This document shows positions 1 through 64,000 of a stretch of DNA of 64,000 nucleotides, in pieces. The notes under the pieces were generated by a model. The model was given only the letters and a program-made list of their open reading frames with translations, did not search any database and had not been told where the DNA came from. The first letter of the stretch is position 1. Every line of letters begins with the position of its first letter. Position numbers and translations under genes: made by a program. Source of the DNA: an uncultured Gammaproteobacteria bacterium (GTDB taxonomy: Bacteria > Patescibacteriota > Microgenomatia > Daviesbacterales > UBA10151); NCBI GenBank assembly GCA_964500725.1, contig CAZCNP010000005.1, forward strand, positions 6,348 through 70,347, in the 5' to 3' direction.

Positions 1-603
1 AAAGGCATTCATTTTATGGATGCAGGGACCTCAGGAGGAATTGAGGGAGCCAGAAATGGGGCTTGTATTATGGTTGGTGGGGAAAAGCAGGACTTTGAGA
101 GGGTAGAGGAGATTTTTAAAGCAGCAGCAATGCCTAATGCTTATGCTTATTTGGGTCCAACTGGAGCAGGACATTTTGCTAAAACTATCCATAATGGAAT
201 TGAGTATGGAATGATGGAGGCAATAGGTGAGGGGGCAGCAATCTTAAAAACCTCCCAATTTCCCTATGATTTAAGAGAGGTTTTCAGAATTTATAATACA
301 GGTTCTATTATAGAATCTAGACTGGTTGGTTGGACTTTGGCAGAGTTAAAAAATGATCCAGAACTAAAAAATATTTCCTCAGTTATAGGTTCTGGAGGTG
401 GGGCAGGTAAAACTAAAGGGGAGGGTCATTGGACTGTTGAGCTTGCTAAAGAAGTGGGGGTAGATGTTCCAGTAATTGAGGCATCAGTACAAGTTAGAGA
501 AAACTCAGATAAAGATGAAGAAAATTCCCCAAATGGATTTAGAAATAAAACTGTAGCTGCCATGAGATGGCAATTTGGCCAGCATCCAGTTAAGAAAAGC
601 TAA
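1..603 (+). CDS. gnd: 6-phosphogluconate dehydrogenase (decarboxylating), C-terminal portion. 5' end cut by window edge (the frame is open upstream of the first ATG at 16).
   Basis: Translation KGIHFMDAGTSGG...NGIEYGMMEAIGEG matches conserved 6PGDH motifs (GxHFxDxGxSGG; IEYGxM). Adjacent to zwf. Confidence 0.8.
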   Translation, partial: KGIHFMDAGTSGGIEGARNGACIMVGGEKQDFERVEEIFKAAAMPNAYAYLGPTGAGHFAKTIHNGIEYGMMEAIGEGAAILKTSQFPYDLREVFRIYNTGSIIESRLVGWTLAELKNDPELKNISSVIGSGGGAGKTKGEGHWTVELAKEVGVDVPVIEASVQVRENSDKDEENSPNGFRNKTVAAMRWQFGQHPVKKS

Positions 604-1099
604 ATTGGCCTATTTTTTTCCACTCTGATACTTCTCCGCCTTTTACTAAAGTGACTTTTTTTACTTCAAATTCTGCTGATTGGTCTCTGCCTATTCTTGT
701 AATAATCTTTTCCTTTACTTCATTGGGGAAGATACCATATAGAAGACTTAAATGTGGCATATATGGTGGAATATCCTGTTTCCCAAAGATCTCTTTGGCT
801 TTGTTATGTAAAGCTAGAAGTGGTTCAGACTTTTCTGCTCTGACAAAAAGAGTCCTAAAATGAAACTCCTCATAATCAATTTCACCTAACTTAATAGTAA
901 AAGGCTGCTGTCCTTGGGCCAATTGTTTTGTTTTCTTTATTGCTTCTTCTTCAGAAAAATCAAACTCTCCAAGCAGGGTTACATGGGGTTGAAAAACCGG
1001 AGCGTTGTTTTCTTTAGCAAGCTTTTTTACAAGATTGGTAAATCTTTCATTTGCCTCTCCTGCTGGTAACAGCCAAAGGGAATAGCCTTGTGATTTCAT
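590..1099 (-). CDS. 2H phosphoesterase superfamily protein (LigT/ThpR-like cyclic phosphodiesterase)
   Basis: Two H-x-T/S-x motifs (PHVTLLGEF and PHLSLLYG) spaced as in 2H family enzymes; 169 aa. Confidence 0.6.
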   Translation of the reverse strand: MKSQGYSLWLLPAGEANERFTNLVKKLAKENNAPVFQPHVTLLGEFDFSEEEAIKKTKQLAQGQQPFTIKLGEIDYEEFHFRTLFVRAEKSEPLLALHNKAKEIFGKQDIPPYMPHLSLLYGIFPNEVKEKIITRIGRDQSAEFEVKKVTLVKGGEVSEWKKIGQFSFS

Positions 1100-1926
1100 A
1101 GAAGTTCTAATATCTTGCTATGCAGAATATTATTTGATGCCAGCATTTCTGATTGGAATACATCCCATTTATCTCCAGCAGGTGTAGTTACTTTGCCTCC
1201 AGCTTTTTCTATCAGCAAAGAAGATGCTGCCACATCCCATGGTTTTAGACCTGAGTGGAGATATATATCTATTCTACCTCTGGCAAGACTAGCAAGATCT
1301 GCTACAGCAGAACCCATACATTTTATTTGCCTAACATGGGTTGCGATATTACCAAGCCATCGTACAACATCAAGTCTTTGTTCCAATACCCAACCCCAAT
1401 CACAAGCAAGCACAGTTTCGTTTAAATCTTTTGTAGTGGAAACATGAATGGGTTTTCCGTTTAAAAATGCTTCTTTTTTCTCTGCCTGTGCCCAATATAG
1501 ATCATTTGTGATAGGAGCATATATAACTCCCAATTTAGGTATGCCTTGATCTACCAAACCTATTGATATAGCAAAGTTTGCATTACCTCTGGAAAAGTTA
1601 ACTGTCCCATCAAGAGGGTCAATAATCCATAAATTGTCTAGTTCCTTAAAAGATGAATAATCTTTAGGGGAGGCCTCTTCACCTAAAATGGGGAGCGTAG
1701 GATATTGTTGTTGTAAGTTTTCTTTCAGAAAAGCTTCTACTTCCAAGTCTGCTTGAGTTAAAACATCCACCCCACCTTTTGATCTGGAAGTAAATTTACC
1801 TGAAGTAAAATATTGTTTTAAAATATCTCCTGCCTGAGCAGCTAATTTTAATGAATATTCCCTAGCCTCATTTAGATCAATTTCTTTTGTCATATTCTGC
1901 AAAATTCCATAGATGGTTCTAACCAT
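1096..1926 (-). CDS. inositol monophosphatase / FBPase family protein
   Basis: WIIDPLDGTVNF motif and overall IMPase fold signature; 276 aa. Confidence 0.75.
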   Translation of the reverse strand: MVRTIYGILQNMTKEIDLNEAREYSLKLAAQAGDILKQYFTSGKFTSRSKGGVDVLTQADLEVEAFLKENLQQQYPTLPILGEEASPKDYSSFKELDNLWIIDPLDGTVNFSRGNANFAISIGLVDQGIPKLGVIYAPITNDLYWAQAEKKEAFLNGKPIHVSTTKDLNETVLACDWGWVLEQRLDVVRWLGNIATHVRQIKCMGSAVADLASLARGRIDIYLHSGLKPWDVAASSLLIEKAGGKVTTPAGDKWDVFQSEMLASNNILHSKILELL

Positions 1927-3341
1927 TTTCTTCCATCTTGTTCTATTAATTCATCTGCTGCTTTAGGTCCCCAAGTTCCAGGTTTATATATGTGAGGTTT
2001 TCTTTTGCTAGCAGTCAGAGGATCTATAAATGCCCACTGGGCTTCTACTTCCTCTGCATCATTAAAGAAAGTATGATCACCTCTGATGGTATCAGCCAGC
2101 AACCTTTCATAAGGATCTGGGATATAGTGGCTGTGAGGATCAATTCTATAACAATACTGCATATACTCTGAATCAAAGCTAATTTGGTGCCCTGGCTTTT
2201 TGGCTAATATTTTAAAAACAATTCCCTCATTTGGCTGGATTCTATAAATTAAAACATTTGGCTCATCCTCATGACCCATCCCCTTAAATAGATGATTAAT
2301 AGGATTTTTAAAAACTATGGAAATTTCTGTAGCTGTTTGCTGAAGTTTCTTTCCGGCTCTTATATAGATTGGCACATCGGCAAACCTTTCAGATTTTACA
2401 AAGGTCTTTAAGGCATAAAAAGTATCTGCTGTAGAGTCTGGGGATACATTTTCCTCTTTTTGGTAGTTTTCATATTGACCAAAGACCACCTTTTCTGGTA
2501 AAGGAGTTAAGCTTTTTAAAATTTTGAGTCTTTGAGCTGTAATAGCCTTACTGGTAAATTTTTCTGGAGCATCCATGATGGAGAAGGCTAACATTTGCAG
2601 CTGATGGTTTTGTCCTACATCCTTTAAAGCTCCAACAGCATCATAATATCCACCTCTTTTGCCTATACCAAAATCTTCTGAGGCTGTAATTTGGATATGA
2701 TCAACAAATTGTTTGTTAACCAAAGGCTCAAAAATATCATTAACAAACCTAAAAGTTAGGATGTTTTGCAGGGTTTCTTTGCCCAAATAATGGTCTAGCC
2801 TGAAAATTTGGTCTTCTGTAAAGTAGGTAAGCAGTAGTTTATTTAAGGCTTTAGCAGAAGGCAAATCATTACCAATTGGCTTTTCAATCATCAGCCTGAC
2901 CCAGCCTTTATCTTGCTTGTTTAAGTTATTGTTCTGCAAGTGTTCTAAAACAGAATGATAAAGCTCTGGATAAGTAGCCAGATAAAAAATTCTGTTGCTT
3001 TCTTTAAGGGTTTTTTTGATCTTCTCATAAAGGTCTTGTTCCGTGATATCACCGTTTATATATTTAAACCTATTACACAGCCTTTTAAATACCTCCTGCT
3101 TGATTTCATGTTTGTGATGAATATTTTCCAGGTGCAATACGTAATCCAGATAATCCCGAAACTCTTTTACAGACATTTCTCTTCTGGCTATGCCTGCAAT
3201 ACTCATATCTGAGGCAAGTAAACCTTTTTCTTCCATATCATAAAGGGCTGGAATAAGTTTGATTTGGGCTAAATTGCTGGTAATGCCAAAGATAATCAGA
3301 GCATAATCTTCCATAGGGACATTTTGGCTTATTGACACCAA
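1890..3341 (-). CDS. zwf: glucose-6-phosphate 1-dehydrogenase. True start may be the internal Met (MEDYALIIFG) about 9 codons downstream.
   Basis: RIDHYLGKE active-site motif, IFGxTxxLA N-terminal NADP motif, 483 aa. Confidence 0.9.
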   Translation of the reverse strand: MVSISQNVPMEDYALIIFGITSNLAQIKLIPALYDMEEKGLLASDMSIAGIARREMSVKEFRDYLDYVLHLENIHHKHEIKQEVFKRLCNRFKYINGDITEQDLYEKIKKTLKESNRIFYLATYPELYHSVLEHLQNNNLNKQDKGWVRLMIEKPIGNDLPSAKALNKLLLTYFTEDQIFRLDHYLGKETLQNILTFRFVNDIFEPLVNKQFVDHIQITASEDFGIGKRGGYYDAVGALKDVGQNHQLQMLAFSIMDAPEKFTSKAITAQRLKILKSLTPLPEKVVFGQYENYQKEENVSPDSTADTFYALKTFVKSERFADVPIYIRAGKKLQQTATEISIVFKNPINHLFKGMGHEDEPNVLIYRIQPNEGIVFKILAKKPGHQISFDSEYMQYCYRIDPHSHYIPDPYERLLADTIRGDHTFFNDAEEVEAQWAFIDPLTASKRKPHIYKPGTWGPKAADELIEQDGRKWLEPSMEFCRI

Positions 3342-3366
3342 AAAGTAAAGATATGATACTTAAATT

Positions 3367-3972
3367 ATGCTAAAACCCTTTGCAGGCAGGCCTGCTGAAA
3401 AAATGAAAGAGGTCTTGATGCATCCAGATGCCCCAGGTCCCCAAATCCACTATTACATGATAAGAGGGGGAGTAGATAAGAAAAATGTTACTGTTTGGGA
3501 AACTGGAACTGTAGGAGGGGAATATATTAAAACTTATGGGCATTACCATGTTGGGGAGCTTGATGAAACCTATACAGTGCTGTTGGGTGAAGGTGTAGTT
3601 CTACTTCAAACTAGGAAAAAAGATGCAGCAGGGGACCCTATAGATGATGAGATAGAAAGTTTTTATGCTATTACTGTTAAAAAAGGCGATAGAGTTTTTA
3701 TTCCTTCTGGCACAGGGCATTTAGTGGCAAATACTGGTAAAACATGGTTGGTAACTGAAGATGATTCACCTGTTAATTTTGAAGAAAAGGATCCAGTTTC
3801 TTTGCCAGGTCATGCAGATTACTTAGCTGTGCAGAAGATGCAGGGTTTTGCTTATTATGTAATAGAGGAAAATGGCAAGCCAACCTTAGTTAAAAATCCC
3901 AAATATAAAACAGTCCCGGAAGCTCAGTGGTTAACTCCTGAAGAATATACTCAAAAACACCCAAAACCCTAG
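3367..3972 (+). CDS. pgiA: cupin-type (archaeal-type) glucose-6-phosphate isomerase
   Basis: TYGHYH metal-binding motif, LLQT, IPSGTGH, ADY and C-terminal YVIEENGKPTLVKNPKYK align closely with Pyrococcus/Thermococcus cupin PGI (TKGHFH...IVIEENGEVKVVDNPRWKK) from memory. Context with zwf/gnd. Confidence 0.7.
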   Translation: MLKPFAGRPAEKMKEVLMHPDAPGPQIHYYMIRGGVDKKNVTVWETGTVGGEYIKTYGHYHVGELDETYTVLLGEGVVLLQTRKKDAAGDPIDDEIESFYAITVKKGDRVFIPSGTGHLVANTGKTWLVTEDDSPVNFEEKDPVSLPGHADYLAVQKMQGFAYYVIEENGKPTLVKNPKYKTVPEAQWLTPEEYTQKHPKP

Positions 3973-4034
3973 GTGTAGCTTCACTCCCACATCGGAGGTG
4001 GGATTAACGGGACCAATCATCCCTAGTTCCTAGA

Positions 4035-5318
4035 TTATCTAATGCAACCTAATATTGTTTCTCTAAAAGAGAATTCTTTTGTTTCTTGGTCATACCACAA
4101 ATAACTACGAGGATCACTAGGCACAAATGTGGAAGGATCAACAAACGCATAAAGAGATTGATCCACCTTAGGGAAAACCCTCTTAAGATTTGGCCAAATT
4201 ATGGGAGTAAACTGCAAAAAATGTCTAATCGAAAAGGCATACATCTCTTCCTCGCTTTGAAGTCTAATATTTTGCGCTCCTTTTGCAATTTTAATCAAAA
4301 GCATCTCAAGTTGAGAGGCTTTATACATTTTAAAAAGATCTTTTTCGTCTATTCCTGATTGGTTTAACACTTCGGTAAAATTTACATGATCACTAGGCGT
4401 ATGTTTATATCCATATCCAAGCGTATACGGCAGGCCATTTTTTATACTTATCATCGCTGAAATATAATCTGTAACAAATTCGTTAAATTCAGTCTCGCCT
4501 GCATCATTTATCACATATGCAAAATTCTTTTTTCCTCCTTTGGTTACACTGAATTTTACAGTTTTTTGATATGCTTCAAGAAAAGCTCTTTCTAGAGGTT
4601 GCAATTCAGCGCTAGCTTCATAATGAACCATCTCATGAAGTAAGGTTGATCGAAGTCTTACGGCAGGAGAAATTGGGTTACAGACAACAGGCAGAGTTGA
4701 TCCCTGATATTGCCAATCAGTGGTTACTTTTCCGCCTGTTGAATCTAAAGTGGATTCATTAACCCTGTCTAGTACCATAAATATTTTGCCACTATCAACT
4801 AGTGCTCTGGCATTACCAATTGTTAAAGCAAAAATAAGTCTGGTTGCCATTCCTATTGGGATATTTAAAGTTGGATAATCGGTTTTTAATTGGCGGATTA
4901 CTGGATTAGAAAGAGTCTCATCTTCTTTACCGGTTAGTACTGCATTAAACGCTCTTTGCATCTCCTCAGGATTTCTGAAGTCTCTTCTGATAATAAAAGT
5001 ATCTCCCGCAATACCTCTGGCAGTTTTTAATGACCCCGAATTTCTAACAAACAATTCAGAGATTATAGGAAGTTTAGTTTTAGCCTGATCAAAGGTTAAA
5101 GCCTGGTTTCCAGAGTCAGCTTCAAAATGCTTAATGGCAGTTAAAATATCAACCCTGGATAAATTATCTTCTTCAACGCAGCCTTGAGTTGATGCTGATA
5201 CCCCTAATCCAGCTGCAATCAACGTCACTCCAGCGACTCTACGACCAACTAGTTCTAAGAAGGATCTTCTTCCAATTCGAGTATCTTGAACATGTGATCC
5301 CTTGTCTATTTCTAACAT
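4035..5318 (-). CDS. secreted HExxH zinc metallopeptidase-like protein with twin-arginine-type signal
   Basis: N-terminal RRSFLELVG followed by hydrophobic stretch (Tat-like). LLHEMVHYE HExxH motif; 427 aa. No closer family assignment possible by eye. Confidence 0.45.
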   Translation of the reverse strand: MLEIDKGSHVQDTRIGRRSFLELVGRRVAGVTLIAAGLGVSASTQGCVEEDNLSRVDILTAIKHFEADSGNQALTFDQAKTKLPIISELFVRNSGSLKTARGIAGDTFIIRRDFRNPEEMQRAFNAVLTGKEDETLSNPVIRQLKTDYPTLNIPIGMATRLIFALTIGNARALVDSGKIFMVLDRVNESTLDSTGGKVTTDWQYQGSTLPVVCNPISPAVRLRSTLLHEMVHYEASAELQPLERAFLEAYQKTVKFSVTKGGKKNFAYVINDAGETEFNEFVTDYISAMISIKNGLPYTLGYGYKHTPSDHVNFTEVLNQSGIDEKDLFKMYKASQLEMLLIKIAKGAQNIRLQSEEEMYAFSIRHFLQFTPIIWPNLKRVFPKVDQSLYAFVDPSTFVPSDPRSYLWYDQETKEFSFRETILGCIR

Positions 5319-5365
5319 GTGATGAGGTAGTATATCAAAACCTGTATAGCTATGCTCGTGTGGAA

Positions 5366-5608
5366 CTAAACAGAATTAACTGAAGCTTCTAGTTTATCAA
5401 ATCTATCATTAATATCTCTGTGTTTTTGGACATGTATATCCTGCTCCTGTCTCATATCTTTTACTTCTGTAAACACTGCATCGAGCTTTTCCAAAACATC
5501 AAGTCGTAATTGATGCATCTCTTCCCGTAGTGCCTGAATATCTGCATCTGCTTCTTCTCTGGTTTTAAATGAGTTTACTAGTAACCTGATATCCTTAGAT
5601 GTAAGCAT
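5366..5608 (-). CDS. small coiled-coil protein (paralogous family member 1 of 3)
   Basis: 80 aa heptad-rich. C-terminal TEVKDMRQEQDIHVQKHRDINDRFDKLE aligns with TVKSYADSYKINKHNIERVDTRLTTVEEEL of ORF 11463..11726. Confidence 0.4.
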   Translation of the reverse strand: MLTSKDIRLLVNSFKTREEADADIQALREEMHQLRLDVLEKLDAVFTEVKDMRQEQDIHVQKHRDINDRFDKLEASVNSV

Positions 5609-5676
5609 AATACTACAATATCAGGATTACAGAAATTTTACAAGATTTCAAACTATATCAACTAAGAACTGGAGTT

Positions 5677-6648
5677 TTAACGTCTTACAAGCAGTACGGC
5701 GTTTGGAATACCCCTTCCTGGCCCGGCCTTATACCCCTCATACCAGAGGGCTGTTGAGCCTCCTTGATCTAAATTTAAGGCTGAATCCATACCTAAAGCT
5801 TTTAATACCTTGGCTGAATCACCCATTGAAGCGCTGTAGACTATGCCAATATAGACCATATTACCTTTGCTGGCTATAAAGGTTCTGGCTGCTTTTCCAC
5901 CGAATTTGGGCTCATTGGGGGCCTCTGTGAAGCTAATATTGCTTCCTGCAACAAGTAGAGGATAATTGGCTATCACACTATCCACACCTGTATCTCTGCC
6001 CCACTCCAAAGACCTTCCGACAAATCTTGAGGATCCTGCTGAAAATATAGCTGCTGGAACTGTGGAGTAAACATTATTATCAGAATTAAAGTAGTGTTTA
6101 TTCTTATTCATAAGGAGTGAATCAAAAGAATTGGTTTTTCCAGCGCAGCTTGAATAATCTGCAGGACAAAAGTATGAACCATTAATTCCAGCAAAAGCTC
6201 CATTTCGGGCAACATAATCTCCTAAAGACAAAACTGGGCAATTGTTGCCACAGTCTGATTCTGAAGCAGTATCTATAATAACTTTGGTAGAGTTTAAATC
6301 TGCAGCAATTATAGCAACAGTGTAGTTTTGCCCATCAACATTGACTGTTTGGCGGGAGTACCCGGCTCCAGGGGGAACATTATTTACTACTACTGGTTGA
6401 GGTGTGGGGGTAGGAATTGGAGTTGGTGCCAGTGTAGCTACAGGTTCTGGTGAAGATGTAGGTACAGGAGTGGGTGTTGGAGTAGGAGTTGGTTTAAAAT
6501 TGGGTAGTGCAGCCAGATTTGCCAGGTTTTTTTGAGAAGAATTAATAGAGTTGCTGGAAATTATTTTGAGAGCTACTGCAGAGGATATTACAGCCAGTAT
6601 AGATATCAAGATTACTGGCGCTAGGCCTTTTTGGTTAAGAATTTTCAT
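5677..6648 (-). CDS. secreted protein with Pro/Thr-rich linker and C-terminal globular domain (unknown function)
   Basis: N-terminal signal/anchor, PTPTPTPTPVPTSSPEPVATLAPTPIPTPTPQP linker, 323 aa. Confidence 0.4.
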   Translation of the reverse strand: MKILNQKGLAPVILISILAVISSAVALKIISSNSINSSQKNLANLAALPNFKPTPTPTPTPVPTSSPEPVATLAPTPIPTPTPQPVVVNNVPPGAGYSRQTVNVDGQNYTVAIIAADLNSTKVIIDTASESDCGNNCPVLSLGDYVARNGAFAGINGSYFCPADYSSCAGKTNSFDSLLMNKNKHYFNSDNNVYSTVPAAIFSAGSSRFVGRSLEWGRDTGVDSVIANYPLLVAGSNISFTEAPNEPKFGGKAARTFIASKGNMVYIGIVYSASMGDSAKVLKALGMDSALNLDQGGSTALWYEGYKAGPGRGIPNAVLLVRR

Positions 6649-6659
6649 GGGCAGACAAA

Positions 6660-7271
6660 TTAAGAAAGGCGATTTTCTATTATTGCCGAAATTTTGTCAA
6701 CAGTTTGCTCCAGGCTTCCTGGAACATTTTCTACCACAAAATCATAATTTCTCTGATACTGCTGCCAGAATTTTTTATCTTCTTCCATTCTTTTGTCTAT
6801 TGCCTGTTGGTCTAGCCCCCGATCATGAAGCCTTTTTAAAACAACCTCATCCTCAACAGTTAGATATATCACAACTATTTGACTTAATAACTGTTCAGCT
6901 TGTTGTTTACTAATCGTACTTTCATCAAGAAGCTTTTGAATAAATTCCTTTACTTGTCCGGCTCTAGATGGGTCAATCTTCCAAATTAAATTAGTATTTA
7001 AATTTTCTAGAATTTGAAACTTTTCTGTGCCGTATAAGTTGCCGCCATATTCTACATATTCTATAAAATCTCCGTGATCAGCTTGGAGACGGAAGTCAGA
7101 TTCTATAACAAACTTATAATCTACTCCTTCTACTTCTCCGGGTCTTGGTGGTCTTGAGGTTGTGGTAACAACTTTTTTAAAATCTGGATATCTTTTTAAA
7201 AGTTCAGCTATCACAGTATCTTTGCCTGAGGCTGTTTTTCCAGTCAGAACCAGCAGTAGCTTGGAACTCAT
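6660..7271 (-). CDS. gmk: guanylate kinase
   Basis: P-loop LTGKTASGKDT. TTTSRPPRPGEVEGVDYKFV and EYVEYGGNLYGT match Gmk signatures. Confidence 0.8.
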   Translation of the reverse strand: MSSKLLLVLTGKTASGKDTVIAELLKRYPDFKKVVTTTSRPPRPGEVEGVDYKFVIESDFRLQADHGDFIEYVEYGGNLYGTEKFQILENLNTNLIWKIDPSRAGQVKEFIQKLLDESTISKQQAEQLLSQIVVIYLTVEDEVVLKRLHDRGLDQQAIDKRMEEDKKFWQQYQRNYDFVVENVPGSLEQTVDKISAIIENRLS

Positions 7272-7657
7272 TTATTTTCTCTAATTCGATCAGAATTATA
7301 GTCTACGTCTATTGTGGTTAGTCTTTCAAGAGAGAAGTCTTTATAAACAATTTTTCTGTGCTCCTTAGGCAAAGTTAATCCATGAATCACACCACCTAAA
7401 AGAAGTCCTTTGGTTACAATATAATCCATTACTCCTAAAGATAAAAAGAAAGATAAAACCAAGATTACAGAAAAACAAATCCAATGATGGAAATGAATTA
7501 CTCTGCCAAATAGTTTAATTCTAAGCACAGGAAACACCTGCACCCTTTTTGTTTTTATATTAGGGAGCTTTTTTCTGATTCTAGCTGTAGGATGGGTAGT
7601 TGCTCTAAAGGTCAAATATCCCAAAGCTGTGGCTGGTATTAAAGATAAATATTCCAT
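7268..7657 (-). CDS. hypothetical membrane protein
   Basis: 129 aa with hydrophobic helices. 4-nt overlap with gmk start suggests operon. Confidence 0.35.
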   Translation of the reverse strand: MEYLSLIPATALGYLTFRATTHPTARIRKKLPNIKTKRVQVFPVLRIKLFGRVIHFHHWICFSVILVLSFFLSLGVMDYIVTKGLLLGGVIHGLTLPKEHRKIVYKDFSLERLTTIDVDYNSDRIRENK

Positions 7658-7798
7658 TGTTTCTTACACTTTTAATTCTAGTAAAATAATCATGGGATTG
7701 CAAATTTGTATATTATTCTTCTATCATAAGGATGATATAATCGTTCCGCGATTACATCGCTTCACTTCTTGTATCGCAAGCGATATAATCGTATCCAC

Positions 7799-8035
7799 AT
7801 GAGTACGCAAGATATTCTAAATATAGTATTAATTATATTTCTTCTGATAGTTACAGGTGTGGTTGTTGCTATAGCTGTCTTTCTTATTAAAGCATTAAAA
7901 TCTATTGCCTCACTGGCGCAGTCTTTGGAAGATACGACCCAGAGTATAAAAGATAGAGTCCAAATGAGATTTTTAACTGCTCTTCCTTCAGTTTTGATTG
8001 CTTTAGCAAGTAGAATTTTTAAAAGAGGGAGGTGA
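7799..8035 (+). CDS. DUF948/YtxG-like small membrane stress protein. ORF-track start at 7769 is a TTG inside the promoter; ATG at 7799 preferred.
   Basis: Single N-terminal TM helix then charged coiled coil. TATAAT at 7784-7789 sits about 9 nt upstream of ATG 7799 (leaderless-like). Followed by YtxH-like gene as in the B. subtilis ytxGH arrangement. Confidence 0.45.
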   Translation: MSTQDILNIVLIIFLLIVTGVVVAIAVFLIKALKSIASLAQSLEDTTQSIKDRVQMRFLTALPSVLIALASRIFKRGR

Positions 8036-8304
8036 ATAATATGGCACAAGATAATAACAAAGGCAGTAGTGCTTTAGCAGCAGGAGTAGCAGGGGCTGTG
8101 ATTGGTGCGGCAGCAGCTGCAGCAGCGATAGCTCTTTCTGATGAAAAAAACAGAAAAAAAGCTGAAGAAGTTTTAGAAGACTTAGAAAAACAAGGCAGTA
8201 AAGTCCTAAAAGAGATCAGCAAAAGGGCAATGGAGCTTAAGGATGTAGTTAGTAAAGGCTCATCAGAAGTTAAAGAAGCAACCAAGAAACTAAAGGCTAA
8301 GTAA
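8032..8304 (+). CDS. YtxH-like general stress protein (Gly-zipper TM plus charged coiled coil)
   Basis: AAGVAGAVIGAAAAAAAIAL glycine-zipper segment followed by K/E-rich helix; 90 aa. Paralog at 47934..48203. Confidence 0.55.
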   Translation: MNNMAQDNNKGSSALAAGVAGAVIGAAAAAAAIALSDEKNRKKAEEVLEDLEKQGSKVLKEISKRAMELKDVVSKGSSEVKEATKKLKAK

Positions 8305-9246
8305 AATATTTTTAGATAAATTAATTAGTTCATCTAGAGTTTTAGTCTGCATGAGTTTTTCCCTGCTTTCAAAAGCTCCATTGAAGCTATTTACATAGCA
8401 TTTGACAAACTTTTTCATCAGTTCAAAATGCTTCCTGTCACCCCAGGTATTTTTAAATAGCTCCAGGTGGGTAATAAGCAGGCTTATTTTTTGCTGTGGA
8501 GAAACTTCTTTAACTTTTTTATTAAAAAACCAAATATTTTCAAAGATCCCTCTGCCTATCATCACTCCATCTATTTGATATTGTTTACATTTATCCTTTG
8601 CTTCTTTTAATGTTTTGACATCTCCGTTACCAATTATTACAGCTTTAGATTTAAGCTCGTTTTTAATATTTACAACTTTTTCAATTTCTTCCCAGTGAGC
8701 AGGAACCTTAGATTTTTCTGCTGCTGTTCTCAGGTGAACAATTAAAGCAGAGATTGGGGTAGATAAAAGTGCTTTAGACCAGCTCTCAGTGTCAATTTTG
8801 CCAAACCCAATTCTGGTTTTTACAGAAACTGGTAAACCATTTGCTCCTTTTAAAGTAGCTTGAATAATTTCTTGGGCTAATTTTGGGTTTTTAATTAAAG
8901 CAGAACAGGCTCCATGTTTAATAGCATTTTTATCTGGGCAGCCCATATTAATATCGATTCCATCAAAACCCATTTTAGAAAGAAGCAGAGCTGATTGGCA
9001 AAACTTTTCAGGGTCTGTGCCCCAAATTTGGGCAACAATAGGCCTTTCTGCCTCTGTAAATTTTAGAGATCCTAAAATCTTCTCCTGGCCTCTAGGAGAA
9101 AGCAAAGCATCAACTGGTACAAATTCAGTAAAAAATACACTAGGTTTGCCCACACTGGTCACAATCTGCCTAAATACAGTATCAGTTACCCCCTCCATTG
9201 GAGCCAAAATATATATTGGTTTTTTCAATTTATTCCAAAAATTCAT
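8290..9246 (-). CDS. dus: tRNA-dihydrouridine synthase
   Basis: ILAPMEGVTD, GFDGIDINMGCP and catalytic Cys context typical of Dus family; 318 aa. Confidence 0.8.
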   Translation of the reverse strand: MNFWNKLKKPIYILAPMEGVTDTVFRQIVTSVGKPSVFFTEFVPVDALLSPRGQEKILGSLKFTEAERPIVAQIWGTDPEKFCQSALLLSKMGFDGIDINMGCPDKNAIKHGACSALIKNPKLAQEIIQATLKGANGLPVSVKTRIGFGKIDTESWSKALLSTPISALIVHLRTAAEKSKVPAHWEEIEKVVNIKNELKSKAVIIGNGDVKTLKEAKDKCKQYQIDGVMIGRGIFENIWFFNKKVKEVSPQQKISLLITHLELFKNTWGDRKHFELMKKFVKCYVNSFNGAFESREKLMQTKTLDELINLSKNILLSL

Positions 9247-9360
9247 GATGCTAAATTATATCTTATATTGTTTGCCCAATGTAAAGGCACCAGTTTAAAG
9301 AATTTGCAATGCTGTAAAGACTAGTCTTGCTTTAATTTTCACCCGGTAATTCCTTTTTTT

Positions 9361-9828
9361 TTGTGTTATACTGCATCAGTGCATAATTCATTTTATGCAA
9401 GCGGATTCCTCTACAGCTCTAAACTGCATCAAATTCTCTTGCTAAAATCCCCAAAGAAAGACAGTACAGATTTTGTATGGTCTACTCTTGGTGGGATAGG
9501 TGATGAAGAAGAACCCCAAGCTGCTTTTCAGAGGATTATATCTGAGCTGTTGGATTTAAATCTCAAAGCAAAAAACATTTATCCTATTTATGACTATTTG
9601 TCAGATACAAAGGATAAAATGAATTACGTGTTTTATGCTCAAGTAAAAAGCTCTAAGGGATTTAGCAACCTTGGTAAGAATATTCTTGAATGGGTATCCT
9701 TTCGTGAAATATCAAAGCTTCTATTTGCTGATCATTCCAAACGGGATGTTATAGTTGGTGAACGGGTTATCAATGCCAAATGGAGAGATGACGAAGCCAA
9801 AAAATTACCTCAAATAATAAATATTTAG
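9361..9828 (+). CDS. hypothetical protein with degenerate Nudix-like box
   Basis: GGIGDEEEPQAAFQRIISELLDL partially fits GX5EX7REUXEEXGU but lacks several invariant residues. Confidence 0.3.
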   Translation: MCYTASVHNSFYASGFLYSSKLHQILLLKSPKKDSTDFVWSTLGGIGDEEEPQAAFQRIISELLDLNLKAKNIYPIYDYLSDTKDKMNYVFYAQVKSSKGFSNLGKNILEWVSFREISKLLFADHSKRDVIVGERVINAKWRDDEAKKLPQIINI

Positions 9829-9891
9829 GCTGTGCTAAAATAATTCTGTTCTGCAGTAAAATGTTTATACCCTAAAATAGATTTTATTTAT

Positions 9892-9928
9892 GTGCCTAAA
9901 TTTACTTGGGGTGGATGGACAGACTTGC
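9892..9928 (+). promoter_or_regulatory. conserved G-rich motif copy 1 (gcctaaatttACTtGGGGTGGaTGGaCAGACTTGC) upstream of corC
   Basis: Near-identical copy at 11319..11354. A TATAAT at 9953-9958 lies 18 nt before the corC ATG. Confidence 0.3.
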
Positions 9929-9976
9929 AATTCTGAAAAAAGGCGGAATAACGTATAATAAGAATTCGTTTTATAC

Positions 9977-11272
9977 ATGGAAATTATCATTATTTTGTTA
10001 CTTATTATGCTTAACGGAGTTTTAGCCATGGCAGAAATTGCTATAGTTTCTGCGCGTAAATCAAGGCTTAAACAACAAGCAAACGAGGGAAATAAAAATG
10101 CGCAAGCAGCCTTAGAACTGGCTCAATCTCCCAGTAGGTTCCTTTCAACAGTACAAATTGGTATTACTTTTGTAGGTATTTTTGCCGGTGCTTTTGGAGG
10201 TGAAACAATTGCCAAAAATTTATCCAGTACACTGAAAAATGTTTCTTTACTGGCACCATACGCTGAGAGTATTGCAATTTTACTTGTTGTAACATTTATT
10301 ACCTATCTTTCTTTAATTATTGGGGAGCTTGTTCCAAAAAGAATAGCTTTAAACAGTCCTGAAACAATCTCTAAGCTTATGGTTTATCCAATGAATTTAT
10401 TATCTTCGATTGCTTCGCCTCTTGTTAGTTTATTAACATTTTCCTCAGATTGGGCACTCCGTCTGTTACAAATTAAGCAATCAGGTGAACCCATTGTTAG
10501 CGAAGAAGAAATTAGAATGTTGATAGGAGAAGGAACAAGAGCTGGTATTTTTAATATTGCAGAAAAAGATATTGTTGAAAGAACCTTGAAATTATCTGAT
10601 AAGAAGGTAAATTCCCTCATGACCACAAGAAAAGAGGTTGTTTGGCTTGAACTTGATAGCCCTTTTAAAACCTTAAGGAACAAAATTGCGAAACATCCTC
10701 ATGCTCATTTTCCGGTATGCAGAGATAACCTTGATAAAATTGTGGGTGTAGTTAGAGCGGAGGATATATTGACCCATTTCCTTTTGGAGGAAAAAATTGA
10801 ACTGCAAAAGTTTATCCGTAAGCCTCTTTTTGTGCCTGAAAGTATGGACGGGTTAAAAGTATTGGAACTATTTAAAAAGTCAGGAATTCATATGGCTTTG
10901 GTGGTTGATGAGTATGGCAATATTCAGGGATTGCTAACTATAACGGATATTTTAGAGGCAATTGTCGGTGATATTCCCACCATTGATGAGTTGGAAGAAC
11001 GCGAAATAACAAAACGGGAAGACGGAACGTACCTTGTTGATGGTTTAGCCCCAATTGATGAATTTAAAGATTACTTTCATATTAGAAAACTTCCCGATGA
11101 AAAATCAGGGGTGTTTCACACTGTTGGGGGCTTTATTATGTATAGGCTGGGGCATATTCCTGCTTCCGGAGATAAAGTGGAATGGACAGACTTTAAGTTT
11201 GAGGTAATGGATATGGATGGCAACAGAATAGATAAAATCTTGATCACGCCAAGGAAAATAACTATAAAGTAA
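9977..11272 (+). CDS. corC: CNNM/CorC/TlyC-family transporter (DUF21 membrane domain + CBS pair + CorC_HlyC domain)
   Basis: N-terminal 4-TM DUF21 region, tandem CBS-like segments and a C-terminal CorC/HlyC transporter-associated domain; 431 aa. Confidence 0.85.
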   Translation: MEIIIILLLIMLNGVLAMAEIAIVSARKSRLKQQANEGNKNAQAALELAQSPSRFLSTVQIGITFVGIFAGAFGGETIAKNLSSTLKNVSLLAPYAESIAILLVVTFITYLSLIIGELVPKRIALNSPETISKLMVYPMNLLSSIASPLVSLLTFSSDWALRLLQIKQSGEPIVSEEEIRMLIGEGTRAGIFNIAEKDIVERTLKLSDKKVNSLMTTRKEVVWLELDSPFKTLRNKIAKHPHAHFPVCRDNLDKIVGVVRAEDILTHFLLEEKIELQKFIRKPLFVPESMDGLKVLELFKKSGIHMALVVDEYGNIQGLLTITDILEAIVGDIPTIDELEEREITKREDGTYLVDGLAPIDEFKDYFHIRKLPDEKSGVFHTVGGFIMYRLGHIPASGDKVEWTDFKFEVMDMDGNRIDKILITPRKITIK

Positions 11273-11318
11273 TTCTCAATCAAAGTTCAATTTGTCCCTT
11301 CAGTGGTATTAAAAATTG

Positions 11319-11354
11319 AGGCTAAAAAATACTGGGGTGGGTGGGCAGACTTGC
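11319..11354 (+). promoter_or_regulatory. conserved G-rich motif copy 2 (gctaaaaaatACTGGGGTGGGTGGGCAGACTTGC) downstream of corC / upstream of coiled-coil gene
   Basis: Matches copy 1 over about 30 of 35 positions. Followed by perfect 8-bp hairpin TTTTTGAC-AAA-GTCAAAAA. Confidence 0.3.
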
Positions 11355-11462
11355 GTTTTTGACAAAGTCAAAAAGGAAAGCTTTGCTTACTTTGTACCCA
11401 GATCAGGTCTGATATAGATAAAATATCTTGTGTTTTTATCCAGACAATACTATGATTAATTC

Positions 11463-11726
11463 ATGGATGAAAATACTTTTAAGAAATTACTGGACGACGC
11501 TATAGCGCCACTTCGGCAAGACATAAAAGAATTAAAAGATGTCCAAGAGAATAGACTATTACCTTCCGTAACTGAGTTAGAAATTACTGTTAAATCATAT
11601 GCTGATAGCTACAAAATTAATAAGCATAATATTGAAAGGGTGGACACCAGATTGACTACTGTTGAGGAAGAATTAAATATTAAAGTTCCCGAAGACTTGA
11701 AAGTTCCCCATTTTGCTACAGAATAG
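11463..11726 (+). CDS. small coiled-coil protein (paralogous family member 2 of 3)
   Basis: TVKSYADSYKINKHNIERVDTRL...VPEDLKVPHF aligns with TIKGYADSYQANDTNIRKAEQRL...IPPELHFTP of ORF 25556..25948. Confidence 0.4.
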   Translation: MDENTFKKLLDDAIAPLRQDIKELKDVQENRLLPSVTELEITVKSYADSYKINKHNIERVDTRLTTVEEELNIKVPEDLKVPHFATE

Positions 11727-11863
11727 TTTTACCAAAGTGAGTGTGCAGATCGACAATCCTGAGTACACGAAGGACTCAGCTCGTACCCAGTTAAAGGAAT
11801 TTAAGCCTATTCATGTAATTCCTAATTATAACTTTTAAGATTCAGGTAGTTGTCCTATCTGGA

Positions 11864-12067
11864 TTATGTTTTATTTTTTTCATCAAAAAATTTTTTATAT
11901 TCTTTCCAATATTTCCTTGGGTCAATACTATTAGGATCCTGTCCGTCCCATAATTCCTTATATCTTTCAATCCAACTACTAAAGAAGGCTCTCGCTTCAG
12001 TAGGATTAGAATCTTTATTGGCCCATTCCTGAAAATCCATCCAATGACGTTTTTGTCTATTGATCAT
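11864..12067 (-). CDS. hypothetical small protein (W/Y-rich), second gene of a two-gene minus-strand operon
   Basis: 67 aa, 16 nt downstream of 12083..12472; no recognisable motif. Confidence 0.3.
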   Translation of the reverse strand: MINRQKRHWMDFQEWANKDSNPTEARAFFSSWIERYKELWDGQDPNSIDPRKYWKEYKKFFDEKNKT

Positions 12068-12082
12068 TGGAACATTGGGGTC

Positions 12083-12472
12083 CTACTCCCAATAGTACCT
12101 AATAGGTTCAGGTTTTGGTGGTTCCTCTCTTTTAACTTCAATTAAAGCGGCAGGATAATTTTTTACAAAATAATTAACCCAAGTCCTTCTTCTTGCACCT
12201 GTTGGTGCAGTAAGGTAATCTAAACCATTTATGTCCTGAGAATCAAAATAACGGGTAGGGCTATCTACTACTCCTGACCAGAGAACTCTCTTTGGTCTTC
12301 TAGGCGAGTAAATTGTTAAATGGTCTCCTTTTTCGATATAATGCAAGCGCTCCCAATAACCTTCAGTAGGGGTGTCTGCAAACACAGAAAGCAGTCCCCC
12401 TTCTGTACCTGTTTCCGAATGGATGTAACAGACTCCTTTTATTGGTTCTCCTTCCCTTGTAGAAATAGCCAT
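12083..12472 (-). CDS. hypothetical protein
   Basis: 129 aa; no recognisable motif. Confidence 0.35.
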   Translation of the reverse strand: MAISTREGEPIKGVCYIHSETGTEGGLLSVFADTPTEGYWERLHYIEKGDHLTIYSPRRPKRVLWSGVVDSPTRYFDSQDINGLDYLTAPTGARRRTWVNYFVKNYPAALIEVKREEPPKPEPIRYYWE

Positions 12473-12671
12473 AAGAAAGATTATATCAAGTAGGAAGATT
12501 ATTTACAACTATAGGTTTGGTGGTCTAGCGAACGATGTTAGAACCTATTATAGCCTCTGTAAGCCCCTGGAATTGGAAATATATAGAAATCTTTTTCTTA
12601 CACAAATTTAACTTAATTGTGGTAAAATTATTGACACAACTATTGAAAATATCATTTAATAAAGGAGAGAT

Positions 12672-13046
12672 ATGAAAAATAAAACATTAAGATTTGATAA
12701 CACATATAAATCAGGAAGAGTGTCCTTTTTAATGCTTAAGGATTTAAAACTCAATCGCTTTATTGCAATTTGCCTTGAATTTGATCTTGAAACGGAGGGG
12801 GCTACGGAAACAGAAGCACAAGAGAAAATAATAGAACTAGCTAATTTATGGCTAGAGAACGTAAGAGAGAATAAATTATCTGAAGAACTCTTAAACAAAA
12901 AAACTCCTCAAGAATATTGGGATTTATATAATGAGTTACAACAGAGACAGGAAGATTCAAGGAAAACGATAAACTTTTATTTGGATTCGATTAAAGTTAT
13001 GCCAATATTTCTTCAGTTTAGACCCTACCATTCATCATTGATTTAG
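12672..13046 (+). CDS. hicB: HicB-like antitoxin (UPF0150 / RNase H-like fold) with C-terminal extension
   Basis: FIAICLEFDLETEGATETEAQEKIIELANLWLE aligns with canonical HicB core YVAYVPDLPGCVSQGDTLEEALENIKEAIELYLE (EGAT-E-EA-EKIIELANLWLE vs QGDT-EEALENIKEAIELYLE). Upstream TTGACA and a GGAG ribosome-binding site. Confidence 0.55.
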   Translation: MKNKTLRFDNTYKSGRVSFLMLKDLKLNRFIAICLEFDLETEGATETEAQEKIIELANLWLENVRENKLSEELLNKKTPQEYWDLYNELQQRQEDSRKTINFYLDSIKVMPIFLQFRPYHSSLI

Positions 13047-13060
13047 AAAAACTTTGTAAA

Positions 13061-13270
13061 ATGAGATGGCGAAAAGTTCTCCAAAAAATAATAAGAATTG
13101 ATTATAAATTAGGTAAAAAATCAAATCACTTTGATATTTTTAATTGTCCTTGTCAGGATAAATTACATCCAGTAAAAATAGAAACAAAACATTTACCTGA
13201 TGAATGCAGGTTGTTTGATGCAATTAAAAGACAACTAGGGCCTCACCTTCAAGATTTTTTGAGAGCTTGA
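13061..13270 (+). CDS. hicA: HicA-like mRNA interferase toxin (divergent)
   Basis: 69 aa. KVLQKII...GKKSNHFDIF...HPVKIETKHLPDE..LFDAIKRQLG fits HicA/YcfA pattern (xLIKxLxxxGW...GSHxxFxHP...VTVPxHxxxL..GTLxxILKQAG) with GSH replaced by SNH. 14 nt after hicB. Confidence 0.45.
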   Translation: MRWRKVLQKIIRIDYKLGKKSNHFDIFNCPCQDKLHPVKIETKHLPDECRLFDAIKRQLGPHLQDFLRA

Positions 13271-13304
13271 ATACTGAATCTATATATTGATGGATTAAAT
13301 ACTA

Positions 13305-13381
13305 TGGGGTGATCGACGGGAGTTGAACCCGCAAACCGCCAGATCCACAATCTGGTGCTCTACCATTGAGCTACGATCACC
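13305..13381 (-). tRNA. trnH: tRNA-His (anticodon GTG) with encoded G-1 and CCA
   Basis: Reverse complement GGTGATCGTAGCTCAATGGTAGAGCACCAGATTGTGGATCTGG...GGTTCAACTCCCGTCGATCACCCCA folds as cloverleaf. Anticodon loop TTGTGGA; extra 5' G pairs with discriminator C. Confidence 0.9.
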
Positions 13382-13422
13382 ATGTGAATATATTTTAGCA
13401 TTATATTTTATACTTCGCCACT

Positions 13423-13448
13423 AAAAAACTCCCTTGCGGGAGTTTCTT
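13423..13448 (-). terminator. rho-independent terminator hairpin (ACTCCC-TTGC-GGGAGT) flanked by A6 / T-rich, downstream of GH5-like gene
   Basis: aaaaaaCTCCCttgcGGGAGtttctt; on minus strand the stem is followed by TTTTTT. Confidence 0.6.
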
Positions 13449-13583
13449 AGAGAACCTGTCAAATTAGTTTTTTAGGCTAATGTTTAAACTATATTTGTCT
13501 TACGACTCAAGTTTTTAACAGGTTCTATTACTATATAATTAAAAGCTTACTACGTCAACTAGGACAAAATAGCGCAAAACATA

Positions 13584-15452
13584 TCAATTTGAAAAAGGAA
13601 GGATTTTCCAAAGTTCTTTGGGCTGCAGCAGGGTAGAGAAGATATTAGGTTGCAGAACCCCAAAATCTAAAATATTAACTCCTGCATAAACTTTTTGATT
13701 GATACTTTTGGGATAATAAAAAGGCTTTTCTAAAGAAAACTCAAAAGCATAATCTGGCAGTAGATATCTTGCTTCTATCTCCTCTGAGGCTCCTGTTTTA
13801 TTTAAACTAATACTCTGGGCGCTTTCACCACTGGCTCCCTTAACTTTTAAAATATAGCTTCCAGCAAAGTCTTTTTTCCAGCCTAGACTACTAATAACCT
13901 TCAAAATCACAGGGGACTTTACTTCTGTGGTAAACTCAACAGGTTTTGAATCAAACTGCTTTTCTCCTGAAAAAAGATTTAAAGAAACCTTATATGTCCC
14001 ACTAAGGGGAGCTTTTAACTCTACAGTAAAGGTATGCTCCCCTCCAGGCTCAACTTTTATACCATTTGGTAAATTAACATCAGTAATTCCTAAATCTTTT
14101 CCTCCAAAAATAGCAGTCAGCTTTACCTGCTCTCCATCATTCCAAATTGACTGGCCAGTATTTCTAAAAGTTAAATAAATTTTATAGCTTTCTCCTGAAA
14201 CTATTGAGGTATACACTTCTCCTTTCTTCAGCTCTGCTTTTTTATCCTGGACAGGCTTGCCTATTACTTTAGGCAGTGCTTGGATTGTTTGGAACATGGG
14301 GTAATATGGACTGTCTGGATATTCAGTCCCCAAAATAGTTTTTGCCTGTCTTTCCCCTGTAATTTTTTTAAAGGAAAAGTGGTCAAAAGGATAATCTTGG
14401 TAGCTTAGTAAAAAGGGTGTAACAGCCACAATTTTATTAAAACTCCAGGCATTTTCAAAAGCATTTTTGTAATAATTTGCTACAGTTTCTGCAGTAGGTA
14501 AACTAGAGTTATAGCTTAATCCTTCTGCATGTTTCCAGCCTGTTTCAGCTATAAAGATAGGTAAGTTTTTAGTTACTCCCAGCTCACGCAGGATTTGTAG
14601 TTCCCAAGCATAAGTTCTAACAGTTCCTTTTCCTGCAGCCTCTGGGGATCCAGCAAAAGCAGGGTTAGGGTAAGAGTGAGAAACCCAACCATCCAGCTTA
14701 TTAAAAATTCCTGGCACAGCTTTCTCCATTTGATTTAAGAAATTGGACTCTTCCTCATAAGCAGGAGGTTGGGGAGGTGTTGATGCATCTAAACCAGCAT
14801 TGAGTACAAAAAAGTCTTTATTTTTATTTTTTAGCGCTGTAATAGTCTTATCTAGAACTTTTGCATAAGATGCAGCGTCAACTAAATTTCCCCATTCCTT
14901 AGCATGGTTTGGTTCGTTATAAATAATTATGTAGCGATTCTTGGTAGGCCAATTTAGGGCATCTAAAAAATCTGCCCAGGCTTGTTCTTCTCCTTCATAA
15001 GGCAGTTTCCAAAAATTACCTTCTGGTTGAGTAGCAAGTCTCACCAAAGGAATCAAATGTCTTCTCCTTAGGTCATTAAAAAAGTTTTGCCACTTTTCAT
15101 GGTTTCTATCTTTGCTTTCAACTAAAACAGTAATATATCCCCAGTCACCATTAGTATTAACCAGCTGGGCAGCAGGGGAGGCCTCCTCATGAGTAGCTTG
15201 AATAATATGAATACCAAAACGGTTGTTGGGCACAGAAAGAGGGTCAACAATAGCATTAATAGTTGTGAGCTGAGAGTTTGTAGTTGGTAGTAAAAAAAGC
15301 AATAAAAATGCTATTAAACTTTGAACTAATAACTTCGAACTAATAACTGATTTTGCTCCTTGACTTTTGGCTTTTCTTCGGGTTATGTTAAATAACATGC
15401 TGGAAATTTTTGAACCTATCAATGTTTGGGTCTTTTTTAAAAATAACTCCAT
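13584..15452 (-). CDS. membrane-anchored glycoside hydrolase, GH5-like (cellulase family fold) with C-terminal beta-sandwich repeats
   Basis: IIIYNEPN (catalytic acid NEP) and IFIAETGW (nucleophile Glu) motifs typical of clan GH-A/GH5; N-terminal TM anchor; 622 aa. Confidence 0.6.
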   Translation of the reverse strand: MELFLKKTQTLIGSKISSMLFNITRRKAKSQGAKSVISSKLLVQSLIAFLLLFLLPTTNSQLTTINAIVDPLSVPNNRFGIHIIQATHEEASPAAQLVNTNGDWGYITVLVESKDRNHEKWQNFFNDLRRRHLIPLVRLATQPEGNFWKLPYEGEEQAWADFLDALNWPTKNRYIIIYNEPNHAKEWGNLVDAASYAKVLDKTITALKNKNKDFFVLNAGLDASTPPQPPAYEEESNFLNQMEKAVPGIFNKLDGWVSHSYPNPAFAGSPEAAGKGTVRTYAWELQILRELGVTKNLPIFIAETGWKHAEGLSYNSSLPTAETVANYYKNAFENAWSFNKIVAVTPFLLSYQDYPFDHFSFKKITGERQAKTILGTEYPDSPYYPMFQTIQALPKVIGKPVQDKKAELKKGEVYTSIVSGESYKIYLTFRNTGQSIWNDGEQVKLTAIFGGKDLGITDVNLPNGIKVEPGGEHTFTVELKAPLSGTYKVSLNLFSGEKQFDSKPVEFTTEVKSPVILKVISSLGWKKDFAGSYILKVKGASGESAQSISLNKTGASEEIEARYLLPDYAFEFSLEKPFYYPKSINQKVYAGVNILDFGVLQPNIFSTLLQPKELWKILPFSN

Positions 15453-15646
15453 ACAGCCTCACACTTTTTTCTGGAATGGTAGACAAATCAAGATAGATAA
15501 AATTAACCTAATTCACACTTCCAAAAATGGCGCTTTGGTATTTTATCATTTTTCTGTTTCTTCTGGAGGCAACTTCTACAGACTAAGGTTTGATGTTGAT
15601 AAATTAAGCTGGATGCTGGAAGCTGCTGAATCGGACTGAAGATCAA

Positions 15647-16903
15647 ATGAATAAAATTATTTTGCATATAGATTTCAATTCTTACTTTGCCACAGTTGAA
15701 CAGCAGGCTAATCCAAGACTCCGAGGCAAACCAATTGGTGTAACTGGAGGAGACAGGGTAAAAAGAACAGTTTTGGGTGCAGCCTCAATAGAGGCAAAAA
15801 GATATGGAGTTAAAACTGGAATGCAAATTTGGGAAGCTAAAAAGGTCTGTCCTGAGATTATTTTAGTGCCAGGAGACTCTGATAAGTATTTAGAGACTAC
15901 TAAACGTTTTTTGGGTATTCTAAAAGACTACACACCCTTTTTGGAAGTATTTTCTATAGATGAATGCTTCTTAGAATTGAAAGATGAAAAAGGGAAATTG
16001 AAAATTGAAGGCTCAATTGCCATAGCTAAAGAAATTAAGGCTAGAATCAAACAAGAAATAGGGGAATGGATAACGTGTTCAATTGGGATTTCCTATAACA
16101 AGCTGCTGGCAAAATTAGCTGGGTCTTTAAAAAAACCAGACGGGCTGGTGGTAATTGCAAACCAGCAGGAAGCTATACAAGTTTTGGATAAAATAGCTCT
16201 GGATGAAATTTGCGGTATTGGCCCCAGGATTAAAAAAAGGCTTAATAATTTAGGTATTTTTGATTTTAAAACTTTAAGAAAAGTGCCATTGGCAGCCCTA
16301 CTTGCTTCTTTTAAAAACTACGGACACATCCTTTATAACATGGCAAGAGGAATAGATAACTCTCCAATTGTGCCTTTTTACCAAAAGGAGGAGGTAAAAT
16401 CAGTAGGCCACAGGCATACCAACCAGTATGATATAGACAATCCAGCTGAAATTAAACAAATTTTACTCAAGCTTTCAGAAATGGTAGCAAGCAGGCTAAG
16501 GCATAAAAATTTAGTAGGCAAAACTGTTCATCTTGGATACCGCCAAGCATTAGATCCAACACAGCTGCACACAGGGTTTTCTGGCAATGGAATGCAAACA
16601 ACAATTCTTTTTACCAATAATGGGCTGGCAATCTTTAAAGCCAGTTGGAAAATCTTTAACCAAATCTGGTCTGGAGAAAAAATTAGAATGATAGGCATTT
16701 CTATTTCAAACCTAAAATCTACCACCCCTCAAAATTTAAGCTTGCTGCCTGAGATAAACAAGCAAGAAATAGTAGTAAAAGCTGTAGATAGAATAAATGA
16801 CAGATATGGAGAATTTACCCTGCAGAGAGGAACTTTGCTAACTTCTGCCAAAATCCACCGTAAGCCCAACCCCTTTTTAGCAGATCGCAGGTTCAAGATT
16901 TAA
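15647..16903 (+). CDS. dinB: DNA polymerase IV (Y-family translesion polymerase)
   Basis: ILHIDFNSYFATVEQ, SIDECFLEL and Y-family palm/fingers motifs; 418 aa. Confidence 0.9.
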   Translation: MNKIILHIDFNSYFATVEQQANPRLRGKPIGVTGGDRVKRTVLGAASIEAKRYGVKTGMQIWEAKKVCPEIILVPGDSDKYLETTKRFLGILKDYTPFLEVFSIDECFLELKDEKGKLKIEGSIAIAKEIKARIKQEIGEWITCSIGISYNKLLAKLAGSLKKPDGLVVIANQQEAIQVLDKIALDEICGIGPRIKKRLNNLGIFDFKTLRKVPLAALLASFKNYGHILYNMARGIDNSPIVPFYQKEEVKSVGHRHTNQYDIDNPAEIKQILLKLSEMVASRLRHKNLVGKTVHLGYRQALDPTQLHTGFSGNGMQTTILFTNNGLAIFKASWKIFNQIWSGEKIRMIGISISNLKSTTPQNLSLLPEINKQEIVVKAVDRINDRYGEFTLQRGTLLTSAKIHRKPNPFLADRRFKI

Positions 16904-16939
16904 TTTACAATGTACAATTTACAATGTACAATAAATTAC
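16901..16939 (+). repeat. tandem repeat (AATTTACAATGTAC x2) containing two TGTACA palindromes, between dinB stop and UXS-like start
   Basis: aatttacaatgtacaatttacaatgtacaataaattac seen directly. The ORF-track ATG at 16910 lies inside it. Confidence 0.4.
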
Positions 16940-17893
16940 ATGAAAGTTATAGTGACTGGTGGGGCTGGATTTTTGGGATCACACCTTTGTGATAAATTAA
17001 TTGAAAAAGGAAACCAAGTTCTTTGTATAGATAATCTGTTAACTGGGAGCTTAGACAATATTGCCCATCTGCAAAACACCCCTAATTTTGAGTTTATCCA
17101 AGCTGATGCCTCTGAAGGCTTACCAGAGAATTTAGACTTTGATGAGCTCTATCATCTTGCTTCTCCTGCCTCTCCTAATAAAAACAACCCAAAAAGCTAT
17201 CAGTCTCTACCATTTGATACTATGCAAGTTAATACTTTTGGAACCTGGTCTTTGTGTGAGGAATCCTTAAAAAGAGGTGCCAGGTTTTTATTTGCTTCTA
17301 CCTCAGAAATATATGGGGATCCTCTGGAGCATCCTCAAACAGAAACTTACAATGGGAATGTTTCTACTTTAGGACCCAGGGCAGTTTATGATGAGGCAAA
17401 AAGATTTGGAGAAACTATTGTTTCTGCTTTTGTCCGTTACAACAAATTAAATGGGAAAATTGCCAGGATTTTTAATACTTATGGTCCTAGGATGGCTGCT
17501 GATGGCAGGGTAGTAACAGAATTTATAAAAGCTGCGCTGCAAAATAGACCTTTTCCTGTTTTTGGGGATGGCACACAAACCAGGTCTTTTTGTTTTGTAG
17601 ATGATTTGGTTGAAGGACTTATGCTCACTATGGAAAGAGGAGGAAAAGGGGAAGTCTATAATTTAGGTAATCCTAGTGAGTTTACAATTTTAGAGCTGGC
17701 TGAAAAAGTTAAACAGATTACTAACTCTGGTTCAGAAATAGCAACAGCAGAACAATTACCAGAAGATGATCCAATCCGCCGTTGTCCAGATATTCAAAAA
17801 GCCAAACAATCCCTTGGCTGGGAACCCAAAGTAGAGCTGGATGAAGGTCTAAGAAAACTAATTGCCTATATCAAAACCACAGAAAACCTCTAA
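16940..17893 (+). CDS. UDP-glucuronate decarboxylase / NAD-dependent sugar epimerase-dehydratase (SDR, UXS-like). Start moved to MKVIVTGGAG.
   Basis: MKVIVTGGAGFLGSHL Rossmann motif, YxxxK catalytic pair (YDEAKR), 318 aa. Confidence 0.8.
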   Translation: MKVIVTGGAGFLGSHLCDKLIEKGNQVLCIDNLLTGSLDNIAHLQNTPNFEFIQADASEGLPENLDFDELYHLASPASPNKNNPKSYQSLPFDTMQVNTFGTWSLCEESLKRGARFLFASTSEIYGDPLEHPQTETYNGNVSTLGPRAVYDEAKRFGETIVSAFVRYNKLNGKIARIFNTYGPRMAADGRVVTEFIKAALQNRPFPVFGDGTQTRSFCFVDDLVEGLMLTMERGGKGEVYNLGNPSEFTILELAEKVKQITNSGSEIATAEQLPEDDPIRRCPDIQKAKQSLGWEPKVELDEGLRKLIAYIKTTENL

Positions 17894-17945
17894 GTAAACT
17901 TTGCTAAGTAATTCCAAAATTGGTAAAATACTCAATAGTTTACAT

Positions 17946-18018
17946 GCGCCCGTAGCTCAGCGGATAGAGCAAGTGAATTCTAATCACTTGGTCGGGGGTT
18001 CGATTCCCTCCGGGCGTA
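17946..18018 (+). tRNA. tRNA-Arg (anticodon TCT)
   Basis: GCGCCCGTAGCTCAGCGGATAGAGCAAGTGAATTCTAATCACTTGGTCGGGGGTTCGATTCCCTCCGGGCGTA; anticodon loop ATTCTAA; T-loop TTCGATT. Confidence 0.85.
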
Positions 18019-18409
18019 CTTCTTCCGTCAGCTTTTTTAGTGCCTGAGCTAGAGGAATATTTAACTCTGTAACAAATTCACCTTTAACCATTTTATTAAG
18101 TGGATATAAAAGATGGGATTTCATCTTAGGAATTAATTCCTTATGTCCTCCTAAAATTATAAAGCTAATACCTTTACCTTTGGAGAATTCTAGAGCAGCC
18201 TGGGCAATCAGCTGCAGGTGATAATGCAGATGCTGCTCTATGTGCCTAAAAATTTTATCATCCCTGCCAAAATCTATTTTTTTGGCTTTAACATTTTGTG
18301 GAACACTGTTATCTAATACCTCCTTTTGCTCTTCAATCTTGCCTTCTTTAACTATAAACATCCTGGCTTTTTCCCTATCAGCCAGCAAAACTAAATATCT
18401 ACCCATCAT
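17984..18409 (-). CDS. hypothetical protein, possibly eRF1-like (baeRF1 / host-attachment family). 3' end overlaps tRNA-Arg on opposite strand by about 35 nt.
   Basis: 141 aa; 4-nt overlap with upstream HPF gene (operon). Weak resemblance to eRF1-like bacterial proteins; assignment tentative. Confidence 0.3.
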   Translation of the reverse strand: MMGRYLVLLADREKARMFIVKEGKIEEQKEVLDNSVPQNVKAKKIDFGRDDKIFRHIEQHLHYHLQLIAQAALEFSKGKGISFIILGGHKELIPKMKSHLLYPLNKMVKGEFVTELNIPLAQALKKLTEEVRPEGIEPPTK

Positions 18410-18819
18410 ATGTAATTTTTTCTGATTGAACTTCTGTCAGGATATCTGCTTTGAGATGTGTAGTGTAATCCTTTATACTTTGCTAGCACAGAGAAGATTT
18501 TTTTAAAACCTGTTTCAATACATTCATCAATAGTTTTACCTTTAAAGTCAGCATAAAATCTGCTTTTGTTTAGCCTAAATGAAATTGACCCTTCATAATA
18601 TGCTACAGCTGGCTTTTTATCAGCATAAGTTTTCTCTTTCTCGTGTCTAGTTCTGGGTGGATGATACTTATCAATATTTTTCCTGATTGTAAAACGCAAC
18701 AAAAGCAAATCATCCTCTACATTAGGCAGCTTCTGTTCAATTTTTGCCAAGTACCTATTAATACACCTGCGAGAACTGTCTGGAACTTCACAATTTATTG
18801 CAGTCAGCTGGAAGATCAT
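18406..18819 (-). CDS. hpf: ribosome hibernation promoting factor / RaiA (S30AE) family protein
   Basis: Beta-alpha-beta-beta-beta-alpha pattern (…LLLRFTIRKN…YYEGSISFRL…ADFKGKTIDECIETGFKKI…) consistent with S30AE family; 137 aa. Confidence 0.55.
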   Translation of the reverse strand: MIFQLTAINCEVPDSSRRCINRYLAKIEQKLPNVEDDLLLLRFTIRKNIDKYHPPRTRHEKEKTYADKKPAVAYYEGSISFRLNKSRFYADFKGKTIDECIETGFKKIFSVLAKYKGLHYTSQSRYPDRSSIRKNYI

Positions 18820-19173
18820 AAATTCATCCTAGGGTTAAATCGTGAAAAATGGTTGAAAGGTTGGTAAGAAAACAGCAAGGTTTTACCCACCTCTTACCGT
18901 TCTCAGAATTTATTTTGTTAAAAAAAGTCCATACTAAGCCTAATATGATTGAAGCAACTGCTTTTTTACCGCATGACTATGAGGCTTTAGCAAAGGCTGG
19001 CTTTAGAATTTGTTCTCTTAAGCAATGCAGGATAGCATAGTTGAGGAATATTTGAAGGAGGTGAGAGGTTATACCCGCGCCTAAAAGATTGCTGAAAAGG
19101 CAGATAGGGGAACCTATCTGCTGACAGCCTGTCAAACTTACCAGCATACAAATGCTATTGAAAAATTGAAAAG

Positions 19174-19590
19174 ATGAAAACAATTACCGTTGAAACTAAG
19201 AAACTAAAAGAGGTGGTAAATATCGCGCCTAACATTGAGGAGCTTTTAAAAAAGCATCCTGCTCAGGATGGCATGATGCACCTTTTTCTAAAGCATTCAA
19301 CAGCAGCCCTCACTACTGCCTATATTGAGGAAGGAATAGATTTGGATTTGATTGGAGCCTTGGATGTGATGATTCCCCACACTATTACAAGCATAGGGAA
19401 ACATCATACTCACCACTTCAGCCACCTGCCTGCCCATATTACTGCCTCAATGCTGGGACCGCATCTGGCTGTGCCTATTGAGAAAAATAAGCTAATCCTT
19501 GGTTTGTACCAATCTTTAGTGATGGTGGAACTTAATGGCCCAAGAAAAAGGGAAATTGTAGTAGATTACAAAGAAAAAAGGAAGGAATAG
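19174..19590 (+). CDS. yjbQ: YjbQ/UPF0047 family protein (secondary thiamine-phosphate synthase-like)
   Basis: HHTHHFSHLPAHI matches YjbQ signature HxHxxxxHxxAHI; 138 aa. Confidence 0.75.
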   Translation: MKTITVETKKLKEVVNIAPNIEELLKKHPAQDGMMHLFLKHSTAALTTAYIEEGIDLDLIGALDVMIPHTITSIGKHHTHHFSHLPAHITASMLGPHLAVPIEKNKLILGLYQSLVMVELNGPRKREIVVDYKEKRKE

Positions 19591-19760
19591 CTGATGTATT
19601 TCAAAGATAGATTAGAGGCTGGAAGAAAATGTGATTGCTGTACCTGTAGCACCTTGGGAAGAAGTTGAGCAGTTTCTAGGATCAATTGGAGCCTATTATC
19701 AGAATTTTGCTCCTGCGGAGGACAAAGATGTAATAAAAATCATGAGGGAGGTAAAAAGTT

Positions 19761-20729
19761 ATGGTGGTATTCTCATTTCCGCAATTTAACAGATATACTC
19801 AATTCTTAAAAGGACTGCCTGAGTATAAATTAGGACGTTTTCAAATTGACCGTTTTCCCAATAGGGAAATTTATGCCAAAATCAATACCAATGTAGCAGA
19901 CCAGGACTGTTTAATCTTAGGTTCTATCTCTCCTCCTGATGAGAATCTAATATCTTTGCTTTTTCTGGCCCATACCTTAAAAAAGGAATTAACCTCCAAA
20001 ATTACTGCCTTTCTTCCTTACCTTGCTTATGCCAGACAAGACAAAATTAAAAAGGGGGAAAGTTTGGCAACCTCTACAATTGGTGAAATATTTAGGGCTT
20101 CCCATATTGATGAGGTGGTAATCATTGATATCCACAGTTCAAAAGTGGAAAGTTTATTTCCTTTACCCATCCATAATTTATCTCCTGCCTCAGTTTTTGC
20201 CAAAGAAATTGCCAAGTTAAAGCTTAAGAACCCTAGCTTTATAGCCCCTGATGAAGGTGCTGTTGAAAGAACTCAACAAGTAGCAAAAGAGCTTGGAATA
20301 AGAGCTGGTATTGCTTACATGGAGAAAAAAAGAATGCCCTCTGGCGTTAAGTCTATTTTACATGGTCATACTGGGGATAATGCTATTTTGATTGATGATA
20401 TTTTAGATACTGGCGGTACTCTTGTATCCTGCTGTGAAATATTAAAATCTAAAGGAGTTAAAAATATAAATATTTTTGTCACTCATGGGCTGTTTACTGG
20501 CAATTTATGGCAGCATTTATTTGATTTAAATGTCAGAACAATCTTTTGCACTGATTCTGTGCCTCAAGCGGTCAATTTGCAATCAGAAAACCTCAAAATA
20601 CTCTCAATCAAGCCTATTTTGAAAGAATACATTGCTCATATTAAAAAAATCCAAAAGGAAGCAAAAAGGGTTTTAAGAAAAGCGGACAAGGAACAAGAAG
20701 ATTATTTCCTAGGAGAAGAGGTAGGGTAA
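19761..20729 (+). CDS. prs: ribose-phosphate pyrophosphokinase (PRPP synthetase)
   Basis: VVIIDIHS, DDILDTGGTL PRPP-binding loop; 322 aa. Confidence 0.8.
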   Translation: MVVFSFPQFNRYTQFLKGLPEYKLGRFQIDRFPNREIYAKINTNVADQDCLILGSISPPDENLISLLFLAHTLKKELTSKITAFLPYLAYARQDKIKKGESLATSTIGEIFRASHIDEVVIIDIHSSKVESLFPLPIHNLSPASVFAKEIAKLKLKNPSFIAPDEGAVERTQQVAKELGIRAGIAYMEKKRMPSGVKSILHGHTGDNAILIDDILDTGGTLVSCCEILKSKGVKNINIFVTHGLFTGNLWQHLFDLNVRTIFCTDSVPQAVNLQSENLKILSIKPILKEYIAHIKKIQKEAKRVLRKADKEQEDYFLGEEVG

Positions 20730-21425
20730 ATGAAAAACCTGGATACACCAAAAGACAATCTTGATAAAAAATATACTGTAGATGTTCCTACAGACGGGTC
20801 ATCTGTTAAAGGAGTGCTAAGGATTCCTCATATGCCAAGGGGTATAGTTTTATTTGTTCATGGCAGCGGTAGCGGCAGACATAGCCCCAGAAACAACTAT
20901 GTTGCTGGAGTGTTAAGAAAAGCCAAGGTTGCCACTTTGCTATTTGATTTACTGACTGATGAGGAAGATTCAGTTTATGAAAACAGGTTTAATATAGACC
21001 TTCTAACTGAACGTCTTTTGACAGCTACTGCCTGGACTCAAAAAAATCCTCAGCTTAGAGGTTTAAAAATAGGATATTTTGGAGCTTCCACTGGAGCAGC
21101 AGCAGCTTTAAATGCTGCAAGGGTAGTAGGTCCTAGTATTAAAGCTATAGTCATCAGAGGCGGCAGACCGGACTTAGCTTTGGATCAAATCCGTGATGTC
21201 AAATCAGCCACTCTACTTATTGTCGGCGAAAATGACCCTCAAGTAATAGGTTTAAACCAGCAGGCTTATTTAGCTCTAAATACCACTAAAAAGCTGGAAA
21301 TTATCCCAAAGGCTGCCCATCTTTTTGAGGAACCAGGAGCTTTAGAAAAAGTAGCAGATCTGGCCTCATCATGGTTTAGAAAATACTTAACTCACAACTT
21401 CAAAGAACCTTTTAGAAAACCTTAA
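20730..21425 (+). CDS. alpha/beta hydrolase (dienelactone hydrolase-like)
   Basis: VLFVHGSGSGRHSPRN, GxSxG-type nucleophile elbow (FGASTGAAAA); 231 aa. ATGA start-stop overlap with prs. Confidence 0.6.
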   Translation: MKNLDTPKDNLDKKYTVDVPTDGSSVKGVLRIPHMPRGIVLFVHGSGSGRHSPRNNYVAGVLRKAKVATLLFDLLTDEEDSVYENRFNIDLLTERLLTATAWTQKNPQLRGLKIGYFGASTGAAAALNAARVVGPSIKAIVIRGGRPDLALDQIRDVKSATLLIVGENDPQVIGLNQQAYLALNTTKKLEIIPKAAHLFEEPGALEKVADLASSWFRKYLTHNFKEPFRKP

Positions 21426-21426
21426 T

Positions 21427-22155
21427 GTGATGTACAAGTTGACAAAATTTTTCTACTTTGCTAGAGTAAAAAGAATGTCCAAATCTTATCTGCCAAAAGC
21501 CTCCACAATCTTAGTAAGCGCTTTTCTATTTACTACTCTTGTTTCTCCTGCTTTTGCTGTTGGTATATCCGCCACAGTGGAGGGTCCTGAAGTTAAACTA
21601 GATGCTAGCTCAGCTGCAGCTGTTAGGGCTAAATTGAACCAGAAAGCAGAGATAAGAAAAGAAAATATTCAGGAAAAAATAGCCTCCAGAACCGCTGTTT
21701 TGAAAGAAAAGCTTGCAGCATTCAAGGATCAACAAAAAGCCCAAATAGCAGAAAGAATAAATGCTAACCTAAATGCTATTAATCAAAACCAAACATCACA
21801 GATGCAAAGACATCTAGATTTAATGGCTACCATATTAGGTAAATTGGAATCCCGCGTAAATGAAGGCGCGCCCGATGTCAAGAATTCAACTGCAGCCCAA
21901 GCTGCAATTACCGAAGCAAAGGATACCATCGCTACTGCCTCTGCTGCAGTATCTGAACAAACTCAAAAGACCTATACAATACAGGTTACAACTGAAAGTA
22001 GGATTAGGACAGCTGCCAAAACTCAAAGAGACAAACTGCATAAGGATTTACAAACTACCAGAAAAGCAGTGATAGATGCCAAACAAGCAGTGGCAAATGC
22101 TATCAGAACTGCTAAAGCAGAAGTAAAGGAGGCAACCAGTAGTGGACAACAATAA
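21427..22155 (+). CDS. secreted alpha-helical/coiled-coil protein
   Basis: Signal peptide (LVSAFLFTTLVSPAFA) then Ala/Lys/Gln-rich helical repeats; 242 aa. Confidence 0.35.
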   Translation: MMYKLTKFFYFARVKRMSKSYLPKASTILVSAFLFTTLVSPAFAVGISATVEGPEVKLDASSAAAVRAKLNQKAEIRKENIQEKIASRTAVLKEKLAAFKDQQKAQIAERINANLNAINQNQTSQMQRHLDLMATILGKLESRVNEGAPDVKNSTAAQAAITEAKDTIATASAAVSEQTQKTYTIQVTTESRIRTAAKTQRDKLHKDLQTTRKAVIDAKQAVANAIRTAKAEVKEATSSGQQ

Positions 22156-22546
22156 CCCAGCCCCAACAAATACAGTACCACAGTACCAACCCGCAGGAGG
22201 ATTACCTAATATGCAGCAGCCTCCCCAGGCTTCTGTTCCGCAAGCCCCCTTAGCCAGCACAAATACTCCCACAGCTCCTTTCTCGGAGAAGAAAATATTA
22301 ATGTGGTTTGGAATTGGCTTTTTAGTAATAGCTATAATAGTCGGGGGAGCATATTTTTACCTAAGTAGACAACAATCAACACCAACAGGAACTATTACTC
22401 AAGTATCAAATCCCCAACCAGTAGTACAACCCACCCCAAAACCTGAAGATACTGTTGACGCCTTAGACAGAGATCTAAGCGCTCTTAATTTAGAAGATAC
22501 TAGCAGTAATTTTACCTCTGTGGATGAGGACCTTGAACAACTTTGA
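22142..22546 (+). CDS. Pro/Gln-rich single-pass membrane protein
   Basis: Low-complexity N-terminus, one TM helix (ILMWFGIGFLVIAIIVGGAYFYL); 134 aa. Confidence 0.3.
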   Translation: MDNNNPAPTNTVPQYQPAGGLPNMQQPPQASVPQAPLASTNTPTAPFSEKKILMWFGIGFLVIAIIVGGAYFYLSRQQSTPTGTITQVSNPQPVVQPTPKPEDTVDALDRDLSALNLEDTSSNFTSVDEDLEQL

Positions 22547-23453
22547 TTCTTACCAGGAAAGCAATTGTCCTAAGGAAGGTGTTTTCAGATTTTTGCTGGC
22601 TATTTTTATCATAGCAGCAGGTATATTTGTCCTTTTTAATTCACTTTTTGGATCAAAGAATAAACCAACCCACCTTAGTCCAAACCTCTTAAAAGAAACT
22701 GTAGAAAAATCACTGGAGGGAAGCAATGGAACTTATGCAATAGTTATTACAGATTTAAAAGGCCAAGAAAAGTATACTTTAAACGAGCATAAAACTTTTA
22801 GCGCTGGAAGTTTATATAAATTATGGGTAATGGCAACAGTATTTGAAAAAATTCAAGCAGGGGAGCTAAAGGAGGGTCTGCTTTTAAGTGAGAGTATCAG
22901 TAATTTAAATGCAGAATTCAATATAGATCCTGAATTGGCTGAACAAACAGAAGGCACAATTAGCTTAACAGTTAAGGATGCCCTAAACCAAATGATTGTG
23001 ATTTCACACAACTATGCAGCGCTTGCCTTAACTAAAAAAGTAAAACTATCCTCTGTAGCTGCTTTTGTCAAAAAGGCAGAGTTAACTGATTCAAAAGTAG
23101 GTTATGATGGGGGAGATCCTTTAACTTCTGCAGCAGATACAGCCCTCTTTTTTGAAAAATTATATAAAGGTGAGTTAGGTAATGAGGAAACTACTAATAA
23201 AATGATCTCTCTGCTTAAAAAGCAACTGTTAAATGATAAAATACCTAAATATTTGCCAGCCAAAGATACAACAGTTGCTCATAAAACAGGAGAGATTGGC
23301 TGGTTTAGCCATGATGGAGGAATTATTTTTACTTCTTTTGGGGATTATATTCTGGTAATTTTATCAGAAAACAGCTCCCCTGCTGGGGCAAATGAAAGAA
23401 TAGCCCAAGTTTCAAAGGATGTTTATGGGTACTTTAAACAAAAAGCAAAATGA
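22524..23453 (+). CDS. class A beta-lactamase-like / penicillin-binding fold serine hydrolase
   Basis: SLYK (SxxK), SHN (SDN-loop variant), HKTGE (KTG) motifs in canonical order; 309 aa. Confidence 0.65.
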   Translation: MRTLNNFDSYQESNCPKEGVFRFLLAIFIIAAGIFVLFNSLFGSKNKPTHLSPNLLKETVEKSLEGSNGTYAIVITDLKGQEKYTLNEHKTFSAGSLYKLWVMATVFEKIQAGELKEGLLLSESISNLNAEFNIDPELAEQTEGTISLTVKDALNQMIVISHNYAALALTKKVKLSSVAAFVKKAELTDSKVGYDGGDPLTSAADTALFFEKLYKGELGNEETTNKMISLLKKQLLNDKIPKYLPAKDTTVAHKTGEIGWFSHDGGIIFTSFGDYILVILSENSSPAGANERIAQVSKDVYGYFKQKAK

Positions 23454-24541
23454 AAAAAGTATTCTTGGTTATTTTACTAATTATTCTGGGGATTCTGGGA
23501 TTTGTGCTGCTTAGCAATCAAAAAAAACTTTCAGTTAGCCAAAATCAACCATCTGCAACAAGCCAGGAAGAAAAAAATATAGAAGTTATAGCTGATAACT
23601 TAGATATTCCTTGGGAAGCTATATTCCTGCCTGATGGAGAAATATTAGTTACCCAAAGGCCAGGAACTTTACTGTTAGTAAAGGGCAAAGAACAAATCCC
23701 CATAGAAGGGGTTGAACATATTGGGGAAGGAGGACTTTTGGGTTTAACAATTCATCCAGATTTTGCTGAAAATAAATTTATTTATCTTTATTTAACCTCC
23801 CAAACTTCAGGAAGACTTACCAACAGAGTTGAGCGATATATGTGGGAAAGCAATCAGCTTTCTGATAGAAAAGTAATTTTAGAAGGGATTGCTGGAGCTT
23901 CAAATCATGATGGGGGCAGAATTGCTTTTGGTCCAGACAATCTGCTTTATATTACAACTGGTGATGCAGAAAATCCCGAGTCTGCTCAGAATAGAAATTC
24001 GTTAAATGGAAAAATATTAAGGATTAAAGATGATGGCAGTATTCCAGAGGATAATCCATTTAGGAATGCTATTTACTCATATGGCCACAGAAATTCACAA
24101 GGATTAGCTTGGGATGACCAAGGCAGACTGTGGGCTACTGAGCATGGTCGCTCAGGGATACAATCTGGGCTTGATGAGCTGAATTTAATAGAAAAAGGTA
24201 AAAATTATGGCTGGCCTATTATACAAGGGGATGAGACAAGGAAAGGGATGGTCTCTCCAGTAATTCACTCTGGCCCAAATAATACTTGGGCTCCTTCTGG
24301 GGCAGTTTTTTATCAGGGAAATATTTTTTTTACAGGTTTAAGGGGAGAAGCCTTATATAGATATAATATTTCTGATAAATCTATAAAGGAATACTTTAAA
24401 GGAGACTTTGGCAGGTTAAGAACTGTTAAAATAGGCCCAGATAATAATTTCTACATCCTAACAAACAACACAGATGGAAGAGGAACTCCTAAGCAAGGTG
24501 ATGATAAATTAATAAAAATAAATCCTGAACTGCCTAATTAA
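23450..24541 (+). CDS. soluble quinoprotein glucose/sorbosone dehydrogenase-like beta-propeller (PQQ-dependent sugar dehydrogenase family)
   Basis: HDGGRIAFGPDNLLYITTGD, LNGKILRI, GHRNSQGLAWD motifs typical of SGDH family; N-terminal anchor; 363 aa. Confidence 0.7.
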   Translation: MKKVFLVILLIILGILGFVLLSNQKKLSVSQNQPSATSQEEKNIEVIADNLDIPWEAIFLPDGEILVTQRPGTLLLVKGKEQIPIEGVEHIGEGGLLGLTIHPDFAENKFIYLYLTSQTSGRLTNRVERYMWESNQLSDRKVILEGIAGASNHDGGRIAFGPDNLLYITTGDAENPESAQNRNSLNGKILRIKDDGSIPEDNPFRNAIYSYGHRNSQGLAWDDQGRLWATEHGRSGIQSGLDELNLIEKGKNYGWPIIQGDETRKGMVSPVIHSGPNNTWAPSGAVFYQGNIFFTGLRGEALYRYNISDKSIKEYFKGDFGRLRTVKIGPDNNFYILTNNTDGRGTPKQGDDKLIKINPELPN

Positions 24542-24863
24542 CTTCTAGCAATTCTACTTCAAAAATGAGGGTTGAATTTGGAGAAATAATACCTATTTCT
24601 CTGTCACCATAAGCCAGCTGAGGAGGAATAGTAAGTTTTCTTTTACCTCCAACTTTCATCCCAACTACTCCCATATCCCAACCCTCAATTACCTCACCCA
24701 CACCAATCCTGGTTTTAAAAGGTTCACCTCTGTCATAAGAACTATCAAACTTAGTCCCATTTTCTAAAGTACCAAGGTAATGGATAGCTATATAATCTCC
24801 ACTAGTAACCTCATTACCTTCGCCTTCTTTTAAATCCTCAATTTTAAACTTAGTGTCTGGCAT
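24534..24863 (-). CDS. FKBP-type peptidyl-prolyl cis-trans isomerase
   Basis: GDYIAIHYLGTLENGTKFDSSYDRGEPF...GVGEVIEGWDMGVVGMKVGGKRKLTIPPQLAYG; 109 aa. Confidence 0.85.
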   Translation of the reverse strand: MPDTKFKIEDLKEGEGNEVTSGDYIAIHYLGTLENGTKFDSSYDRGEPFKTRIGVGEVIEGWDMGVVGMKVGGKRKLTIPPQLAYGDREIGIISPNSTLIFEVELLEVN

Positions 24864-24988
24864 GGAATAGTTAGTTTACTGAAAAAACGCGGATTTTTCT
24901 AGTACTAAAAGTCTTAAAAGGAGCGGGGTATGTAAATTATTTTGAACTAATCCTAGTTAATTACCTTCATTTTAGCAATTTAACGGGG

Positions 24989-25435
24989 ATGTATAATTAT
25001 CCTATGAAGTTAAAATCATACGTTAAACCCAAACCCTGGTTTTTTACATTCATTCCTAAACTGAATACATACACTGCTAATTCAATATATCCCTACATCT
25101 TTCTTCCAAAAGATATCTATATAAATTTAAGCACAAACAACCCTAATCCATATTATGTAGCCCTTCTTATACACGAAGAAACACATTATGTAAGACAAAA
25201 ACATGTTGGTGTATTTATTTTTGCACTAAAATATTTATTTAATTCAAAGTTCCGTAAAAAAGAAGAGTTATTAGCAGCAAAAGAAGCTATTAAATACCTA
25301 AAAAAACAAGGTATTTCTTTTAACTTTAATGAGCATGAGAGGAATTCATCCAATTATTTATATTTATACCCAATTTCAAAATACTATAACTATGATGAAG
25401 AAAAACTTCAGAAAGTATGGAGTGAGGTTGCGTAA
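24989..25435 (+). CDS. small HExxH-motif protein (putative minimal zinc metallopeptidase), very AT-rich codon usage
   Basis: LLIHEETHYVRQ HExxH motif; 148 aa; Y/N/K-rich composition unlike neighbours. Confidence 0.35.
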   Translation: MYNYPMKLKSYVKPKPWFFTFIPKLNTYTANSIYPYIFLPKDIYINLSTNNPNPYYVALLIHEETHYVRQKHVGVFIFALKYLFNSKFRKKEELLAAKEAIKYLKKQGISFNFNEHERNSSNYLYLYPISKYYNYDEEKLQKVWSEVA

Positions 25436-25555
25436 TTTGAGTAGGAAATTATCTGATAGTTCGATTCCTATGTCTTCGAAATTTAGTTTCATATAGCTTA
25501 CTCATTAGTAGGAATGGGGTTGCTTACTTCCAAATTTATAAGGCAGCTGTGTATA

Positions 25556-25948
25556 TTAAAGATCAGATTGGGGAGTAAAGTGTAACTCAGGAGGAATGTC
25601 TACCCTGGCTTTTTCTTCCAGTGTTTCCAGCCTTTGTTCTGCTTTCCTGATATTAGTATCATTTGCTTGATATGAATCAGCATAACCTTTGATTGTGCTT
25701 TCAAGCTCCACTGTTGCTGCAGTACTAGCATCAACTCTTTCATTTAATCTCTTAAGTCCTGTATCTGGATCATCTAATTTTTTACCTAAATCATCAAGTT
25801 TTTTATTCATTACAGATAACTGATCTCTCATCAGTTGAATTGAAGCTCCTTGGTTTGTTCTATTTATCTCTGACAAATCAACTTTATGTTTTATAATCTC
25901 AAGAAGTTCTTTAAGCCCATCAATTTTTTTGGAATCATCATCTGTCAT
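25556..25948 (-). CDS. small coiled-coil protein (paralogous family member 3 of 3)
   Basis: 130 aa. Shares TIKGYADSYQAN...RLETLEEK...IPPELHFTP block with ORF 11463..11726. Confidence 0.4.
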   Translation of the reverse strand: MTDDDSKKIDGLKELLEIIKHKVDLSEINRTNQGASIQLMRDQLSVMNKKLDDLGKKLDDPDTGLKRLNERVDASTAATVELESTIKGYADSYQANDTNIRKAEQRLETLEEKARVDIPPELHFTPQSDL

Positions 25949-26202
25949 TCTTTAATAGTAATTAATCGAATAATAAAAAACAATTAGGATTTTATATATC
26001 AAACTAGCCAAAATCTGGTAGGTTAGTTGTTTAAGCTTCTTAAGCGATCTTAATTTTTCTTGAAGCGGGTGAGGCCTACCCGCATCGCTTCGCATAGCGA
26101 GGCGGGCAGGGGAGTAAAGAAACTTACTTTTTCTTTCAGAAAAAGAGCGGACAGCTTCCCACTACGTGGGGCGCATTCCAACTACCTACCTACCCTTTAA
26201 AC

Positions 26203-26232
26203 AAAAAACCGATCTCAAGGATCGGATTTTTT
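26203..26232 (-). terminator. bidirectional rho-independent terminator (A6-CCGATC-TCAAG-GATCGG-T6) immediately 3' of tRNA-Gly
   Basis: aaaaaaCCGATCtcaagGATCGGatttttt seen directly. Confidence 0.65.
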
Positions 26233-26240
26233 GATTTAAG

Positions 26241-26312
26241 AGCGGGTGAGGGGAGTCGGACCCCTTACGTCCACTTTGGAAAAGTGGCATTCTACCGGTG
26301 AATTACACCCGC
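26241..26312 (-). tRNA. tRNA-Gly (anticodon TCC)
   Basis: Reverse complement GCGGGTGTAATTCACCGGTAGAATGCCACTTTTCCAAAGTGGACGTAAGGGGTCCGACTCCCCTCACCCGCT; anticodon loop TTTCCAA. Confidence 0.9.
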
Positions 26313-26342
26313 ATTATTTCTTTGTCAAATAACTTTTATTTA

Positions 26343-26492
26343 ACTCCTAAGTGTTTTATCGAAACTTCGTTTCGTGGCATTCTTCCTGGGATAACTTCTA
26401 AATTCTAAGATGTATGCTGAACGCATACTTGTTTGTTGTTATCCCGTTAAAGTCGGTTTACGACTTTAACCCCCTGAATTACACCCGCATTC
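26343..26492 (-). other. tRNA-Gly-derived structured element: copy of the tRNA-Gly 5' acceptor/D-arm (GCGGGTGTAATTCA) and D/anticodon junction (GAATGCCAC), interrupted by about 100 nt forming several perfect hairpins
   Basis: Minus-strand read: GCGGGTGTAATTCAGGGGG-[GTTAAAGTCG/CGACTTTAAC 10-bp stem]-[GGGATAAC...GTTATCCC 8-bp long-range stem enclosing GTATGC/GCATAC hairpin]-AGGAAGAATGCCAC-[CGAAAC-GAA-GTTTCG]. Does not fold as a complete tRNA. Confidence 0.35.
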
Positions 26493-26532
26493 AATAGTGA
26501 TATTTTAATTTTAAATGGAAAAAAACGCAAGA

Positions 26533-26862
26533 TTAGAGTAGTTCTTCAATCTTTGCTGCTAGGATAAAATCATTTTCAGATAAGCCTCTGATATGGTGTG
26601 TAGTTAAAGAAATTACTACTTTATTGTAGTAAATATACATATCTGGATGATGCCCCTCTTCCTCAGCTATCTCTGCAACTCTATTTACAAACTGCATAGC
26701 CTCTTTAAAATCCTTAAATTTAAACTCATGTTTTATGGTTCTATTACTGGATACCTCCCAAGGAAGTTTTAGCTCCTTGAGGAATTTCCCATATTCCTCA
26801 GGTTTTAATGGGGGAGTCCCTATCTCACAAGGCACACATTTTTTATTACTTAATGAATCCAT
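26533..26862 (-). CDS. phhB: pterin-4a-carbinolamine dehydratase (PCD/DCoH)
   Basis: EEGHHPD signature ([EDKH]-x-H-H-P) and overall PCD length (109 aa). Confidence 0.85.
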   Translation of the reverse strand: MDSLSNKKCVPCEIGTPPLKPEEYGKFLKELKLPWEVSSNRTIKHEFKFKDFKEAMQFVNRVAEIAEEEGHHPDMYIYYNKVVISLTTHHIRGLSENDFILAAKIEELL

Positions 26863-26956
26863 ATTTAAAGATTATACCTAAATAAAGAGAAATTCTGTAA
26901 GCGAAATCACTTTAAGTTTTTACAATATTCTTAAATAGATTTGCTAAACTACAAAT

Positions 26957-27601
26957 ATGATTCCTTTAAGGGATTCACACCCAGCTGGCAGATTTCCTTT
27001 TTGGGTGGTTTTAATAATTGCTATAAATATTTATGTTTTTTTTCTGGAGCTAACTGCCCTAAATCCAGATGATTTAATTGGCAAATATGCCTTAATTCCC
27101 AGCCTTGTAAACCCTTTAAATCCAATCAGTTGGCTTCCCTTTATTACCAGCCAGTTCCTGCATGGAGGCTTTATTCATATTATCTCTAACATGCTATTTT
27201 TGTGGGTATTTGGGGATAATGTGGAAGATAGAGTGGGGTTTTTGCTATTCCCTTTCTTTTACCTGGCTGCAGGGGCTGCAGGAGGGCTTACTCAATATAT
27301 TCTAAACCCAGATATAAATATTCCTATGTTGGGGGCCTCAGGAGCTATTGCAGGGGTTTTAGGTTTTTACTTTACAAAATTTGGGCATCATACTGTTAAA
27401 ACTTTTATCCCTGTGTTTGGATTTTTTACTATTATTAATGTTCCAGCCTCAGTAATGTTATTTTATTGGTTTTTTGCCCAACTTTTTGCTGGAGCCGCCA
27501 GTATCAGTCTAGCAGCAACAGAAGCAGGAGGCGTAGCCTTTTTTGCCCATATTGGGGGCTTTGCCTTTGGCTGGATAGTAGGGAAATTATTTCCTACTTA
27601 A
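26957..27601 (+). CDS. rhomboid family intramembrane serine protease (copy 1)
   Basis: FLHGGFIHIISNMLFLWVFGDNVE (loop/TM2 motif), GASGAIAGVLG (catalytic Ser), AHIGGF (catalytic His); 214 aa. Confidence 0.85.
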   Translation: MIPLRDSHPAGRFPFWVVLIIAINIYVFFLELTALNPDDLIGKYALIPSLVNPLNPISWLPFITSQFLHGGFIHIISNMLFLWVFGDNVEDRVGFLLFPFFYLAAGAAGGLTQYILNPDINIPMLGASGAIAGVLGFYFTKFGHHTVKTFIPVFGFFTIINVPASVMLFYWFFAQLFAGAASISLAATEAGGVAFFAHIGGFAFGWIVGKLFPT

Positions 27602-27876
27602 TTACAATAGTTTGGAGCCTCAGAATTTGCTTCTCCCTTTGCTCCAGTTGATTGGCCCGGGTTATTTGATGACACCGGTCTACCAACAGGATCAGAATAT
27701 GTATCTATACCGTGATTTACCCCGCTAAAATACTCAGGGTTGCCTACAGCGCTAGACTGATATGATACACATTCATCAGCTGGAACAAAAACATCATTTA
27801 TAGCAAATGCTTGTGAAACAAATAATCCAAGAGCAGTTATAGCTGTTGCTGTCCCTGCTATTAGTTTAGTTTTCAA
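27598..27876 (-). CDS. small secreted protein
   Basis: Signal peptide MKTKLIAGTATAITALGLFVSQAFA; 92 aa; two Cys. Confidence 0.3.
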   Translation of the reverse strand: MKTKLIAGTATAITALGLFVSQAFAINDVFVPADECVSYQSSAVGNPEYFSGVNHGIDTYSDPVGRPVSSNNPGQSTGAKGEANSEAPNYCN

Positions 27877-27967
27877 TATTTCTCACCCCCTTGCTTTGCA
27901 GAAATATTACTTTAGCGCCTTGAGAAGAGAGTGAAAAATAAGTAAGAGATAGAAAAGAATCCTCTAA

Positions 27968-28042
27968 TGGTCGGGGTGGAGAGAATTGAACTCTCTACAT
28001 CTGCGTCCCAAACGCAGCGGTCTACCGATGACCTACACCCCG
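27968..28042 (-). tRNA. tRNA-Pro (anticodon TGG), CCA encoded
   Basis: Reverse complement CGGGGTGTAGGTCATCGGTAGACCGCTGCGTTTGGGACGCAGATGTAGAGAGTTCAATTCTCTCCACCCCGACCA; anticodon loop TTTGGGA. Confidence 0.9.
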
Positions 28043-28187
28043 AAATCCCTTTATGTGGGCTAACTTCAATTATTATATTTCGCCTTCGGCAATAAATTGC
28101 TGTTAACCCGTTGAATTATCATTTAGATAATTCAACAGTCTACCATAAGTAGACAGATAGTAAAAGAGATGTTAAACTCCCAAAGTT

Positions 28188-29159
28188 ATGGTGGTTGAGG
28201 CTCAAAGAGTAAGGATACACAAAAGTGTTCTTGTTAGGAATAGAAGGCCAGGTTTGCCTGAGCTGCCTGACGATGGCTTCATCTTCGATCAAACCTTTAT
28301 TGGATTAAATGCCTTTTTAAGGCTTACTCCAGCTGACCTTGCCCCATATAAAACTATCTCTGCCGAGGCAGGGGATGGCACAGATCAACGGCTCTTCCGC
28401 CTAGTCCATGCTCTAAAATTGCCTCCTGATAAAATTCCCACATTTTATTTGAAGGGTGGAGGTAGCGCTAACACATTATTTAGAGGACTAACGTATCTAA
28501 CTCCTGTTCCTATTCCAGAAGAGCAGCAAGAATATTTTTCCCCCGATAAATACACTGCATATAGATATAAACCCCCTGTTTTAATCCATGATACTGGCAA
28601 GATGGACCCTTGCGCCTATCTTATCAGTCTTGGACATCTGGGAGTCAGAACCACAATGATAAAAGACGATTTAACTAAAAATGATCCAGGCAAAGATATT
28701 CAAGCTATTTATGTTCAAGCAGCCATACAATCGTTAAAACAATTAGGAAATAGAACTAGACCTACTAATATCCAATATCGCGTCAATGGACAAACATATG
28801 ATTTAGCCCAAAACCATGTTGCAGCTTTTGAAACAATAGCTGTGCCTGTACTAGCCACTTTTGAAGTGAAAAAGAAAATTGCTGAAAATCAAGTAAGGTT
28901 AATCTTAATTCGTGCCAATACAAGCTCAGCTTTATATACAAAGTATTTACTTTCTCTAGTAGTAGGCAGCAGACTAGGGATTGATGCTGCAATAAAGATG
29001 AGCCTTGTTGAAACAATCGATGCAGATGAAATTTCGGTTAGCCCAGATTTATCAAAAAAACCTAATTGCTGCACAGATGGCCAGCAAGAAACCCTCACAG
29101 ATCAACAAATCCTAATTAAAAGAAGCCCTGAGAGTTTTCTAATTATCACTCCTAGATAA
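28188..29159 (+). CDS. hypothetical protein (orphan; noticeably higher GC than neighbours) lying between tRNA-Pro and tRNA-Leu
   Basis: 323 aa, no motif recognised by eye. Start codon uncertain (first ATG codon of ORF). Confidence 0.4.
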   Translation: MVVEAQRVRIHKSVLVRNRRPGLPELPDDGFIFDQTFIGLNAFLRLTPADLAPYKTISAEAGDGTDQRLFRLVHALKLPPDKIPTFYLKGGGSANTLFRGLTYLTPVPIPEEQQEYFSPDKYTAYRYKPPVLIHDTGKMDPCAYLISLGHLGVRTTMIKDDLTKNDPGKDIQAIYVQAAIQSLKQLGNRTRPTNIQYRVNGQTYDLAQNHVAAFETIAVPVLATFEVKKKIAENQVRLILIRANTSSALYTKYLLSLVVGSRLGIDAAIKMSLVETIDADEISVSPDLSKKPNCCTDGQQETLTDQQILIKRSPESFLIITPR

Positions 29160-29193
29160 CCTCTGTAGGACTTTACTCCAATCCTTTTAAGGG

Positions 29194-29275
29194 TGCTGGT
29201 GAAGGGAGTCGAACCCTTATGCCTTTTGGGCACTCGCTCTTAAGGCGAGCGTGTATGCCATTCCACCACGCCAGC
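29194..29275 (-). tRNA. tRNA-Leu (anticodon TAA), long variable arm
   Basis: Reverse complement GCTGGCGTGGTGGAATGGCATACACGCTCGCCTTAAGAGCGAGTGCCCAAAAGGCATAAGGGTTCGACTCCCTTCACCAGCA; anticodon loop CTTAAGA. One acceptor-stem mismatch. Confidence 0.85.
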
Positions 29276-29356
29276 ATGTTGAGCTATTGTACTAAAAACT
29301 AACGATAATTTAAATATTGACAATTTGTAAATGGTAGATTATTCTAAGTCCCTAAT

Positions 29357-30025
29357 ATGTCAGCAACCAGAAAAAAACTTTTCTTTTTAGCTCTCTTTTC
29401 TATAGTAGGATTTATTAGCCTTCAGATTCCTTTTAACAAAATCGTGGGCTCAAATGTATCTTTTACCCTGTTTGATTTCTTTGCTCCAATGGCTGGAGGA
29501 TTTTTAGGTCCTGTATTTGGAATTATTTCAGTATTTGGGGTTGAAATTGTAAATATGCTAGTAAAAGGCTCCCCTTGGACTACTGGTTCTATTATTAGAC
29601 TTTTCCCAACCCTTTTTGCTGTTTTATATTTTGCCCTTACTTCAAAGAAAAAACTAAATGCAAAATGGATGCTAGCTATCCCAGTTCTTTGCATTGCTGT
29701 CTTTATAGCACACCCAATTGGCAGACAAGTCCCTTATTATGCTTTAATGTTTTGGTTTATTCCTGTTATTGCTTACTTTAAGAGAGATAACCTCTGGGCA
29801 AGAAGCTTAGGCACAACTTTTACAGCCCATGCTGTAGGGGGAGCAGCCTGGATCTGGGCTTTTAACCTGCCAGCTCAGGTTTGGCACAACCTAATCCCAT
29901 TGGTTATAGCAGAAAGATTGCTCTTTGCCACAGGTATTGCTGCTTCCTATATTTTGGTAAAACATACCCTTAATTTCTTAGCATCTAAAAAGCTACTTCC
30001 AAAACTGGATTTTGCTACCTCCTAA
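29357..30025 (+). CDS. polytopic membrane protein (possible ECF-transporter substrate-binding S component)
   Basis: About 6 TM helices, 222 aa, immediately upstream of a RibD-C reductase-domain gene. S-component call is tentative. Confidence 0.35.
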   Translation: MSATRKKLFFLALFSIVGFISLQIPFNKIVGSNVSFTLFDFFAPMAGGFLGPVFGIISVFGVEIVNMLVKGSPWTTGSIIRLFPTLFAVLYFALTSKKKLNAKWMLAIPVLCIAVFIAHPIGRQVPYYALMFWFIPVIAYFKRDNLWARSLGTTFTAHAVGGAAWIWAFNLPAQVWHNLIPLVIAERLLFATGIAASYILVKHTLNFLASKKLLPKLDFATS

Positions 30026-30031
30026 TAAAGG

Positions 30032-30664
30032 ATGCTCTACCCAAATCTAAAATTCCCTAAAAAAGCAGGCAGACCATTTTTTTATACTAATTTTGTTGCT
30101 ACCCTTGATGGAAAAATTCAAGTCTTAGAACACCAAAAGGATTACTGGCCAATAGGTTCAAAAGTTGATCATGATACTTTAATGGAACTTAGAGCCTATG
30201 CAGATTGCCTTATTCATGGCAGCCACACAGCAAAAGAGGCAGCTAGAGCTACCCTAGAAAGCCTTAGCAGCCCCTCTTTTAAAGCATTAAGGAAAAAGCT
30301 GGGTAAAGATCCAGTATTGCCATATTATGTAGTAACCAATCATCCTGAAAATTTCTCTAATTTAGCTTCTAAAATTACTACTGTGCCACACAATTTAACT
30401 CTTTTATCAAAGAATTTATATAAAAAGGGGGTTAGGAATGTACTTATGGAGGGTGGTCCCACCCTTTTAGGATCTTTTCTGAAAGCCAATTTAATAGATG
30501 AGGTATTTTTAACCATTGCTCCTAAAATCTTTGGCAGCCAAAAGACAGCAACCTTAACCTTAGTTGAAGGGACCCTTTTTCCTCCTCAAAGTATCAAAAA
30601 ACTTAAACTTCTTTCAGTAAAGCCAATTAATAATGAGATTTTCCTAAGGTATAAAGTAATTTAA
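30032..30664 (+). CDS. RibD C-terminal domain / dihydrofolate reductase-like reductase
   Basis: FVATLDGKI and NVLMEGGPTLLGSFLKANLIDEVFLTIAPKIFG match PF01872-type reductase domain. Confidence 0.65.
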   Translation: MLYPNLKFPKKAGRPFFYTNFVATLDGKIQVLEHQKDYWPIGSKVDHDTLMELRAYADCLIHGSHTAKEAARATLESLSSPSFKALRKKLGKDPVLPYYVVTNHPENFSNLASKITTVPHNLTLLSKNLYKKGVRNVLMEGGPTLLGSFLKANLIDEVFLTIAPKIFGSQKTATLTLVEGTLFPPQSIKKLKLLSVKPINNEIFLRYKVI

Positions 30665-30921
30665 CGATCTTCTCTTGGTCTTGCAATGTTGACTACGATC
30701 TTACGACCTTCAACCTCTGAACCATTTAAGTTTTTGACTGCGTTTTGAGCCTCTTCATCAGAAGACATCTCAACGAAACCAAATCCTCTAGATCTACCTG
30801 TTTCTCTGTCTTTAATAACTTGCGCAGATGCAACAGTACCAGCTTGAGCAAAAAGTTGCGCAAGGCCAGCATCGTCAATAGACCAAGGTAAAGAACCTAC
30901 AAATAATTTTCTATTATTCAA
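30661..30921 (-). CDS. RRM-domain RNA-binding protein
   Basis: RNP-2 KLFVGSL and RNP-1 RGFGFVEM motifs; 86 aa. Confidence 0.8.
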   Translation of the reverse strand: MNNRKLFVGSLPWSIDDAGLAQLFAQAGTVASAQVIKDRETGRSRGFGFVEMSSDEEAQNAVKNLNGSEVEGRKIVVNIARPREDR

Positions 30922-31044
30922 AAAAATTCACCTCTCTTTCTTTTTAAGATTTGTGGAGGTGAATTACTGTAAAAACACAAAATACACTCTACTCACACCT
31001 AAATTGTCCCATATTTGTAAGCAAATAGCAAGTAGCTTGGAAAA

Positions 31045-31839
31045 TTAAAGTTTACCGAAGGCACCAGATTCAATTGCGTCCCTGACATCTAATTCAGTAA
31101 TCTTACGAATTAACCTTTCGTCAAAGACATTTATAACCATCTTCTGTAATACAGTCACTGATTCACCAATCAGTTCAAGTCCTCTAGCAAATCCACCTTC
31201 AATCCGAGCATTTCTGGCCCAAGCAATATCCTTTAGCATTGCTCCAGCTCCTCTGTCTTTCAAACGATCAAGCACACCGAAACCAAAAACTGATTCTATA
31301 TCTGCCCGAACTTCGGTGTCTGTTCGATTATCATCCACATCTGCAAAATCTTTAATCGCCCTTGCTGCAATTTCTTGGGCAACTCCTAAAACAGATTCAG
31401 CAGGCTTTAAGTCACCAATTAATATATCTTCACCAGCATTCTCTCCTTGAGGTAACGATAATCTCTGTGTTGACACATTCTTTTTAGAACTTATTACTGA
31501 AGCTGTTGACAATCTAACTCCATTCCGCTTATATCTTTTTCTCAACTCTGCCACTTGGGAAGGAACAATGTTTGCTATTCTAAGAGGTGTATATTTTGCG
31601 CTTTGAGTTATTGCAGTTGCTGCTCCCTCACTTAATTGAATAAAACGCGGATCATCCTGCATTTGTTCAGGAGTAAAATCTTCAGTTAACACATTCCATA
31701 TATACGAGGTCCTAAATCCAGGCTTGCCCCCCAATAGACACGATCGAACTATACCAACTTCAGCAACGAGCCCTTGATATTGAGCCACAGCGGTATAATA
31801 TTGCTCCTTTGCCGGATTTATTTCTGCTGTACTAGACAT
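31045..31839 (-). CDS. hypothetical protein co-regulated with the adjacent Fic gene. Start moved to the Met 12 nt downstream of TATAAT; 264 aa, no His residues.
   Basis: Own sigma70-like promoter (TTGCAA-16-TATAAT) read on minus strand, overlapped by triple ATCRCGCAA repeats. No recognisable domain. Composition richer in GC than flanks. Confidence 0.4.
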   Translation of the reverse strand: MSSTAEINPAKEQYYTAVAQYQGLVAEVGIVRSCLLGGKPGFRTSYIWNVLTEDFTPEQMQDDPRFIQLSEGAATAITQSAKYTPLRIANIVPSQVAELRKRYKRNGVRLSTASVISSKKNVSTQRLSLPQGENAGEDILIGDLKPAESVLGVAQEIAARAIKDFADVDDNRTDTEVRADIESVFGFGVLDRLKDRGAGAMLKDIAWARNARIEGGFARGLELIGESVTVLQKMVINVFDERLIRKITELDVRDAIESGAFGKL

Positions 31840-31888
31840 ATTATTAGCCTGATTATACACGATCAATTATCATTTGCAAGCACTATTG

Positions 31889-31921
31889 AATCGCGCAAAG
31901 ATCGCGCAAGCAATCACGCAA
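31889..31921 (-). promoter_or_regulatory. operator-like triple direct repeat (aATCGCGCAA / gATCGCGCAA / aATCACGCAA; spacing 11 then 12) overlapping promoter of the 264-aa gene
   Basis: Seen directly; same repeat architecture at 33018..33049. Confidence 0.4.
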
Positions 31922-31932
31922 CCGGACAACGC

Positions 31933-32991
31933 CTATTTTGCTAAGCTATAGAAAGAACTTGGGCCCTTACCATCTAATTTAATCAGTTTTTTATCTGATA
32001 AGTTTTTAAGCTTTAGTTGTGCAGTCCTTTTTGCAACTCCCAGCACATCTACCACATCTTCAGAAGTAATTCTGCCAGTGGTGGTTAAAAAATCCATAAT
32101 TTGAATTTCATCTCGATCTAAAAAGATCTGCTCCGATTTTTTGCTGGCTTTACCAAAACCTATTGATTGAACTTGTTCTAAAGCTTTTCTGGCCTCAACC
32201 AAAAATCCAGTGGTAAAGTATTCCAGCCAGGTAGTAAAATCCATATCCTTTTGGTAATTTTTGCCTTGAGCTCTGTTTTCTGCATTATAGTAAGACATTC
32301 TATCCCTATTGTAATAATCTTCCAAAACCAAAATCTTTCTAAAATCCCAATTATCCCTGTAAAGCTGAAGCTGAGTTAAAAGCCTCGCCACCCTGCCATT
32401 TCCATCTGTAAAAGGATGGATGGTTACAAACTGCAAATGTAGTATACCTGCCTTAATAATAGGATGTATACTTTCTTTTTGGGAACCTTTGAGCCAAGCT
32501 AACAAATCTTCAATTAGTTTCTTAACTTGAGGAGCAGGAGGAGCCTTAAACCTCAGCATCTCTCTGCCATCACCCAAATCATCCAAAACATACACATCAG
32601 CAGGCCTAAACTTTCCCACCTTTTGGTCTTCAACCAAACCTTTAACTACTGCTTTGTGCAAACTTAATACCTCATCTATAGTAATATCTCCTTTTTTCTT
32701 GCTTAACTCATCTAACAGCTTTAAAGCATTATAGTAATTTTCTACCTCTAAAATATCTTTTTGAGGAGCCCTGACTGCTTTGCCTTCTAAAACTTTCCCT
32801 ACTTCAAATTGGGCTAATTTGTTTCCCTCAATAGAGGTAGAAGTATGAGCCATCCTCAAAATTGCCTGCCTTCTTAGTTGAGCTTCATTCAAAGGCAAAA
32901 CTCTTGATCTTTCTATTGCAGCTTTAATTTCTGCAATCTCAGCAATTCTGGATAAAATAGTGGAGGTAATACTATATTGAGGTTGAAGCAT
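31933..32991 (-). CDS. fic: Fic family protein (class II: N-terminal inhibitory STSIEGN motif; canonical HPFTDGNGRVARLL active site; C-terminal winged-helix-like tail)
   Basis: HPFTDGNGR Fic motif; (S/T)xxxE(G/N) motif near residue 50; 352 aa. Confidence 0.85.
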   Translation of the reverse strand: MLQPQYSITSTILSRIAEIAEIKAAIERSRVLPLNEAQLRRQAILRMAHTSTSIEGNKLAQFEVGKVLEGKAVRAPQKDILEVENYYNALKLLDELSKKKGDITIDEVLSLHKAVVKGLVEDQKVGKFRPADVYVLDDLGDGREMLRFKAPPAPQVKKLIEDLLAWLKGSQKESIHPIIKAGILHLQFVTIHPFTDGNGRVARLLTQLQLYRDNWDFRKILVLEDYYNRDRMSYYNAENRAQGKNYQKDMDFTTWLEYFTTGFLVEARKALEQVQSIGFGKASKKSEQIFLDRDEIQIMDFLTTTGRITSEDVVDVLGVAKRTAQLKLKNLSDKKLIKLDGKGPSSFYSLAK

Positions 32992-33017
32992 ATTTATATA
33001 TTATAGTATACCACAAA

Positions 33018-33049
33018 ATCACGCAATAATCGCGTAATAAATCACGCAA
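33018..33049 (-). promoter_or_regulatory. operator-like triple direct repeat (ATCACGCAA / ATCGCGTAA / ATCACGCAA; spacing 11 then 12) overlapping -35 region of the Fic promoter. A -10 TATACT/TATAAT lies about 13 nt before the Fic ATG.
   Basis: Seen directly in the divergent intergenic region 32992..33093. Confidence 0.4.
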
Positions 33050-33093
33050 TCGGCCGAATGACAGTTTTTGACAAGGGCAAACGATGATACAAT

Positions 33094-34515
33094 TTGGTAA
33101 TGTGGATTAAATTACTGCTTCTATTTTTTGTTTTTTCCTTTCTTTTTAAAGCAGACCATTCTTTTGATCAGGATTTAGGAAGACACTTAAAACTGGGAGA
33201 GATTATTTGGCAGACAAAATCTGTCCCAAAGGCTAATCTTTTTTCTTATACCAACCCAGATTTTCCTTTTATAAATACACATTGGCTATTTGAGGTCTGG
33301 GTTTACTTAACAAGCCAAAGTATAGGGCTTCAAAGCTTACTAGTTATTAAAATCCTTATTTTTTTGCTTTCTATTTGGATTATTTTAAAAATTATTCCTA
33401 AAGAAAAAAGTCTACTTCTGCTTCCCATTGGATATATTTTCTTTCATGTTTTAAGAGAAAGAACAGAATTCAGGCCAGAAATTTTCAGCTTTCTTTTTAC
33501 AGCCAGCACTTACTACATATTAGAAAGATTTTTAAGAGGGCCAACAAAATTAATTTATCTACTACCAGCAATTCAGCTAATTTGGATAAATACCCACATC
33601 TACTTTTTTGTAGGTTTAATATTACAAGCTATATTTCTGCTTCATCTTCTATATCATCATCTACGTTCCCACATCGGAAGTGGGAAGGTAAAGATATTAG
33701 GGATTATCTTTGTATTATCGGTTGCAGCAAGTTTGATTAATCCTAATGGGCTGGCAGGTTTTCTTTATCCTTTAAATGTAACTAAAAACTATGGTTATAC
33801 TATTGTAGAAAATCAAACCATTTTTCTTTTGGAGAGTATTGGTTTTATTGATCCTAATATTATCTATGCCAAAATAACAATAGGTTTGACTGCTTTAATT
33901 CTTCTCTTTGCTGCATACAAAAGAGTCTTTGAAATTAAAAATATCTTGATTGCTGGTTTTGGTGTTGCCTTGGCTTTAATAAATGTCAGAGGCCTGCCAT
34001 ACCTGGTATTTTTATCTTTACCTGCAGCACTGCTTAGTATCCCAGCATCTATAGCAAAAAAGGGCTTCTTTATAATTCTTACTACTCTAACAATAATTCT
34101 TTTGATTTTTGAAAGTTTTTCTTATTTAAAAAGTAAGCCTCAACTTAAGTTTGTAGAAAATGTTAAGGCAGCTATGGATTTTGTGATAAGCAATAAGCTA
34201 TCCGGACCAATCTATAATAATTTTGATATAGGCAGTTATATTATTTACAAAGGTTACCCCAACTACCAAGTATTTGTAGATGGCAGACCAGAAGCTTACC
34301 CTACAAAATTCCTTACTGAAGAATATATTCCTTCTCAAGCAGACTATTCCAAGTTTAAGGAGTTAGATAAAAAATATAGCTTTAAAACCATCATTTTCTC
34401 CCGAACAGACCAAACTCCCTGGGGCAGAAACTTTTTAAACTCTGTGACACGGGATAATACTTGGAAAACAGTTTATCTTGATAACTTTATGATAGTTTTA
34501 GTTAAAGTAATTTAA
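33094..34515 (+). CDS. large polytopic membrane protein (unknown; possibly glycosyltransferase-like membrane enzyme)
   Basis: 473 aa with more than 10 predicted hydrophobic helices and one larger soluble loop near the C-terminus. Confidence 0.4.
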   Translation: MVMWIKLLLLFFVFSFLFKADHSFDQDLGRHLKLGEIIWQTKSVPKANLFSYTNPDFPFINTHWLFEVWVYLTSQSIGLQSLLVIKILIFLLSIWIILKIIPKEKSLLLLPIGYIFFHVLRERTEFRPEIFSFLFTASTYYILERFLRGPTKLIYLLPAIQLIWINTHIYFFVGLILQAIFLLHLLYHHLRSHIGSGKVKILGIIFVLSVAASLINPNGLAGFLYPLNVTKNYGYTIVENQTIFLLESIGFIDPNIIYAKITIGLTALILLFAAYKRVFEIKNILIAGFGVALALINVRGLPYLVFLSLPAALLSIPASIAKKGFFIILTTLTIILLIFESFSYLKSKPQLKFVENVKAAMDFVISNKLSGPIYNNFDIGSYIIYKGYPNYQVFVDGRPEAYPTKFLTEEYIPSQADYSKFKELDKKYSFKTIIFSRTDQTPWGRNFLNSVTRDNTWKTVYLDNFMIVLVKVI

Positions 34516-35429
34516 GTTAAAACTTTTTTGGATTTTAAGAAAAAGTAACCCACTACCATAGCAGTAACAATAGGGGAAACCCAAGAAGGGATATGGGCTC
34601 CAAAGCTATCCAAAAGCATTATACTTCCTAGAAAAAAGATTGAATACATAGCTCCATTTTTTAAGTAGATATATTTTTTAATTCTATCTATATTTGAAAT
34701 TGTTAACTGCCTGACTACCAATGCTCCTATACCATTACCCAGCAAAATTAAAGGCACAGATAAAGTAAAAGCAAATGCTCCAACCACTCCATCTATAGAA
34801 AAGGTAGCATCAATTACCTCCAGATATAAAATCTTGCTAGTGTCAGATAATGTTGTACCTCCTTTGTGTATTAATTTTTCTTCTGCTTGCTTGGCATTTC
34901 CTTTAAAACCATGGGTAATAAAAAAAGCAGTAGATCCAACCACTGCTCCAAAAGCCATTAAAGGGTCTATTTTTATAGCAAACCAAACCACAACTGCCAA
35001 AACTATAGAAACAACAGCATAAAACCAAACTCCTTTGCTTTGGAAAAATCTTTCACCTCTTAAACCAAAATTTTTAGGTTCTAAAAATAACCAGTGAAAA
35101 AATAGGAATACTAAAAATATACCTCCTCCAGAAAGTAAAATATGTTTAGAAGACTCAATTGCTTCCGCAACTGCAGGATCGCTGCTTAAAGCTGCAGTAA
35201 AAGATCCTACTGGCCCAAGTGTAGGATTAACAGCCCAAACTATTGCCCAGGGAAGCAAACCCCTAAGTAAAAAAACAGCAATAAAAAGTCCCCATACCAG
35301 AAACCACCTTCTAGCCTTTTTACCCATGGTGGATAAAACTTCAGCGTTAATTACAGCGTTATCTAAAGAAGAAACAGTTTCAAAAAGAACCAGCCCTGCA
35401 ACAACTAAAGTAATACTTAAAAAATCCAT
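34512..35429 (-). CDS. TerC/DUF475-family integral membrane protein
   Basis: N-terminal LFETVSSLDNAVINA resembles the TerC-family xLSxDNAxVxA motif; 305 aa polytopic. Confidence 0.5.
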   Translation of the reverse strand: MDFLSITLVVAGLVLFETVSSLDNAVINAEVLSTMGKKARRWFLVWGLFIAVFLLRGLLPWAIVWAVNPTLGPVGSFTAALSSDPAVAEAIESSKHILLSGGGIFLVFLFFHWLFLEPKNFGLRGERFFQSKGVWFYAVVSIVLAVVVWFAIKIDPLMAFGAVVGSTAFFITHGFKGNAKQAEEKLIHKGGTTLSDTSKILYLEVIDATFSIDGVVGAFAFTLSVPLILLGNGIGALVVRQLTISNIDRIKKYIYLKNGAMYSIFFLGSIMLLDSFGAHIPSWVSPIVTAMVVGYFFLKSKKVLT

Positions 35430-35452
35430 GTGAATTATTATATACTACATGG

Positions 35453-36736
35453 ATGAAGGTTAAAAGGATATCTAAGCTGCCATTTAAAACTATTCTTCTT
35501 GTCCTCGTTATTTTCTCTTTAGGTGTAGGGCTTGGGGTTAATTTTAAAAAAAATACTCCAAAAGCTTTTACTGCAAAGCCGGAAGTTCTCTTCATCTCAG
35601 AAGTATATGACAAAATTAAAGACAATTACTGGGATAAGATCTCTGATGCAGAACTTTTAGATTTATTTAAATTATCTTTGGACAAAAATGGAAGTAATCA
35701 GGTAATAGTAAAGCTTAAAGATAAAAATGCTCTTCTTGAAATAACTGAAAAAGTTACCAGCAAAATGAATGAGCAGCAAAAAAGTAAATTTACCTCATCT
35801 GTTGCCTCCTCAGTTTTAGCATCACTGAACCCTCCTGGAAGGTCAGGACTTTATACTCAGGCTTTAGAACAACAGCTTAAAAATACTGTTTCAAATATTA
35901 ATCCACAAAAGGATTTATATAAAGACTTAGGCCTACAAAAAGGAGCATCAGAAACAGCTGTTGCCCAAGCCTTTGAGAAAAAATCTGTAGAACTTAAAGA
36001 AGACAAATCCCCACAAGCTAAAGAAAAGCTAAAAGAAATTACTTATGCCAAAGAAACTTTAACTCAAAAAGATACTAAGCTAAGATATGATACAAACCAG
36101 GTAGAACCAACAATATTTACCAGAATCCCTGCAGATGGAATCTTGTATTTACAATTTAAGAAATTTTCTCCCACCACCTTAGAGGAATTCCAAAAAGCCT
36201 TTGAAAGTTATAAAAATGATAATACTTTAAATGGACTCATTTTAGATTTAAGAGGAAATACTGGTGGAGCAATAGATGCAACAGCTTACTTTTTAGGATT
36301 CTTCTTAGGCAAAGGGCAATATGCTTTTGATTTTTATCATAAAGGAGAGTATTTACCATTCAAAACTCCAACTGACAAACTAACAAGTATCAGCAAATAT
36401 AAACAAGTGGTAGTACTAGTGGACAATGGCACTCAATCTTCTGCAGAAATGATGGCAGCTGCCATGAAAAAATACAAAATTGGTGTAGTGCTTGGCACCC
36501 CTACCAAAGGGTGGGGGACAGTAGAAAGAGTTTTCCCTTTGGACAATCAAATCTCCCAAAAAGAAAAATATTCTATCTTTTTAGTTCATTCAATCACTTT
36601 AAGGGATGATAATTTACCAATAGAAGGCAGGGGAGTAGACCCAGATATTAATATAAAAAACCCAAATTGGGAAGAGCAAATCTTTTCTTATTTTAGAAAT
36701 TCTGCCCTGACTGATGCTATTAAAACTATTCTTTAA
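35453..36736 (+). CDS. S41-family C-terminal processing peptidase-like protein with N-terminal anchor and a degenerate J-domain-like segment
   Basis: ILDLRGNTGGAIDA (S41 DLRxNxGG motif). Segment DLYKDLGLQKGASETAVAQAFEKKSVELKEDKSPQAKEKLKEITYAKETL resembles a J domain but has EDK in place of HPD. Confidence 0.55.
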   Translation: MKVKRISKLPFKTILLVLVIFSLGVGLGVNFKKNTPKAFTAKPEVLFISEVYDKIKDNYWDKISDAELLDLFKLSLDKNGSNQVIVKLKDKNALLEITEKVTSKMNEQQKSKFTSSVASSVLASLNPPGRSGLYTQALEQQLKNTVSNINPQKDLYKDLGLQKGASETAVAQAFEKKSVELKEDKSPQAKEKLKEITYAKETLTQKDTKLRYDTNQVEPTIFTRIPADGILYLQFKKFSPTTLEEFQKAFESYKNDNTLNGLILDLRGNTGGAIDATAYFLGFFLGKGQYAFDFYHKGEYLPFKTPTDKLTSISKYKQVVVLVDNGTQSSAEMMAAAMKKYKIGVVLGTPTKGWGTVERVFPLDNQISQKEKYSIFLVHSITLRDDNLPIEGRGVDPDINIKNPNWEEQIFSYFRNSALTDAIKTIL

Positions 36737-38189
36737 ATAAATACAAAATAGCATCTTCTGCTGTATATCTTCTATTGCCAATATCTGCAATAAATGATAC
36801 ATCATCTCCTAAGGTAATAATTGCTGGTTCTTCACCTAATTTATCTTTTTGTCCCAGTCCAACAGTTGCAAGCAAACCATTACAAATACATGCGCTGCCT
36901 CTAGCGTTTTCTAGTTTACCACCCTTCTGCAAAAAAGCTTCAGTTGGTTCAGCTGGGCATCTAACACCATATGCGCCATTTTTTGCTTGATACACCTCAA
37001 CTAAATGCCCTTGTGTACACCTTCTTTTTCTTGCATCATAAACTGCCTGTTGCGAAAGTGTCCCATCCTTTTGCGCTACTTTAAAAGGAAAACCAGTTGG
37101 TGAAACAGTAGGCGAAGTAACGATATCAAACTTGCCGCTAAAAGCCTGCTCTCGCAGCCACACTTTGTATTCATCTCTAATTGCTGACTCTTCACTTAAT
37201 GCAAAAATTGTTCCAACTTGAATACCCATGGCTCCAGAAGCAAGAGCTTCTGCAAACTTTGCAGGGCTTGCATAAGAACCAGCCAACCAAAATGGTCTAT
37301 TCAAGGCTGCAATTTGCACAAGATCCACCTCGTCCCTTTCACCATAAACTGGTTCACCTCGGTTGTTTAACACAAGCCTACCTCTAGGAGGAGCATTGTG
37401 CCCTCCTGCTGTAGGTTTCTCTATAATATACCCATCAACGCGACCTGATATCCTATTTTCATCAGCTAGTATTTTTGCCAGAAGATTAGAAGCAATAATT
37501 GCTAAAAATGTTGGCCGTTTTAATGGCTGCAAGGATTCTACTCCAAAATTGCTTGGATCAAAGGTTAATTCTAACCTTTCTCTTGATCCCGCAATATTTA
37601 CTTTATACTCAGCAGCTTTATTTCTTGCAAATTTATCTAATACCCCAGGGACTTGATCTGGAATGCCGGCTCCTTCTAATAGATAGTCAACCCCTGCCAG
37701 CATGGCTCCGTATAATCTGGGCAAGTGGAGTAGTTGAATTTTTTCCAGATGGTTGATACCAATTGGCCCATCATGGCCTTCTTTTGCCAAATACACCTCC
37801 ACAAAGTTAGCAGCAACACTAAGTTCAGTAATTGGCCTTCTCACCTCAGGATCATTACTCAATAAATCACTTGGCCTGGGTGTGCTTCTATAACGGGCAG
37901 TTAGGGGTTTTCTAACATCTCTGTAATATGTATTCAGTATGTTCTCTGCAATTTGAGGATGAGGAAAATACTCTAAAGCTCTTTGTATATGCCCACCCGG
38001 ATCACCGTTTTGAAGTTGGTTCGCCATTGTAACCTCAACTCCAGTCCCGGATACTACTCCTAATACAGGCAAATTATTTTTAATTCCAGCTAAAGCTACT
38101 GCTCTTGCTAGTCTCCAATTGGAAGCGCCAACTCCCATGCCTCCTTGAATTAAAACAGGCCAACCTGCCTCTGTTTCCCTAGATACCAT
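36726..38189 (-). CDS. NPD/FabK-like FMN-dependent oxidoreductase (2-nitropropane dioxygenase / enoyl-ACP reductase II family)
   Basis: PVLIQGGMGVGASNWRLARAVALAG N-terminal motif typical of NMO/FabK TIM-barrel flavoenzymes; 487 aa. Confidence 0.6.
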   Translation of the reverse strand: MVSRETEAGWPVLIQGGMGVGASNWRLARAVALAGIKNNLPVLGVVSGTGVEVTMANQLQNGDPGGHIQRALEYFPHPQIAENILNTYYRDVRKPLTARYRSTPRPSDLLSNDPEVRRPITELSVAANFVEVYLAKEGHDGPIGINHLEKIQLLHLPRLYGAMLAGVDYLLEGAGIPDQVPGVLDKFARNKAAEYKVNIAGSRERLELTFDPSNFGVESLQPLKRPTFLAIIASNLLAKILADENRISGRVDGYIIEKPTAGGHNAPPRGRLVLNNRGEPVYGERDEVDLVQIAALNRPFWLAGSYASPAKFAEALASGAMGIQVGTIFALSEESAIRDEYKVWLREQAFSGKFDIVTSPTVSPTGFPFKVAQKDGTLSQQAVYDARKRRCTQGHLVEVYQAKNGAYGVRCPAEPTEAFLQKGGKLENARGSACICNGLLATVGLGQKDKLGEEPAIITLGDDVSFIADIGNRRYTAEDAILYLFKE

Positions 38190-38201
38190 TGGGGGATTAT
38201 A

Positions 38202-38660
38202 TCACTTCCAACCTCTATTGGGGTCTTTTCTCATCTCTTCTGTCTCAGTTGGCCTTGAATAATCATCTTCCAACCTATAAGTATTGCCAATTTCAGGAGT
38301 TGATACTTCAATAATGTCACAATCTGTAATCCCAGCCAATCTGTGTTTTTGTCCTAAATTACAAGTATATCCAAAACCTGTCTGCATTTCTGTTTCCTGC
38401 AAATTATCCTTTGTATCTTCCCAAATAATTTTTGCTCTACCGTTTGCAAGCAACCAGCTCTCTTGTTTTTTATCATGTATTTGCAGGCTTATTTTAGTGC
38501 CGGCATTTATATGTAATATCTTTCCCATATATGGCAAACCAGAATCAACCCAGTGAAGCTCATACCCCCAGGGTTTTTCTACTCTTTTAACATAAGGGGC
38601 ATTGGTAAATTTAGATTTATCAATAGTTTTTAGAAACTCTTGTAGTTTTGAATCATCCAT
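38202..38660 (-). CDS. cupin-domain protein (mannose-6-phosphate isomerase-like small cupin)
   Basis: WGYELHW...GKILHINAGTKISLQIH two-His cupin motif; 152 aa. Confidence 0.5.
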   Translation of the reverse strand: MDDSKLQEFLKTIDKSKFTNAPYVKRVEKPWGYELHWVDSGLPYMGKILHINAGTKISLQIHDKKQESWLLANGRAKIIWEDTKDNLQETEMQTGFGYTCNLGQKHRLAGITDCDIIEVSTPEIGNTYRLEDDYSRPTETEEMRKDPNRGWK

Positions 38661-39412
38661 TATTCAATTATAATCAACAAGAAGTTATGTTTCCAGATTT
38701 AATTAGCATTTTAACTTTAAGTTTCCTGCTGGGGATAAGACATGCAACAGATGCAGATCATATTGTGGCAGTAACTACCATTATTTCCCGTCAAAAAAAG
38801 GGGATAGCAAGCAATGCTTTAGTGGGGATTTTATGGGGAATAGGGCATTCAGTTACAGTAACACTGGTTGGAATTCCCATTATTATTTATGCTTTTGTAG
38901 TCCCTGAGCAGCTAGGACTAATTTTGGAATTTTTTGTAGGTGTGATGCTAGTTATTTTAGGAATCTTAAATCTTACAGGCATTACTTCTAAAATATCTGA
39001 AAGATTTACTCCACTTACTTTGCACAAACATCCTCACCCAGAAGGCAGTTCAAAACACTCACACTTACACTTACATCTTCCAACAGGACTAAGAAATAGC
39101 TTTCATCATTTAGGGTTATTTCAAACTTTAAGACCTCTTATTATTGGACTTGTTCATGGATTGGCAGGAAGCACTGCTATAGCACTACTCATTTTAGGCA
39201 CCATCAAAAATACTAACTTAGCCATTTTTTATCTGCTCATTTTTCATATTGGAGTAATATCAGGAATGATGTTGTTTACCCTAGGAATTGGGGCATCTTT
39301 AACAGTAGCCAAGAAAAAAAGCGCAGATTTAAACCATTATCTGGTTCCTTTATCAGGAATCTTAAGCTTACTATTTGGTTTATATATAATATATACTACT
39401 TTTTTGGGATGA
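38648..39412 (+). CDS. NicO/RcnA-family nickel-cobalt transporter with central His-rich loop
   Basis: LGIRHATDADHIVAVT (HX4DH signature), HKHPHPEGSSKHSHLHLHLP His-rich loop, second HGLAGS half; 254 aa. Confidence 0.7.
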   Translation: MNHPLFNYNQQEVMFPDLISILTLSFLLGIRHATDADHIVAVTTIISRQKKGIASNALVGILWGIGHSVTVTLVGIPIIIYAFVVPEQLGLILEFFVGVMLVILGILNLTGITSKISERFTPLTLHKHPHPEGSSKHSHLHLHLPTGLRNSFHHLGLFQTLRPLIIGLVHGLAGSTAIALLILGTIKNTNLAIFYLLIFHIGVISGMMLFTLGIGASLTVAKKKSADLNHYLVPLSGILSLLFGLYIIYTTFLG

Positions 39413-39767
39413 AATTTAAGGCTAGAGAGTTTATGCAGAACCTTTTTCCAGTAACTGTAGGTCCATCATCAAATACATGCCCTAAGTGTGAACCACATTT
39501 TTTGCACATAACTTCAATTCTTCTGACCCCCATAGAATAATCATCAGCATAGGCAATATTTTTATTTTGTACAGGCTTATCAAAAGATGGCCAGCCTGTT
39601 TTTGAATCAAACTTTGCTTCAGATGAAAATAGGGGAGTCCCGCAAACTACACAAGAATACATTCCTGGCTCAAAATTTTTTGTATACTTTCCAGAAAAAG
39701 GAGGTTCTGTTCCTTTTAGAAAACAGATATTATACTGCTCTTGCGTAAGTTTAGCTTGTTTGGTCAA
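39396..39767 (-). CDS. msrB: peptide methionine-R-sulfoxide reductase
   Basis: CxxC...CxxC zinc site and RIEVMCKKCGSHLGHVF catalytic motif; 123 aa. Confidence 0.9.
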   Translation of the reverse strand: MTKQAKLTQEQYNICFLKGTEPPFSGKYTKNFEPGMYSCVVCGTPLFSSEAKFDSKTGWPSFDKPVQNKNIAYADDYSMGVRRIEVMCKKCGSHLGHVFDDGPTVTGKRFCINSLALNFIPKK

Positions 39768-40305
39768 GATATTCCTCCTTTACATCTGCATTAAATTTAT
39801 CCAGTAACTTTTGTATTTTAGGATCTATTACTAAAGAACAGTAGGGATTTAACCCTCTGTTTCTTTCATAGTAATTTTGATGATACTGCTCAGCTGTGTA
39901 AAACTTACCTAAAGGAGCAATTTCAGTTACAATTCTGTCACTCAACTCTCCTTCTTTTTCCATTTTTTCTTTGGATTCTAAAGCGATATTCTTTTGTTCA
40001 TCATTATGATAAAAAATTGCTGACCTGTATTGAGTGCCTATATCTGGTCCTTGTTTATTTAAAGTAGTTGGATCATGTATTACCCAAAAAATATCTAAGA
40101 GATGTTCAAAGGGGATAACTTTAGGATCAAATTCAATCTGGACAGCTTCTGCATATCCAGTTTTTCCTGTAGAAACATCATCATAACTAGGATTAGCCAT
40201 TTCCCCTCCAGCATAACCTGGAGTTACCTTTAAAACACCTTTTAATCTTTTGAAAATTGCTTCTGTGCACCAAAAGCAACCTCCAGCCAAAGTTGCTTTT
40301 TCCAT
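39751..40305 (-). CDS. msrA: peptide methionine-S-sulfoxide reductase
   Basis: GGCFWCTEA active-site motif; 184 aa; overlaps msrB start (operon). Confidence 0.9.
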   Translation of the reverse strand: MEKATLAGGCFWCTEAIFKRLKGVLKVTPGYAGGEMANPSYDDVSTGKTGYAEAVQIEFDPKVIPFEHLLDIFWVIHDPTTLNKQGPDIGTQYRSAIFYHNDEQKNIALESKEKMEKEGELSDRIVTEIAPLGKFYTAEQYHQNYYERNRGLNPYCSLVIDPKIQKLLDKFNADVKEEYLDQTS

Positions 40306-40343
40306 AATAGTATATTTATAACACTCGTAGTATATTTATAGCT

Positions 40344-42005
40344 GTGAGACAGCCCACATTTATTTTAATTCTGATTATTGTCCTCGCTGCTGCACTTCGT
40401 TTCTTTCAAATTGATAAAAACCCAATAGCTATGTATGGAGACAGTCTAACAGGAGTTTACGATGCTTATTCAATATATAAAACAGGAGGATATGACCAGA
40501 AAGGCAACTTTTTACCTCTGGTTTTTTCTTTAGGTGGAGGCAGGCCTGGAGGATATATTTATGCCTCGGTTCCTTTTGCTGCTGCTTTTGGTCCTACTGC
40601 TCTTGCCTCCAGAATGGTTTCTGTTTTATCAGGTATAGGAATAGTATTTCTGATATATCTTTTGGGCAAACAATTAATTTCTGAAAATACTGGGCTTTTT
40701 ATGGCTGGCCTTGCTGCTTTAAACCCTTGGGAGCTAAGTTTAAGCAGGGGCCCTTTTGAATCTCATTTTGCCTTGCTTTTAACTTTGCTGGGGTTTTATG
40801 CCTTTTTACAGGGATTTAAAAAAGGGTACTGGTTTTTAATTTTTGGGATAAGTTTTTTGCTGGCAACCCAAACTTACTCAACATACAGGTTAACCATCCC
40901 TCTTTTTACAACTCTACTACTAGTTTGGATGGGGGAAAAAAGCCTTTTAAAATACCTCAAAAAACCATTGTTTTTGATAGCAGTTTTAATTATTGCAGCC
41001 TCTAGCTTGCTGAGTGTTTACCTAACCCTAAGCCGGGGAAAACAAGATAGGTTTGATATTATTAATGTTTTCAAAGACCCAGCCCTGCGGTCCGCAATCT
41101 CTCAAAAGGTAAACAATGAGAGAAGGCTTGATAGCCTGTCTCCCACCACCTCCTATAAACTCCATACCCCTCATTTAGAACTGGCTGCTGTAGTTGCTGA
41201 AAACTATTTAGGAAATTTTTTCCCAGATTTTTTGTTTTTGCATGGAGATAGGCAAGTCAGACATAACGGGGCAGAGATGGGAGGGCTGCTTTGGATTGAG
41301 GCAGTATTACTAATAATAGGAATTATATATCTGTACAGGACTAACAAAGGACTGTTAATTTTACTTTTGGGCTGGATGGCAGTTGCTCCAATTCCTACCA
41401 GTTTAGTAGGGGGGCCACATTCTTTAAGAAGCTCTCTAATGCTTCCTCCACTGATTATTCTTTCTGGATTAGGTTTAAGGGAACTCTGGGATAACCGCTC
41501 AAAATCCTCATACAGATTACTAGTTTTACCAATTGCTATAGTTTTTATTTTCCAATATGTGTTATTTTTTGATAGATTTTATTTTGTCTCTCCTAAAAAA
41601 CATGCCAGATTTTGGTCTTACCCTGCAAAACAGGCAACTGATATTGCTTTAAAAAATAAAGGAAAGTTTGACTATATTTTGCTTTCAAATGACATAGATA
41701 ATATGGAGTTTGCTTATCCTACTTATACAAAATTAAATCCAAAAGAAGTTATAAAACAAAATCAGCAGCCTGCCAGGATAGGAGAGTTTAAGTTTTTTAA
41801 ATATGGCAATATCTATATTGGGTCTTTGCCAAATACCAGGGTGATGGAAATTGTCAAAAGTCTGCCTGGAACAGCTCTTTATATTGGAGCAGATAAGCAG
41901 CAGCCCTTTTTGGAAAACTATAAAATTATCAGAGGATTTGAAGATGATCCAATGTTAATAGTCACTGCCAAAGGGGCAATTCCAGATCTACCCCTACCTA
42001 AATAA
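40344..42005 (+). CDS. GT39/ArnT-like membrane glycosyltransferase (dolichyl-phosphate-mannose protein mannosyltransferase family)
   Basis: 553 aa, more than 10 TM helices, N-terminal DxD-like loop (YGDSLTG) typical of GT-C PMT/ArnT enzymes. Confidence 0.55.
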   Translation: MRQPTFILILIIVLAAALRFFQIDKNPIAMYGDSLTGVYDAYSIYKTGGYDQKGNFLPLVFSLGGGRPGGYIYASVPFAAAFGPTALASRMVSVLSGIGIVFLIYLLGKQLISENTGLFMAGLAALNPWELSLSRGPFESHFALLLTLLGFYAFLQGFKKGYWFLIFGISFLLATQTYSTYRLTIPLFTTLLLVWMGEKSLLKYLKKPLFLIAVLIIAASSLLSVYLTLSRGKQDRFDIINVFKDPALRSAISQKVNNERRLDSLSPTTSYKLHTPHLELAAVVAENYLGNFFPDFLFLHGDRQVRHNGAEMGGLLWIEAVLLIIGIIYLYRTNKGLLILLLGWMAVAPIPTSLVGGPHSLRSSLMLPPLIILSGLGLRELWDNRSKSSYRLLVLPIAIVFIFQYVLFFDRFYFVSPKKHARFWSYPAKQATDIALKNKGKFDYILLSNDIDNMEFAYPTYTKLNPKEVIKQNQQPARIGEFKFFKYGNIYIGSLPNTRVMEIVKSLPGTALYIGADKQQPFLENYKIIRGFEDDPMLIVTAKGAIPDLPLPK

Positions 42006-42678
42006 CAGAAGCATCATTTATTCTTTTTATTATATTAATTATTTCCTTTAGGCTGCTAATTAAAAAGTCAGGCCTGGCTTTTTTTAATCTGGCTAGGGAA
42101 CAATTACCATGAGTAATTGCCACACTTACTGCCCCAATTTCCTTACTGATTTCTATTTCTTCAACAGTATCACCAACAATCAATACTTCTTCTACTAAAA
42201 GGCCTTTTTTCTTTATATATTCTTGTAATTTTTCTTTCTTAGTTCTCCCCTTAAAAGCAGATTCAAGGTGAGAATTAGCCATAACTTCATCAAAATAGCT
42301 TTCTATCCCTAGCCTTTTAAGCTGTTTTCTTAGGGACTGGTCAATATGATTGCTAAAAATAATTGAGTTTATTTTATTATTCCTCAACCATATTAGCAGC
42401 CTTTTTGTATAAGCTCTAGTTCTTGTCTTTGCTGCATTTCGTTCATAATGTGGATGAAATGTATTCTGGATTAGAGATGTCTTAGCAACTACCTCTTCTT
42501 CAGATACCCCGAGTGCCATATAGAAATTTTTTACAGGTATTTCAAAATAATGTATGAAAGTCTTAAAACTTATAAATTCTAAATTGAGTATCTTAAATAC
42601 TTCTTTAGTGCTTATATACCCAGTATATGTATCTGCAAAGAGTGTTCCATTCCAATCAAAAGCAACTAGCTTAATCAT
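41998..42678 (-). CDS. HAD-superfamily hydrolase
   Basis: VAFDWNGTLF (motif I DxDGT variant) and IVGDTVEEI (motif IV); 226 aa. Confidence 0.6.
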   Translation of the reverse strand: MIKLVAFDWNGTLFADTYTGYISTKEVFKILNLEFISFKTFIHYFEIPVKNFYMALGVSEEEVVAKTSLIQNTFHPHYERNAAKTRTRAYTKRLLIWLRNNKINSIIFSNHIDQSLRKQLKRLGIESYFDEVMANSHLESAFKGRTKKEKLQEYIKKKGLLVEEVLIVGDTVEEIEISKEIGAVSVAITHGNCSLARLKKARPDFLISSLKEIINIIKRINDASVI

Positions 42679-42705
42679 AGCTTTGTATTATAATACTTCC
42701 TTGAT

Positions 42706-43926
42706 ATGAAAGTTAAAAGATTGGCTGTAATTTCCTATCATACTTGTCCCTTGTCTGATGAAGAAGATGCCCAAATTGGTGGCATGAATACCTATGTTTT
42801 AGAGCTGTCAAAAATTTTAGCAGAAAAAGGGCTTTTTATTGATATATTTACCCGCTGTGAAGATACAGACAGCCCAAAAATTGTAGAAGTGCAAAAAAAC
42901 CTAAGAGTAATTCACCTGCCTGCAGGAAAACTGGTAAATATCCCTAAAAAGGAACTACTAGAATATACTGATGAATTTGCAAATAACATTCAGGCCTTTA
43001 CTGAGCAGGAGAATTTGAAATATGATTTAATAAGTGCTCATTATTACCTTTCAGGACTTATTGGTTTGGAGCTTAAAAAAAGATACCATATCCCTTTGTT
43101 TGTGACTTTCCATACTTTGGCTTTAATGAAGAATTTGGTTGCCAGGGGAGAGGATGAAAAAGAAGAGCTTCAAAGAATCAAGGCTGAAATACTTTTGGCG
43201 AAAAAAGCAGATAAAATTATTGCCACCAGCGAGTCAGATTTGGAATATATTCATACTTTATATGATGCCCCTTTGAAAAAAATAGCCCTGCTTTCCCCCG
43301 GAGTTAATCTCAAAGTTTTTAAGGCCACTGATAAACAAGAAGCTAAGAAAGTAGTTAAGGCAGATTTAGACCATAAGATTATTTTATATGTAGGCAGAAT
43401 AGAACCATTAAAAGGGCTTGATGTGCTGCTTATTGCTATCAAAATTTTAGTTCAAAGAAATCCTCAGTTACAATTTTGCCTCTGGATTGTAGGTGGCACC
43501 AGCAGTAAAGAAAAACTAACTGAAGAGGTAATACGTCTAAATGAGCTGAAACTGCTCTTAGGAATTCATTCTTATGTGAAATTTGTAGGCCAAAAAAATC
43601 ATACAGAACTGCCTTACTATTATTCTGCCTCAGAAGTGGTAGTAATGCCTTCACAGTATGAATCATTTGGTATGGCAGCACTGGAGGCTATGGCATGTTC
43701 AGTGCCGGTAATACTAACAGATGTTACAGGTATATCAAATATGTTAGGTAAAAAACATGGGCCTTTGCTAACTTCTGCCAGCAATCCAATCCTTCTTGCC
43801 AAAAAAATTAAAAACTTACTTATCAATAAGGAGGAGCATAAAAAAATGAGTGAGGAAGTTTTTAAAAAAGTTCAAAATTTAAGTTGGGAAAATATTGCGT
43901 ATAAATTTATTCAAATCCTCAATTAA
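42706..43926 (+). CDS. GT4-family (GT-B) glycosyltransferase
   Basis: C-terminal EX7E-like region (…MPSQYESFGMAALEAMACSVPVI…) typical of GT1/GT4 retaining glycosyltransferases; 406 aa. Confidence 0.75.
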   Translation: MKVKRLAVISYHTCPLSDEEDAQIGGMNTYVLELSKILAEKGLFIDIFTRCEDTDSPKIVEVQKNLRVIHLPAGKLVNIPKKELLEYTDEFANNIQAFTEQENLKYDLISAHYYLSGLIGLELKKRYHIPLFVTFHTLALMKNLVARGEDEKEELQRIKAEILLAKKADKIIATSESDLEYIHTLYDAPLKKIALLSPGVNLKVFKATDKQEAKKVVKADLDHKIILYVGRIEPLKGLDVLLIAIKILVQRNPQLQFCLWIVGGTSSKEKLTEEVIRLNELKLLLGIHSYVKFVGQKNHTELPYYYSASEVVVMPSQYESFGMAALEAMACSVPVILTDVTGISNMLGKKHGPLLTSASNPILLAKKIKNLLINKEEHKKMSEEVFKKVQNLSWENIAYKFIQILN

Positions 43927-44007
43927 TTTGCTTTATCCATTTGAACCTAAAACAATATGTGACATGCTCTCTAAAAGGTACTAGCCACTTAGTGGTAAAA
44001 TATCCAA

Positions 44008-44607
44008 ATGTCTATACCAGCCAGTCCAGAATCAGTCGATATACAAGCTGCCCTATATGACCCTCAGGGGTTCTTAGCTTTAGAGGATGCGCAAAAAATT
44101 TCTGGAGATTTAGATCTTCGCAAATATGATTTGTTATTTGCAAGAGCGCTTGCTTTTACGCAAGCCAGATCAAGACGGACAATCTCCAACGAAAAGTTAA
44201 TCCCTACCGAACAAAAGATTAAGATGGTATTAGGCAAATCCGGATTTCATGGTTCTTTAAAGGTAACAAGATCAACAATAGCTGAAGCCCATCTTTGGGA
44301 TTTTAACCCAGCACAAAGTTCACCAAACTTACTCCGATTAATTACTGAATGCGACCTTGTTACCTCCGGTTTAGGTAGGAGTACTGCAGACGTCTTAGGC
44401 AACATAGTTGTTGAAACTAGGTTTGGCTTTAAAGTAAATAAAAATACTCATCAATTAAATGAATTCAATAGAATATTTGCTACGACAGAAGACCTAAAAT
44501 TACTTGATGCTTTACTTACAGATTCACGCAAAAGCTGGTTATGGAGTTTAAAAGCTAGGATAAACGAACCTATGCAGGCTGACTTACCTTTTTCTAGGAA
44601 AAAATAG
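44008..44607 (+). CDS. hypothetical protein (orphan, higher GC)
   Basis: 199 aa; no motif recognised. Confidence 0.35.
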   Translation: MSIPASPESVDIQAALYDPQGFLALEDAQKISGDLDLRKYDLLFARALAFTQARSRRTISNEKLIPTEQKIKMVLGKSGFHGSLKVTRSTIAEAHLWDFNPAQSSPNLLRLITECDLVTSGLGRSTADVLGNIVVETRFGFKVNKNTHQLNEFNRIFATTEDLKLLDALLTDSRKSWLWSLKARINEPMQADLPFSRKK

Positions 44608-44775
44608 TCTATTTTAAAGGACTTTTTGCGCAGCACCAAGCCAAAAGAAACTCCAGACGTTTTATGTTAAAATCCTATAAACTCGCTTGGCCTTCACAAC
44701 CCGCTTTAAAAAGGCGGGATTCTGGCAAGGCGGTTATAGATTTACTTTTTTGCAACCATATTGTAAAAGGTTTAT

Positions 44776-45102
44776 ATGAAAGAACGGAACTTTTATATTA
44801 CCAACCTAATAGCTACCACACCTTTAAAACTGCTTGATTCTTTAACTACAGATATTGGTCTTAGAATACCTGGAACAGTGGAGATAAGCCCAGGAATCAA
44901 TCATTTGATAAAGTATTTTGGAATGGATTCTCTTTACGCTCATGGTATTGTATTTGGCCTAGGAACTATTTGTGTATCTGAATTTTTAAGACAAAAGTAT
45001 GGATTACCGTATAGCAAACTTAATCGAGTATTAATGTGTTCAAATGTATTAACAGGATTAATTGTTTTAGGCAATGCCCATCAGTTACTTACTCACCAGT
45101 AA
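44776..45102 (+). CDS. hypothetical small protein (partly hydrophobic)
   Basis: 108 aa. Confidence 0.3.
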   Translation: MKERNFYITNLIATTPLKLLDSLTTDIGLRIPGTVEISPGINHLIKYFGMDSLYAHGIVFGLGTICVSEFLRQKYGLPYSKLNRVLMCSNVLTGLIVLGNAHQLLTHQ

Positions 45103-45127
45103 AATCTCATTGCCTATACTTAAGAGA

Positions 45128-45694
45128 TTATCTTTCAGGATGCCTGTGTTGACCTTCTTGAGTTAAACTAACTTGTTTCATTAAAAATTTGTGTTCTCTC
45201 CATCCCGTAACCAACTCTCTGTTATTAATATCTGTAATTTTCTTAAGCGTCTGAATGGATGAAGGATAAAAAATATCAAGATGAATTTGGCTTCCATCGC
45301 GGTCTAATCCATCAATATCTTCAAAAGGATGGTCAAATAGCCATTTTCCTTCCTTCTTTGCAGCCATAGCAGTCTGACAGAATCTATATTTATTTGCGAA
45401 TCTAAAAAGGGCCCTGCTAACATCCCTTCCTACTGTTTGTAATCCTAATTCGTCAAGTTTTAACTCGAGGTTATTCCCAAAATAAGACCCCCGTTCTTCA
45501 AAAGTAAAAACTTCTTCTGCTGTAAAAGGTGCATGATCTGATTCACAAACGGATAGAAATAATCTTGAAGTTGTTTCTCTAGGATCGTGATATGTTGCGT
45601 ATACTTTGATTAATTTTCCAATATTTGGTAATCCTTTTGCTCTTAAAGTAGATATAAATGTAGGTAACGACCAATCTTCAAAATGAATAAACAT
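45128..45694 (-). CDS. hypothetical protein
   Basis: 188 aa; no motif recognised. Confidence 0.35.
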   Translation of the reverse strand: MFIHFEDWSLPTFISTLRAKGLPNIGKLIKVYATYHDPRETTSRLFLSVCESDHAPFTAEEVFTFEERGSYFGNNLELKLDELGLQTVGRDVSRALFRFANKYRFCQTAMAAKKEGKWLFDHPFEDIDGLDRDGSQIHLDIFYPSSIQTLKKITDINNRELVTGWREHKFLMKQVSLTQEGQHRHPER

Positions 45695-45704
45695 TGATAA
45701 GAGT

Positions 45705-46319
45705 CTAGTGGTAGTTTAGTTTAATTGGGCCTTTTAAAGGAGAGTTGGGAATTTCTACCTCAATTAGTTTTTGCTGCTGGTATAATCTGCCTGTAAAATC
45801 TGTTGAACCTTTATAATTTACAAAAAATAGTTTACATTCTCCACCAGCCTTACCCTTGATCTCTCCACCTTCTCCACCAGCATATTCAGCACGAAATTGA
45901 GATTGACAGGCTCCTTTGATACCTCCATTAAAACTTCCACCCTTTTTAGGAATTATAAATATATACTCTATCTTTTGCCCTAAATAGGAATATGTGCCCT
46001 TTGCGAATAGGTATTTTTCTTCATTCAAAGGCTGGGGAGTACTAGTAATAGCATTAGAACTTGGGCTTGGACTAACAGCAGGCTGTAATTGCTCTTTGAT
46101 TTCTTGGACGGTTTCTAAGACTTTAGAACTTGAAGCAGGTTTTTCTTCTATTTGAACTGGGCTAGCAGAGGTAGATCCTATTAAGGGTACAGACACACCA
46201 ATTGGGTTAATTGATCCAACAATAATCCCAGATGAGGCCAAGGTGCCCACTATTAGAACTTTTATACTATTTAAAAAGTCAATCATGTTCTGCATATTAT
46301 ACTCTTGTTTTAGCTTCAA
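45705..46319 (-). CDS. secreted protein with Ser/Pro-rich linker and Gly-rich C-terminal domain
   Basis: N-terminal anchor, SASPVQIEEKPASSS...SPSPSSN linker; 204 aa. Confidence 0.35.
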   Translation of the reverse strand: MKLKQEYNMQNMIDFLNSIKVLIVGTLASSGIIVGSINPIGVSVPLIGSTSASPVQIEEKPASSSKVLETVQEIKEQLQPAVSPSPSSNAITSTPQPLNEEKYLFAKGTYSYLGQKIEYIFIIPKKGGSFNGGIKGACQSQFRAEYAGGEGGEIKGKAGGECKLFFVNYKGSTDFTGRLYQQQKLIEVEIPNSPLKGPIKLNYH

Positions 46320-46339
46320 GTCAAACTATGGGATCTTTT

Positions 46340-47080
46340 TTACTGAATTTCGTAACTTAAAGTAACACTGATTGTTACCTCAGAGGAACCAGGCTCGACC
46401 TGGGTTGGAGCGCCACTGGCTTTATCTGCAGCTTCCATCATCAAAGGAACTGGCCTGATACCCCCAGCTTTATTTTCAGAATAGTTTATAATTCTTCCCA
46501 ACCTAAATCCAGCAATTTTAGCTGCCTCTTCTGCTTTCTTCTTAGCTTCTGAAACTGCTTTTTGCCTGGCTTCATTTTCTACTTTAGTTTTATCTTCTAT
46601 ATCAAAAGTAACTCCTGAAATTTGGTTTGCTCCATTTGCTGTGGCTGTGTCTATTACATTGTTAACAGTGTCTAAATTTCTAACTTTAATAAGTAAGGTA
46701 GTATTGGCACCATATCCAGTTATTCTTTGCTGACCTGATGTGTAATCATAATTGGGGTGAATATCATAATTTCTGGTTTGAATATCTTTAGAATCTACGC
46801 CTATCTCTTTTAATCCTGCTGAAACTCTGTTTATTGCAGAATTTATTTGATCTTGAACACCTTTTACTGTAGCTGCCTGAGCTGTTATTCCAGCATTAAT
46901 AGAGGCTATATCTGGACTTGTTAAAGCTTTACCTTCTCCAGTCACATCAAAAGTTGTAGATTTTGAGGTAGATACAGAGGAAACTGAAAAGGGGATAGGA
47001 CCAATTAGTTTTGTATAAACAAAAAGCAGAATAAAAAAGCTTAACAGCCAGGAAAATGGAGACAAAAATCTTGAATACAT
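46340..47080 (-). CDS. SIMPL/DUF541-domain periplasmic protein
   Basis: Signal/anchor then motif pattern (…DIQTRNYDIHPNYDY…GYGANTTLLIKVRNLD…) characteristic of the SIMPL (26-kDa periplasmic immunogenic protein) family; 246 aa. Confidence 0.65.
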   Translation of the reverse strand: MYSRFLSPFSWLLSFFILLFVYTKLIGPIPFSVSSVSTSKSTTFDVTGEGKALTSPDIASINAGITAQAATVKGVQDQINSAINRVSAGLKEIGVDSKDIQTRNYDIHPNYDYTSGQQRITGYGANTTLLIKVRNLDTVNNVIDTATANGANQISGVTFDIEDKTKVENEARQKAVSEAKKKAEEAAKIAGFRLGRIINYSENKAGGIRPVPLMMEAADKASGAPTQVEPGSSEVTISVTLSYEIQ

Positions 47081-47169
47081 TTATTATATCTTACCACAAA
47101 AAGATACATTCTATTTTCTTACCAAACATTTAAGCTTTTACTATTTTCTTTTTATACACTCGGGGTTCT

Positions 47170-47844
47170 ATGATACCCTTAAAAGATACCAACCGCATCC
47201 ATAAATTTCCAATCTGGACAATACTTATTATTTTTATCAATTTCTTTGTCTTTTATTTAGAACTAACCTCAGCTATTCCTGAACTGTTTATCCTGCAGTT
47301 TGCTTTAATTCCTTCCCAGGTTGATTTTGGAAACGTTCAAAGTTTGTTTCCCTTTGTTACCAGCCAGTTTCTACATGGAGGATTTTTGCATATTTTCTCC
47401 AATATGATTTTTTTGTGGGTATTTGGAAATAATGTGGAGGCAGCTTTCGGAAGAGTTTTTTATCCTATCTTCTATCTTTTATCAGGCGTTGCAGCTGGTT
47501 TAGCTCAATATGTTTTCATTCCTTACGATACTATTCCTATGCTGGGGGCCTCTGGAGCAGTAGCAGGGGTATTGGGGGCATACTTTGCCAGGTTTCCTTT
47601 CAATAGGATTAAGACTTTAGTTTTTATCTTTATTTTTATCACCATTATTGATATGCCAGCCTTTTTCCTGCTTATCTTTTGGTTTATTACCCAGCTTTTC
47701 TCTGGTGTAGCCTCTATGACCCTAAACCCAGCAGGAGTTGGAGGAATAGCATTTGCATCACATATTGGAGGATTTATCTTTGGCTGGCTGCTGGCTGTTT
47801 TTACCTTACCAAGAAGACACTTTATACAATTTAAATATATGTAA
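47170..47844 (+). CDS. rhomboid family intramembrane serine protease (copy 2)
   Basis: FLHGGFLHIFSNMIFLWVFGNNVE, GASGAVAGVLG, SHIGGF; 224 aa; paralog of 26957..27601. Confidence 0.85.
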   Translation: MIPLKDTNRIHKFPIWTILIIFINFFVFYLELTSAIPELFILQFALIPSQVDFGNVQSLFPFVTSQFLHGGFLHIFSNMIFLWVFGNNVEAAFGRVFYPIFYLLSGVAAGLAQYVFIPYDTIPMLGASGAVAGVLGAYFARFPFNRIKTLVFIFIFITIIDMPAFFLLIFWFITQLFSGVASMTLNPAGVGGIAFASHIGGFIFGWLLAVFTLPRRHFIQFKYM

Positions 47845-47933
47845 AAGCTTTATGAAAATTCTAGCAAGTCTTGCAAGCTTTCTAATTATGAAGAAGGGGA
47901 AGAAAAAGAATAACAAGAAGGAGGTGAGACAGA

Positions 47934-48203
47934 ATGGACCAAAATAAGGATAAAAGCAATAAAAGTATGAACCCAGTGATTGCTGGAGTAACAGGAGCAG
48001 TGATAGGCGCTGGCATTGCTGCTGCTGCCACTAAAGTCCTAACTGATGAAAAGATGAAACAGAAAATTAAAGACACAGTCTCAAAAGCAAAAGATAAAGC
48101 AACAGCTTATGCTCATACCATTAGGATGGAAGCAAAAAGAGCAAGAAAAGAAGTAGCTGGCCAAATGAGAAAGGGCAGGCAAGCTTTAAAAAGAACCTCT
48201 TAA
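47934..48203 (+). CDS. YtxH-like general stress protein (copy 2)
   Basis: IAGVTGAVIGAGIAAAATKVL Gly-zipper then K/E-rich helix; paralog of 8032..8304. Confidence 0.55.
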   Translation: MDQNKDKSNKSMNPVIAGVTGAVIGAGIAAAATKVLTDEKMKQKIKDTVSKAKDKATAYAHTIRMEAKRARKEVAGQMRKGRQALKRTS

Positions 48204-48224
48204 GGAGCAGTCCTTTCAGCTTTT

Positions 48225-49139
48225 TTAATTGATTACCTGATTAAAAACCTGTAAGAATATTGAAGGAAAAAGTTTGACAGTATCCTCAATAGTGGAACGT
48301 TTTTTACAAACTTCTTTTAAAGCTGATATATCTTCTTCTGTGAGAGTTAATGTTTTGCTTGTTTTGGCATACATAATAGATTTTGAGTTGCTAACATGCC
48401 CGGCAATCCCTATGGCATGCCCCAATTCATGGGCAATGGTATGAATAAGCTCTGGTTTATCATTGTTAAAATAGATCTCAATTTTGTTTTCCGGGCCTTT
48501 ATAAATACCTTCTTCCGGCCTTTCTTCCAAGGCATTATTGAAAGTATTAATATTTTGATTTAACTCCCCAACTTGGGAATTATATTCATCTGCAGATAAA
48601 TTTAACTGCTTGGCTTGTACATTTAACCTGTCTTTTTCCTGCTGCAGGCTTTTTTGTCTTTGAATAATTTTTTCAAATTCCTCAGGAGAGGCTCCTCCTT
48701 TATTATTCCAATCTTGCACTTCCTTGTTTAAAGCAACTATTTTTTCATTTAAAGCAGCTGACTCCTGCTTAAATTGCTCAACTTGAGGCTTTAACGTTTG
48801 CTTGCCAGATTGAACAGTTTTCTCTATCTGGGTGATTCTATTTGTTAAATATTGTCTTTGATCATAAATTAGATTAATGCTTAAATCACCCTTAGGATCA
48901 TAAGCAAAGAGAGTTTTCCCCTCAAGTATATCCCAAATTTGGGAGGCATCAGAAATATCAGATAAAAAATCTTCTTTTGAAAGATTAAACCTGGGATCAA
49001 CAGTATCCACTCTATATAAAATAGGCTCATCACAGTAAGAATAGTAAAGAATTTTATCAAACAGGGAAGGTTGGATTAAATATACTCCTCCTAATAAAAT
49101 AACCAGTAATATTAAGGGCAGCAGTAAAACCTTTTTCAT
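48225..49139 (-). CDS. membrane-anchored coiled-coil protein with C-terminal matrixin-like zinc metalloprotease domain
   Basis: TIAHELGHAIGIAGH (HExxHxxGxxH) followed by Met-turn-like SIMYA; N-terminal TM; 304 aa. Confidence 0.55.
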   Translation of the reverse strand: MKKVLLLPLILLVILLGGVYLIQPSLFDKILYYSYCDEPILYRVDTVDPRFNLSKEDFLSDISDASQIWDILEGKTLFAYDPKGDLSINLIYDQRQYLTNRITQIEKTVQSGKQTLKPQVEQFKQESAALNEKIVALNKEVQDWNNKGGASPEEFEKIIQRQKSLQQEKDRLNVQAKQLNLSADEYNSQVGELNQNINTFNNALEERPEEGIYKGPENKIEIYFNNDKPELIHTIAHELGHAIGIAGHVSNSKSIMYAKTSKTLTLTEEDISALKEVCKKRSTIEDTVKLFPSIFLQVFNQVIN

Positions 49140-49219
49140 GAATTCCTTGCCAAAGATTTACCTAATCTTAAGCTAACTCTTATTATAATCTTTTACTATA
49201 CAATCGTAAATTTATTAAT

Positions 49220-49666
49220 ATGCCAGATCCGGCCGAAACTGAGTTTAAACCTTATACAGTTGATGCAGAGATAATCCCTTTGGCTGGACCAAATGTGGAA
49301 GTAATCACCACCGAGGTTAAAAAACAACATTTCTCTTATGGAGGAGGAATTAACAGCATGTTGTGGAGGGATAAATATAAAAGGTATGGTTTAGGAGCTC
49401 TGGCAGGTGTATTATTATTAACCTCACTGGCTGAATGCACTAAACCTATTACTGCTTTAACACAAACTGATTTGTCTGTTATCACCAATTCTCCAGTAGT
49501 GTATCCGCTCACCCAAGCAATAGAGAGTCCTTATGGGATTATAGCTATTACCGCTATTGGAGCAGTTGCTTTATTTGGTCATGTTTTTAAAGGCAGAGAA
49601 AGGTTTGCCAAAATAGAACAAAAGTACAGAGTTACCCCAATGGGACGAACACCTCCAGAAAGCTAG
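49220..49666 (+). CDS. hypothetical membrane protein
   Basis: 148 aa, two hydrophobic segments. Confidence 0.3.
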   Translation: MPDPAETEFKPYTVDAEIIPLAGPNVEVITTEVKKQHFSYGGGINSMLWRDKYKRYGLGALAGVLLLTSLAECTKPITALTQTDLSVITNSPVVYPLTQAIESPYGIIAITAIGAVALFGHVFKGRERFAKIEQKYRVTPMGRTPPES

Positions 49667-49691
49667 CCTTACTCTGTGTTAAAATTTCAGC

Positions 49692-50804
49692 ATGCTGATT
49701 ACCCTGACTAAATATAGCTACCAGTATTTTTTAAAACCTATTTTATTTCAGTTTGATCCTGAGGGAGTTCATGTTGTGATGACCTCTTTTGGAGAGTACT
49801 TAGGGGAACAAAAATGGGCTAAGAGTCTATTAAAAAAACAGCTGGTAAAAAATTACCCCAGCCTTTCCCAAACTTTGGCTGGAATTAAGTTTAACAGCCC
49901 CTTAGGGCTTTCTGCTGGATTTGATTACGATGCTAAACTGACCCAGATTTCTGGCAGTTTAGGTTTTGGCTTCCAAAGTGTTGGCACTATAACCAATAAT
50001 TCTTATGAAGGTAATTCAAAACCAAGATTAGGCAGGCTACCACAATCTAAATCCTTTATGGTAAATAAAGGCTTTAAAAATTTAGGGGCTGCTGCTATAG
50101 CTTCCAAGCTTACTGGTAAAACTTTTGATATTCCTATTGGTATTAGTATTGGCAGAACTAACTCTGCTGCTTTAAACCAACAAGAGAGTGTACAGGATAT
50201 AGTTAGGGCTTTTAAAGCATTTGAAAAAGCTGGAGTTCAAAATGCCTATTATGAATTAAATATCAGCTGCCCAAATTTAAAAGGAGCTGTTACATTTTAT
50301 ACTCCTTCAAAGCTTGACCAGCTGCTCAAGGAAGTAGATAAACTCAAACTTAAAAAACCTCTGTTTATCAAAATGCCAATTTCCTCGACTGATAAAGAAA
50401 TTCTTGCTATGTTAAAAATTATTGCCAATCACTGCCCAAAAGGTATAATTTTTGGCAATCTGCAAAAAGACAAATCTACTTTAGAACTGACAGAGAAAAA
50501 CAAGTTCTCTGTAGGATTTTACAGCGGTAAACCAACATTTTCCCGTTCCAACCACCTAATTTCTTTGGCTTATCAAAATTATAAAAACAGGTTTGTAATT
50601 ATTGGTAGTGGGGGAGTGTTTAGCGCTTTGGATGCTTATACTAAAATTAAGGCTGGAGCATCTCTTGTCCAACTTATTACAGGCATGATTTACCAAGGAC
50701 CCCAGCTTTTAGCAGAAATAAACCAAGGTTTAGAAAAAAAGCTAAAAGAGGATAATTATGCAAATATTTCCAAGGCTGTAGGCACAAAACTTGTTTCTTA
50801 CTGA
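49692..50804 (+). CDS. pyrD: dihydroorotate dehydrogenase (class 2-like)
   Basis: LGLSAGFDYDAKL, GFGFQSVGTIT, FMVNKGFKN, IIGSGGVFS motifs of DHODH TIM barrel; 370 aa. Confidence 0.85.
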   Translation: MLITLTKYSYQYFLKPILFQFDPEGVHVVMTSFGEYLGEQKWAKSLLKKQLVKNYPSLSQTLAGIKFNSPLGLSAGFDYDAKLTQISGSLGFGFQSVGTITNNSYEGNSKPRLGRLPQSKSFMVNKGFKNLGAAAIASKLTGKTFDIPIGISIGRTNSAALNQQESVQDIVRAFKAFEKAGVQNAYYELNISCPNLKGAVTFYTPSKLDQLLKEVDKLKLKKPLFIKMPISSTDKEILAMLKIIANHCPKGIIFGNLQKDKSTLELTEKNKFSVGFYSGKPTFSRSNHLISLAYQNYKNRFVIIGSGGVFSALDAYTKIKAGASLVQLITGMIYQGPQLLAEINQGLEKKLKEDNYANISKAVGTKLVSY

Positions 50805-50932
50805 CCCTTTACTAAAAGTTAACACCCCTATCTAAATACTCCTGTAAGATCTTCAGCATCAAGGAGGGAGCAGCCACAGGAGCTGAAACTGTTGTTGGAA
50901 GCACCTTAGGGGGTGCAGCAACTGGAGCAGTA

Positions 50933-51358
50933 TTGGGAGGACTTGCTGGATTAGCTGCAGCATTTGTTATTCCAGGACTGGGAGCCTTCTTTATTGGAGG
51001 GCCACTTGCTACAGCCTTAGGATTATCTGGGGCAGTAGCCACTACAGCCTCTGGAGCAGCCACAGGAGTAGTAGCAGGGGGAATAATAGGAGCCTTGACC
51101 TCTGTTTTTGGTTTAACCCAAGAAGAAGCCCAGGTTTATGAAGGCAGAATTAATGAAGGTGGTATTTTGCTGGCTGTCCCAGCAAGAACTGGAGAGGAAG
51201 AGGAAGTCAGAGGCATCATGGAAGATCTTAATGCTGATAATATAAGAATTATCGACAGCTCTGAGACTACCAGGGTTAGAGGCAGAAGAGAAACTGGTGA
51301 GTACCACCCTGCATATTTTAGCGAGGTCAGAAAAGGCAAAAGAAGCAAAAAAGCTTAG
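50933..51358 (+). CDS. DUF1269-like general stress membrane protein (Gly-zipper TM plus C-terminal domain). Start codon uncertain: TTG at 50933 or non-canonical upstream start.
   Basis: AGGIIGALTSVFGL...EAQVYEGRINEGGILLAV pattern. Reading frame open upstream to 50816 without ATG. Confidence 0.45.
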   Translation: MGGLAGLAAAFVIPGLGAFFIGGPLATALGLSGAVATTASGAATGVVAGGIIGALTSVFGLTQEEAQVYEGRINEGGILLAVPARTGEEEEVRGIMEDLNADNIRIIDSSETTRVRGRRETGEYHPAYFSEVRKGKRSKKA

Positions 51359-51400
51359 AGTGAAAGTAGGTAGTAAATATTGCTCCACTTTAAATATAAA

Positions 51401-51428
51401 AAGAGGCGGTATTTTATTACCGCCTCTT
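51401..51428. terminator. perfect 11-bp hairpin (AAGAGGCGGTA-ttttat-TACCGCCTCTT) between convergent/tandem genes. A-run on the 5' side (plus strand), T-rich on the 3' side when read on minus strand.
   Basis: Seen directly. Confidence 0.45.
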
Positions 51429-51540
51429 AACCTACAATTAGCGTATATGTCGATAGCTTATTTATATTATGAATTACCAATATCCAATTTATGTAAAAAT
51501 AACGTAAGAAAAAGGTAAGTAGTAAAAGCTTTGGATATGA

Positions 51541-51569
51541 TTGACATTCAAACCTATAGGTTTTATAAT
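51541..51569 (+). promoter_or_regulatory. consensus sigma70 promoter TTGACA-17-TATAAT; ATG of downstream gene 11 nt after the -10 (leaderless-type)
   Basis: ttgacattcaaacctataggttttataat seen directly; no ribosome-binding site before ATG 51581. Confidence 0.6.
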
Positions 51570-51580
51570 ACGACACAATT

Positions 51581-52195
51581 ATGAGTCTTGCGCATTTTGA
51601 GCAAAGGTTTCCTGCCAGTCCAGAAATTAGGGGCATTATCCAGAGAATCAAAGAAGTGAAACCCGCAGGTTCACCTGTATACACACTCTGTGGTGAACTG
51701 ATAGATGATACCTCAATTGAACTTAGAGGACTTTTGGAACCTTTTTCAGAGAGGCGAACAGCTTTACAACCAGGTGATCTACCCAGACTACCTTTGACGG
51801 ATGATATGAGAGAACGTATCTGTCTTGATTATGCAGCTATTGTTTTTGGCACTGCTGGACAAGCAGTTGAACAAACTTTAATAGATGGATTTTATGATGA
51901 TAAATGGTATTGTGCAGTTTATAATAAAGCTATCAATGGCACCATGCTTCCTCCACTTATTCCAGATCCAGCCCATAGACAGCAAGTTGATTTAGGAAAG
52001 CTGCTTCAACAAGTAAGCAGGGATAAAACTTTTTCTTCGTTTTTTGAATCAACTGCAGGATTTTATGCTTTACCAGGTTCTCTTTGTAGGTTTATTGAAT
52101 CAATAGGGATATTTCCTTTAATTTACGAGGGAATAATACCAGTTTATAAACCAAGGGCTGCTTACCTTACTCCTTCTACAAATGGCTCTAAATAA
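51581..52195 (+). CDS. hypothetical protein (orphan, higher GC)
   Basis: 204 aa; no motif recognised. Confidence 0.4.
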   Translation: MSLAHFEQRFPASPEIRGIIQRIKEVKPAGSPVYTLCGELIDDTSIELRGLLEPFSERRTALQPGDLPRLPLTDDMRERICLDYAAIVFGTAGQAVEQTLIDGFYDDKWYCAVYNKAINGTMLPPLIPDPAHRQQVDLGKLLQQVSRDKTFSSFFESTAGFYALPGSLCRFIESIGIFPLIYEGIIPVYKPRAAYLTPSTNGSK

Positions 52196-52889
52196 CTCTT
52201 AACAAGTAAAAGCTTTTAAGCGAGGGCTCAAATTTTTCTGTAGCATATCTAAGCATAGTTCTAGGCATAGATTTGTAGTGTCTACTTAAGAATTCTTTTT
52301 CAGTTTCTAGATCTTTATTACCAACCTCCCTTAGCATCCAACCAACAGCCTTTTGAATTAAATCATGTTTATCAGTAAGCAATATTTCAGCAATTTTTAA
52401 GGCATCTTCAAACTCTGAAGCTTTAATAAAAGCAAAAGTAGAGAGTACTGCAACTCTTTTTTCCCATAGATTTTTAGATTTTACTAGTTTATATAACAAA
52501 TCTCTTTTTTTACCTAATAAATAATCACCCAATAAATATGGAGCAGAACTGTCTACCAAATCCCAGTTATTAACAAATTTTAGGTTTTTAAGATAAAGTT
52601 GGATGATCTTTTCTGCAGCAGTAGCATCTGCTTTTACATACTGAAGTCTTAATATAAATAAGGCTATTAGCCTGTGTTCATGAATCTTACTCTGTAAAAG
52701 TTTTTCTACTTCCTGAAGTGATAAAGCTTTATATTTAGCAGCAAGTGACCTCTGAATAGGAAGAGTGATACCTAAAAAGATATCACCCTCTCCATACTCA
52801 CCCTTTTGAGTTTTAAAAAATCTACTTAAATTAGCAGATCTTTCTTTATCAGCTAACTTTTTTGTTTCTTGTAAAAGATTTTGTAACAT
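52188..52889 (-). CDS. DNA alkylation repair enzyme, AlkD/AlkC HEAT-like repeat family
   Basis: FFKTQKGEYGEGDIFLGITLPIQR and WDLVDSSAPYLLGDYL resemble AlkD-family motifs; 233 aa. Confidence 0.7.
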   Translation of the reverse strand: MLQNLLQETKKLADKERSANLSRFFKTQKGEYGEGDIFLGITLPIQRSLAAKYKALSLQEVEKLLQSKIHEHRLIALFILRLQYVKADATAAEKIIQLYLKNLKFVNNWDLVDSSAPYLLGDYLLGKKRDLLYKLVKSKNLWEKRVAVLSTFAFIKASEFEDALKIAEILLTDKHDLIQKAVGWMLREVGNKDLETEKEFLSRHYKSMPRTMLRYATEKFEPSLKSFYLLRVI

Positions 52890-53158
52890 AAGAGGCTAAA
52901 AAATACTAAACTTGAAAGCAAAGTAGCATATTCCATATAGTAATTGGATTCATTTCCAGTAGTAATATCATCCAAAGCTGCCCAATCTAAAATAAGAAAG
53001 ATAATAGCAATTACCCACAATAAAAGCTTTTGCATCATTTAAAGTATAACAAAAATAGTAGGACTAATTTGGGGGAATTGAGAAATAATTGCTGTAATGT
53101 TGTACAATATAAACCATAGGACTGTTTTCCTTCGAAAAATAAGTTTGAATTTCCCAAC

Positions 53159-55399
53159 ATGAAGCAGATTATCGCAACAATCTTGATAATTGTCCTGATC
53201 ATTAGTCTGATTGTTGCTGCTTTCACTATCAACCAGGTTGAAAATGAAAGCCAGAGACTCAAATCAGACCTCCAGCACCGTTCAACCTTGCTTGCAGAAA
53301 GCTTAAGGGAAACCATTGAGCCTAATTTTATAAATAAATCAGACGTCTATCTGCAGAATGTGCTGGAAAGGTTCACTACCAAAGAAAGATTGGCAGGACT
53401 AGGGGTATATGACAATAAAGGTAATATGATTGTTGCCTCATCTACAGTAACCGAAGCAACTTTATCCGCCCAGGAAGTAATTGCCAATACCATGGATGCT
53501 GATAAAGCAACCGGAGATTATATTACTTTAAACAATAGAAATATATACATGCTGGCCGTTCCTCTGCATGAAAATAAAAGTGTGGTGGGAGCAATGATGG
53601 TGATGCAAAATGCAAGCTATATAGATGACCGCTTAAATGAAATATGGAGAAATAACCTCTTAAGGCTGGCAATCCAGGCAGGACTGCTTTCTGTAGCAAT
53701 ATTGCTTTTGATTAGATGGCTTATCTACACACCAATAAAAAATCTGGTTGAGTCTTTAAAAACTGCAAGAGCAGGAGGCAGTACGCTAAATTCTAAAAGA
53801 ACAACCAACTCATTATTCTTCCGTCCGCTTGTCAATGAAATTACTAATATTAGAAGAAGTCTGCAAGAGGCCCGTTCCACAGCAAGCGAGGAAGCAAGAC
53901 TCAGGCTAGATGAAATTAATTCCCCATGGACAGCTGAAAGGCTAAAGGAATTTATCAAGGATATTTTAAAAGATAGAACTATTTTTATGGTTTCAAACCG
54001 TGAACCTTATATTCATACCAAAGATGGAGGAAAAATCAATTATTACATGCCTGCAAGCGGACCTATAACAGCAATTGAACCTGTAATGCAGGCTTGCGGT
54101 GGAGTCTGGATAGCCAATGGAAGCGGGGATGCGGACAAGCTGGTTGTTGACAAGTACGACAAGATTAAGGTTCCGCCGGAAGAGCCAAAATACACCCTCA
54201 AACGTATCTGGCTAAGTGAGGAAGAAGAATCAGGATATTACTTTGGCTTTTCAAATGAGGGATTATGGCCGCTTTGCCATATCGCTCATAACCGGCCGAC
54301 CTTTAAAAAAGAAGACTGGGACCAATACCAAAAAGTTAATCAAAAATTTGCTGATACTATCGTTGCTGAAATAAAAAATCAAGAAAGACCAATTGTTTTA
54401 GTACAAGATTATCAGCTTGCTTTAGTTCCTAAAATGATTAAGGCGCAAAAACCAAGCGCAGTAGTAGGCCTTTTTTGGCATATTCCTTGGCCCAATCCTG
54501 AATCCTTCAGTATATGTCCTTGGAAAAAAGAAATTCTTGAAGGGATGTTAGGAGCAGACCTAATAGGCTTTCATACCCAGCTTTACTGCAATAACTTTAT
54601 TGAAACAGTAAGCCGGGAACTTGAGTCTTTGATTGACTTTGAGCGGTTTACAATTACCCGAAACAATCATGAATCCTCAATCAAACCTTTCCCAATCAGT
54701 ATTGCATTTTCAAACGTCAATGGTTTGGATCAGGAAACAATGGAAAAGAACAAACAGGAATCAGACAATCTAATCAAAAGCTTGGGCATTAAAACAAAAT
54801 ATATCGGACTCGGAGTAGATAGGCTTGATTACATCAAAGGAATCCCAGAGCGTTTAAAGGCAATTGAGATCTTTCTAATAAAAAATCCTAAATATAAAAC
54901 CAATTTTACCTTCATTCAGATTTCACCTCCTTCAAGAACTAAGATAAAAAAGATGAGGGAGCTGGCAGAAGAAGTAGAGAAGGAAGTTGAACGGATAAAT
55001 GCTGCATTTAAAATAGGCAACTGGAGACCTATTGTATTTTTGAAAAAACACCATGATCATAAAGAGCTTCAGAAGTTTTATTCAGCCGCTGATTTCTGCC
55101 TAGTTACATCTGTACATGACGGGATGAATCTGGTAGCAAAAGAATATGCAGCAGCCAGATATGATGAAAGAGGAGTTTTAGTGCTTAGCCAATACACAGG
55201 CGCCTCACGGGAACTTAAGGAAGCGTTGATTGTAAACCCTTATAATGCAGAACAAACAGCAGATGCTATACGGGAGGCTTTGGAAATGACTCCAAAAGAA
55301 CAGGCAAAAAGAATGAAGGAAATGAGAGAAACTATTAAAAATAACAATGTTTACAGATGGTCTGCAGAACTGCTAAGGACAATTGTGAATTTAGGATGA
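53159..55399 (+). CDS. otsA: trehalose-6-phosphate synthase (GT20) fused to an N-terminal membrane-anchored sensor-like module (TM - ~140-aa extracytoplasmic domain - TM - HAMP-like linker)
   Basis: C-terminal 470 aa carry GT20 motifs (GGVWIANGSGDA, LWPLCHIAHNRP, LVQDYQLALVP, VGLFWHIPWPNPE, HDGMNLVAKEY). N-terminal 270 aa have two TM helices (res 5-23, ~165-190). Confidence 0.8.
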   Translation: MKQIIATILIIVLIISLIVAAFTINQVENESQRLKSDLQHRSTLLAESLRETIEPNFINKSDVYLQNVLERFTTKERLAGLGVYDNKGNMIVASSTVTEATLSAQEVIANTMDADKATGDYITLNNRNIYMLAVPLHENKSVVGAMMVMQNASYIDDRLNEIWRNNLLRLAIQAGLLSVAILLLIRWLIYTPIKNLVESLKTARAGGSTLNSKRTTNSLFFRPLVNEITNIRRSLQEARSTASEEARLRLDEINSPWTAERLKEFIKDILKDRTIFMVSNREPYIHTKDGGKINYYMPASGPITAIEPVMQACGGVWIANGSGDADKLVVDKYDKIKVPPEEPKYTLKRIWLSEEEESGYYFGFSNEGLWPLCHIAHNRPTFKKEDWDQYQKVNQKFADTIVAEIKNQERPIVLVQDYQLALVPKMIKAQKPSAVVGLFWHIPWPNPESFSICPWKKEILEGMLGADLIGFHTQLYCNNFIETVSRELESLIDFERFTITRNNHESSIKPFPISIAFSNVNGLDQETMEKNKQESDNLIKSLGIKTKYIGLGVDRLDYIKGIPERLKAIEIFLIKNPKYKTNFTFIQISPPSRTKIKKMRELAEEVEKEVERINAAFKIGNWRPIVFLKKHHDHKELQKFYSAADFCLVTSVHDGMNLVAKEYAAARYDERGVLVLSQYTGASRELKEALIVNPYNAEQTADAIREALEMTPKEQAKRMKEMRETIKNNNVYRWSAELLRTIVNLG

Positions 55400-64000: not shown

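Follow-up and report, generated by a model that had tools for sequence, protein, structure and literature searches.

Known HicAB systems and the present locus

Among the described HicAB toxin–antitoxin (TA) systems, the most common arrangement has hicB before hicA and a HicB without a DNA-binding domain (Gerdes 2024, mBio 15:e03293-23, PMC10865869). The structurally solved set used here for comparison (E. coli, 6hpb; B. pseudomallei, 6g26, 6g1c and 6g1n; Y. pestis HicA3B3, 4p78; S. pneumoniae, 5yrz; T. thermophilus TTHA1913, 1whz) is built differently, with hicA as the first gene and a HicB whose C-terminal HTH or RHH domain represses the operon. We compared both designs with two small genes located between a CorC/CNNM gene and a tRNA-His gene of the window, i.e., of the whole 64,000-nucleotide stretch analysed (Table 1). 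Our preferred explanation, which we consider probable, is that the CorC/CNNM-to-tRNA-His stretch is a small lineage-variable patch in a Daviesbacteria-like genome (candidate phyla radiation), in which the sole recognisable system is a divergent type II TA operon of the hicBA type. The pair itself would be a previously unannotated, very divergent yet otherwise ordinary HicB–HicA TA system.

The pair is similar to Class 2 of Gerdes because hicB is located first and is tightly linked to hicA, with gaps of −20 to +14 nt at 11 loci; the window has 14 nt, and the ten others range from −20 to +5 nt. In addition, the predicted antitoxin core is a beta-beta-beta-alpha partial RNase-H-like fold without an HTH, RHH or Phd domain, and the genomic contexts are varied. 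The differences concern the size of HicB (63–103 codons in Class 2, a range exceeded by the 114–134 aa found here, 124 aa in the window), its extra helical segment with the NKLSEELLN motif and N-terminal NNTYxSG motif, the invariant N-C-P-C...H-P...KRQLGPH set of HicA, and the failure of Pfam and NCBIfam models to recognise either protein. In contrast to the solved complexes, hicB comes first here, the C-terminal HTH/RHH DNA-binding domain of the classical HicB Classes 3 and 4 was not found in the 124-aa protein, and the beta2-beta3 loop of the toxin candidate is longer and carries a Cys-Pro-Cys...His-Pro motif. The hicB–hicA order, taken for a reversed one in an earlier sequence-only reading of this DNA, is the commonest arrangement (PMC10865869).

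Table 1. Features between the CorC/CNNM gene and the 622-aa gene (positions in the window)
Feature	Position	Strand	Remarks
Candidate att-like remnant, degenerate tRNA-His 3' end and flank (AAATAC-TGGGGTGGGTG)	11328-11346		weak alignment
Long hairpin downstream of the CorC/CNNM gene	11335-11400	+	-28.8 kcal/mol, z -4.1
87-aa ORF, coiled-coil-like sequence	11463-11726	+	orphan; unproven as a gene
Hairpin resembling a terminator, flanked by the convergent 87-aa ORF and interrupted gene	11839-11865	+	terminator scan; fold
Interrupted orphan gene, ~201 codons	11864-12472	-	in-frame amber TAG at 12083-12085
67-aa ORF	11864-12067	-	3' part of the interrupted gene
129-aa ORF	12083-12472	-	5' part of the interrupted gene
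Divergent intergenic region	12473-12671		AGGAG ribosome-binding site 7 nt 5' of the 124-aa start codon
HicBA-type operon (probable)	12672-13270	+
HicB-like antitoxin candidate, 124 aa	12672-13046	+	beta-beta-beta-alpha core (predicted), helical C-terminal extension
HicA-like candidate, 69 aa	13061-13270	+	S21-N22-H23; family-specific N-C-P-C...H-P...KRQLGPH motif
tRNA-His (GTG)	13305-13380	-	ARAGORN; Rfam tRNA 66.2 bits; 3' end towards the hicBA-like genes
Intrinsic terminator of the 622-aa gene	13418-13445	-	G+C-rich; upstream of tRNA-His

Sequence comparisons of the pair

The 124-aa protein includes ETEGATETEAQEKIIELANLWLEN, the HicB-like core named in the sequence-only reading, and the reported 14-nt gap to the 69-aa gene is also correct. 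Pfam, NCBIfam and PADLOC models did not reach their thresholds for the 124-aa protein, the 69-aa protein or any member of their families. For the 69-aa protein of the window, Pfam gave zero matches at E up to 1 and NCBIfam was also empty, while none of the 25 members of the 124-aa family matched a HicB family in Pfam or NCBIfam. Among the sub-threshold signals, Pfam HicA_toxin matched one of the 29 members of the 69-aa family (E 0.0093, under the cut-off), phrog_353 “toxin” was matched by five members and phrog_497 “HicB-like” by three members of the 124-aa family (E 0.26); PHROGs scans made with the single sequences and per member gave no significant HicA or HicB match. In hhalign, TEGATETEAQEKIIEL was aligned with TQGETVAEAMEAAKDA of E. 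coli HicB at a probability below 1%, and no significant result came from hhalign, BLASTP or a shuffle-tested global alignment with E. coli HicA and HicB, which is why we do not claim homology at the sequence level. Family profiles searched against PDB sequences retrieved chance matches only (apolipoprotein A-IV and a Shedu effector).

The sequence-only reading had proposed that a lack of significant HMM hits would speak against the HicA/HicB assignment, and such hits were indeed not obtained. However, E. coli HicA retrieves only itself among PDB sequences at E up to 10. Since bona fide HicA proteins miss each other by sequence, an HMM-hit test cannot decide the HicA/HicB identity.

Both families are tiny (25–29 clusters among 5.8 billion), and their named members come only from Microgenomates-type genomes of the candidate phyla radiation (CPR), several of the contigs being from groundwater metagenomes. 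Viral contigs scanned with both family alignments gave no matches; a Foldseek search of viral structures reached a non-significant best E of 0.2, with several of the named top matches being HicA-like. Proteins of the 124-aa family are called at 114–172 aa, most of them at 122–134 aa. Pairwise identity falls to 30–35%, yet 16 columns are invariant in the 124-aa family, including the NKLSEELLN motif, and nine in the 69-aa family, where C29, C31, H36 and H62 are invariant and C49 is nearly so. Invariant motifs of this kind in both proteins are unusually strong for a TA pair and count against the TA reading.

Predicted folds and the conserved histidine

The predicted structure of the 69-aa protein has an alpha-beta-beta-beta-alpha dsRBD-like fold, for which the fold search placed solved HicA structures nearest. 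In the model of the 124-aa protein, the N-terminal part forms a partial RNase-H-like fold, beta-beta-beta-alpha(-beta), nearest to solved HicB structures. The top matches are thus HicA and HicB specifically and not generic dsRBDs, at only 7–19% sequence identity to the structurally characterised HicAB proteins. The 124-aa model is of moderate confidence (mean pLDDT 67, below 50 in the tail beyond residue 98), and it continues with helices 71–75 and 80–96 followed by a disordered tail; Pfam detected no DNA-binding domain in the 124-aa family. Such an antitoxin is consistent with the HicAB classes lacking this domain (PMC10865869). The HicB–HicA identity is supported by the predicted fold and gene arrangement and not by sequence models.

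H23 of the 69-aa protein, located between model strands 16–20 and 25–28, is kept in 26 of the 29 family members and replaced by Glu in the other three. The conserved catalytic histidine of HicA toxins is located at the beta1-beta2 turn (His24 of the B. pseudomallei protein and His28 of that of Y. pestis). The E. coli toxin has G20-S21-N22-H23, which includes the same S21-N22-H23 as the 69-aa protein, and pairwise sequence alignment leaves the two histidines unpaired. Because His23 is the catalytic residue of E. coli HicA (PMC11594946), the earlier suggestion that the SNH triplet may make the toxin inactive is not justified.

Behaviour of the pair across genomes

Wherever the available sequence suffices, a gene of the 69-aa type follows one of the 124-aa type, as was observed in 18 separate places. 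Thirteen of the 15 metagenome loci are among them, the remaining two being 1.1-kb contigs. The identity matrices of the two protein types correlate (r = 0.67 for 11 loci, a value reached in 0 of 5000 Mantel permutations), indicating co-divergence. In three places, the module adjoins other TA or defence genes: an EcoRI-type methylase with GmrSD/HNH (L007), YafQ/RelB with Fic (L054), and PemK with ParE (L057). Elsewhere it is found with IS110 (L008/L009), between recO and glyS (L059), or 140 nt from tRNA-Arg (L052). These data support the 124/69-aa pair as a conserved two-gene module moving between genomic contexts. The initial recognition of a HicB/HicA-like pair is supported by the predicted folds and by this behaviour.

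By analogy with the solved HicAB complexes, the 69-aa protein would be a dsRBD-fold, ribosome-independent RNase using His23, and the 124-aa protein would bind it via helix alpha1 of the partial RNase-H-like domain, masking the active site. Loss or titration of the antitoxin, e.g., under phage infection or stress, would release the toxin, which would cut RNA and stop growth. On the same analogy, we infer toxicity and RNase activity of the toxin and its neutralisation by the antitoxin. Since the HicB-like protein, as in Gerdes Class 2, is without a DNA-binding domain, any autoregulation would have to use other means.

The findings leave the general understanding of HicAB systems unchanged, but they reveal an annotation gap: standard sequence models miss an entire small HicBA-like family in CPR genomes, which structure prediction combined with gene neighbourhood recovers. 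This is relevant to the annotation of TA and defence systems in reduced genomes, and the invariant motifs, unusual as they are, offer concrete residues for mutagenesis, also at a possible metal site of the toxin. One can also suggest, as an unlikely extension, that the pair represents a distinct CPR-restricted HicAB class, in which the enlarged beta2-beta3 loop of the toxin would carry a Cys/His metal site (C29, C31, H36, H62; C49) and an extra antitoxin module (NNTYxSG plus NKLSEELLN) would replace the DNA-binding domain. If this were true, the module might, for example, sense a trigger or bind RNA, and control or catalysis would be unlike those of all studied HicAB systems.

The variable site at tRNA-His

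In the window, CorC is followed by five ORFs and then by the 3' end of tRNA-His, so the genes are found 3' of tRNA-His, a position that is upstream of it in plus-strand terms. At the corresponding site of L014, where CorC is 93% identical, tRNA-His begins 25 nt after CorC, and all five ORFs are absent. In L018 (CorC 95% identical), the site is occupied instead by a glyoxalase-like gene, DUF3800 and a gene for a 230-aa membrane protein. The stretch thus lies at a tRNA 3' end, and close relatives lack it at this position. This comparison agrees with the part of the sequence-only reading that expected an accessory islet at the tRNA; the mobile character also proposed there is less certain, for the reasons discussed below.

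The interrupted gene

The convergent “two-gene operon” described earlier for the 129-aa and 67-aa ORFs turned out to be one gene. The two ORFs share a single frame, in which a TAG codon is the only separator (...YYWE*DPNVPMINRQ...), and its only relatives, both uninterrupted, align end to end with the joined translation: P0056 (205 aa, 78% identity), with CAG (Gln) at the position of TAG, and P0057 (213 aa, 62%), with GAG (Glu). The common frame and the uninterrupted relatives point to a single gene carrying a nonsense codon. When searched against 1.84 billion representative proteins, the 67-aa part matches only itself and residues 138–205 of P0057, and neither family models nor the PDB gave a relative that would hint at the function of the gene. 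A sequencing error is unlikely as an origin of TAG, since the independent assemblies L001 and L002 have the identical codon. Reassignment of the stop codon was ruled out: TAG ends 11 of the 51 long ORFs here, including the neighbouring HicB-like gene. Judging from these sequence comparisons, the two ORFs are one orphan gene with an apparently recently gained amber nonsense codon. In no other genome is this gene associated with the TA pair.

Alternative explanations

Instead of a TA system, the pair could be a non-toxic, conserved RNA-binding or RNA-processing unit of CPR bacteria having no more than the dsRBD and partial RNase-H folds in common with HicA and HicB. The strong conservation described above would suit this role, as would the Cys/His set, which is not a HicA feature, the missing autoregulatory DNA-binding domain and the silence of the HicA and HicB models. 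We nevertheless hold it to be quite improbable: the best structural matches are too specific for generic dsRBDs, accepted HicAB classes often have a HicB that lacks a DNA-binding domain (PMC10865869), the family is tiny, and the patchy module, missing at the locus of the nearest relatives and found in unrelated contexts, three of them beside TA or defence genes, is unlike a housekeeping pair. The hicBA-type TA operon in a variable patch is thus preferred, and the question is how the patch arose. Similarly to tRNA-linked islets and integrative elements, it occupies a tRNA 3' end site, is absent or replaced in the closest relatives, is partly atypical in G+C (0.29 for the hicBA genes, 0.365 for the window mean) and possibly has a short tRNA-end repeat at its far edge. 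The whole 2-kb stretch (~11347–13304) might then be what is left of a decayed integrative element, which would have entered the 3' end of tRNA-His by site-specific insertion, regenerated the tRNA and left a degenerate copy of its end near CorC. Such an origin is suggested by the cargo abutting the 3' end of the tRNA, by the empty site of L014 and by the candidate att remnant, where TGGGGTGG-TG stands right after the flank segment GAGGCTAAAAAAT, at the point where the tRNA of L014 begins; in L014, the real tRNA-His comes immediately after a related GGGGCTAAATATGTT, and the segment of L018 is followed by tRNA-His at ~35 nt. However, the repeat is marginal: AAATAC(TA)TGGGGTG agrees with the tRNA flank of the window at 13 of 15 positions (shuffle p ~0.04; ~0.09 against L014), a repeat scan did not list it, and the same bases double as the 5' arm of the strong hairpin 11335–11400. 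No integrase or recombinase was found as an ORF or family match in 11273–13304 or the flanking genes, the element would measure only ~2 kb, and its contents look like a patchwork. L018 has different cargo inserted elsewhere, with CorC on one side and the shared flank segment on the other. In another relative, L044, the interrupted gene is found in broadly the same surroundings, close to the same NUDIX gene, which points towards a local resident and not a gene that came in with the TA pair. An integrative origin is therefore rather doubtful, although it deserves consideration, and the lineage-variable patch with a hicBA-type operon better fits the data.

For the interrupted gene, the alternative to decay is a functional split or recoded gene, expressed through reinitiation at the ATG six codons past TAG (15 nt beyond the stop) or through readthrough. 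The sequence past TAG is free of further stops, dN/dS relative to L047 is equal on both sides (0.43 after TAG, 0.45 before), and the same TAG recurs in several assemblies. However, equal dN/dS would also follow from a very recent mutation, and all the TAG-bearing assemblies come from one sequencing project, so they probably represent one population. Moreover, this genome uses TAG as an ordinary stop, both relatives are intact, and no Shine-Dalgarno sequence was found at a usable distance 5' of the internal ATG. These arguments make a split or recoded gene decidedly unlikely, and we prefer one orphan gene with a recent nonsense codon.

Minor features of the locus

For the 87-aa ORF, an orphan unverified as a gene, no family match reached the threshold. 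Its protein forms a singleton cluster, tblastn gave no relatives at the related loci covered or among viral contigs and phage records, and the ORF does not accompany the TA pair in other genomes. Both the interrupted gene and the hicBA-like operon presumably have their promoters in the divergent intergenic region; only consensus promoter-like matches were obtained there, and no operator. A non-coding RNA in the intergenic regions is not supported, since Rfam gives the tRNA alone.

All the ORFs, tRNA-His and the hairpin 13418–13445 are located where the sequence-only reading had placed them. On the minus strand, this hairpin folds with −20.5 kcal/mol (z −6.0) and is followed by UUUUUU, while the plus-strand fold is weaker (−14.4 kcal/mol); it is missing from the output of a simple terminator scan. 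Its position between the 622-aa gene and tRNA-His identifies it as the terminator of the 622-aa gene and not, as previously proposed, a boundary of the islet genes. The hairpin downstream of the CorC/CNNM gene is not present in L014 or L018, and none of 200 shuffled sequences folds equally well. The hairpin between the 87-aa ORF and the interrupted gene has a plus-strand fold of −11.5 kcal/mol (z −3.0), followed by a U-rich tail.

A Divergent, Probably hicBA-Type Module

The locus carries a hicBA-type toxin–antitoxin (TA) module of an ordinary kind, situated in a variable spot adjoining a tRNA; the family from which it comes is divergent and unannotated. The ORFs and coordinates of the sequence-only reading were correct according to our read-out of the region (see table; window G+C 36.5%, all three stop codons in use), while the ORFs neighbouring the pair had been over-interpreted.

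Features of the region between the NUDIX gene and the 622-aa gene
Feature	Position	Strand
NUDIX gene	9361-9828	+
CNNM/CorC transporter gene	9977-11272	+
87-aa ORF	11463-11726	+
67-aa ORF	11864-12067	-
129-aa ORF	12083-12472	-
124-aa ORF	12672-13046	+
69-aa ORF	13061-13270	+
tRNA-His(GTG)	13305-13380	-
G+C-rich hairpin	13418-13445	
622-aa gene	13584-15452	-

The proposed identity of the 124-aa and 69-aa proteins as HicB and HicA is backed by the folds of both, which gave a clear answer, unlike the silent sequence models. In the model of the 124-aa protein, the confident core consists of three strands and a long helix (pLDDT 84–91 over blocks 21–60), and the motif EGATETEAQEKIIELANLWLE, already picked out from the sequence, forms the beta3/alpha1 junction plus helix alpha1. 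This helix of HicB packs on the HicA sheet in solved complexes (PMC10865869). Neither Pfam scans nor the predicted model revealed an HTH or RHH domain in the 124-aa protein and its family (25 clusters), and the antitoxin is longer than the Class 2 HicB proteins (124 aa vs. 63–103 codons).

The triplet “SNH”, earlier taken for an altered and possibly inactive “GSH”, is the one present in E. coli HicA (A-N-G-S-N-H-L, with S21-N22-H23), where His23 is important for RNase activity (review PMC11594946). In the window’s 69-aa protein, S21-N22-H23 is located between model strands one and two, and H23 is retained in 26 of the 29 clusters composing its family; from the position and topology, we infer that it is equivalent to His23 of E. 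coli HicA. The hicB–hicA order, described as “reversed”, is not unusual either: among the 14 HicA contexts defined by Gerdes (mBio 2024), hicBA with a HicB devoid of the DNA-binding domain is the most common bicistronic arrangement (PMC10865869).

By analogy with the solved HicAB complexes and the cited reviews, the 69-aa protein would be a small RNase using His23, and the 124-aa protein would neutralise it, with helix alpha1 covering the His23 face. Loss of the antitoxin would free the toxin and cause growth arrest, possibly serving as abortive-infection defence. Potentially new biology is limited to two features, the toxin’s conserved Cys/His set and the additional motifs conserved in the antitoxin. 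In the 69-aa family, N28, C29, C31, H36, P37, K56, L59, G60, and H62 are invariant and C49 is nearly so, a pattern which suggests a metal site within an enlarged beta2–beta3 loop; the 124-aa family has the invariant motifs L..N-T-Y..G at the N-terminus and N..N.L.E.LLN...W after the helix.

Sequence searches returned no match of either protein to HicA or HicB models in Pfam, NCBIfam, and PADLOC (E up to 1), and nothing significant was found for the family profiles against PDB sequences or by hhalign and BLASTP against E. coli HicA and HicB. When the members were scanned individually, HicA_toxin was matched by one of the 29 members of the 69-aa family (E 0.009), phrog_353 “toxin” by five, and Pfam zf-C2HC was touched by two (E about 0.012); phrog_497 “HicB-like” was matched by 3 of the 25 members of the 124-aa family (E 0.26). 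A lack of HMM hits had been named as refuting the assignment, and formally no match passed the threshold; however, this criterion is weak because E. coli HicA itself matches no other solved HicA by sequence (E up to 10). In addition, 23 of the 25 members of the 124-aa family match phrog_12841, an unannotated phage family without known function (best E 1.8e-6), which is therefore probably HicB-like too.

Wherever the downstream sequence suffices, a 69-aa-type gene lies 3' of the 124-aa-type gene. Such pairs number 18 at separate places, and among the 15 metagenome loci only two, both on contigs of 1.1 kb, do not show one. In 11 loci, the intergenic gap ranges from -20 to +14 nt, and the two proteins co-diverge, their identity matrices being correlated (r = 0.67, reached in 0 of 5000 permutations). 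The contexts change: an EcoRI-type methylase with a GmrSD/HNH protein (L007), YafQ/RelB plus Fic (L054), PemK plus ParE (L057), IS110 (L008/L009), or a position between recO and glyS (L059). The pair thus behaves as a mobile TA module, including its clustering with other TA genes, which Gerdes described (PMC10865869).

L007 (4756-6973) contains the closest relative of the pair (72% identity), directly followed by the methylase and GmrSD/HNH genes and then by LexA-like and Rad52-like genes; such surroundings resemble those of a defence locus or a mobile element. In L052 (5787-6577), an unrelated metagenome contig, the pair starts 140 nt from tRNA-Arg(TCT), giving a second tRNA-side case.

Neighbouring ORFs

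The “two unknown genes” of 129 and 67 aa represent one interrupted gene in a single frame, which has end-to-end relatives uninterrupted by a stop. A search of 5.8 billion clusters gave just two relatives for the 129-aa ORF, of 205 and 213 aa, and the single-frame translation from 12472 to 11864 (...RYYWE*DPNVPMINRQKRHWMDF...) aligns with both over the full length (78% and 62% identity). Apart from itself, the 67-aa part matched solely the C-terminal portion of the 213-aa relative (HMMER, 1.84 billion representative proteins); no family was detectable for the whole protein in the searches run. Where the window has TAG, an ordinary stop codon in this genome, the codons of the two relatives are CAG (Gln) and GAG (Glu); TAG is also present in the two independent aligned assemblies, L001 and L002. 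Since dN/dS is equal after and before the stop (0.43 and 0.45), the mutation is recent unless reinitiation at an ATG 15 nt downstream of TAG still yields the distal part. Another relative (L044) has the gene intact, two genes away from a NUDIX gene 67% identical to the window’s and in the same relative orientation; therefore, the interrupted gene may have long resided in this neighbourhood instead of coming in with the TA pair.

For the 87-aa ORF, none of the searches gave a relative and the family matches were at chance level; it may not be a gene. It is separated from the convergent interrupted gene by a terminator-like hairpin (11839-11865).

A Variable Patch at tRNA-His

Judged by the CorC protein, the closest genomes are L014, a MAG of Candidatus Daviesbacteria (93% identity), and L018 (95%), a MAG which is titled “Gammaproteobacteria” and clearly belongs to the same lineage. 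The window would thus derive from a Daviesbacteria-like member of the candidate phyla radiation. The shared backbone consists of CorC, tRNA-His, and the 622-aa gene. In L014, tRNA-His begins 25 nt past CorC and all five ORFs are absent, and the other (5') side of tRNA-His (11494-13749) carries genes for an ECF-type sigma factor, an NYN-domain protein, and a membrane-anchored protein; in L018, the interval from CorC to the tRNA is occupied by glyoxalase-like, DUF3800, and membrane-protein genes. The L014 sigma factor gene has unusually high G+C-type codons.

Of the proposed mobile islet, the variable hot spot at the tRNA is upheld and the integrative element is not. The stretch contains no integrase, and the candidate tRNA 3'-end remnant, TGGGGTGG-TG after the common flank GAGGCTAAAAAAT, barely beats shuffles (p about 0.04 and 0.09) and is also an arm of a strong local hairpin. 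We therefore regard this region as a variable patch whose contents are mixed, not as a demonstrated integrative element. G+C is 29% over the hicBA part (12600-13200) vs. 36.5% in the window, and 0.40 over the interrupted gene (12000-12400) vs. the mean of 0.365, which suggests different origins of these neighbouring genes. For the G+C-rich hairpin, thought to “bound” the islet, the best reading is a minus-strand terminator belonging to the 622-aa gene (-20.5 kcal/mol, followed by U6).

A long hairpin just 3' of CorC (11335-11400; -28.8 kcal/mol, z -4.1) was more stable than all 200 shuffles; neither of the two closest relatives has it, and it gave no Rfam match. The 622-aa protein, conserved at 64% identity in L014, has just weak matches to GH5 cellulase and Ig-like domains; it may be a poorly annotated, secreted glycoside-hydrolase-like protein. 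CorC proteins 63–95% identical to the window’s occur in MAG contigs titled “uncultured Gammaproteobacteria” (L018, with a NUDIX neighbour 74% identical to the window’s, L015, L023-L025, L027, and L030), and these titles are probably taxonomically wrong.

Follow-up and report, generated by a model that had tools for sequence, protein, structure and literature searches.

The 64-kb stretch of DNA analysed here, hereafter the window, carries on its minus strand an intact gene for tRNA-Gly(UCC) at 26241..26312 (ARAGORN call Gly(tcc), start 26240/26241, end 26312). The gene does not encode the terminal CCA, the tRNA sequence being followed by CTTAAA, and its Rfam tRNA score for 26241-26312, 56.7 bits (gathering score 29), is that of a bacterial tRNA gene. 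Pieces of tRNA sequence flank it on both sides, none of which is called by the Rfam tRNA model even at E<=10; the window probably has one normal working tRNA-Gly gene with relics around it. The same 72-nt sequence occurs unchanged, between unrelated flanks, in 19 further contigs, this tRNA-Gly being present in 22 other contigs altogether. A bidirectional intrinsic terminator lies directly 3' of the gene (26203..26232; stem 26209-26225, T-runs on both strands), and the terminator scan that detected it found none between the gene and the element that lies upstream. Beyond that element, reading of the minus strand reveals a weak promoter-like sequence, TTGCGT-17-TAAAAT (26502..26530), which scores 8/12 to consensus and is therefore unlisted by the promoter scan. 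A 15-mer from this region, TTAAAATTAAAATAT, is shared with the sequence upstream of tRNA-Gly at locus L091 (E 0.11; weak), and the region can be proposed as a promoter only weakly.

The upstream element begins with a copy of the 5' end of the gene. An exact 17-nt repeat, AATGCGGGTGTAATTCA, made up of three leader bases and tRNA positions 1-14 (-3 to +14), is found at 26299-26315 and again at 26475-26491 (minus strand), the chance expectation being 0.00 over 100 shuffles; the initial annotation had quoted it as an 18-nt string, which is exact over 17 nt, with coordinates off by 1-2 nt. Gap-tolerant alignment shows that this first part is followed by an 86-nt insert (26389..26474, minus strand) and then by CAGGAAGAATGCCAC (26374..26388, minus strand), which matches tRNA positions 15-29 at 13 of 15 nucleotides and in which the repeat finder had picked out AGAATGCCAC (26374-26383), the second tRNA-derived piece noticed at the outset. 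The split copy has an alignment score of 29.25, compared with a shuffle maximum of 23.4 (0/300 shuffles). The insert thus interrupts the D-loop of the partial copy, and alignment, folding and the repeat finder agree in describing it as a set of nested perfect hairpins. All four stems initially reported for the upstream element were found: one of 10 bp (26446-26470), a long-range one of 8 bp (26388-26395 with 26438-26445) and two of 6 bp (26412-26428 and 26360-26374). A spacer of 61 nt (26313..26373, minus strand), which includes the 6-bp hairpin CGAAAC-GAA-GUUUCG, separates the partial copy from the intact tRNA. No second copy of the insert was found in the 64-kb window or among 106 comparison loci, and its 25-nt hairpin has no match in IMG/VR.

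The four perfect stems, together with fold z-scores of -4.0 (element alone) and -6.5 (leader and tRNA together), might be taken to indicate a functional structured RNA kept for itself: a small RNA derived from the tRNA, or else a leader that regulates pre-tRNA-Gly or assists its processing. The minimum-energy fold pairs GCGGGUG and GGGGG of the leader with CACCCGC and CCCCU of the tRNA, so that the leader could be a competitor in tRNA folding or present RNase P with a second site, and there is no terminator between element and tRNA. The predicted competition is however thermodynamic only, and the element is not conserved in the 22 other contigs that have tRNA-Gly, 19 of which carry the identical gene. 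Nor did the insert reveal a homologue in the searches just described. The scan for tmRNA, RNase P and other RNA families that the initial annotation had proposed was carried out with the Rfam 15 covariance models (SRP, 6S, ribozymes and group I introns included): in the window the gathering score is reached by tRNAs alone, and 25900-26600 has no credible match even at E<=10. With neither an Rfam family nor a terminator or separate promoter, the small RNA gene first suggested found no backing, and a functional RNA is on the whole an unlikely explanation of the element.

The clean borders of the insert, inside the D-loop, also call to mind a miniature non-autonomous mobile element that landed by chance in a duplicated tRNA fragment. 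A similar perfect hairpin is present near tRNA-Pro (28110-28136), and ORF-less tRNA-like copies bearing hairpins are found in L108, L111 and L117. By contrast, the search for further copies of the hairpin element, another early suggestion, yielded none in the 64-kb window, none among the 106 loci and, for the 25-nt hairpin, none in IMG/VR, while neither terminal inverted repeats nor a target-site duplication was found at the insert borders. Within that range of sequences the insert appears to have none of the marks of a miniature inverted-repeat transposable element (dispersed copies, terminal inverted repeats, target-site duplication), which makes this early proposal very unlikely.

On the other side of the terminator lies a second hairpin-rich block (26064..26195, minus strand), delineated from folds and repeats. 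At one end it has GGGTAGG (26189-26195), which nearly repeats the tRNA 3' end in inverted orientation, and it finishes with a direct copy of that end, CCTCACCCGCT, exact over 11 nt and located at 26064-26074, 166 nt downstream of tRNA-Gly; the initial annotation had placed it at 26062-26072. Taken alone, the 11-nt copy is only moderately significant, with a chance expectation of 0.18 and a match as good in 2 of 100 shuffles. The GC-rich double hairpin described around it is present, a nested hairpin, CCTGCCCGCC-TCGCT-ATGCGA-AGCGA-T-GCGGGTAGG, occupies 26075-26110, and the folds of the block have z-scores of -3.4 to -3.9. The same layout, in which the tRNA 3' region is first repeated in inverted form, then come hairpins and finally a direct 3'-end copy, follows four other tRNAs (two in L016, one each in L029 and L055), which brings to five the independent blocks, ~98-166 nt long, that combine an inverted tRNA 3' copy with nested hairpins. 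The inverted copy comes from the T-loop/T-stem in L016 and L029 and from the acceptor side in the window. Counterparts of the nested CCTGCCCGCC...GCGGGTAGG hairpin of the window exist in L117, L048 and L085/L091, and the CCTGCCCGCC motif adjoins tRNAs or GIY units (described below) in L085, L086, L091, L111 and L117.

Three other ideas about the 3' block were discarded. To the eye, it suggests a whole decayed tRNA-Gly paralogue, but gap-tolerant scoring singles out just the 11-mer (1/300 shuffles), and the similarity of the rest of the block to the tRNA is not significant. Its plus strand could pair with the tRNA 3' end, as a primer-binding site would, but the complementarity stops before CCA. 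Finally, GCGAAGCGAYG, common to the window and an L016 3' block, has three occurrences in 1.5 Mb against ~0.7 expected by my own estimate, which is too weak.

The ORFs adjoining tRNA-Gly encode an HExxH protein, a coiled-coil protein, FKBP, GSDH and PCD. The HExxH ORF (24989..25435) is real and unusually AT-rich (25-30% GC, against 36.5% for the window), but it is no orphan: a search at E<=1e-3 gives 205 cluster representatives, in which H62, E63 and H66 are invariant. The coiled-coil ORF (25556-25948), which had been called a paralog, has no detectable relationship to the other coiled-coil ORF tested, 21427-22155 (E 0.36). Neither ORF is part of the feature. The AT-richness of the HExxH ORF is nonetheless one of the points in favour of a third alternative, namely that the locus bears generic att-type scars left by repeated gain and loss of integrase islands at the 3' end of tRNA-Gly, the upstream copy being an unrelated local duplication. 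A direct copy of the tRNA 3' end 166 nt downstream is indeed reminiscent of the attL/attR pairs of such islands, and in L090 and L096 copies of the same 3' end, 12 and 14 nt long, lie 3.0 and 1.6 kb downstream and bracket cargo genes. However, no integrase and no tyrosine or serine recombinase was found among the flanking ORFs tested or in the bounded segment, which is only 166 nt long. Moreover, integration at the 3' end yields no 5' partial copies, simple att duplication does not predict the inverted copy and nested hairpins of the five 3' blocks, and the 5' copy with its D-loop hairpin insert specifically matches an architecture associated with GIY-YIG nuclease genes, so that att scars seem improbable. 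Of the decayed integrative element at a tRNA that was first envisaged, what the relatives support is a mobile-element relic with a partly duplicated tRNA, and not a classical integrase island.

The architecture in question is that of small ORFs, ~80-90 aa, which encode only a GIY-YIG domain and are found in other CPR/Patescibacteria contigs. In 12 of 13 cases, a partial 5' tRNA copy broken by conserved GC-rich hairpins, the ORF and an intact tRNA follow one another on the same strand; 11 of the 13 ORFs had been found without reference to tRNAs, and 10 of these 11 fit. The units are located in L089, L048 (two units), L055, L107, L108, L109/110, L111-113, L114, L115/116, L117 and L118/119, and those of L107 and L089 sit at the same tRNA-Gly as the window's. 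In the partial copies of these relatives, the D-loop or the anticodon arm is replaced or interrupted by perfect GC-rich hairpins, and the breakpoints are concentrated in three loops (D, anticodon and, above all, T). The conserved hairpins are either GTCGCC-YNA-GGCGAC or a double hairpin made up of TCGCC-N5-GGCGA and then CCYGCC-N5-GGCRGG. In one subfamily, 100% of the 55 cells of the double hairpin are paired, two of the pairs with compensatory changes, and the alignment thus indicates that the unit hairpins are conserved as structure. Rfam families other than tRNAs have no match in the L048, L055, L089 and L016 units.

The unit nucleases match Pfam GIY-YIG (PF01541), and the solved structures nearest to them are UPF0213 (E 1e-13), SLX1 (E 2e-6) and then I-TevI (E 0.0095). 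They consist of the catalytic domain only, with no extra sequence-specific DNA-binding domain; since the proteins are too small to contain a domain that reads sequence, homing is unproven. A phage origin was considered and dropped, since IMG/VR pattern scans were all empty and the units are chromosomal. In the window, the 61-nt spacer is by analogy the slot that the GIY-YIG ORF occupies in L048, L055, L089 and L107-L119. It has no detectable GIY-YIG coding remnant (~0 bits), no such ORF or remnant exists in 26313-26500, and a GIY-YIG gene is absent across the 64 kb. A weak GIY-YIG match near nt 55246 is spurious and falls in a 746-aa ORF that is, by eye, putatively trehalose-phosphate-synthase-like.

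The relatives form an allele series at one shared tRNA-Gly promoter block, TTGAAA...TAGAAT. Empty alleles consist of promoter, tRNA and CCA (L090, L096, L103), and occupied alleles of promoter, partial copy, ORF and tRNA (L107, L089). The decayed alleles of L085 and L086 have TAAGTTGATG, which in L089 abuts the ORF start, followed by the minihelix GCGGGCCTGCCCGCC, and short remnants of the tRNA 5' end, 12 or 5 nt long, persist in L104 and L091. An encoded CCA is absent from all seven tRNA-Gly loci that have a unit or a remnant and present in 10 of the 11 distinct loci that have neither, which fits transfer of the tRNA together with the element. Contigs from the same strain are identical at the window's own locus. 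The neighbouring PCD gene offered a useful route to more distant loci only because L085/L086 carry the identical tRNA-Gly. The nearest PCD homologue in a protein search, self match aside, is 75% identical, and the genome scan gave at most 64%; gene order is not kept in L083/L084 and is partly kept in L085 (tRNA-Leu, tRNA-Pro, PCD, tRNA-Gly).

The reading that I favour, with a probability of roughly 0.55, is that the locus represents a scar or an ORF-less member of a tRNA-riding GIY-YIG nuclease element. As the window has neither the ORF nor a coding remnant, its link to these elements is through the architecture and one shared hairpin motif. What is left comprises the partial 5' copy (-3 to +29) with hairpins inserted into its D-loop, the tRNA itself, intact and CCA-less, and the 3' block. 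Insertion or gene conversion at the tRNA gene, driven by the nuclease, would have duplicated part of the tRNA, and the window would once have held a nuclease ORF that was later lost, leaving only 61 nt in its slot, as in the cycle of gain and decay of homing endonuclease genes. Transcription probably still runs through the upstream relic, so that pre-tRNA-Gly would begin with a long structured leader, which RNase P would cut off. Against this reading, the upstream hairpins of the window have no sequence in common with the conserved hairpins of the ORF-bearing units, and the perfection of all four upstream stems is unexpected for neutral decay. The stems may persist because they lock away a leader with a second copy of the acceptor 5' strand.

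Goddard and Burt reportedly proposed that homing endonuclease genes go through a cycle of gain, degeneration and loss. Empty, occupied and decayed alleles at one promoter conform to such a cycle, and the window resembles its late, ORF-less stage. In contrast to that model, however, the invaded target is here left partly duplicated and with structured inserts, and the hairpins that would be decayed are perfect, not eroded. Short perfect hairpins tied to a small nuclease gene are also known from REP elements and their RAYT transposases, and the GIY ORF of L052 is flanked by a 12-bp inverted repeat. RAYTs are Y1 transposases and not GIY-YIG proteins, the link to tRNA genes is specific to the present case, and the hairpins here were compared locus by locus, not genome-wide.

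Closer to the present case taxonomically, the rRNA genes of CPR bacteria carry non-intron intervening sequences, some encoding GIY-YIG proteins (PMC11270868). The resemblance extends to GIY-YIG ORFs in inserts that are neither group I nor group II introns and to short ORF-less inserts (<200 bp) at the tops or bases of stem-loops in structural RNA genes. Those inserts lie inside functional rRNA genes, whereas the hosts of the ones described here are incomplete tRNA copies, non-functional and adjacent to an intact tRNA; tRNAs have 0 occurrences in that article. A parallel at tRNA genes is SegB of phage T4, described in PMC2330249 as a GIY-YIG homing endonuclease that is free-standing and encoded within the T4 tRNA gene cluster, with a 27-bp recognition site that contains the conserved T-psi-C stem-loop motif and homing that co-converts neighbouring tRNA genes. 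The CPR units resemble SegB in having a GIY-YIG nuclease gene lodged among tRNA genes, in breakpoints within tRNA loops, often the T-loop, and in a CCA-less tRNA that appears to travel with the ORF. They differ in that SegB is a phage protein of the Seg family, while the CPR units are chromosomal (with the empty IMG/VR scans mentioned above) and their ~80-90 aa proteins are catalytic only and nearer to UPF0213/SLX1, apparently without a DNA-binding domain besides the catalytic one. The SegB abstract mentions neither partial tRNA copies nor conserved hairpins. The GIY-YIG ORF itself is present in the elements of the relatives and absent from the window, which has no nuclease gene of any kind.

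A wider proposal can be put forward tentatively, as somewhat doubtful: the units may constitute an undescribed class of tRNA-riding selfish elements of CPR/Patescibacteria. Each would comprise a minimal SLX1/UPF0213-type GIY-YIG nuclease, conserved palindromic hairpins and a partial tRNA copy which, disabled by hairpins, puts the ORF under the tRNA promoter, and would carry along a CCA-less replacement tRNA. The nuclease would be directed by structure (hairpin or cruciform DNA, or the T-arm of the tRNA gene) and would not read sequence. Both the partial 5' copies and the pairs of inverted and direct 3' copies found at many tRNAs would be products of its activity. The window would then count among the ORF-less members, its hairpins persisting through a role that they still have in the pre-tRNA. 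A full-text literature search found no description of such colonisation of tRNA genes by a nuclease gene. If the architecture is as proposed, a chromosomal bacterial tRNA gene would here be colonised by a nuclease gene through partial duplication, and not as an intron or an integrase island. Pseudo-tRNA fragments and odd GC-rich hairpins near CPR tRNA genes would then have an explanation, as would some assembly breaks and annotation problems. The architecture would also give a concrete, testable role to the widespread, functionless ORFs annotated as UPF0213 or 'GIY-YIG nuclease family protein', and provide a compact system of nuclease and hairpins in which the rule of targeting could be established. 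For the window alone, the practical message is modest. Elsewhere in the window, the perfect hairpin at 28110-28136 has the sequence GTTGAATTATC-TAAAT-GATAATTCAAC; it is the second long one, similar in form to that of the upstream element, and is situated 68 nt upstream of tRNA-Pro.

The repeats and hairpins around the intact tRNA-Gly(UCC) gene (26241-26312, minus strand; ARAGORN and Rfam concordant) are real and non-random, as the initial annotation held. Coordinates are given for the plus strand; upstream and downstream follow the orientation of the tRNA. The 17-mer AATGCGGGTGTAATTCA, which spans tRNA positions -3 to +14, has two exact occurrences, one at 26299-26315 and the other at 26475-26491, against a chance expectation of 0.00. 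A second tRNA-derived piece had been noticed beyond the hairpins; it is present, and when gaps are tolerated in the alignment the upstream copy extends further than had been recognized, in the order tRNA positions 1-14, an 86-nt insertion, and CAGGAAGAATGCCAC, which matches tRNA positions 15-29 at 13 of 15 nucleotides. This alignment scores 29.25, and none of 300 shuffles exceeded 23.4. The upstream element duplicates the first 29 nt of the tRNA and is interrupted by an insertion located precisely in the D-loop. The four perfect stems previously described (10, 8, 6 and 6 bp) lie within the insert and the following 15 nt, and argue against plain neutral decay. The element folds with a z-score of -4.0, and leader and tRNA folded together reach -6.5; in the minimum-energy structure of the latter, the leader segments GCGGGUG and GGGGG are predicted to pair with the 3' strands of the true tRNA, which would make selection for a leader locked in local hairpins plausible. 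The candidate promoter upstream of the partial copy (TTGCGT-17-TAAAAT) is weak, as is any candidate inside the spacer. Self-copies of this kind were not found for the other four tRNAs of the window, whose GC content is 36.5% and whose genome probably belongs, from gene content and nearest homologues, to the Microgenomates group of the CPR/Patescibacteria. Two same-strain Logan contigs (L081 and L082, corresponding to 26287-26540) both stop at the same base within tRNA-Gly (...GGTAGAATGC); the contigs are independent and short-read, and the shared end point suggests that an assembly-graph branch begins there.

One possibility is that these flanks are simply a conserved leader and trailer. The PCD gene neighbouring tRNA-Gly yielded no close relative in a genome scan (identity at most 64%) or a protein search (at most 75%, self match aside); two contigs fetched through it carry an identical tRNA-Gly, and 20 additional loci came from scanning metagenomes for the 5'-terminal 42 nt of the tRNA. 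The 72-nt tRNA is identical in 19 further contigs and the flanks are unrelated, so that, judged from these sequences, the window flanks do not belong to a leader or trailer conserved with this tRNA-Gly. Among the loci fetched from other genomes for comparison (all remaining L handles), partial 5' copies of tRNA-Gly lie directly behind the promoter in L089 (55 nt) and L104 (12 nt), and in L085, L086 and L091 5 nt of the tRNA 5' end is joined at that place to a CCTGCCCGCC minihelix. The 55-nt copy of L089 is followed by a 79-codon ORF (78 aa from the ATG) encoding a GIY-YIG catalytic domain (PF01541, E 2e-18), and then by the intact tRNA.

A tblastn search with the L089 ORF against loci fetched earlier for unrelated reasons uncovered four more small GIY-YIG ORFs. 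Three of them, two in tandem units at tRNA-Gln in L048 and one in a unit at tRNA-Glu in L055, directly precede an intact tRNA on the same strand and are themselves preceded by a partial copy of that tRNA, which perfect GC-rich hairpins interrupt. Eight further proteins were sampled from two homologue lists, with the length of their contigs as the sole criterion, and all eight showed the unit arrangement, bringing the total to 12 of 13 small GIY-YIG ORFs. The exception, in L052 (3965-4236), is a GIY-YIG-only ORF with no tRNA next to it; a perfect inverted repeat of 12 bp (CCCGTTAGAGAT / ATCTCTAACGGG) encloses it.

The units fall into two subfamilies. In subfamily A (L089, L107, L108, L109/110, L111-113), the copy retains the acceptor 5' strand and the D-arm, an invariant palindrome GTCGCC-YNA-GGCGAC (with a centre of just TA in L089) stands in place of the anticodon arm, and the ORF begins at the T-loop or close to it, its stop adjoining or overlapping the intact tRNA. 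Subfamily B (L048, L114, L115, L117, L118) carries a double hairpin, TCGCC-N5-GGCGA then CCYGCC-N5-GGCRGG, in the D-loop or after position 10, and its ORF begins close to the anticodon loop. In the five sequences compared, pairing within the double hairpin is complete (100%), and two pairs are compensatory. The same hairpins occur in ORF-less tRNA-like copies next to units in L108, L111 and L117. Rfam gave no match for the unit structures. In L109 (L109/L110 1440-2000), the copy before the nuclease ORF matches tRNA-Arg(CCG), the third tRNA downstream, with two other tRNAs between, and the partial copy of L111 (L111-L113 1330-1500) shows no match to the adjacent tRNA-Val(TAC).

The upstream element of the window resembles a subfamily B unit: a 5' portion of the tRNA comes first, hairpins are inserted in its D-loop, and the tRNA sequence then continues as far as the anticodon stem. 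Just 61 nt occupy the position where the unit ORF is expected, and profile searches detected no GIY-YIG coding remnant in that stretch and no GIY-YIG gene anywhere within the 64-kb window. Given this anatomy, I read the locus, with a probability of roughly 0.55, as an ORF-less relic or ORF-less member of the GIY-YIG/tRNA element class; the element is a degenerate, probably non-autonomous structure around a normal tRNA. The scan for known RNA families proposed earlier (tmRNA, RNase P and others) gave no Rfam match to either flank at E<=10. The value of the window is as a lead to the recurrent nuclease, hairpin and partial-tRNA architecture, which appears to be undescribed: a full-text literature search of a limited library returned no description of this tRNA arrangement.

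Downstream of tRNA-Gly, a bidirectional terminator (26209-26225, both strands) is accompanied by a block of roughly 130 nt and about 47% GC, closed by 11 nt that repeat the tRNA 3' end exactly. The initial annotation had seen this recurrence and placed it at 26062-26072; it lies at 26064-26074. Because its chance expectation is 0.18, the 11-mer alone is only moderately significant. A scan of the 79 tRNAs in 107 sequences found the same layout after four other tRNAs in three other genomes: tRNA-Pro and tRNA-His in L016 (blocks at 1290-1440, minus strand, and 5358-5520, plus strand), tRNA-Thr in L029 (7464-7630, plus) and tRNA-Glu in L055 (7064-7215, plus). Behind the tRNA lies a terminator or spacer; next come a short copy of the tRNA 3' region in inverted orientation (T-loop and T-stem in L016 and L029, acceptor side in the window), nested GC-rich hairpins over about 100-130 nt, and a direct copy, which in the four other blocks is 17-21 nt long and runs from the T-loop through the 3' end. 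All the blocks fold, with z between -3.0 and -4.4, and those of the other genomes have no Rfam match. The nested hairpin of the window (26075-26110, CCTGCCCGCC-TCGCT-ATGCGA-AGCGA-T-GCGGGTAGG) has close formal counterparts in L117 (CCTGCCCGCC...GTCGCCTCAGGCGAC...GCGGGCGAGG) and in unit 1 of L048, and the 10-mer CCTGCCCGCC occurs 13 times, mostly near tRNAs. The 3' block accompanies a 5' unit in L055 and the window and stands alone in L016 and L029; I cannot say whether it is part of the same element or the product of a second, independent process.

Evidence of mobility comes from one conserved promoter block, TTGAAA...TAGAAT, at which three states were found. The promoter is followed directly by tRNA-Gly and CCA in L090, L096 and L103; by partial copy, ORF and tRNA in L107 and L089; and, in L085 and L086, by TAAGTTGATG, a minihelix remnant and the tRNA, TAAGTTGATG being the motif that adjoins the start of the ORF in L089. 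Among the tRNA-Gly loci of L085-L107 and the window, an encoded 3' CCA is absent from all seven with a GIY-YIG unit or remnant, the window being one of them, and present in 10 of the 11 distinct loci without one. The loci are phylogenetically non-independent, yet this distribution suggests co-conversion of the tRNA, 3' flank included, with the ORF. Direct copies of the tRNA-Gly 3' end also lie 3.0 kb downstream of the tRNA in L090 (12 nt; 246-3258, oriented coordinates) and 1.6 kb downstream in L096 (14 nt; 474-2103, oriented). They bracket cargo ORFs, one with a P-loop (GAGKT) motif and none recognizable as a recombinase on reading by eye, and the bracketed segments may be small integrated islands.

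A profile of 38 of these nucleases matched best the UPF0213 structures 1ywl and 1zg2 (E 1e-13), followed by SLX1 structure-specific endonucleases (E 2e-6) and, marginally, I-TevI (E 0.0095). The nearest functional precedent for the nuclease is T4 SegB, a homing endonuclease of the GIY-YIG type that is located in the T4 tRNA cluster and has a recognition site including the T-psi-C stem-loop motif (PMC2330249). Since a 2006 survey reported a prokaryotic Slx1-like domain fused to a TrmH-type tRNA methyltransferase (PMC1564403), the unit nucleases may, by analogy, have an RNA-level role. CPR rRNA genes hold non-intron inserts, some of them coding for GIY-YIG proteins (PMC11270868).

Neither neighbouring ORF singled out earlier shows a tie to the tRNA feature. 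The HExxH ORF (24989-25435, plus strand) is AT-rich and 148 aa long, as described; it is no orphan but belongs to a conserved family, with 205 cluster representatives recovered at E<=1e-3 and 100 at 1e-10; the proteins are typically about 140 aa long, and H62, E63, H66, R89, E92 and E93 are invariant. No family in Pfam, NCBIfam or PHROG reached the reporting threshold, and zincin families (M48/Ste24, MPTase-PolyVal, M56) matched only weakly; on sequence grounds this seems to be a family of minimal metallopeptidases that is still uncharacterised. The supposed coiled-coil paralog gave generic coiled-coil matches only, and no paralogy to 21427-22155.

Of perfect hairpins reaching 9 bp, the window has only five distinct examples, two of them in front of tRNAs. 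Upstream of tRNA-Pro (27968-28042, minus strand; hairpin region 28043-28140), GTTGAATTATC-TAAAT-GATAATTCAAC (28110-28136), 68 nt from the gene, exceeds every other AT-rich perfect hairpin of the window in length and is similar in form to the 10-bp hairpin upstream of tRNA-Gly; close by, TTGCC-GAA-GGCGA forms another hairpin (28080-28092), and GGTAGAC matches the D-arm of tRNA-Pro. In L016, a group I intron match (3545-3767, plus strand; 53.6 bits, gathering score 50) beside a weak tmRNA/tRNA-like match may mark an intron-containing tRNA.

Follow-up and report, generated by a model that had tools for sequence, protein, structure and literature searches.

Taken as a whole, the locus between tRNA-Pro and tRNA-Leu in the window (the 64,000-nucleotide stretch of DNA analysed here) is probably best explained as an old insertion of a single lipid-kinase-like gene into a pair of tRNA genes. 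The gene (28188–29159, plus strand) encodes a 323-aa, two-domain protein with a predicted diacylglycerol-kinase/sphingosine-kinase fold. It lies in a segment of 1148 bp (28043–29190) that is identified as inserted by comparison with related genomes.

ARAGORN predicts five tRNA genes in the window, including tRNA-Pro (anticodon TGG; 27968–28042, minus strand; CCA encoded; 64 bits to Rfam tRNA) and tRNA-Leu (anticodon TAA; 29191–29276, minus strand; 52.8 bits), which would be the first gene of the ancestral pair. The single long ORF between them is the kinase gene. It is oriented opposite to both flanking tRNAs and convergent on the 3' end of tRNA-Leu, with 31 nt between its stop codon and that gene. 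An Rfam search of positions 25500–30500 returned three tRNAs and no further RNA element. The arrangement described in the original prediction, a plus-strand ORF between minus-strand tRNA-Pro and tRNA-Leu genes, is therefore borne out by ARAGORN, Rfam and the ORF list.

The ORF is a genuine, expressed-looking gene, on the basis of codon-position GC content like that of other genes, full-length homologues and conserved family motifs. Only two close homologues were found among 5.8 billion clustered proteins, P0002 (46% identical) and P0003 (47% identical), both full length. When 1.84 billion representatives were searched exhaustively with a profile, 38 clusters were found, most of them of about 310–350 aa and matching end to end. 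The earlier description of the gene as an orphan was thus close to the mark. A protein-pattern scan for close relatives found none in GTDB species genomes and none in JGI metagenomes, and the window contains no paralogue of the kinase. The identical 323-aa protein is encoded in seven Logan assemblies. That the ORF is a pseudogene, or a reading frame arisen by chance in a long spacer between tRNAs, is an idea with nothing to favour it beyond the missing database name. It is refuted by the homologues, the family alignment and the AlphaFold model: the homologues are full length with conserved motifs, the predicted structure is of high confidence, the promoter is conserved and the identical protein recurs in at least seven independent assemblies. 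The probability left to it is negligible.

Against Pfam and NCBIfam, the protein reaches no threshold; there is no DAGK_cat match at E<=1 and no NCBIfam match. The original prediction had seen no recognisable motif, but GDGT (62–65), GGGSAN (90–95) and DGQ (297–299) are all present, and these are motifs of the diacylglycerol-kinase/NAD-kinase superfamily. In an alignment of 32 family sequences, G62, D63 and G298 are invariant and G64, G92, T96, D297 and R312 nearly so, and there is an N-terminal DNRR motif (N18-R19-R20 in the window protein). The first glycine-rich loop, GGDGT in the family consensus and A-G62-D63-G64-T65 in the window protein, is in register with the GGDGT of NAD kinase, AGK and BmrU. 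The second, GGGSANT at 90–96 (G90-G-G-S-A-N95 in its first six residues), has the superfamily form P-x-G-[ST]-x-N as its counterpart. A family member aligns with BmrU across both loops with identical spacing, GGGSANT falling opposite IPGGTCND. Towards the C-terminus is the motif N-x-C-x-D297-G298-(E/Q), followed by the conserved R312. The form DGE is the family consensus, and DGQ (D297-G298-Q299) is found in the subclade of the window protein, where it aligns with the ADGQ of the A. fulgidus NAD kinase.

Pfam DAGK_cat is matched by 15 of the 32 aligned members (best E 4.5e-6, flagged 'weak') and NAD_kinase by three. A profile search of the PDB found nothing with a three-sequence alignment. With the family profile, the first 17 of 20 matches are NAD kinases, AGK, YegS, DgkB, SphK1 or BmrU; GGDGT and DG(E/Q) line up with their counterparts there. 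As all nucleotide-binding and catalytic motifs are retained, the protein is likely to be an active kinase. These proteins form a small, rare and unannotated new family within a well-known kinase superfamily.

Structure prediction required the wider alignment. With only three close homologues, AlphaFold gave a pLDDT of 32; with 32 sequences, the pLDDT is 95.5 and the pTM 0.92. The predicted fold comprises an alpha/beta N-domain and a beta-sandwich C-domain, as in the DAGK/SphK/YegS superfamily. In Foldseek comparisons, the model matches SphK1 with E 3e-12 (TM 0.66), BmrU/DgkB/YegS with E of about 1e-10 to 3e-8, and NAD kinases with E of 1e-6 or weaker; SphK1 also gives the best overall superposition. 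On these grounds the protein is probably a soluble ATP-dependent kinase with two domains, belonging to the lipid-kinase branch, and SphK1 is the closest solved structure to the model. Since the best fold match is to SphK1 and to lipid kinases rather than NAD kinases, the substrate may be a lipid or other hydrophobic alcohol, for example a long-chain base or a diacylglycerol-like molecule. Two observations run against a lipid kinase: the window protein falls below every Pfam and NCBIfam threshold, and its subclade has DGQ where most lipid kinases of the family have DGE.

Under a different assignment, these reduced genomes would have a divergent NAD kinase, the present protein, in place of the canonical NadK. 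The best PDB sequence-profile matches are indeed archaeal NAD kinases (1suw and 1z0s, E about 0.002), with GGDGT and DGQ aligned. The DGQ of the window's subclade is as in NAD kinases, and a glucose-6-phosphate dehydrogenase encoded in the window could use NADP. The specific loop of NAD kinases is NxGxLGFL. NadK/PpnK and the window protein have GGDG in common, but the second loop of the latter is GGGSANT, not NxGxLGFL, and NAD kinases are not the closest structural neighbours of the predicted model. A replacement NadK is accordingly considered quite improbable.

The likeness to known lipid kinases has clear bounds. Eukaryotic SphK1 (PDB 4l02, 3vzb-d, 4v24) is the best fold match, yet it shares 11% sequence identity with the window protein, which is bacterial. 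By sequence search alone SphK1 is reached at E of about 0.7, and the resemblance is one of overall superposition. The bacterial enzymes DgkB, BmrU and YegS (DAGK_cat, PF00781) superpose over 35–45 fewer residues than SphK1; they also differ from the window family in that the latter has its own N-terminal DNRR, has GGGSANT in place of PxGT and lies under the Pfam threshold. We know of no sphingolipid pathway in Patescibacteria, which are thought to scavenge lipids, whereas Caulobacter makes its own sphingolipids. Caulobacter CpgB, presented in the title of its report as an evolutionarily distinct bacterial ceramide kinase (bioRxiv 10.1101/2023.05.01.538943; PMC10331486), serves here only as a precedent for bacterial sphingolipid phosphorylation. 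Literature searches found no paper linking Patescibacteria or Daviesbacteria with this type of kinase.

A scan of GTDB species genomes with the tRNA-Leu pattern recovered 11 loci, mostly from Ca. Daviesbacteria. In nine of these 11 related Patescibacteria genomes, tRNA-Leu is followed by tRNA-Pro on one strand, with spacers of 0, 4, 4, 5, 6, 9, 16, 40 and 75 nt, compared with 1148 bp in the window. Most loci have the same neighbours on the Leu side: a Fic protein (54–87% identity), an RRM protein (62–94%), RibD_C (56–62%) and an ECF-S-like protein (65–78%), with further shared genes beyond this block. No member of the kinase family was found in the relatives' loci by tblastn or HMM. Locus L020 has the tRNA-Pro most similar to that of the window, and its neighbouring genes are among the most similar too. 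It has the window type of tRNA-Pro and Fic and ECF-S proteins at 87% and 78% identity, yet its Leu-Pro spacer is 9 nt and it lacks the kinase gene.

Upstream of tRNA-Leu in most relatives there is a promoter-like block, TTGTCAATA...TGnTACAAT. Its counterpart in the window (29286–29314, minus strand; TTTAAA-17-TACAAT), located by consensus scan and by comparison with the relatives, is the predicted promoter of the tRNA-Leu(-Pro) unit. Most relatives, with their short spacer and one promoter block ahead of tRNA-Leu, seem to transcribe Leu and Pro together. There is no convincing terminator after tRNA-Leu in the window. Transcripts of the window tRNA-Pro, 1.15 kb away, would start either at a new promoter within the insert or come from read-through that runs antisense to the kinase gene. 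A candidate for the former, a match to the consensus only, is TAGACT-16-GATAAT (28115–28142, minus strand, read from 28142 to 28115).

The kinase gene is not confined to the window at this site. Contig L011 (1245 bp), which encodes P0002, starts inside tRNA-Pro (30/31 nt identical) and ends inside tRNA-Leu (57/59). A relative with a 46%-identical protein thus has the gene at the same position. Likewise, six of the seven contigs with the identical protein break off within the two tRNA genes, at a length of only about 1.2 kb. Such short contigs would be expected if the tRNAs are shared with co-occurring relatives and the segment between them is not.

Upstream of the ORF is a putative promoter block (28137–28178, plus strand) located by consensus scan and conserved in L011. 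In it, the -35 element TAGACA (28150–28155) shares sequence with the right arm of a palindrome, GTCTAC-N5-GTAGAC, and is followed by a 17-nt spacer and an extended -10 element, TGTTAAACT, ending at 28178 (TAGACA-17-TG-T-TAAACT in the consensus scan). Over the 29 nt that hold the palindrome and the -35 (28138–28166), 28 positions match L011. Similarity extends to the -10 region; elsewhere the spacer has diverged, and so has the protein. A DNA scan of metagenomes for the conserved block found nothing. The candidate tRNA-Pro promoter shares the palindrome with the ORF promoter, and is not conserved in L011. The ATG of the ORF lies 9 nt after the -10 and has no Shine-Dalgarno sequence. This short distance, together with the missing Shine-Dalgarno sequence, suggests that the kinase mRNA is probably leaderless. 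Family genes in L008, L023 and L026 are preceded by the same arrangement.

As nine relatives have a tight Leu-Pro pair without the gene, the pair is most parsimoniously ancestral and the kinase gene a lineage-specific insertion that splits it. The direction is by parsimony, with nine genomes without the gene against two with it, of which one is represented by the 1.2-kb contig L011. The gene could conversely be ancestral at this site and have been deleted independently in most Daviesbacteria, so that the tight tRNA pair is the derived state. Such a history would fit the site and promoter common to two lineages whose proteins are 46% identical, the frequency of gene loss in reduced genomes and the single-gene insertions and deletions that are common in this block. 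It would also require many independent, near-precise deletions, leaving spacers of 0–16 nt in seven genomes, and would have to account for the close relative L020, with its 9-nt spacer. Further, the tRNA-Leu promoter block in most relatives fits an ancestral Leu-Pro co-transcription unit, and the other close homologues of the kinase are at unrelated loci. We regard repeated deletion as unlikely, and an insertion into the pair as the better reading.

The original prediction held that the gene is compositionally distinct, with visibly higher GC than its flanks. This does not stand. The GC content of the ORF is 0.394, and that of the window 0.365. Among the 50 window ORFs of at least 150 aa (mean GC 0.368, sd 0.025, range 0.308–0.424), the kinase ORF ranks ninth (z=+1.09). 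Its GC3 is 0.285 (z=+0.46), and it ranks 20th of 50 in synonymous codon-usage distance to the other window genes. GC at codon positions 1, 2 and 3 is 0.506, 0.392 and 0.285, as in other window genes. The small excess is thus in positions 1 and 2, not 3, and reflects amino-acid content. The slightly raised GC was considered as a mark of foreign origin and rejected, as the excess lies outside codon position 3. Family members have GC of about 0.37–0.42 in low-GC hosts of differing GC (0.32–0.40), which is a further argument against that origin.

No integrase, recombinase, transposase or other mobility gene was found in or next to the segment. The neighbouring genes in the window encode a pterin-4a dehydratase, a rhomboid protein, a 92-aa secreted-looking protein, an ECF-S-like protein and RibD_C. 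A search of 27400–29900 for an att-like direct repeat of a tRNA end gave only repeats of 12–17 nt, at chance level, and similarity between the window spacer and tRNA-Pro does not exceed that of shuffled sequences (21 of 300 shuffles reach the observed score). The L011 insert contains 18 nt that copy the 5' end of tRNA-Pro in part (16/18), with no Rfam match for this tRNA-like fragment. It is the sole hint of target duplication. PADLOC found nothing at the locus, and in PHROGs the only match, to phrog_8777 (function unknown), is weak and covers the GGDGT region; there is thus no phage or defence signature of substance in the segment.

These results bear on whether the segment is a recent, compositionally foreign islet that entered by site-specific integration at a tRNA gene. 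As in integrase-mediated tRNA genomic islands, the segment adjoins tRNA genes, directly follows tRNA-Leu on its 3' side and is missing at this site in the nine relatives; the tRNA-Pro 5' copy in L011 could be a remnant of target duplication. Unlike such islands, it has no integrase, no att repeats in the window and no compositional signature in GC, GC3 or codon usage, and no PHROG or PADLOC match of substance. It also consists of one gene, placed within a single tRNA pair, and is an ancient insertion, to judge by its ameliorated composition and by the same site being occupied in a relative with only 46% protein identity. Recent integration is consequently very improbable. The original prediction of an islet at tRNA genes holds in so far as the gene is a lineage-specific insertion: it is absent between tRNA-Leu and tRNA-Pro in nine of 11 relatives and present in L011, and so is not conserved at this position across relatives, while its composition is typical of the genome. 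A recent or integrase-type islet, and with it the 'typical' tRNA island of that prediction, is not supported by the features listed above.

Elsewhere, the kinase gene shows no fixed association. The P0003 gene adjoins GroEL, and that of P0009 lies between PfkB and M20 peptidase genes. Nine family contexts besides the window have no neighbour in common, the gene being monocistronic as a rule. It thus appears to behave as a self-contained accessory cassette of patchy distribution, mostly in low-GC contexts. An HlyIII/PAQR neighbour of P0010 is an isolated case.

The region around the tRNA pair is itself fluid. Two relatives have other insertions at the Leu-Pro junction: 2.1 kb in L012, where tRNA-Pro is inverted and an orphan ORF of 230 aa is present, and at least 860 nt in L019, which has no tRNA-Pro there. 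Between tRNA-Pro and tRNA-Gly, each genome compared has different genes, and RibD_C, the ECF-S-like gene and an ORF between RRM and Fic are variably present among relatives. As single-gene presence/absence differences are common throughout the block, the tRNA location may be partly incidental rather than mechanistically meaningful.

For the favoured reading, an old insertion into the tRNA pair, the following course may be proposed. A cassette of about 1.15 kb, consisting of the gene and its own promoter, would have entered the few-nucleotide tRNA-Leu(TAA)/tRNA-Pro(TGG) spacer in a Daviesbacteria-like lineage, perhaps by illegitimate insertion. Its composition would since have ameliorated, with no mobility machinery left. 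Conjecturally, spread, exchange or loss could then occur by homologous recombination, for which the tRNA genes on either side, nearly invariant as they are, would serve as homology arms. A bolder proposal, which we consider doubtful, is that the family is an unrecognized bacterial counterpart of sphingosine kinase that phosphorylates a host-derived long-chain base or similar lipid in lipid-scavenging Patescibacteria. Its gene would be a leaderless single-gene cassette, swapped by way of tRNA-Leu and tRNA-Pro as portable homology arms, not as integrase targets.

The locus, a conserved tRNA pair interrupted by a protein gene with no mobility gene present, is a clean example that bears on the movement of single genes in tiny genomes. 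The kinase family, otherwise ordinary, is a moderate lead on lipid handling in Patescibacteria. To our knowledge, candidate-phyla-radiation bacteria are unable to make their own lipids, and membrane remodelling in them is poorly understood. If the fold-based reading is true, these bacteria have a small new family of SphK1-like lipid kinases, and a lipid kinase gained and lost among lineages in this way would offer a concrete handle on that remodelling.

In four relatives of the Daviesbacteria-like genome, comparison of the tRNA-Leu/tRNA-Pro junction reveals different insertions. That of L012 is 2.1 kb in length (L012 3262–5415) and contains an inverted tRNA-Pro together with a gene for a 230-aa orphan protein, the C-terminus of which is duplicated in part. 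L019 carries an insertion of at least 860 nt without tRNA-Pro (L019 1–861). GC-rich spacers with a hairpin occupy the junction in L016 (75 nt, L016 203–277) and L022 (40 nt, L022 1581–1620). The relatives L014, L015 and L018 (GTDB records) possess the syntenic block along with a tRNA pair of the Daviesbacteria type, and their protein identity to the window is 67–89%; their record titles, 'uncultured Gammaproteobacteria bacterium', look like mislabelling.

L011 is a 1245-bp metagenomic contig with a member of the kinase-like gene family at the same site. Its inserted segment includes an 18-nt copy of the tRNA-Pro 5' end, identical at 16/18 positions (about L011 140–160, in minus-strand sense), which precedes the true tRNA-Pro by approximately 130 nt and adjoins the conserved promoter block. 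No tRNA is called at this fragment by ARAGORN or Rfam; only 1 of 300 shuffles scored as high. The fragment could have been left behind by the insertion event. In the tRNA-Leu(TAA) of the window, C6 (window 29271, a base outside the Logan contigs, assemblies with the identical window protein) is opposite A67, so that the acceptor stem contains a C·A mismatch. Each of the nine relatives in the comparison has the T6-A67 pair instead.

The genes between tRNA-Gly and tRNA-Pro (window 26313–27967) encode a pterin-4a dehydratase, a rhomboid protein and a 92-aa protein with an N-terminus resembling a signal peptide. All three lack counterparts in the relatives' loci, where the tRNA-Pro to tRNA-Gly intervals hold other genes. 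The interval between the RRM-protein and Fic genes looks like a second variable slot. In the window it contains a 273-aa orphan ORF (31045–31866, minus strand) with a GC content of 0.405 and the fourth-highest codon-usage distance, for which a Pfam search gave no match, and which is particular to the window among the relatives' loci compared. It may encode a partner of Fic. The gene for the RRM protein adjoins that for Fic in L016 and L017, while the slot is occupied in L015 by a 377-aa ORF, transposase-like by eye at its N-terminus, and in L019 by an unrelated 248-aa ORF.

Elsewhere in this small, low-GC, Patescibacteria-like genome there are glucose-6-phosphate dehydrogenase and trehalose genes (window 1890–3314, minus strand, and 53159–57048, plus strand). 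The trehalose-6-phosphate synthase (746 aa) has approximately 275 N-terminal residues beyond the GT20 match, and its gene adjoins that of a 563-aa trehalose-phosphatase protein.

An extended -10 element (TGnTAnAnT) is situated 7–10 nt 5' of the ATG of the kinase-like genes in the window (28150–28190), L008 (about 7760–7780), L023 (about 7980–8000) and L026 (about 5980–6000). Because the element is so close to the start codon, and a Shine-Dalgarno sequence is absent before these four genes, their start regions suggest family-wide leaderless mRNAs. In one lineage only, an HlyIII/PAQR-family gene is located directly upstream of the family member P0010 (L024 3643–5366). The HlyIII/PAQR family includes ceramidase-like hydrolases. 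The pairing, seen in that lineage alone, is suggestive for an enzyme resembling sphingosine kinase.

Follow-up and report, generated by a model that had tools for sequence, protein, structure and literature searches.

The Fic protein encoded in the window (the whole 64-kb stretch of DNA that was analysed) is probably a bifunctional enzyme and transcription factor, whose wHTH (winged helix-turn-helix) domains at the C-terminus would dock on two arrays of short direct repeats and regulate both fic and the next promoter. This reading is drawn from comparison of the locus with its relatives in sequenced genomes and metagenomes.

The Fic ORF (31933..32991, minus strand; 352 aa) matches the Pfam Fic domain (PF02661; E-value, 4.2e-21; 76 bits against a cut-off of 24), which places it in the Fic/Fido family, as well as the PADLOC SoFic model (E-value, 3.5e-55; residues 17–348). 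Both motifs named in the initial annotation were found in this ORF: the catalytic motif HPFTDGNGR (32392..32418, minus strand; residues 192–200), which has the Fic/Fido form HPFx[D/E]GN[G/K]R, and STSIEGN (32821..32841, minus strand; residues 51–57), an in-cis inhibitory helix of the form [S/T]xxxE[G/N]. The STSIEGN column is invariant in 19 orthologues and 90–99% conserved in the broad family. The motif search revealed that the protein is a class II Fic, with the inhibitory motif on the same chain, N-terminal to the core. It shows the wHTH-Fic architecture, i.e., an N-terminal helix (Fic_N/DUF4172), the Fic domain and, at the C-terminus, a winged HTH, with a Fic_N score below the Pfam cut-off (21.7 vs. 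26.7).

The wHTH domain (31942..32115, minus strand; residues 293–350) was delimited by the AF2 model and weak matches to wHTH families. In the model, helices 293–305, 310–317 and 321–333 and strands 337–340 and 347–350 follow each other in a helix-helix-helix-strand-wing-strand order, with residues 321–333 (31993–32031, minus strand) as the recognition helix and residues 341–346 (31954–31971, minus strand) as the wing; residues 277–288 have low pLDDT. The alignments to PDB chains 8uqu and 8cil, the latter presumably CbFic2, extend through the C-terminal domain, and the protein has low sequence similarity (E-value, 2.4e-10) to PDB 7xux, which we take to be CccR. A SoFic orthologue was rejected, as the score against the NCBIfam equivalog NF046030 is 58.5 bits against a cut-off of 550, and so was a class I Fic of a FicTA pair, since the inhibitory motif is in cis and the neighbouring 264-aa protein has no SxxxE[G/N]; the initial annotation had likewise denied a canonical FicTA pair. 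All of the homologues found by tblastn in plasmids are <38% identical, so no cultured model of the close Fic family was found.

The candidate operators are built of a 9-bp direct repeat, ATCRCGYAA on the plus strand and TTRCGYGAT in the gene sense, with three repeats per array. Exact matches start at 31890, 31901 and 31913, and at 33018, 33029 and 33041; these six are confined to the two arrays in the whole 64 kb (0.30 expected), and none of 100 shuffles reached six. Reading the arrays as a dedicated operator is supported; they are not a genome-wide promoter element. The repeat spacing is identical in both arrays (11/12 on the plus strand, equal to 12/11 in the gene sense), and the initial description of two triple arrays with the same phasing stands, except that the first coordinate is 31890 instead of 31889. 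Array 1 (33018..33049, minus strand), which reads TTGCGTGAT-N3-TTACGCGAT-N2-TTGCGTGAT in the gene sense, takes up the −35 region of the promoter of fic, while array 2 (31890..31921, minus strand), which reads TTGCGTGAT-N3-TTGCGCGAT-N2-TTGCGCGAT, starts 11 nt past the Fic stop codon. A terminator-like call was obtained at 33038–33018, where the neighbouring iterons are partly self-complementary, which is probably its cause. No Rfam families were found within 30500–33300. Plasmid or replicon iterons (~17–22 bp, by a rep gene or origin) were rejected, given that the repeats are 9 bp long at 11/12-bp spacing and the locus is chromosomal and syntenic; no Rep-like protein was present among the flanking genes examined.

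Reading of the sequence located an extended −10 element of fic (TGG TATACT overlapping TATAAT; 33000..33013, minus strand), and a −35 element was absent both in the promoter scan and in the reading. Its ATG lies only 8 nt after TATAAT, so that the fic mRNA is probably leaderless. The 264-aa gene (31045..31839, minus strand) has a promoter-like site, TTGCAA-16-TATAAT (31852..31879, minus strand), which matches at 10 of 12 positions in the promoter scan and is followed by the ATG 12 nt after the −10. The initial annotation had assigned to each gene its own sigma70-like promoter overlain by an array. This was borne out for the promoter of the 264-aa gene and for array 1 on the Fic −35 region, but the Fic promoter is an extended −10 without a detectable −35, and array 2 ends 10 nt before the −35 of the 264-aa gene and is not on that promoter. 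A divergent promoter (TTGACA; TGA-TACAAT; 33068..33102, plus strand), also read from the sequence, starts 19 nt from array 1 and belongs to a 473-aa membrane protein, whose start codon (ATG at 33100) is probably leaderless. Both the Fic and the 264-aa regions had been described as GC-richer than their flanks, which is modestly so for the 264-aa gene (GC 0.404, a value within the highest 6% among 800-nt windows) but not for fic, the GC of which (0.366) is close to the window mean (0.365) and gives no case for horizontal transfer.

Orthologues of Fic occur in 40 Candidatus Daviesbacteria species (55–89% identity), and synteny is kept in 24–33 of these, depending on the flanking gene. Among the syntenic loci the identity of Fic is 72–89%, which exceeds the conservation of most flanking genes. 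The flanks are housekeeping and syntenic (TerC, membrane proteins, RRM, RibD-like), the 473-aa membrane protein being syntenic with Fic in 27 of the 40 species. The notion of a horizontally acquired cassette thus does not suit Fic, and possibly applies to the 264-aa gene alone.

A scan of the 41 Daviesbacteria loci (328.6 kb, both strands) detected 77 triple arrays at 12/11 spacing: 37 closely precede Fic in the same sense, 30 are sense arrays at its stop codon, 3 are antisense arrays upstream of it, and 7 have other positions; 3 of these last (L022, L037, L046) immediately follow a cargo gene that was inserted behind Fic. In most Daviesbacteria one array abuts the −10 of fic and another is placed at its stop codon: a triple with the 12/11 spacing is found within 130 nt upstream of Fic in 35 loci out of 41, and near the stop (14 nt before to ~130 nt after) in 30. 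In about half of the Daviesbacteria loci array 1 ends 6–8 nt before the −10, and in L012 and L050 it is reversed, still abutting the −10; the TGnTATAAT element with 6–9 nt to the ATG is repeated in most orthologous loci. In the majority of loci whose next promoter is recognisable, array 2 ends 8–13 bp ahead of the −35 of that promoter, and in most Daviesbacteria it precedes a gene for an RRM RNA-binding protein. Arrays 1 and 2 differ by 3.71 mismatches within a genome and by 6.00 between genomes, with 0 of 20,000 permutations as low.

A metagenome scan for the repeat pair (pattern TTGCGYGATTATTGCGYGAT) returned 120 stretches of DNA, and in 64 of these the pair is located 7–125 nt upstream of a Fic homologue, in sense; it lies just downstream of one in 5 and nearby in antisense in 6. 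The GC of array-bearing contigs ranges from 0.29 to 0.57. The 50 full-length Fic homologues obtained are 28–74% identical to the window Fic (median 43%), and most of these broad-family proteins have a triple array 11–54 nt upstream of the ATG, while array 2 is largely limited to a Daviesbacteria-like clade. Across these homologues KRTAQ (residues 321–325) is 80–99% conserved and, together with the GKGP wing, ranks among the best-conserved residues. The broader family behaves as accessory, with remnants and varied contexts in the metagenome loci. Three matches were found in a scan of viral contigs, none with Fic.

The identity of the protein that reads the arrays is indicated by covariation. 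Type B iterons have the form TTGCGC[A/T][A/T]G, and of the 352 Fic columns only 339, 343 and 344 (wing) separate the proteins behind them; for type C iterons (TTTCGCGAT), only columns 172, 320 and 323 do so. Five of the six discriminating columns (339, 343, 344, 320 and 323) thus lie in the recognition helix or wing. By their N-terminal 285 residues the type B proteins do not form one cluster, as L029 and L039 have, apart from one another, type A proteins for their nearest relatives. Iteron types were also predicted from proteins alone: type B for P0084 (wing GSTTS, 85% identical to the window Fic) and type C for P0098 (TKRSAQ), and in each case both arrays confirmed the prediction; P0105, flagged as neither B nor C, has type A iterons. 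From the covariation and the two confirmed predictions, the C-terminal wHTH of Fic is very probably the protein docking on the arrays, i.e., the autoregulator that the initial annotation had suspected. Common descent can account for part of such covariation among related genomes, and the geometry of a symmetric Fic dimer suits three direct repeats poorly unless the linker is flexible.

The 264-aa protein contains no His and no SxxxE[GN] motif and, as the initial annotation had it, no recognisable domain, with no sequence match in Pfam, NCBIfam, PADLOC or PDB and a marginal one in PHROGs (E-value, 0.005). A profile search against 1.84 billion representatives yielded 47 relatives, including stand-alone N-domain proteins without Pfam matches. 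Its N-terminal domain has a weakly MNT-like fold without a DxD motif, and membership of the MNT/Pol-beta superfamily (hG[GS] loop, then catalytic DxD on strand 2) was rejected. Alignment against 8 relatives revealed a run of ~806–850 nt in the Fic–RRM spacer that is found in the window only. This insertion of ~850 bp (approximately 31032..31889, minus strand), which begins right behind the final iteron of array 2 and stops ~13 nt short of the RRM −35, carries the 264-aa gene and has come between array 2 and the promoter of the RRM gene, the ancestral neighbour downstream. The ancestral downstream unit (30661..31031, minus strand) comprises a promoter (TTGCTA 31031–31026, N17, GACAAT 31008–31003), a leader hairpin masking the Shine-Dalgarno sequence (30965–30926), which is conserved, yet with almost no covariation, and the 86-aa RRM gene (30661–30921), all on the minus strand. 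Downstream of Fic, 33 of 40 species have the RRM gene, and in roughly 22–25 of these it starts 94–318 nt past the Fic match. In ~10 of the 40 species the Fic–RRM spacer holds 0.7–2 kb of unrelated cargo, the genes of which, in either orientation, are related neither to the 264-aa gene nor to one another.

The initial annotation had joined Fic and the 264-aa protein into a toxin/defence module under a shared operator, with the partner as antitoxin, modulator or co-effector. Both genes do have an array of one type and identical phasing in front of them, array 2 comes close to the −35 of the 264-aa gene, and the arrangement is seen again in L007; an identical 264-aa protein occurs in further assemblies, where the contigs other than L007 are too short to show whether Fic is adjacent. 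Moreover, the N-terminal domain bears a weak likeness to MNT nucleotidyltransferases, the antitoxin partners of HEPN toxins, and the 47-aa protein downstream of E. coli SoFic is an antitoxin (PMC12249575). However, a homologue of the 264-aa protein was found in 0 of 40 related Fic loci, and its four independent readable homologue contexts (an rve integrase; an ABC transporter; RF-1 with a nearby Y1 transposase; a PHP/AAA protein with a serine recombinase) contain no Fic; the iteron motif is absent from the loci of the homologues. As the initial annotation had itself tied the module to co-occurrence of the two genes, a conserved two-gene module fails. The gene sits in an insertion, in a slot that holds unrelated genes elsewhere, and a Fic with the inhibitory helix in cis needs no antitoxin. 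Nor does a conserved small antitoxin ORF fit, because the 94–318 nt after Fic in relatives are filled by array 2 and the RRM promoter and leader. A toxin/defence module made up of these two genes is highly improbable, and the 264-aa gene is, by these comparisons, lineage-specific cargo and not a conserved Fic partner.

It is also very unlikely that another regulator, encoded elsewhere, binds the arrays and that the correlation with the Fic wHTH stems from common descent only. Arrays do precede other genes, namely uvrA (L046, L130) and an MNT gene (L105, L149), and some contigs contain the same 11-bp repeats without a nearby Fic, e.g., beside ybeY (contig GC 0.48–0.52). The discriminating Fic residues, however, are not scattered, the type B wing is present in proteins whose nearest relatives are type A, and the array–Fic linkage holds at protein identities as low as ~30–40% and in contigs that differ widely in GC, which is hard to reconcile with an unlinked regulator. 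The arrays could instead be mainly recombination or insertion sites that swap cargo beside Fic, and operators secondarily or not at all. In accordance with this, the Fic–RRM spacer is a cargo hotspot, arrays lie on both sides of the cargo in L022 and beyond it in L037 and L046, array orientation is flipped in L012, L050, L053, L088 and L129, intact arrays precede Fic remnants in L082, L091, L117 and L126, and L066 contains a fusion with an HsdS-like ORF. On the other hand, no recombinase is conserved near the Fic loci, the distance of 6–8 nt from array end to −10 in about half of the loci is as expected of a promoter element, covariation with the DNA-binding domain indicates protein recognition, and the window insertion has no flanking array duplication, all of which makes this explanation unlikely.

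If Fic is both enzyme and transcription factor, as favoured here, its flexibly tethered wHTH domains would bind the three 9-bp direct repeats (TTGCGYGAT) head-to-tail; at 12 and 11 bp apart, the three repeats share a single face of the helix. Array 1 would stand in for the −35 of the leaderless extended −10 promoter, and its occupancy would most likely repress fic, a case of negative autoregulation. At the 3' end of fic, array 2 might couple the next promoter to Fic occupancy and/or loop with array 1; that promoter is the one of the RRM gene in most Daviesbacteria and of the inserted 264-aa gene here. As array 2 is located upstream of the core promoter and not on it, its effect could be activation, repression or none. 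The layout of the locus, its conservation, the covariation of protein and DNA and the history of the insertion are observed; the binding protein, the sign of regulation and the downstream effect are inferred, with strong indirect evidence for the binder. A broader proposal, put forward tentatively, is that Fic might be a core enzyme–transcription factor in Daviesbacteria, and possibly in a far wider wHTH-Fic clade, with arrays that bracket fic and control a downstream slot (RRM, sometimes cargo), coupling AMPylation state to transcription through a simple, evolvable recognition code. By analogy with other Fic enzymes, EF-Tu, FtsZ and GyrB are candidate AMPylation targets.

Autoregulation by wHTH-Fic proteins is already known from CccR and SoFic; what is new here is the proposed operator architecture and the candidate recognition-residue code. 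CccR of Yersinia pseudotuberculosis represses its own promoter through its HTH, which binds near the −35/−10, and thus combines enzymatic and regulatory activity in one polypeptide (PMC9755527). Like the window Fic, it belongs to class II, carries its inhibitory motif in cis and has an HTH at the C-terminus. Its operator consists of two 10-bp inverted repeats, AGATAATCAT-N26-ATGATAATCT, whereas the window has three 9-bp direct repeats with 12/11-bp phasing and, unlike CccR, another array where the gene ends. Furthermore, CccR is a T6SS effector, whereas the window Fic is encoded at a syntenic position in the chromosome of a CPR bacterium. SoFic of Shewanella oneidensis, which binds its own promoter at the first 100 bp (bioRxiv 10.64898/2026.07.09.737422), shares the architecture of N-terminal helix, Fic domain and wHTH. 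The SoFic work cited here defines no operator sequence, and describes EF-Tu as the target and SoFic as a single-gene anti-phage system (bioRxiv 10.64898/2026.07.09.737422; PMC12249575). That system is typically accessory and found in defence islands, in contrast to the housekeeping, syntenic context of the window Fic, and no 47-aa AS1-like ORF follows the window Fic, unlike E. coli SoFic. In CbFic2 of Coxiella burnetii, DNA binding by the HTH shifts an AMPylating monomer to a deAMPylating dimer (PMC10628234), a possible way for operator occupancy to set the enzyme activity of the window Fic. CbFic2 bound random DNA with high affinity, with no specific site known (PMC10628234), whereas the window Fic has sequence-defined candidate arrays; the recognition helices read KTSRTTAYRELHDL in CbFic2 and AKRTAQLKLKNL in the window Fic. 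In the cited papers on CccR, SoFic and CbFic2, an operator is defined only for CccR. The winged-helix domains of PhoB/OmpR bind head-to-tail on direct repeats ~11 bp apart, replacing a −35 about 10 bp upstream of the −10. The likeness of the window arrays to pho boxes would be one of mode of working and not of homology; Fic has no receiver domain and, unlike PhoB/OmpR, its DNA-binding domain is fused to a Fic enzyme.

Enzymes of the wHTH-Fic type are widespread, with about 1,800 proteins of this architecture in InterPro (bioRxiv 10.64898/2026.07.09.737422), and the present analysis offers a sequence-defined operator common to homologues of median 43% identity, together with candidate specificity residues, which give direct designs for EMSA and specificity-swap tests. 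It also corrects an annotation risk, that of taking an orphan neighbour gene for a Fic partner or antitoxin. If the proposed code is true, residue 320/323 would read iteron position 3, and wing residues 343–345 would read positions 7–9. Fic regulons would then be predictable from genomes alone, and readable from sequence in uncultured bacteria. Operator and residues together may also open an uncommon view into a transcriptional circuit dedicated to one protein in CPR bacteria, a group that resists culture.

The fic gene (positions 31933–32991, minus strand) encodes a 352-aa protein and is neighbored by a 264-aa ORF (31045–31839, minus strand), which was regarded as its partner in the initial annotation. 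A sequence scan bore out the motifs ascribed to both proteins: Fic contains HPFTDGNGR (residues 192–200) and STSIEGN (residues 51–57), and the 264-aa protein lacks His residues as well as the SxxxE[G/N] motif. The six repeats, reported as two clusters with 11/12-bp phasing, were also confirmed: exactly six exact matches to ATCRCGYAA are present within the 64-kb window, compared with 0.30 expected by chance, and this number was reached in none of the 100 shuffles of the window. All of them fall into two triple clusters, array 1 (33018, 33029 and 33041) upstream of fic, and array 2 (31890, 31901 and 31913) at its 3′ end. In gene sense, the repeat unit (iteron) reads TTRCGYGAT, with unit starts 12 and then 11 bp apart. 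Each gene had also been assigned its own sigma70-like promoter overlain by an array. The 264-aa ORF is indeed preceded by a promoter-like site (TTGCAA-16-TATAAT), but array 2 does not overlie it, stopping 10 nt short of its −35 on the upstream side; fic, on the other hand, has an extended −10 only (TGG-TATACT/TATAAT, 8 nt from the ATG), and array 1 occupies the position expected for the −35. The GC enrichment claimed for both regions holds weakly for the 264-aa ORF (0.404, top 6% of 800-nt windows) and not for fic (0.366 vs. the window mean of 0.365). On the plus strand, the divergent gene for a 473-aa membrane protein has an apparent extended −10 promoter of its own (33068–33102; TGA-TACAAT) and, at 33100, an ATG that is probably leaderless. 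Since this promoter starts only 19 nt from array 1, occupancy of the array by Fic might affect the membrane-protein gene too.

Fic matches the Pfam Fic family with 76 bits, and weak wHTH matches were found for residues 293–350. In the AF2 model (pLDDT 70), the wHTH helices are located at residues 293–305, 310–317 and 321–333, the last being the recognition helix, and the wing lies between strands 337–340 and 347–350. The PADLOC SoFic model covers the full length of the protein (3.5e-55), yet the score against the NCBIfam SoFic equivalog is only 58.5 bits, with a cut-off of 550. Thus, judging from these matches, Fic has the architecture of the known wHTH-Fic proteins SoFic, CccR and CbFic2, and is an orthologue of none of them.

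The initial annotation had proposed looking for the repeats in the genome and in related metagenomes. In 41 loci (328.6 kb, both strands), 77 triples with 12/11 spacing were found. Of these, 37 closely precede fic and 30 are located at its stop codon, both groups being in sense; three are upstream of fic in antisense, and seven are elsewhere, three of which (L022, L037, L046) lie just past a cargo gene inserted after fic. By their placement, the triple arrays are assigned to Fic. The distance from the end of array 1 to TGnTATAAT is 6–8 nt in about half of the loci, and that from the end of the −10 to the ATG is 6–9 nt in most, implying that the fic transcript is leaderless. The start of array 2 mostly falls in the range from 11 nt before to ~50 nt after the stop codon, and the array ends 8–13 nt before a −35-like hexamer in 20 of the 28 loci where such a hexamer was callable. 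Within a genome, the two arrays differ at 3.71 of the 27 iteron positions, compared with 6.00 between genomes; in 20000 permutations, no value was as low as that observed.

Several departures from this layout were seen. GC-rich palindromic inserts of ~30 nt (e.g., ccagcctcgcgtagacgcgagtctaggcgggt), which resemble small MITE- or REP-like elements, separate array 1 from the −10 in L017, L018, L030 and L033, displacing it to 37–38 nt from the −10, and follow array 2 in L013. Arrays reversed relative to fic keep their position by the −10 (array 1 of L012 and L050) or the stop codon (array 2 of L053, L088 and L129). Iteron arrays also precede uvrA (L046, L130) and an MNT nucleotidyltransferase gene (L105, L149), and in L022 they stand on both sides of a 209-aa cargo gene; such arrays hint at either a wider regulon or array-associated gene capture.

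Three iteron types were distinguished: type A, TTGCGYGAT; type B, TTGCGC(A/T)(A/T)G (L029, L033, L035, L036, L039); and type C, TTTCGCGAT (L034, L038, L040, L041). Out of 352 Fic alignment columns, only 339, 343 and 344 separate type B perfectly, all of them in the wing, where GKGPS is replaced by GSTT(A/S). Type C is separated by columns 172, 320 and 323 only; the latter two lie where the recognition helix starts, and AKRTAQ is replaced by TKRAAQ there. Over residues 1–285, type B proteins do not all form one cluster, and those from L029 and L039, apart from each other, have type A proteins as their nearest relatives. The iteron types of three further contigs were predicted beforehand from the protein sequence alone. 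The contig of P0084 (85% identical to the Fic of the window, wing GSTTS) carries type B iterons and that of P0098 (TKRSAQ) type C iterons, in both cases in both arrays, while type A iterons were found for P0105 (GKRSAQ, GKGPA). This covariation, together with the confirmed type B and C predictions, supports the earlier suggestion that the wHTH of Fic is the regulator.

In metagenomes, at least 120 stretches matched the query TTGCGYGATTATTGCGYGAT. The pair is located 7–125 nt upstream of a Fic homologue, in sense, in 64 of the 120 listed, just after one in five, and nearby in antisense in six; many of the remaining 45 among the stretches listed are contig ends or decayed fic genes. The 50 full-length homologues among the matches listed are 28–74% identical to the Fic of the window (median 43%), and the contigs listed range from 0.29 to 0.57 GC. 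Among these 50 proteins, KRTAQ (321–325) is 80–99% conserved, comparably to the catalytic motif; most have a triple array 11–54 nt upstream of the ATG, and the downstream array is largely limited to the Daviesbacteria-like clade. Behind some intact arrays (L082, L091, L117, L126, L066), only internally deleted fic remnants were found, with the first ~13 and/or last ~15 codons left; the L066 remnant is a fusion of the first 12 Fic-like codons with an HsdS-like ORF. Such remnants suggest that, outside Daviesbacteria, the family behaves as a decaying accessory gene. Tandem 11-bp repeats TTG[C/G]GTGATTA (3–5 copies, contigs of 0.45–0.56 GC) were observed with no fic in the sequenced stretch examined (L060, L063, L074, L076, L078, L087, L093, L103, L106, L108, L137, L166), in L106 and L108 immediately before a ybeY-like gene; either a distant Fic or another protein may bind these repeats.

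When genomes were scanned with Fic, matches with 55–89% identity were obtained in 40 species, mostly Candidatus Daviesbacteria. The conserved gene order is TerC, the divergent 473-aa membrane protein, Fic, an 86-aa RNA-binding (RRM) protein, in some genomes a RibD-like protein, and finally a 222-aa membrane protein. Any given one of the flanking genes was found in 24–33 of the 40 species, the exception being the RibD-like gene (14/40). Among syntenic loci, Fic (72–89% identity to the protein of the window) is better conserved than its membrane neighbor (54–65%), and similarly to the RRM protein (73–93%). The RRM gene starts 94–318 nt after the Fic match in roughly 22–25 species, and in ~10 species the two are separated by 0.7–2 kb of other DNA, the genes of which are mutually unrelated and found in either orientation. 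A LAGLIDADG-like ORF (WYVVGYI(A/V)(T/A)DG(Y/S)LSIDxRHINITSKD) adjoins the RRM gene in L038 (~1.6 kb after fic) and L048.

The view of Fic and the 264-aa protein as a two-gene cassette is not supported by these comparisons, as none of the 40 Fic loci of related species contains a homologue of the latter, and Fic is absent from the four readable contexts of its homologues. P0008 has as neighbors a PHP/AAA protein of 883 aa and a serine recombinase, P0004 follows an ABC transporter, P0009 is flanked by RF-1 and a Y1 transposase, and P0002 (76% identical) is directly 3′ of an rve integrase. Alignment of the fic–RRM spacer with those of relatives delimited a window-only segment of ~806–850 bp, which starts right after the last array 2 iteron and stops ~13 nt before the otherwise intact RRM promoter (TTGCTA-N17-GACAAT, 31031–31003). 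Sequence comparison thus identifies the 264-aa ORF as an insertion and no true partner of Fic. The P0008 protein (L001–L004; 387 aa) has a 120-aa C-terminal extension with Cys pairs, possibly a zinc ribbon; its gene is divergently paired with that of the PHP/AAA_21/SMC_N protein and, given this pairing and the large serine recombinase nearby, may be part of a mobile or defence-type island. As for the RRM gene, its upstream region (30926–31031, minus strand) and the L012–L051 counterparts share, besides the promoter, a conserved leader block, GTGAGTAGAGTGTATTTAGTG. The 3′ arm of the leader hairpin is the Shine–Dalgarno sequence, GGAGGTGA; the hairpin is nearly invariant among 18 species, with almost no covariation and no Rfam match. 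Its appearance suggests masking of the SD sequence, and it might serve as a thermosensor or for autoregulation.

The Fic/array feature is real, and it is probable that Fic binds the arrays and autoregulates. Negative autoregulation is the best-supported reading: Fic bound to array 1 would occupy the fic −35 region, and repression is somewhat favored as the sign of regulation. The arrangement would be analogous, with no homology, to the pho box, in which direct repeats with one-helical-turn geometry stand in place of the −35. Array 2 would be a second operator, acting either by looping with array 1 or by modulating the promoter next to it on the downstream side, ancestrally that of the RRM gene and, in the window, that of the inserted gene. 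The proposed self-repression has parallels in CccR, a repressor of its own promoter (PMC9755527), and in SoFic, for which binding to the first 100 bp of its promoter is reported (bioRxiv 10.64898/2026.07.09.737422). In CbFic2, the switch between the AMPylase and the deAMPylase state can be brought about by DNA binding (PMC10628234); by analogy, occupancy of the operator could feed back on Fic activity. Autoregulating wHTH-Fic enzymes are already known. According to targeted full-text literature searches, what appears to be new is an operator made up of three direct 9-bp repeats, the conservation of this architecture over a large, divergent clade of Fic proteins, the presence of a second array at the 3′ end of fic, the wHTH–iteron covariation, which points to candidate specificity determinants, and the finding that Fic is syntenic and strongly conserved in a CPR lineage.
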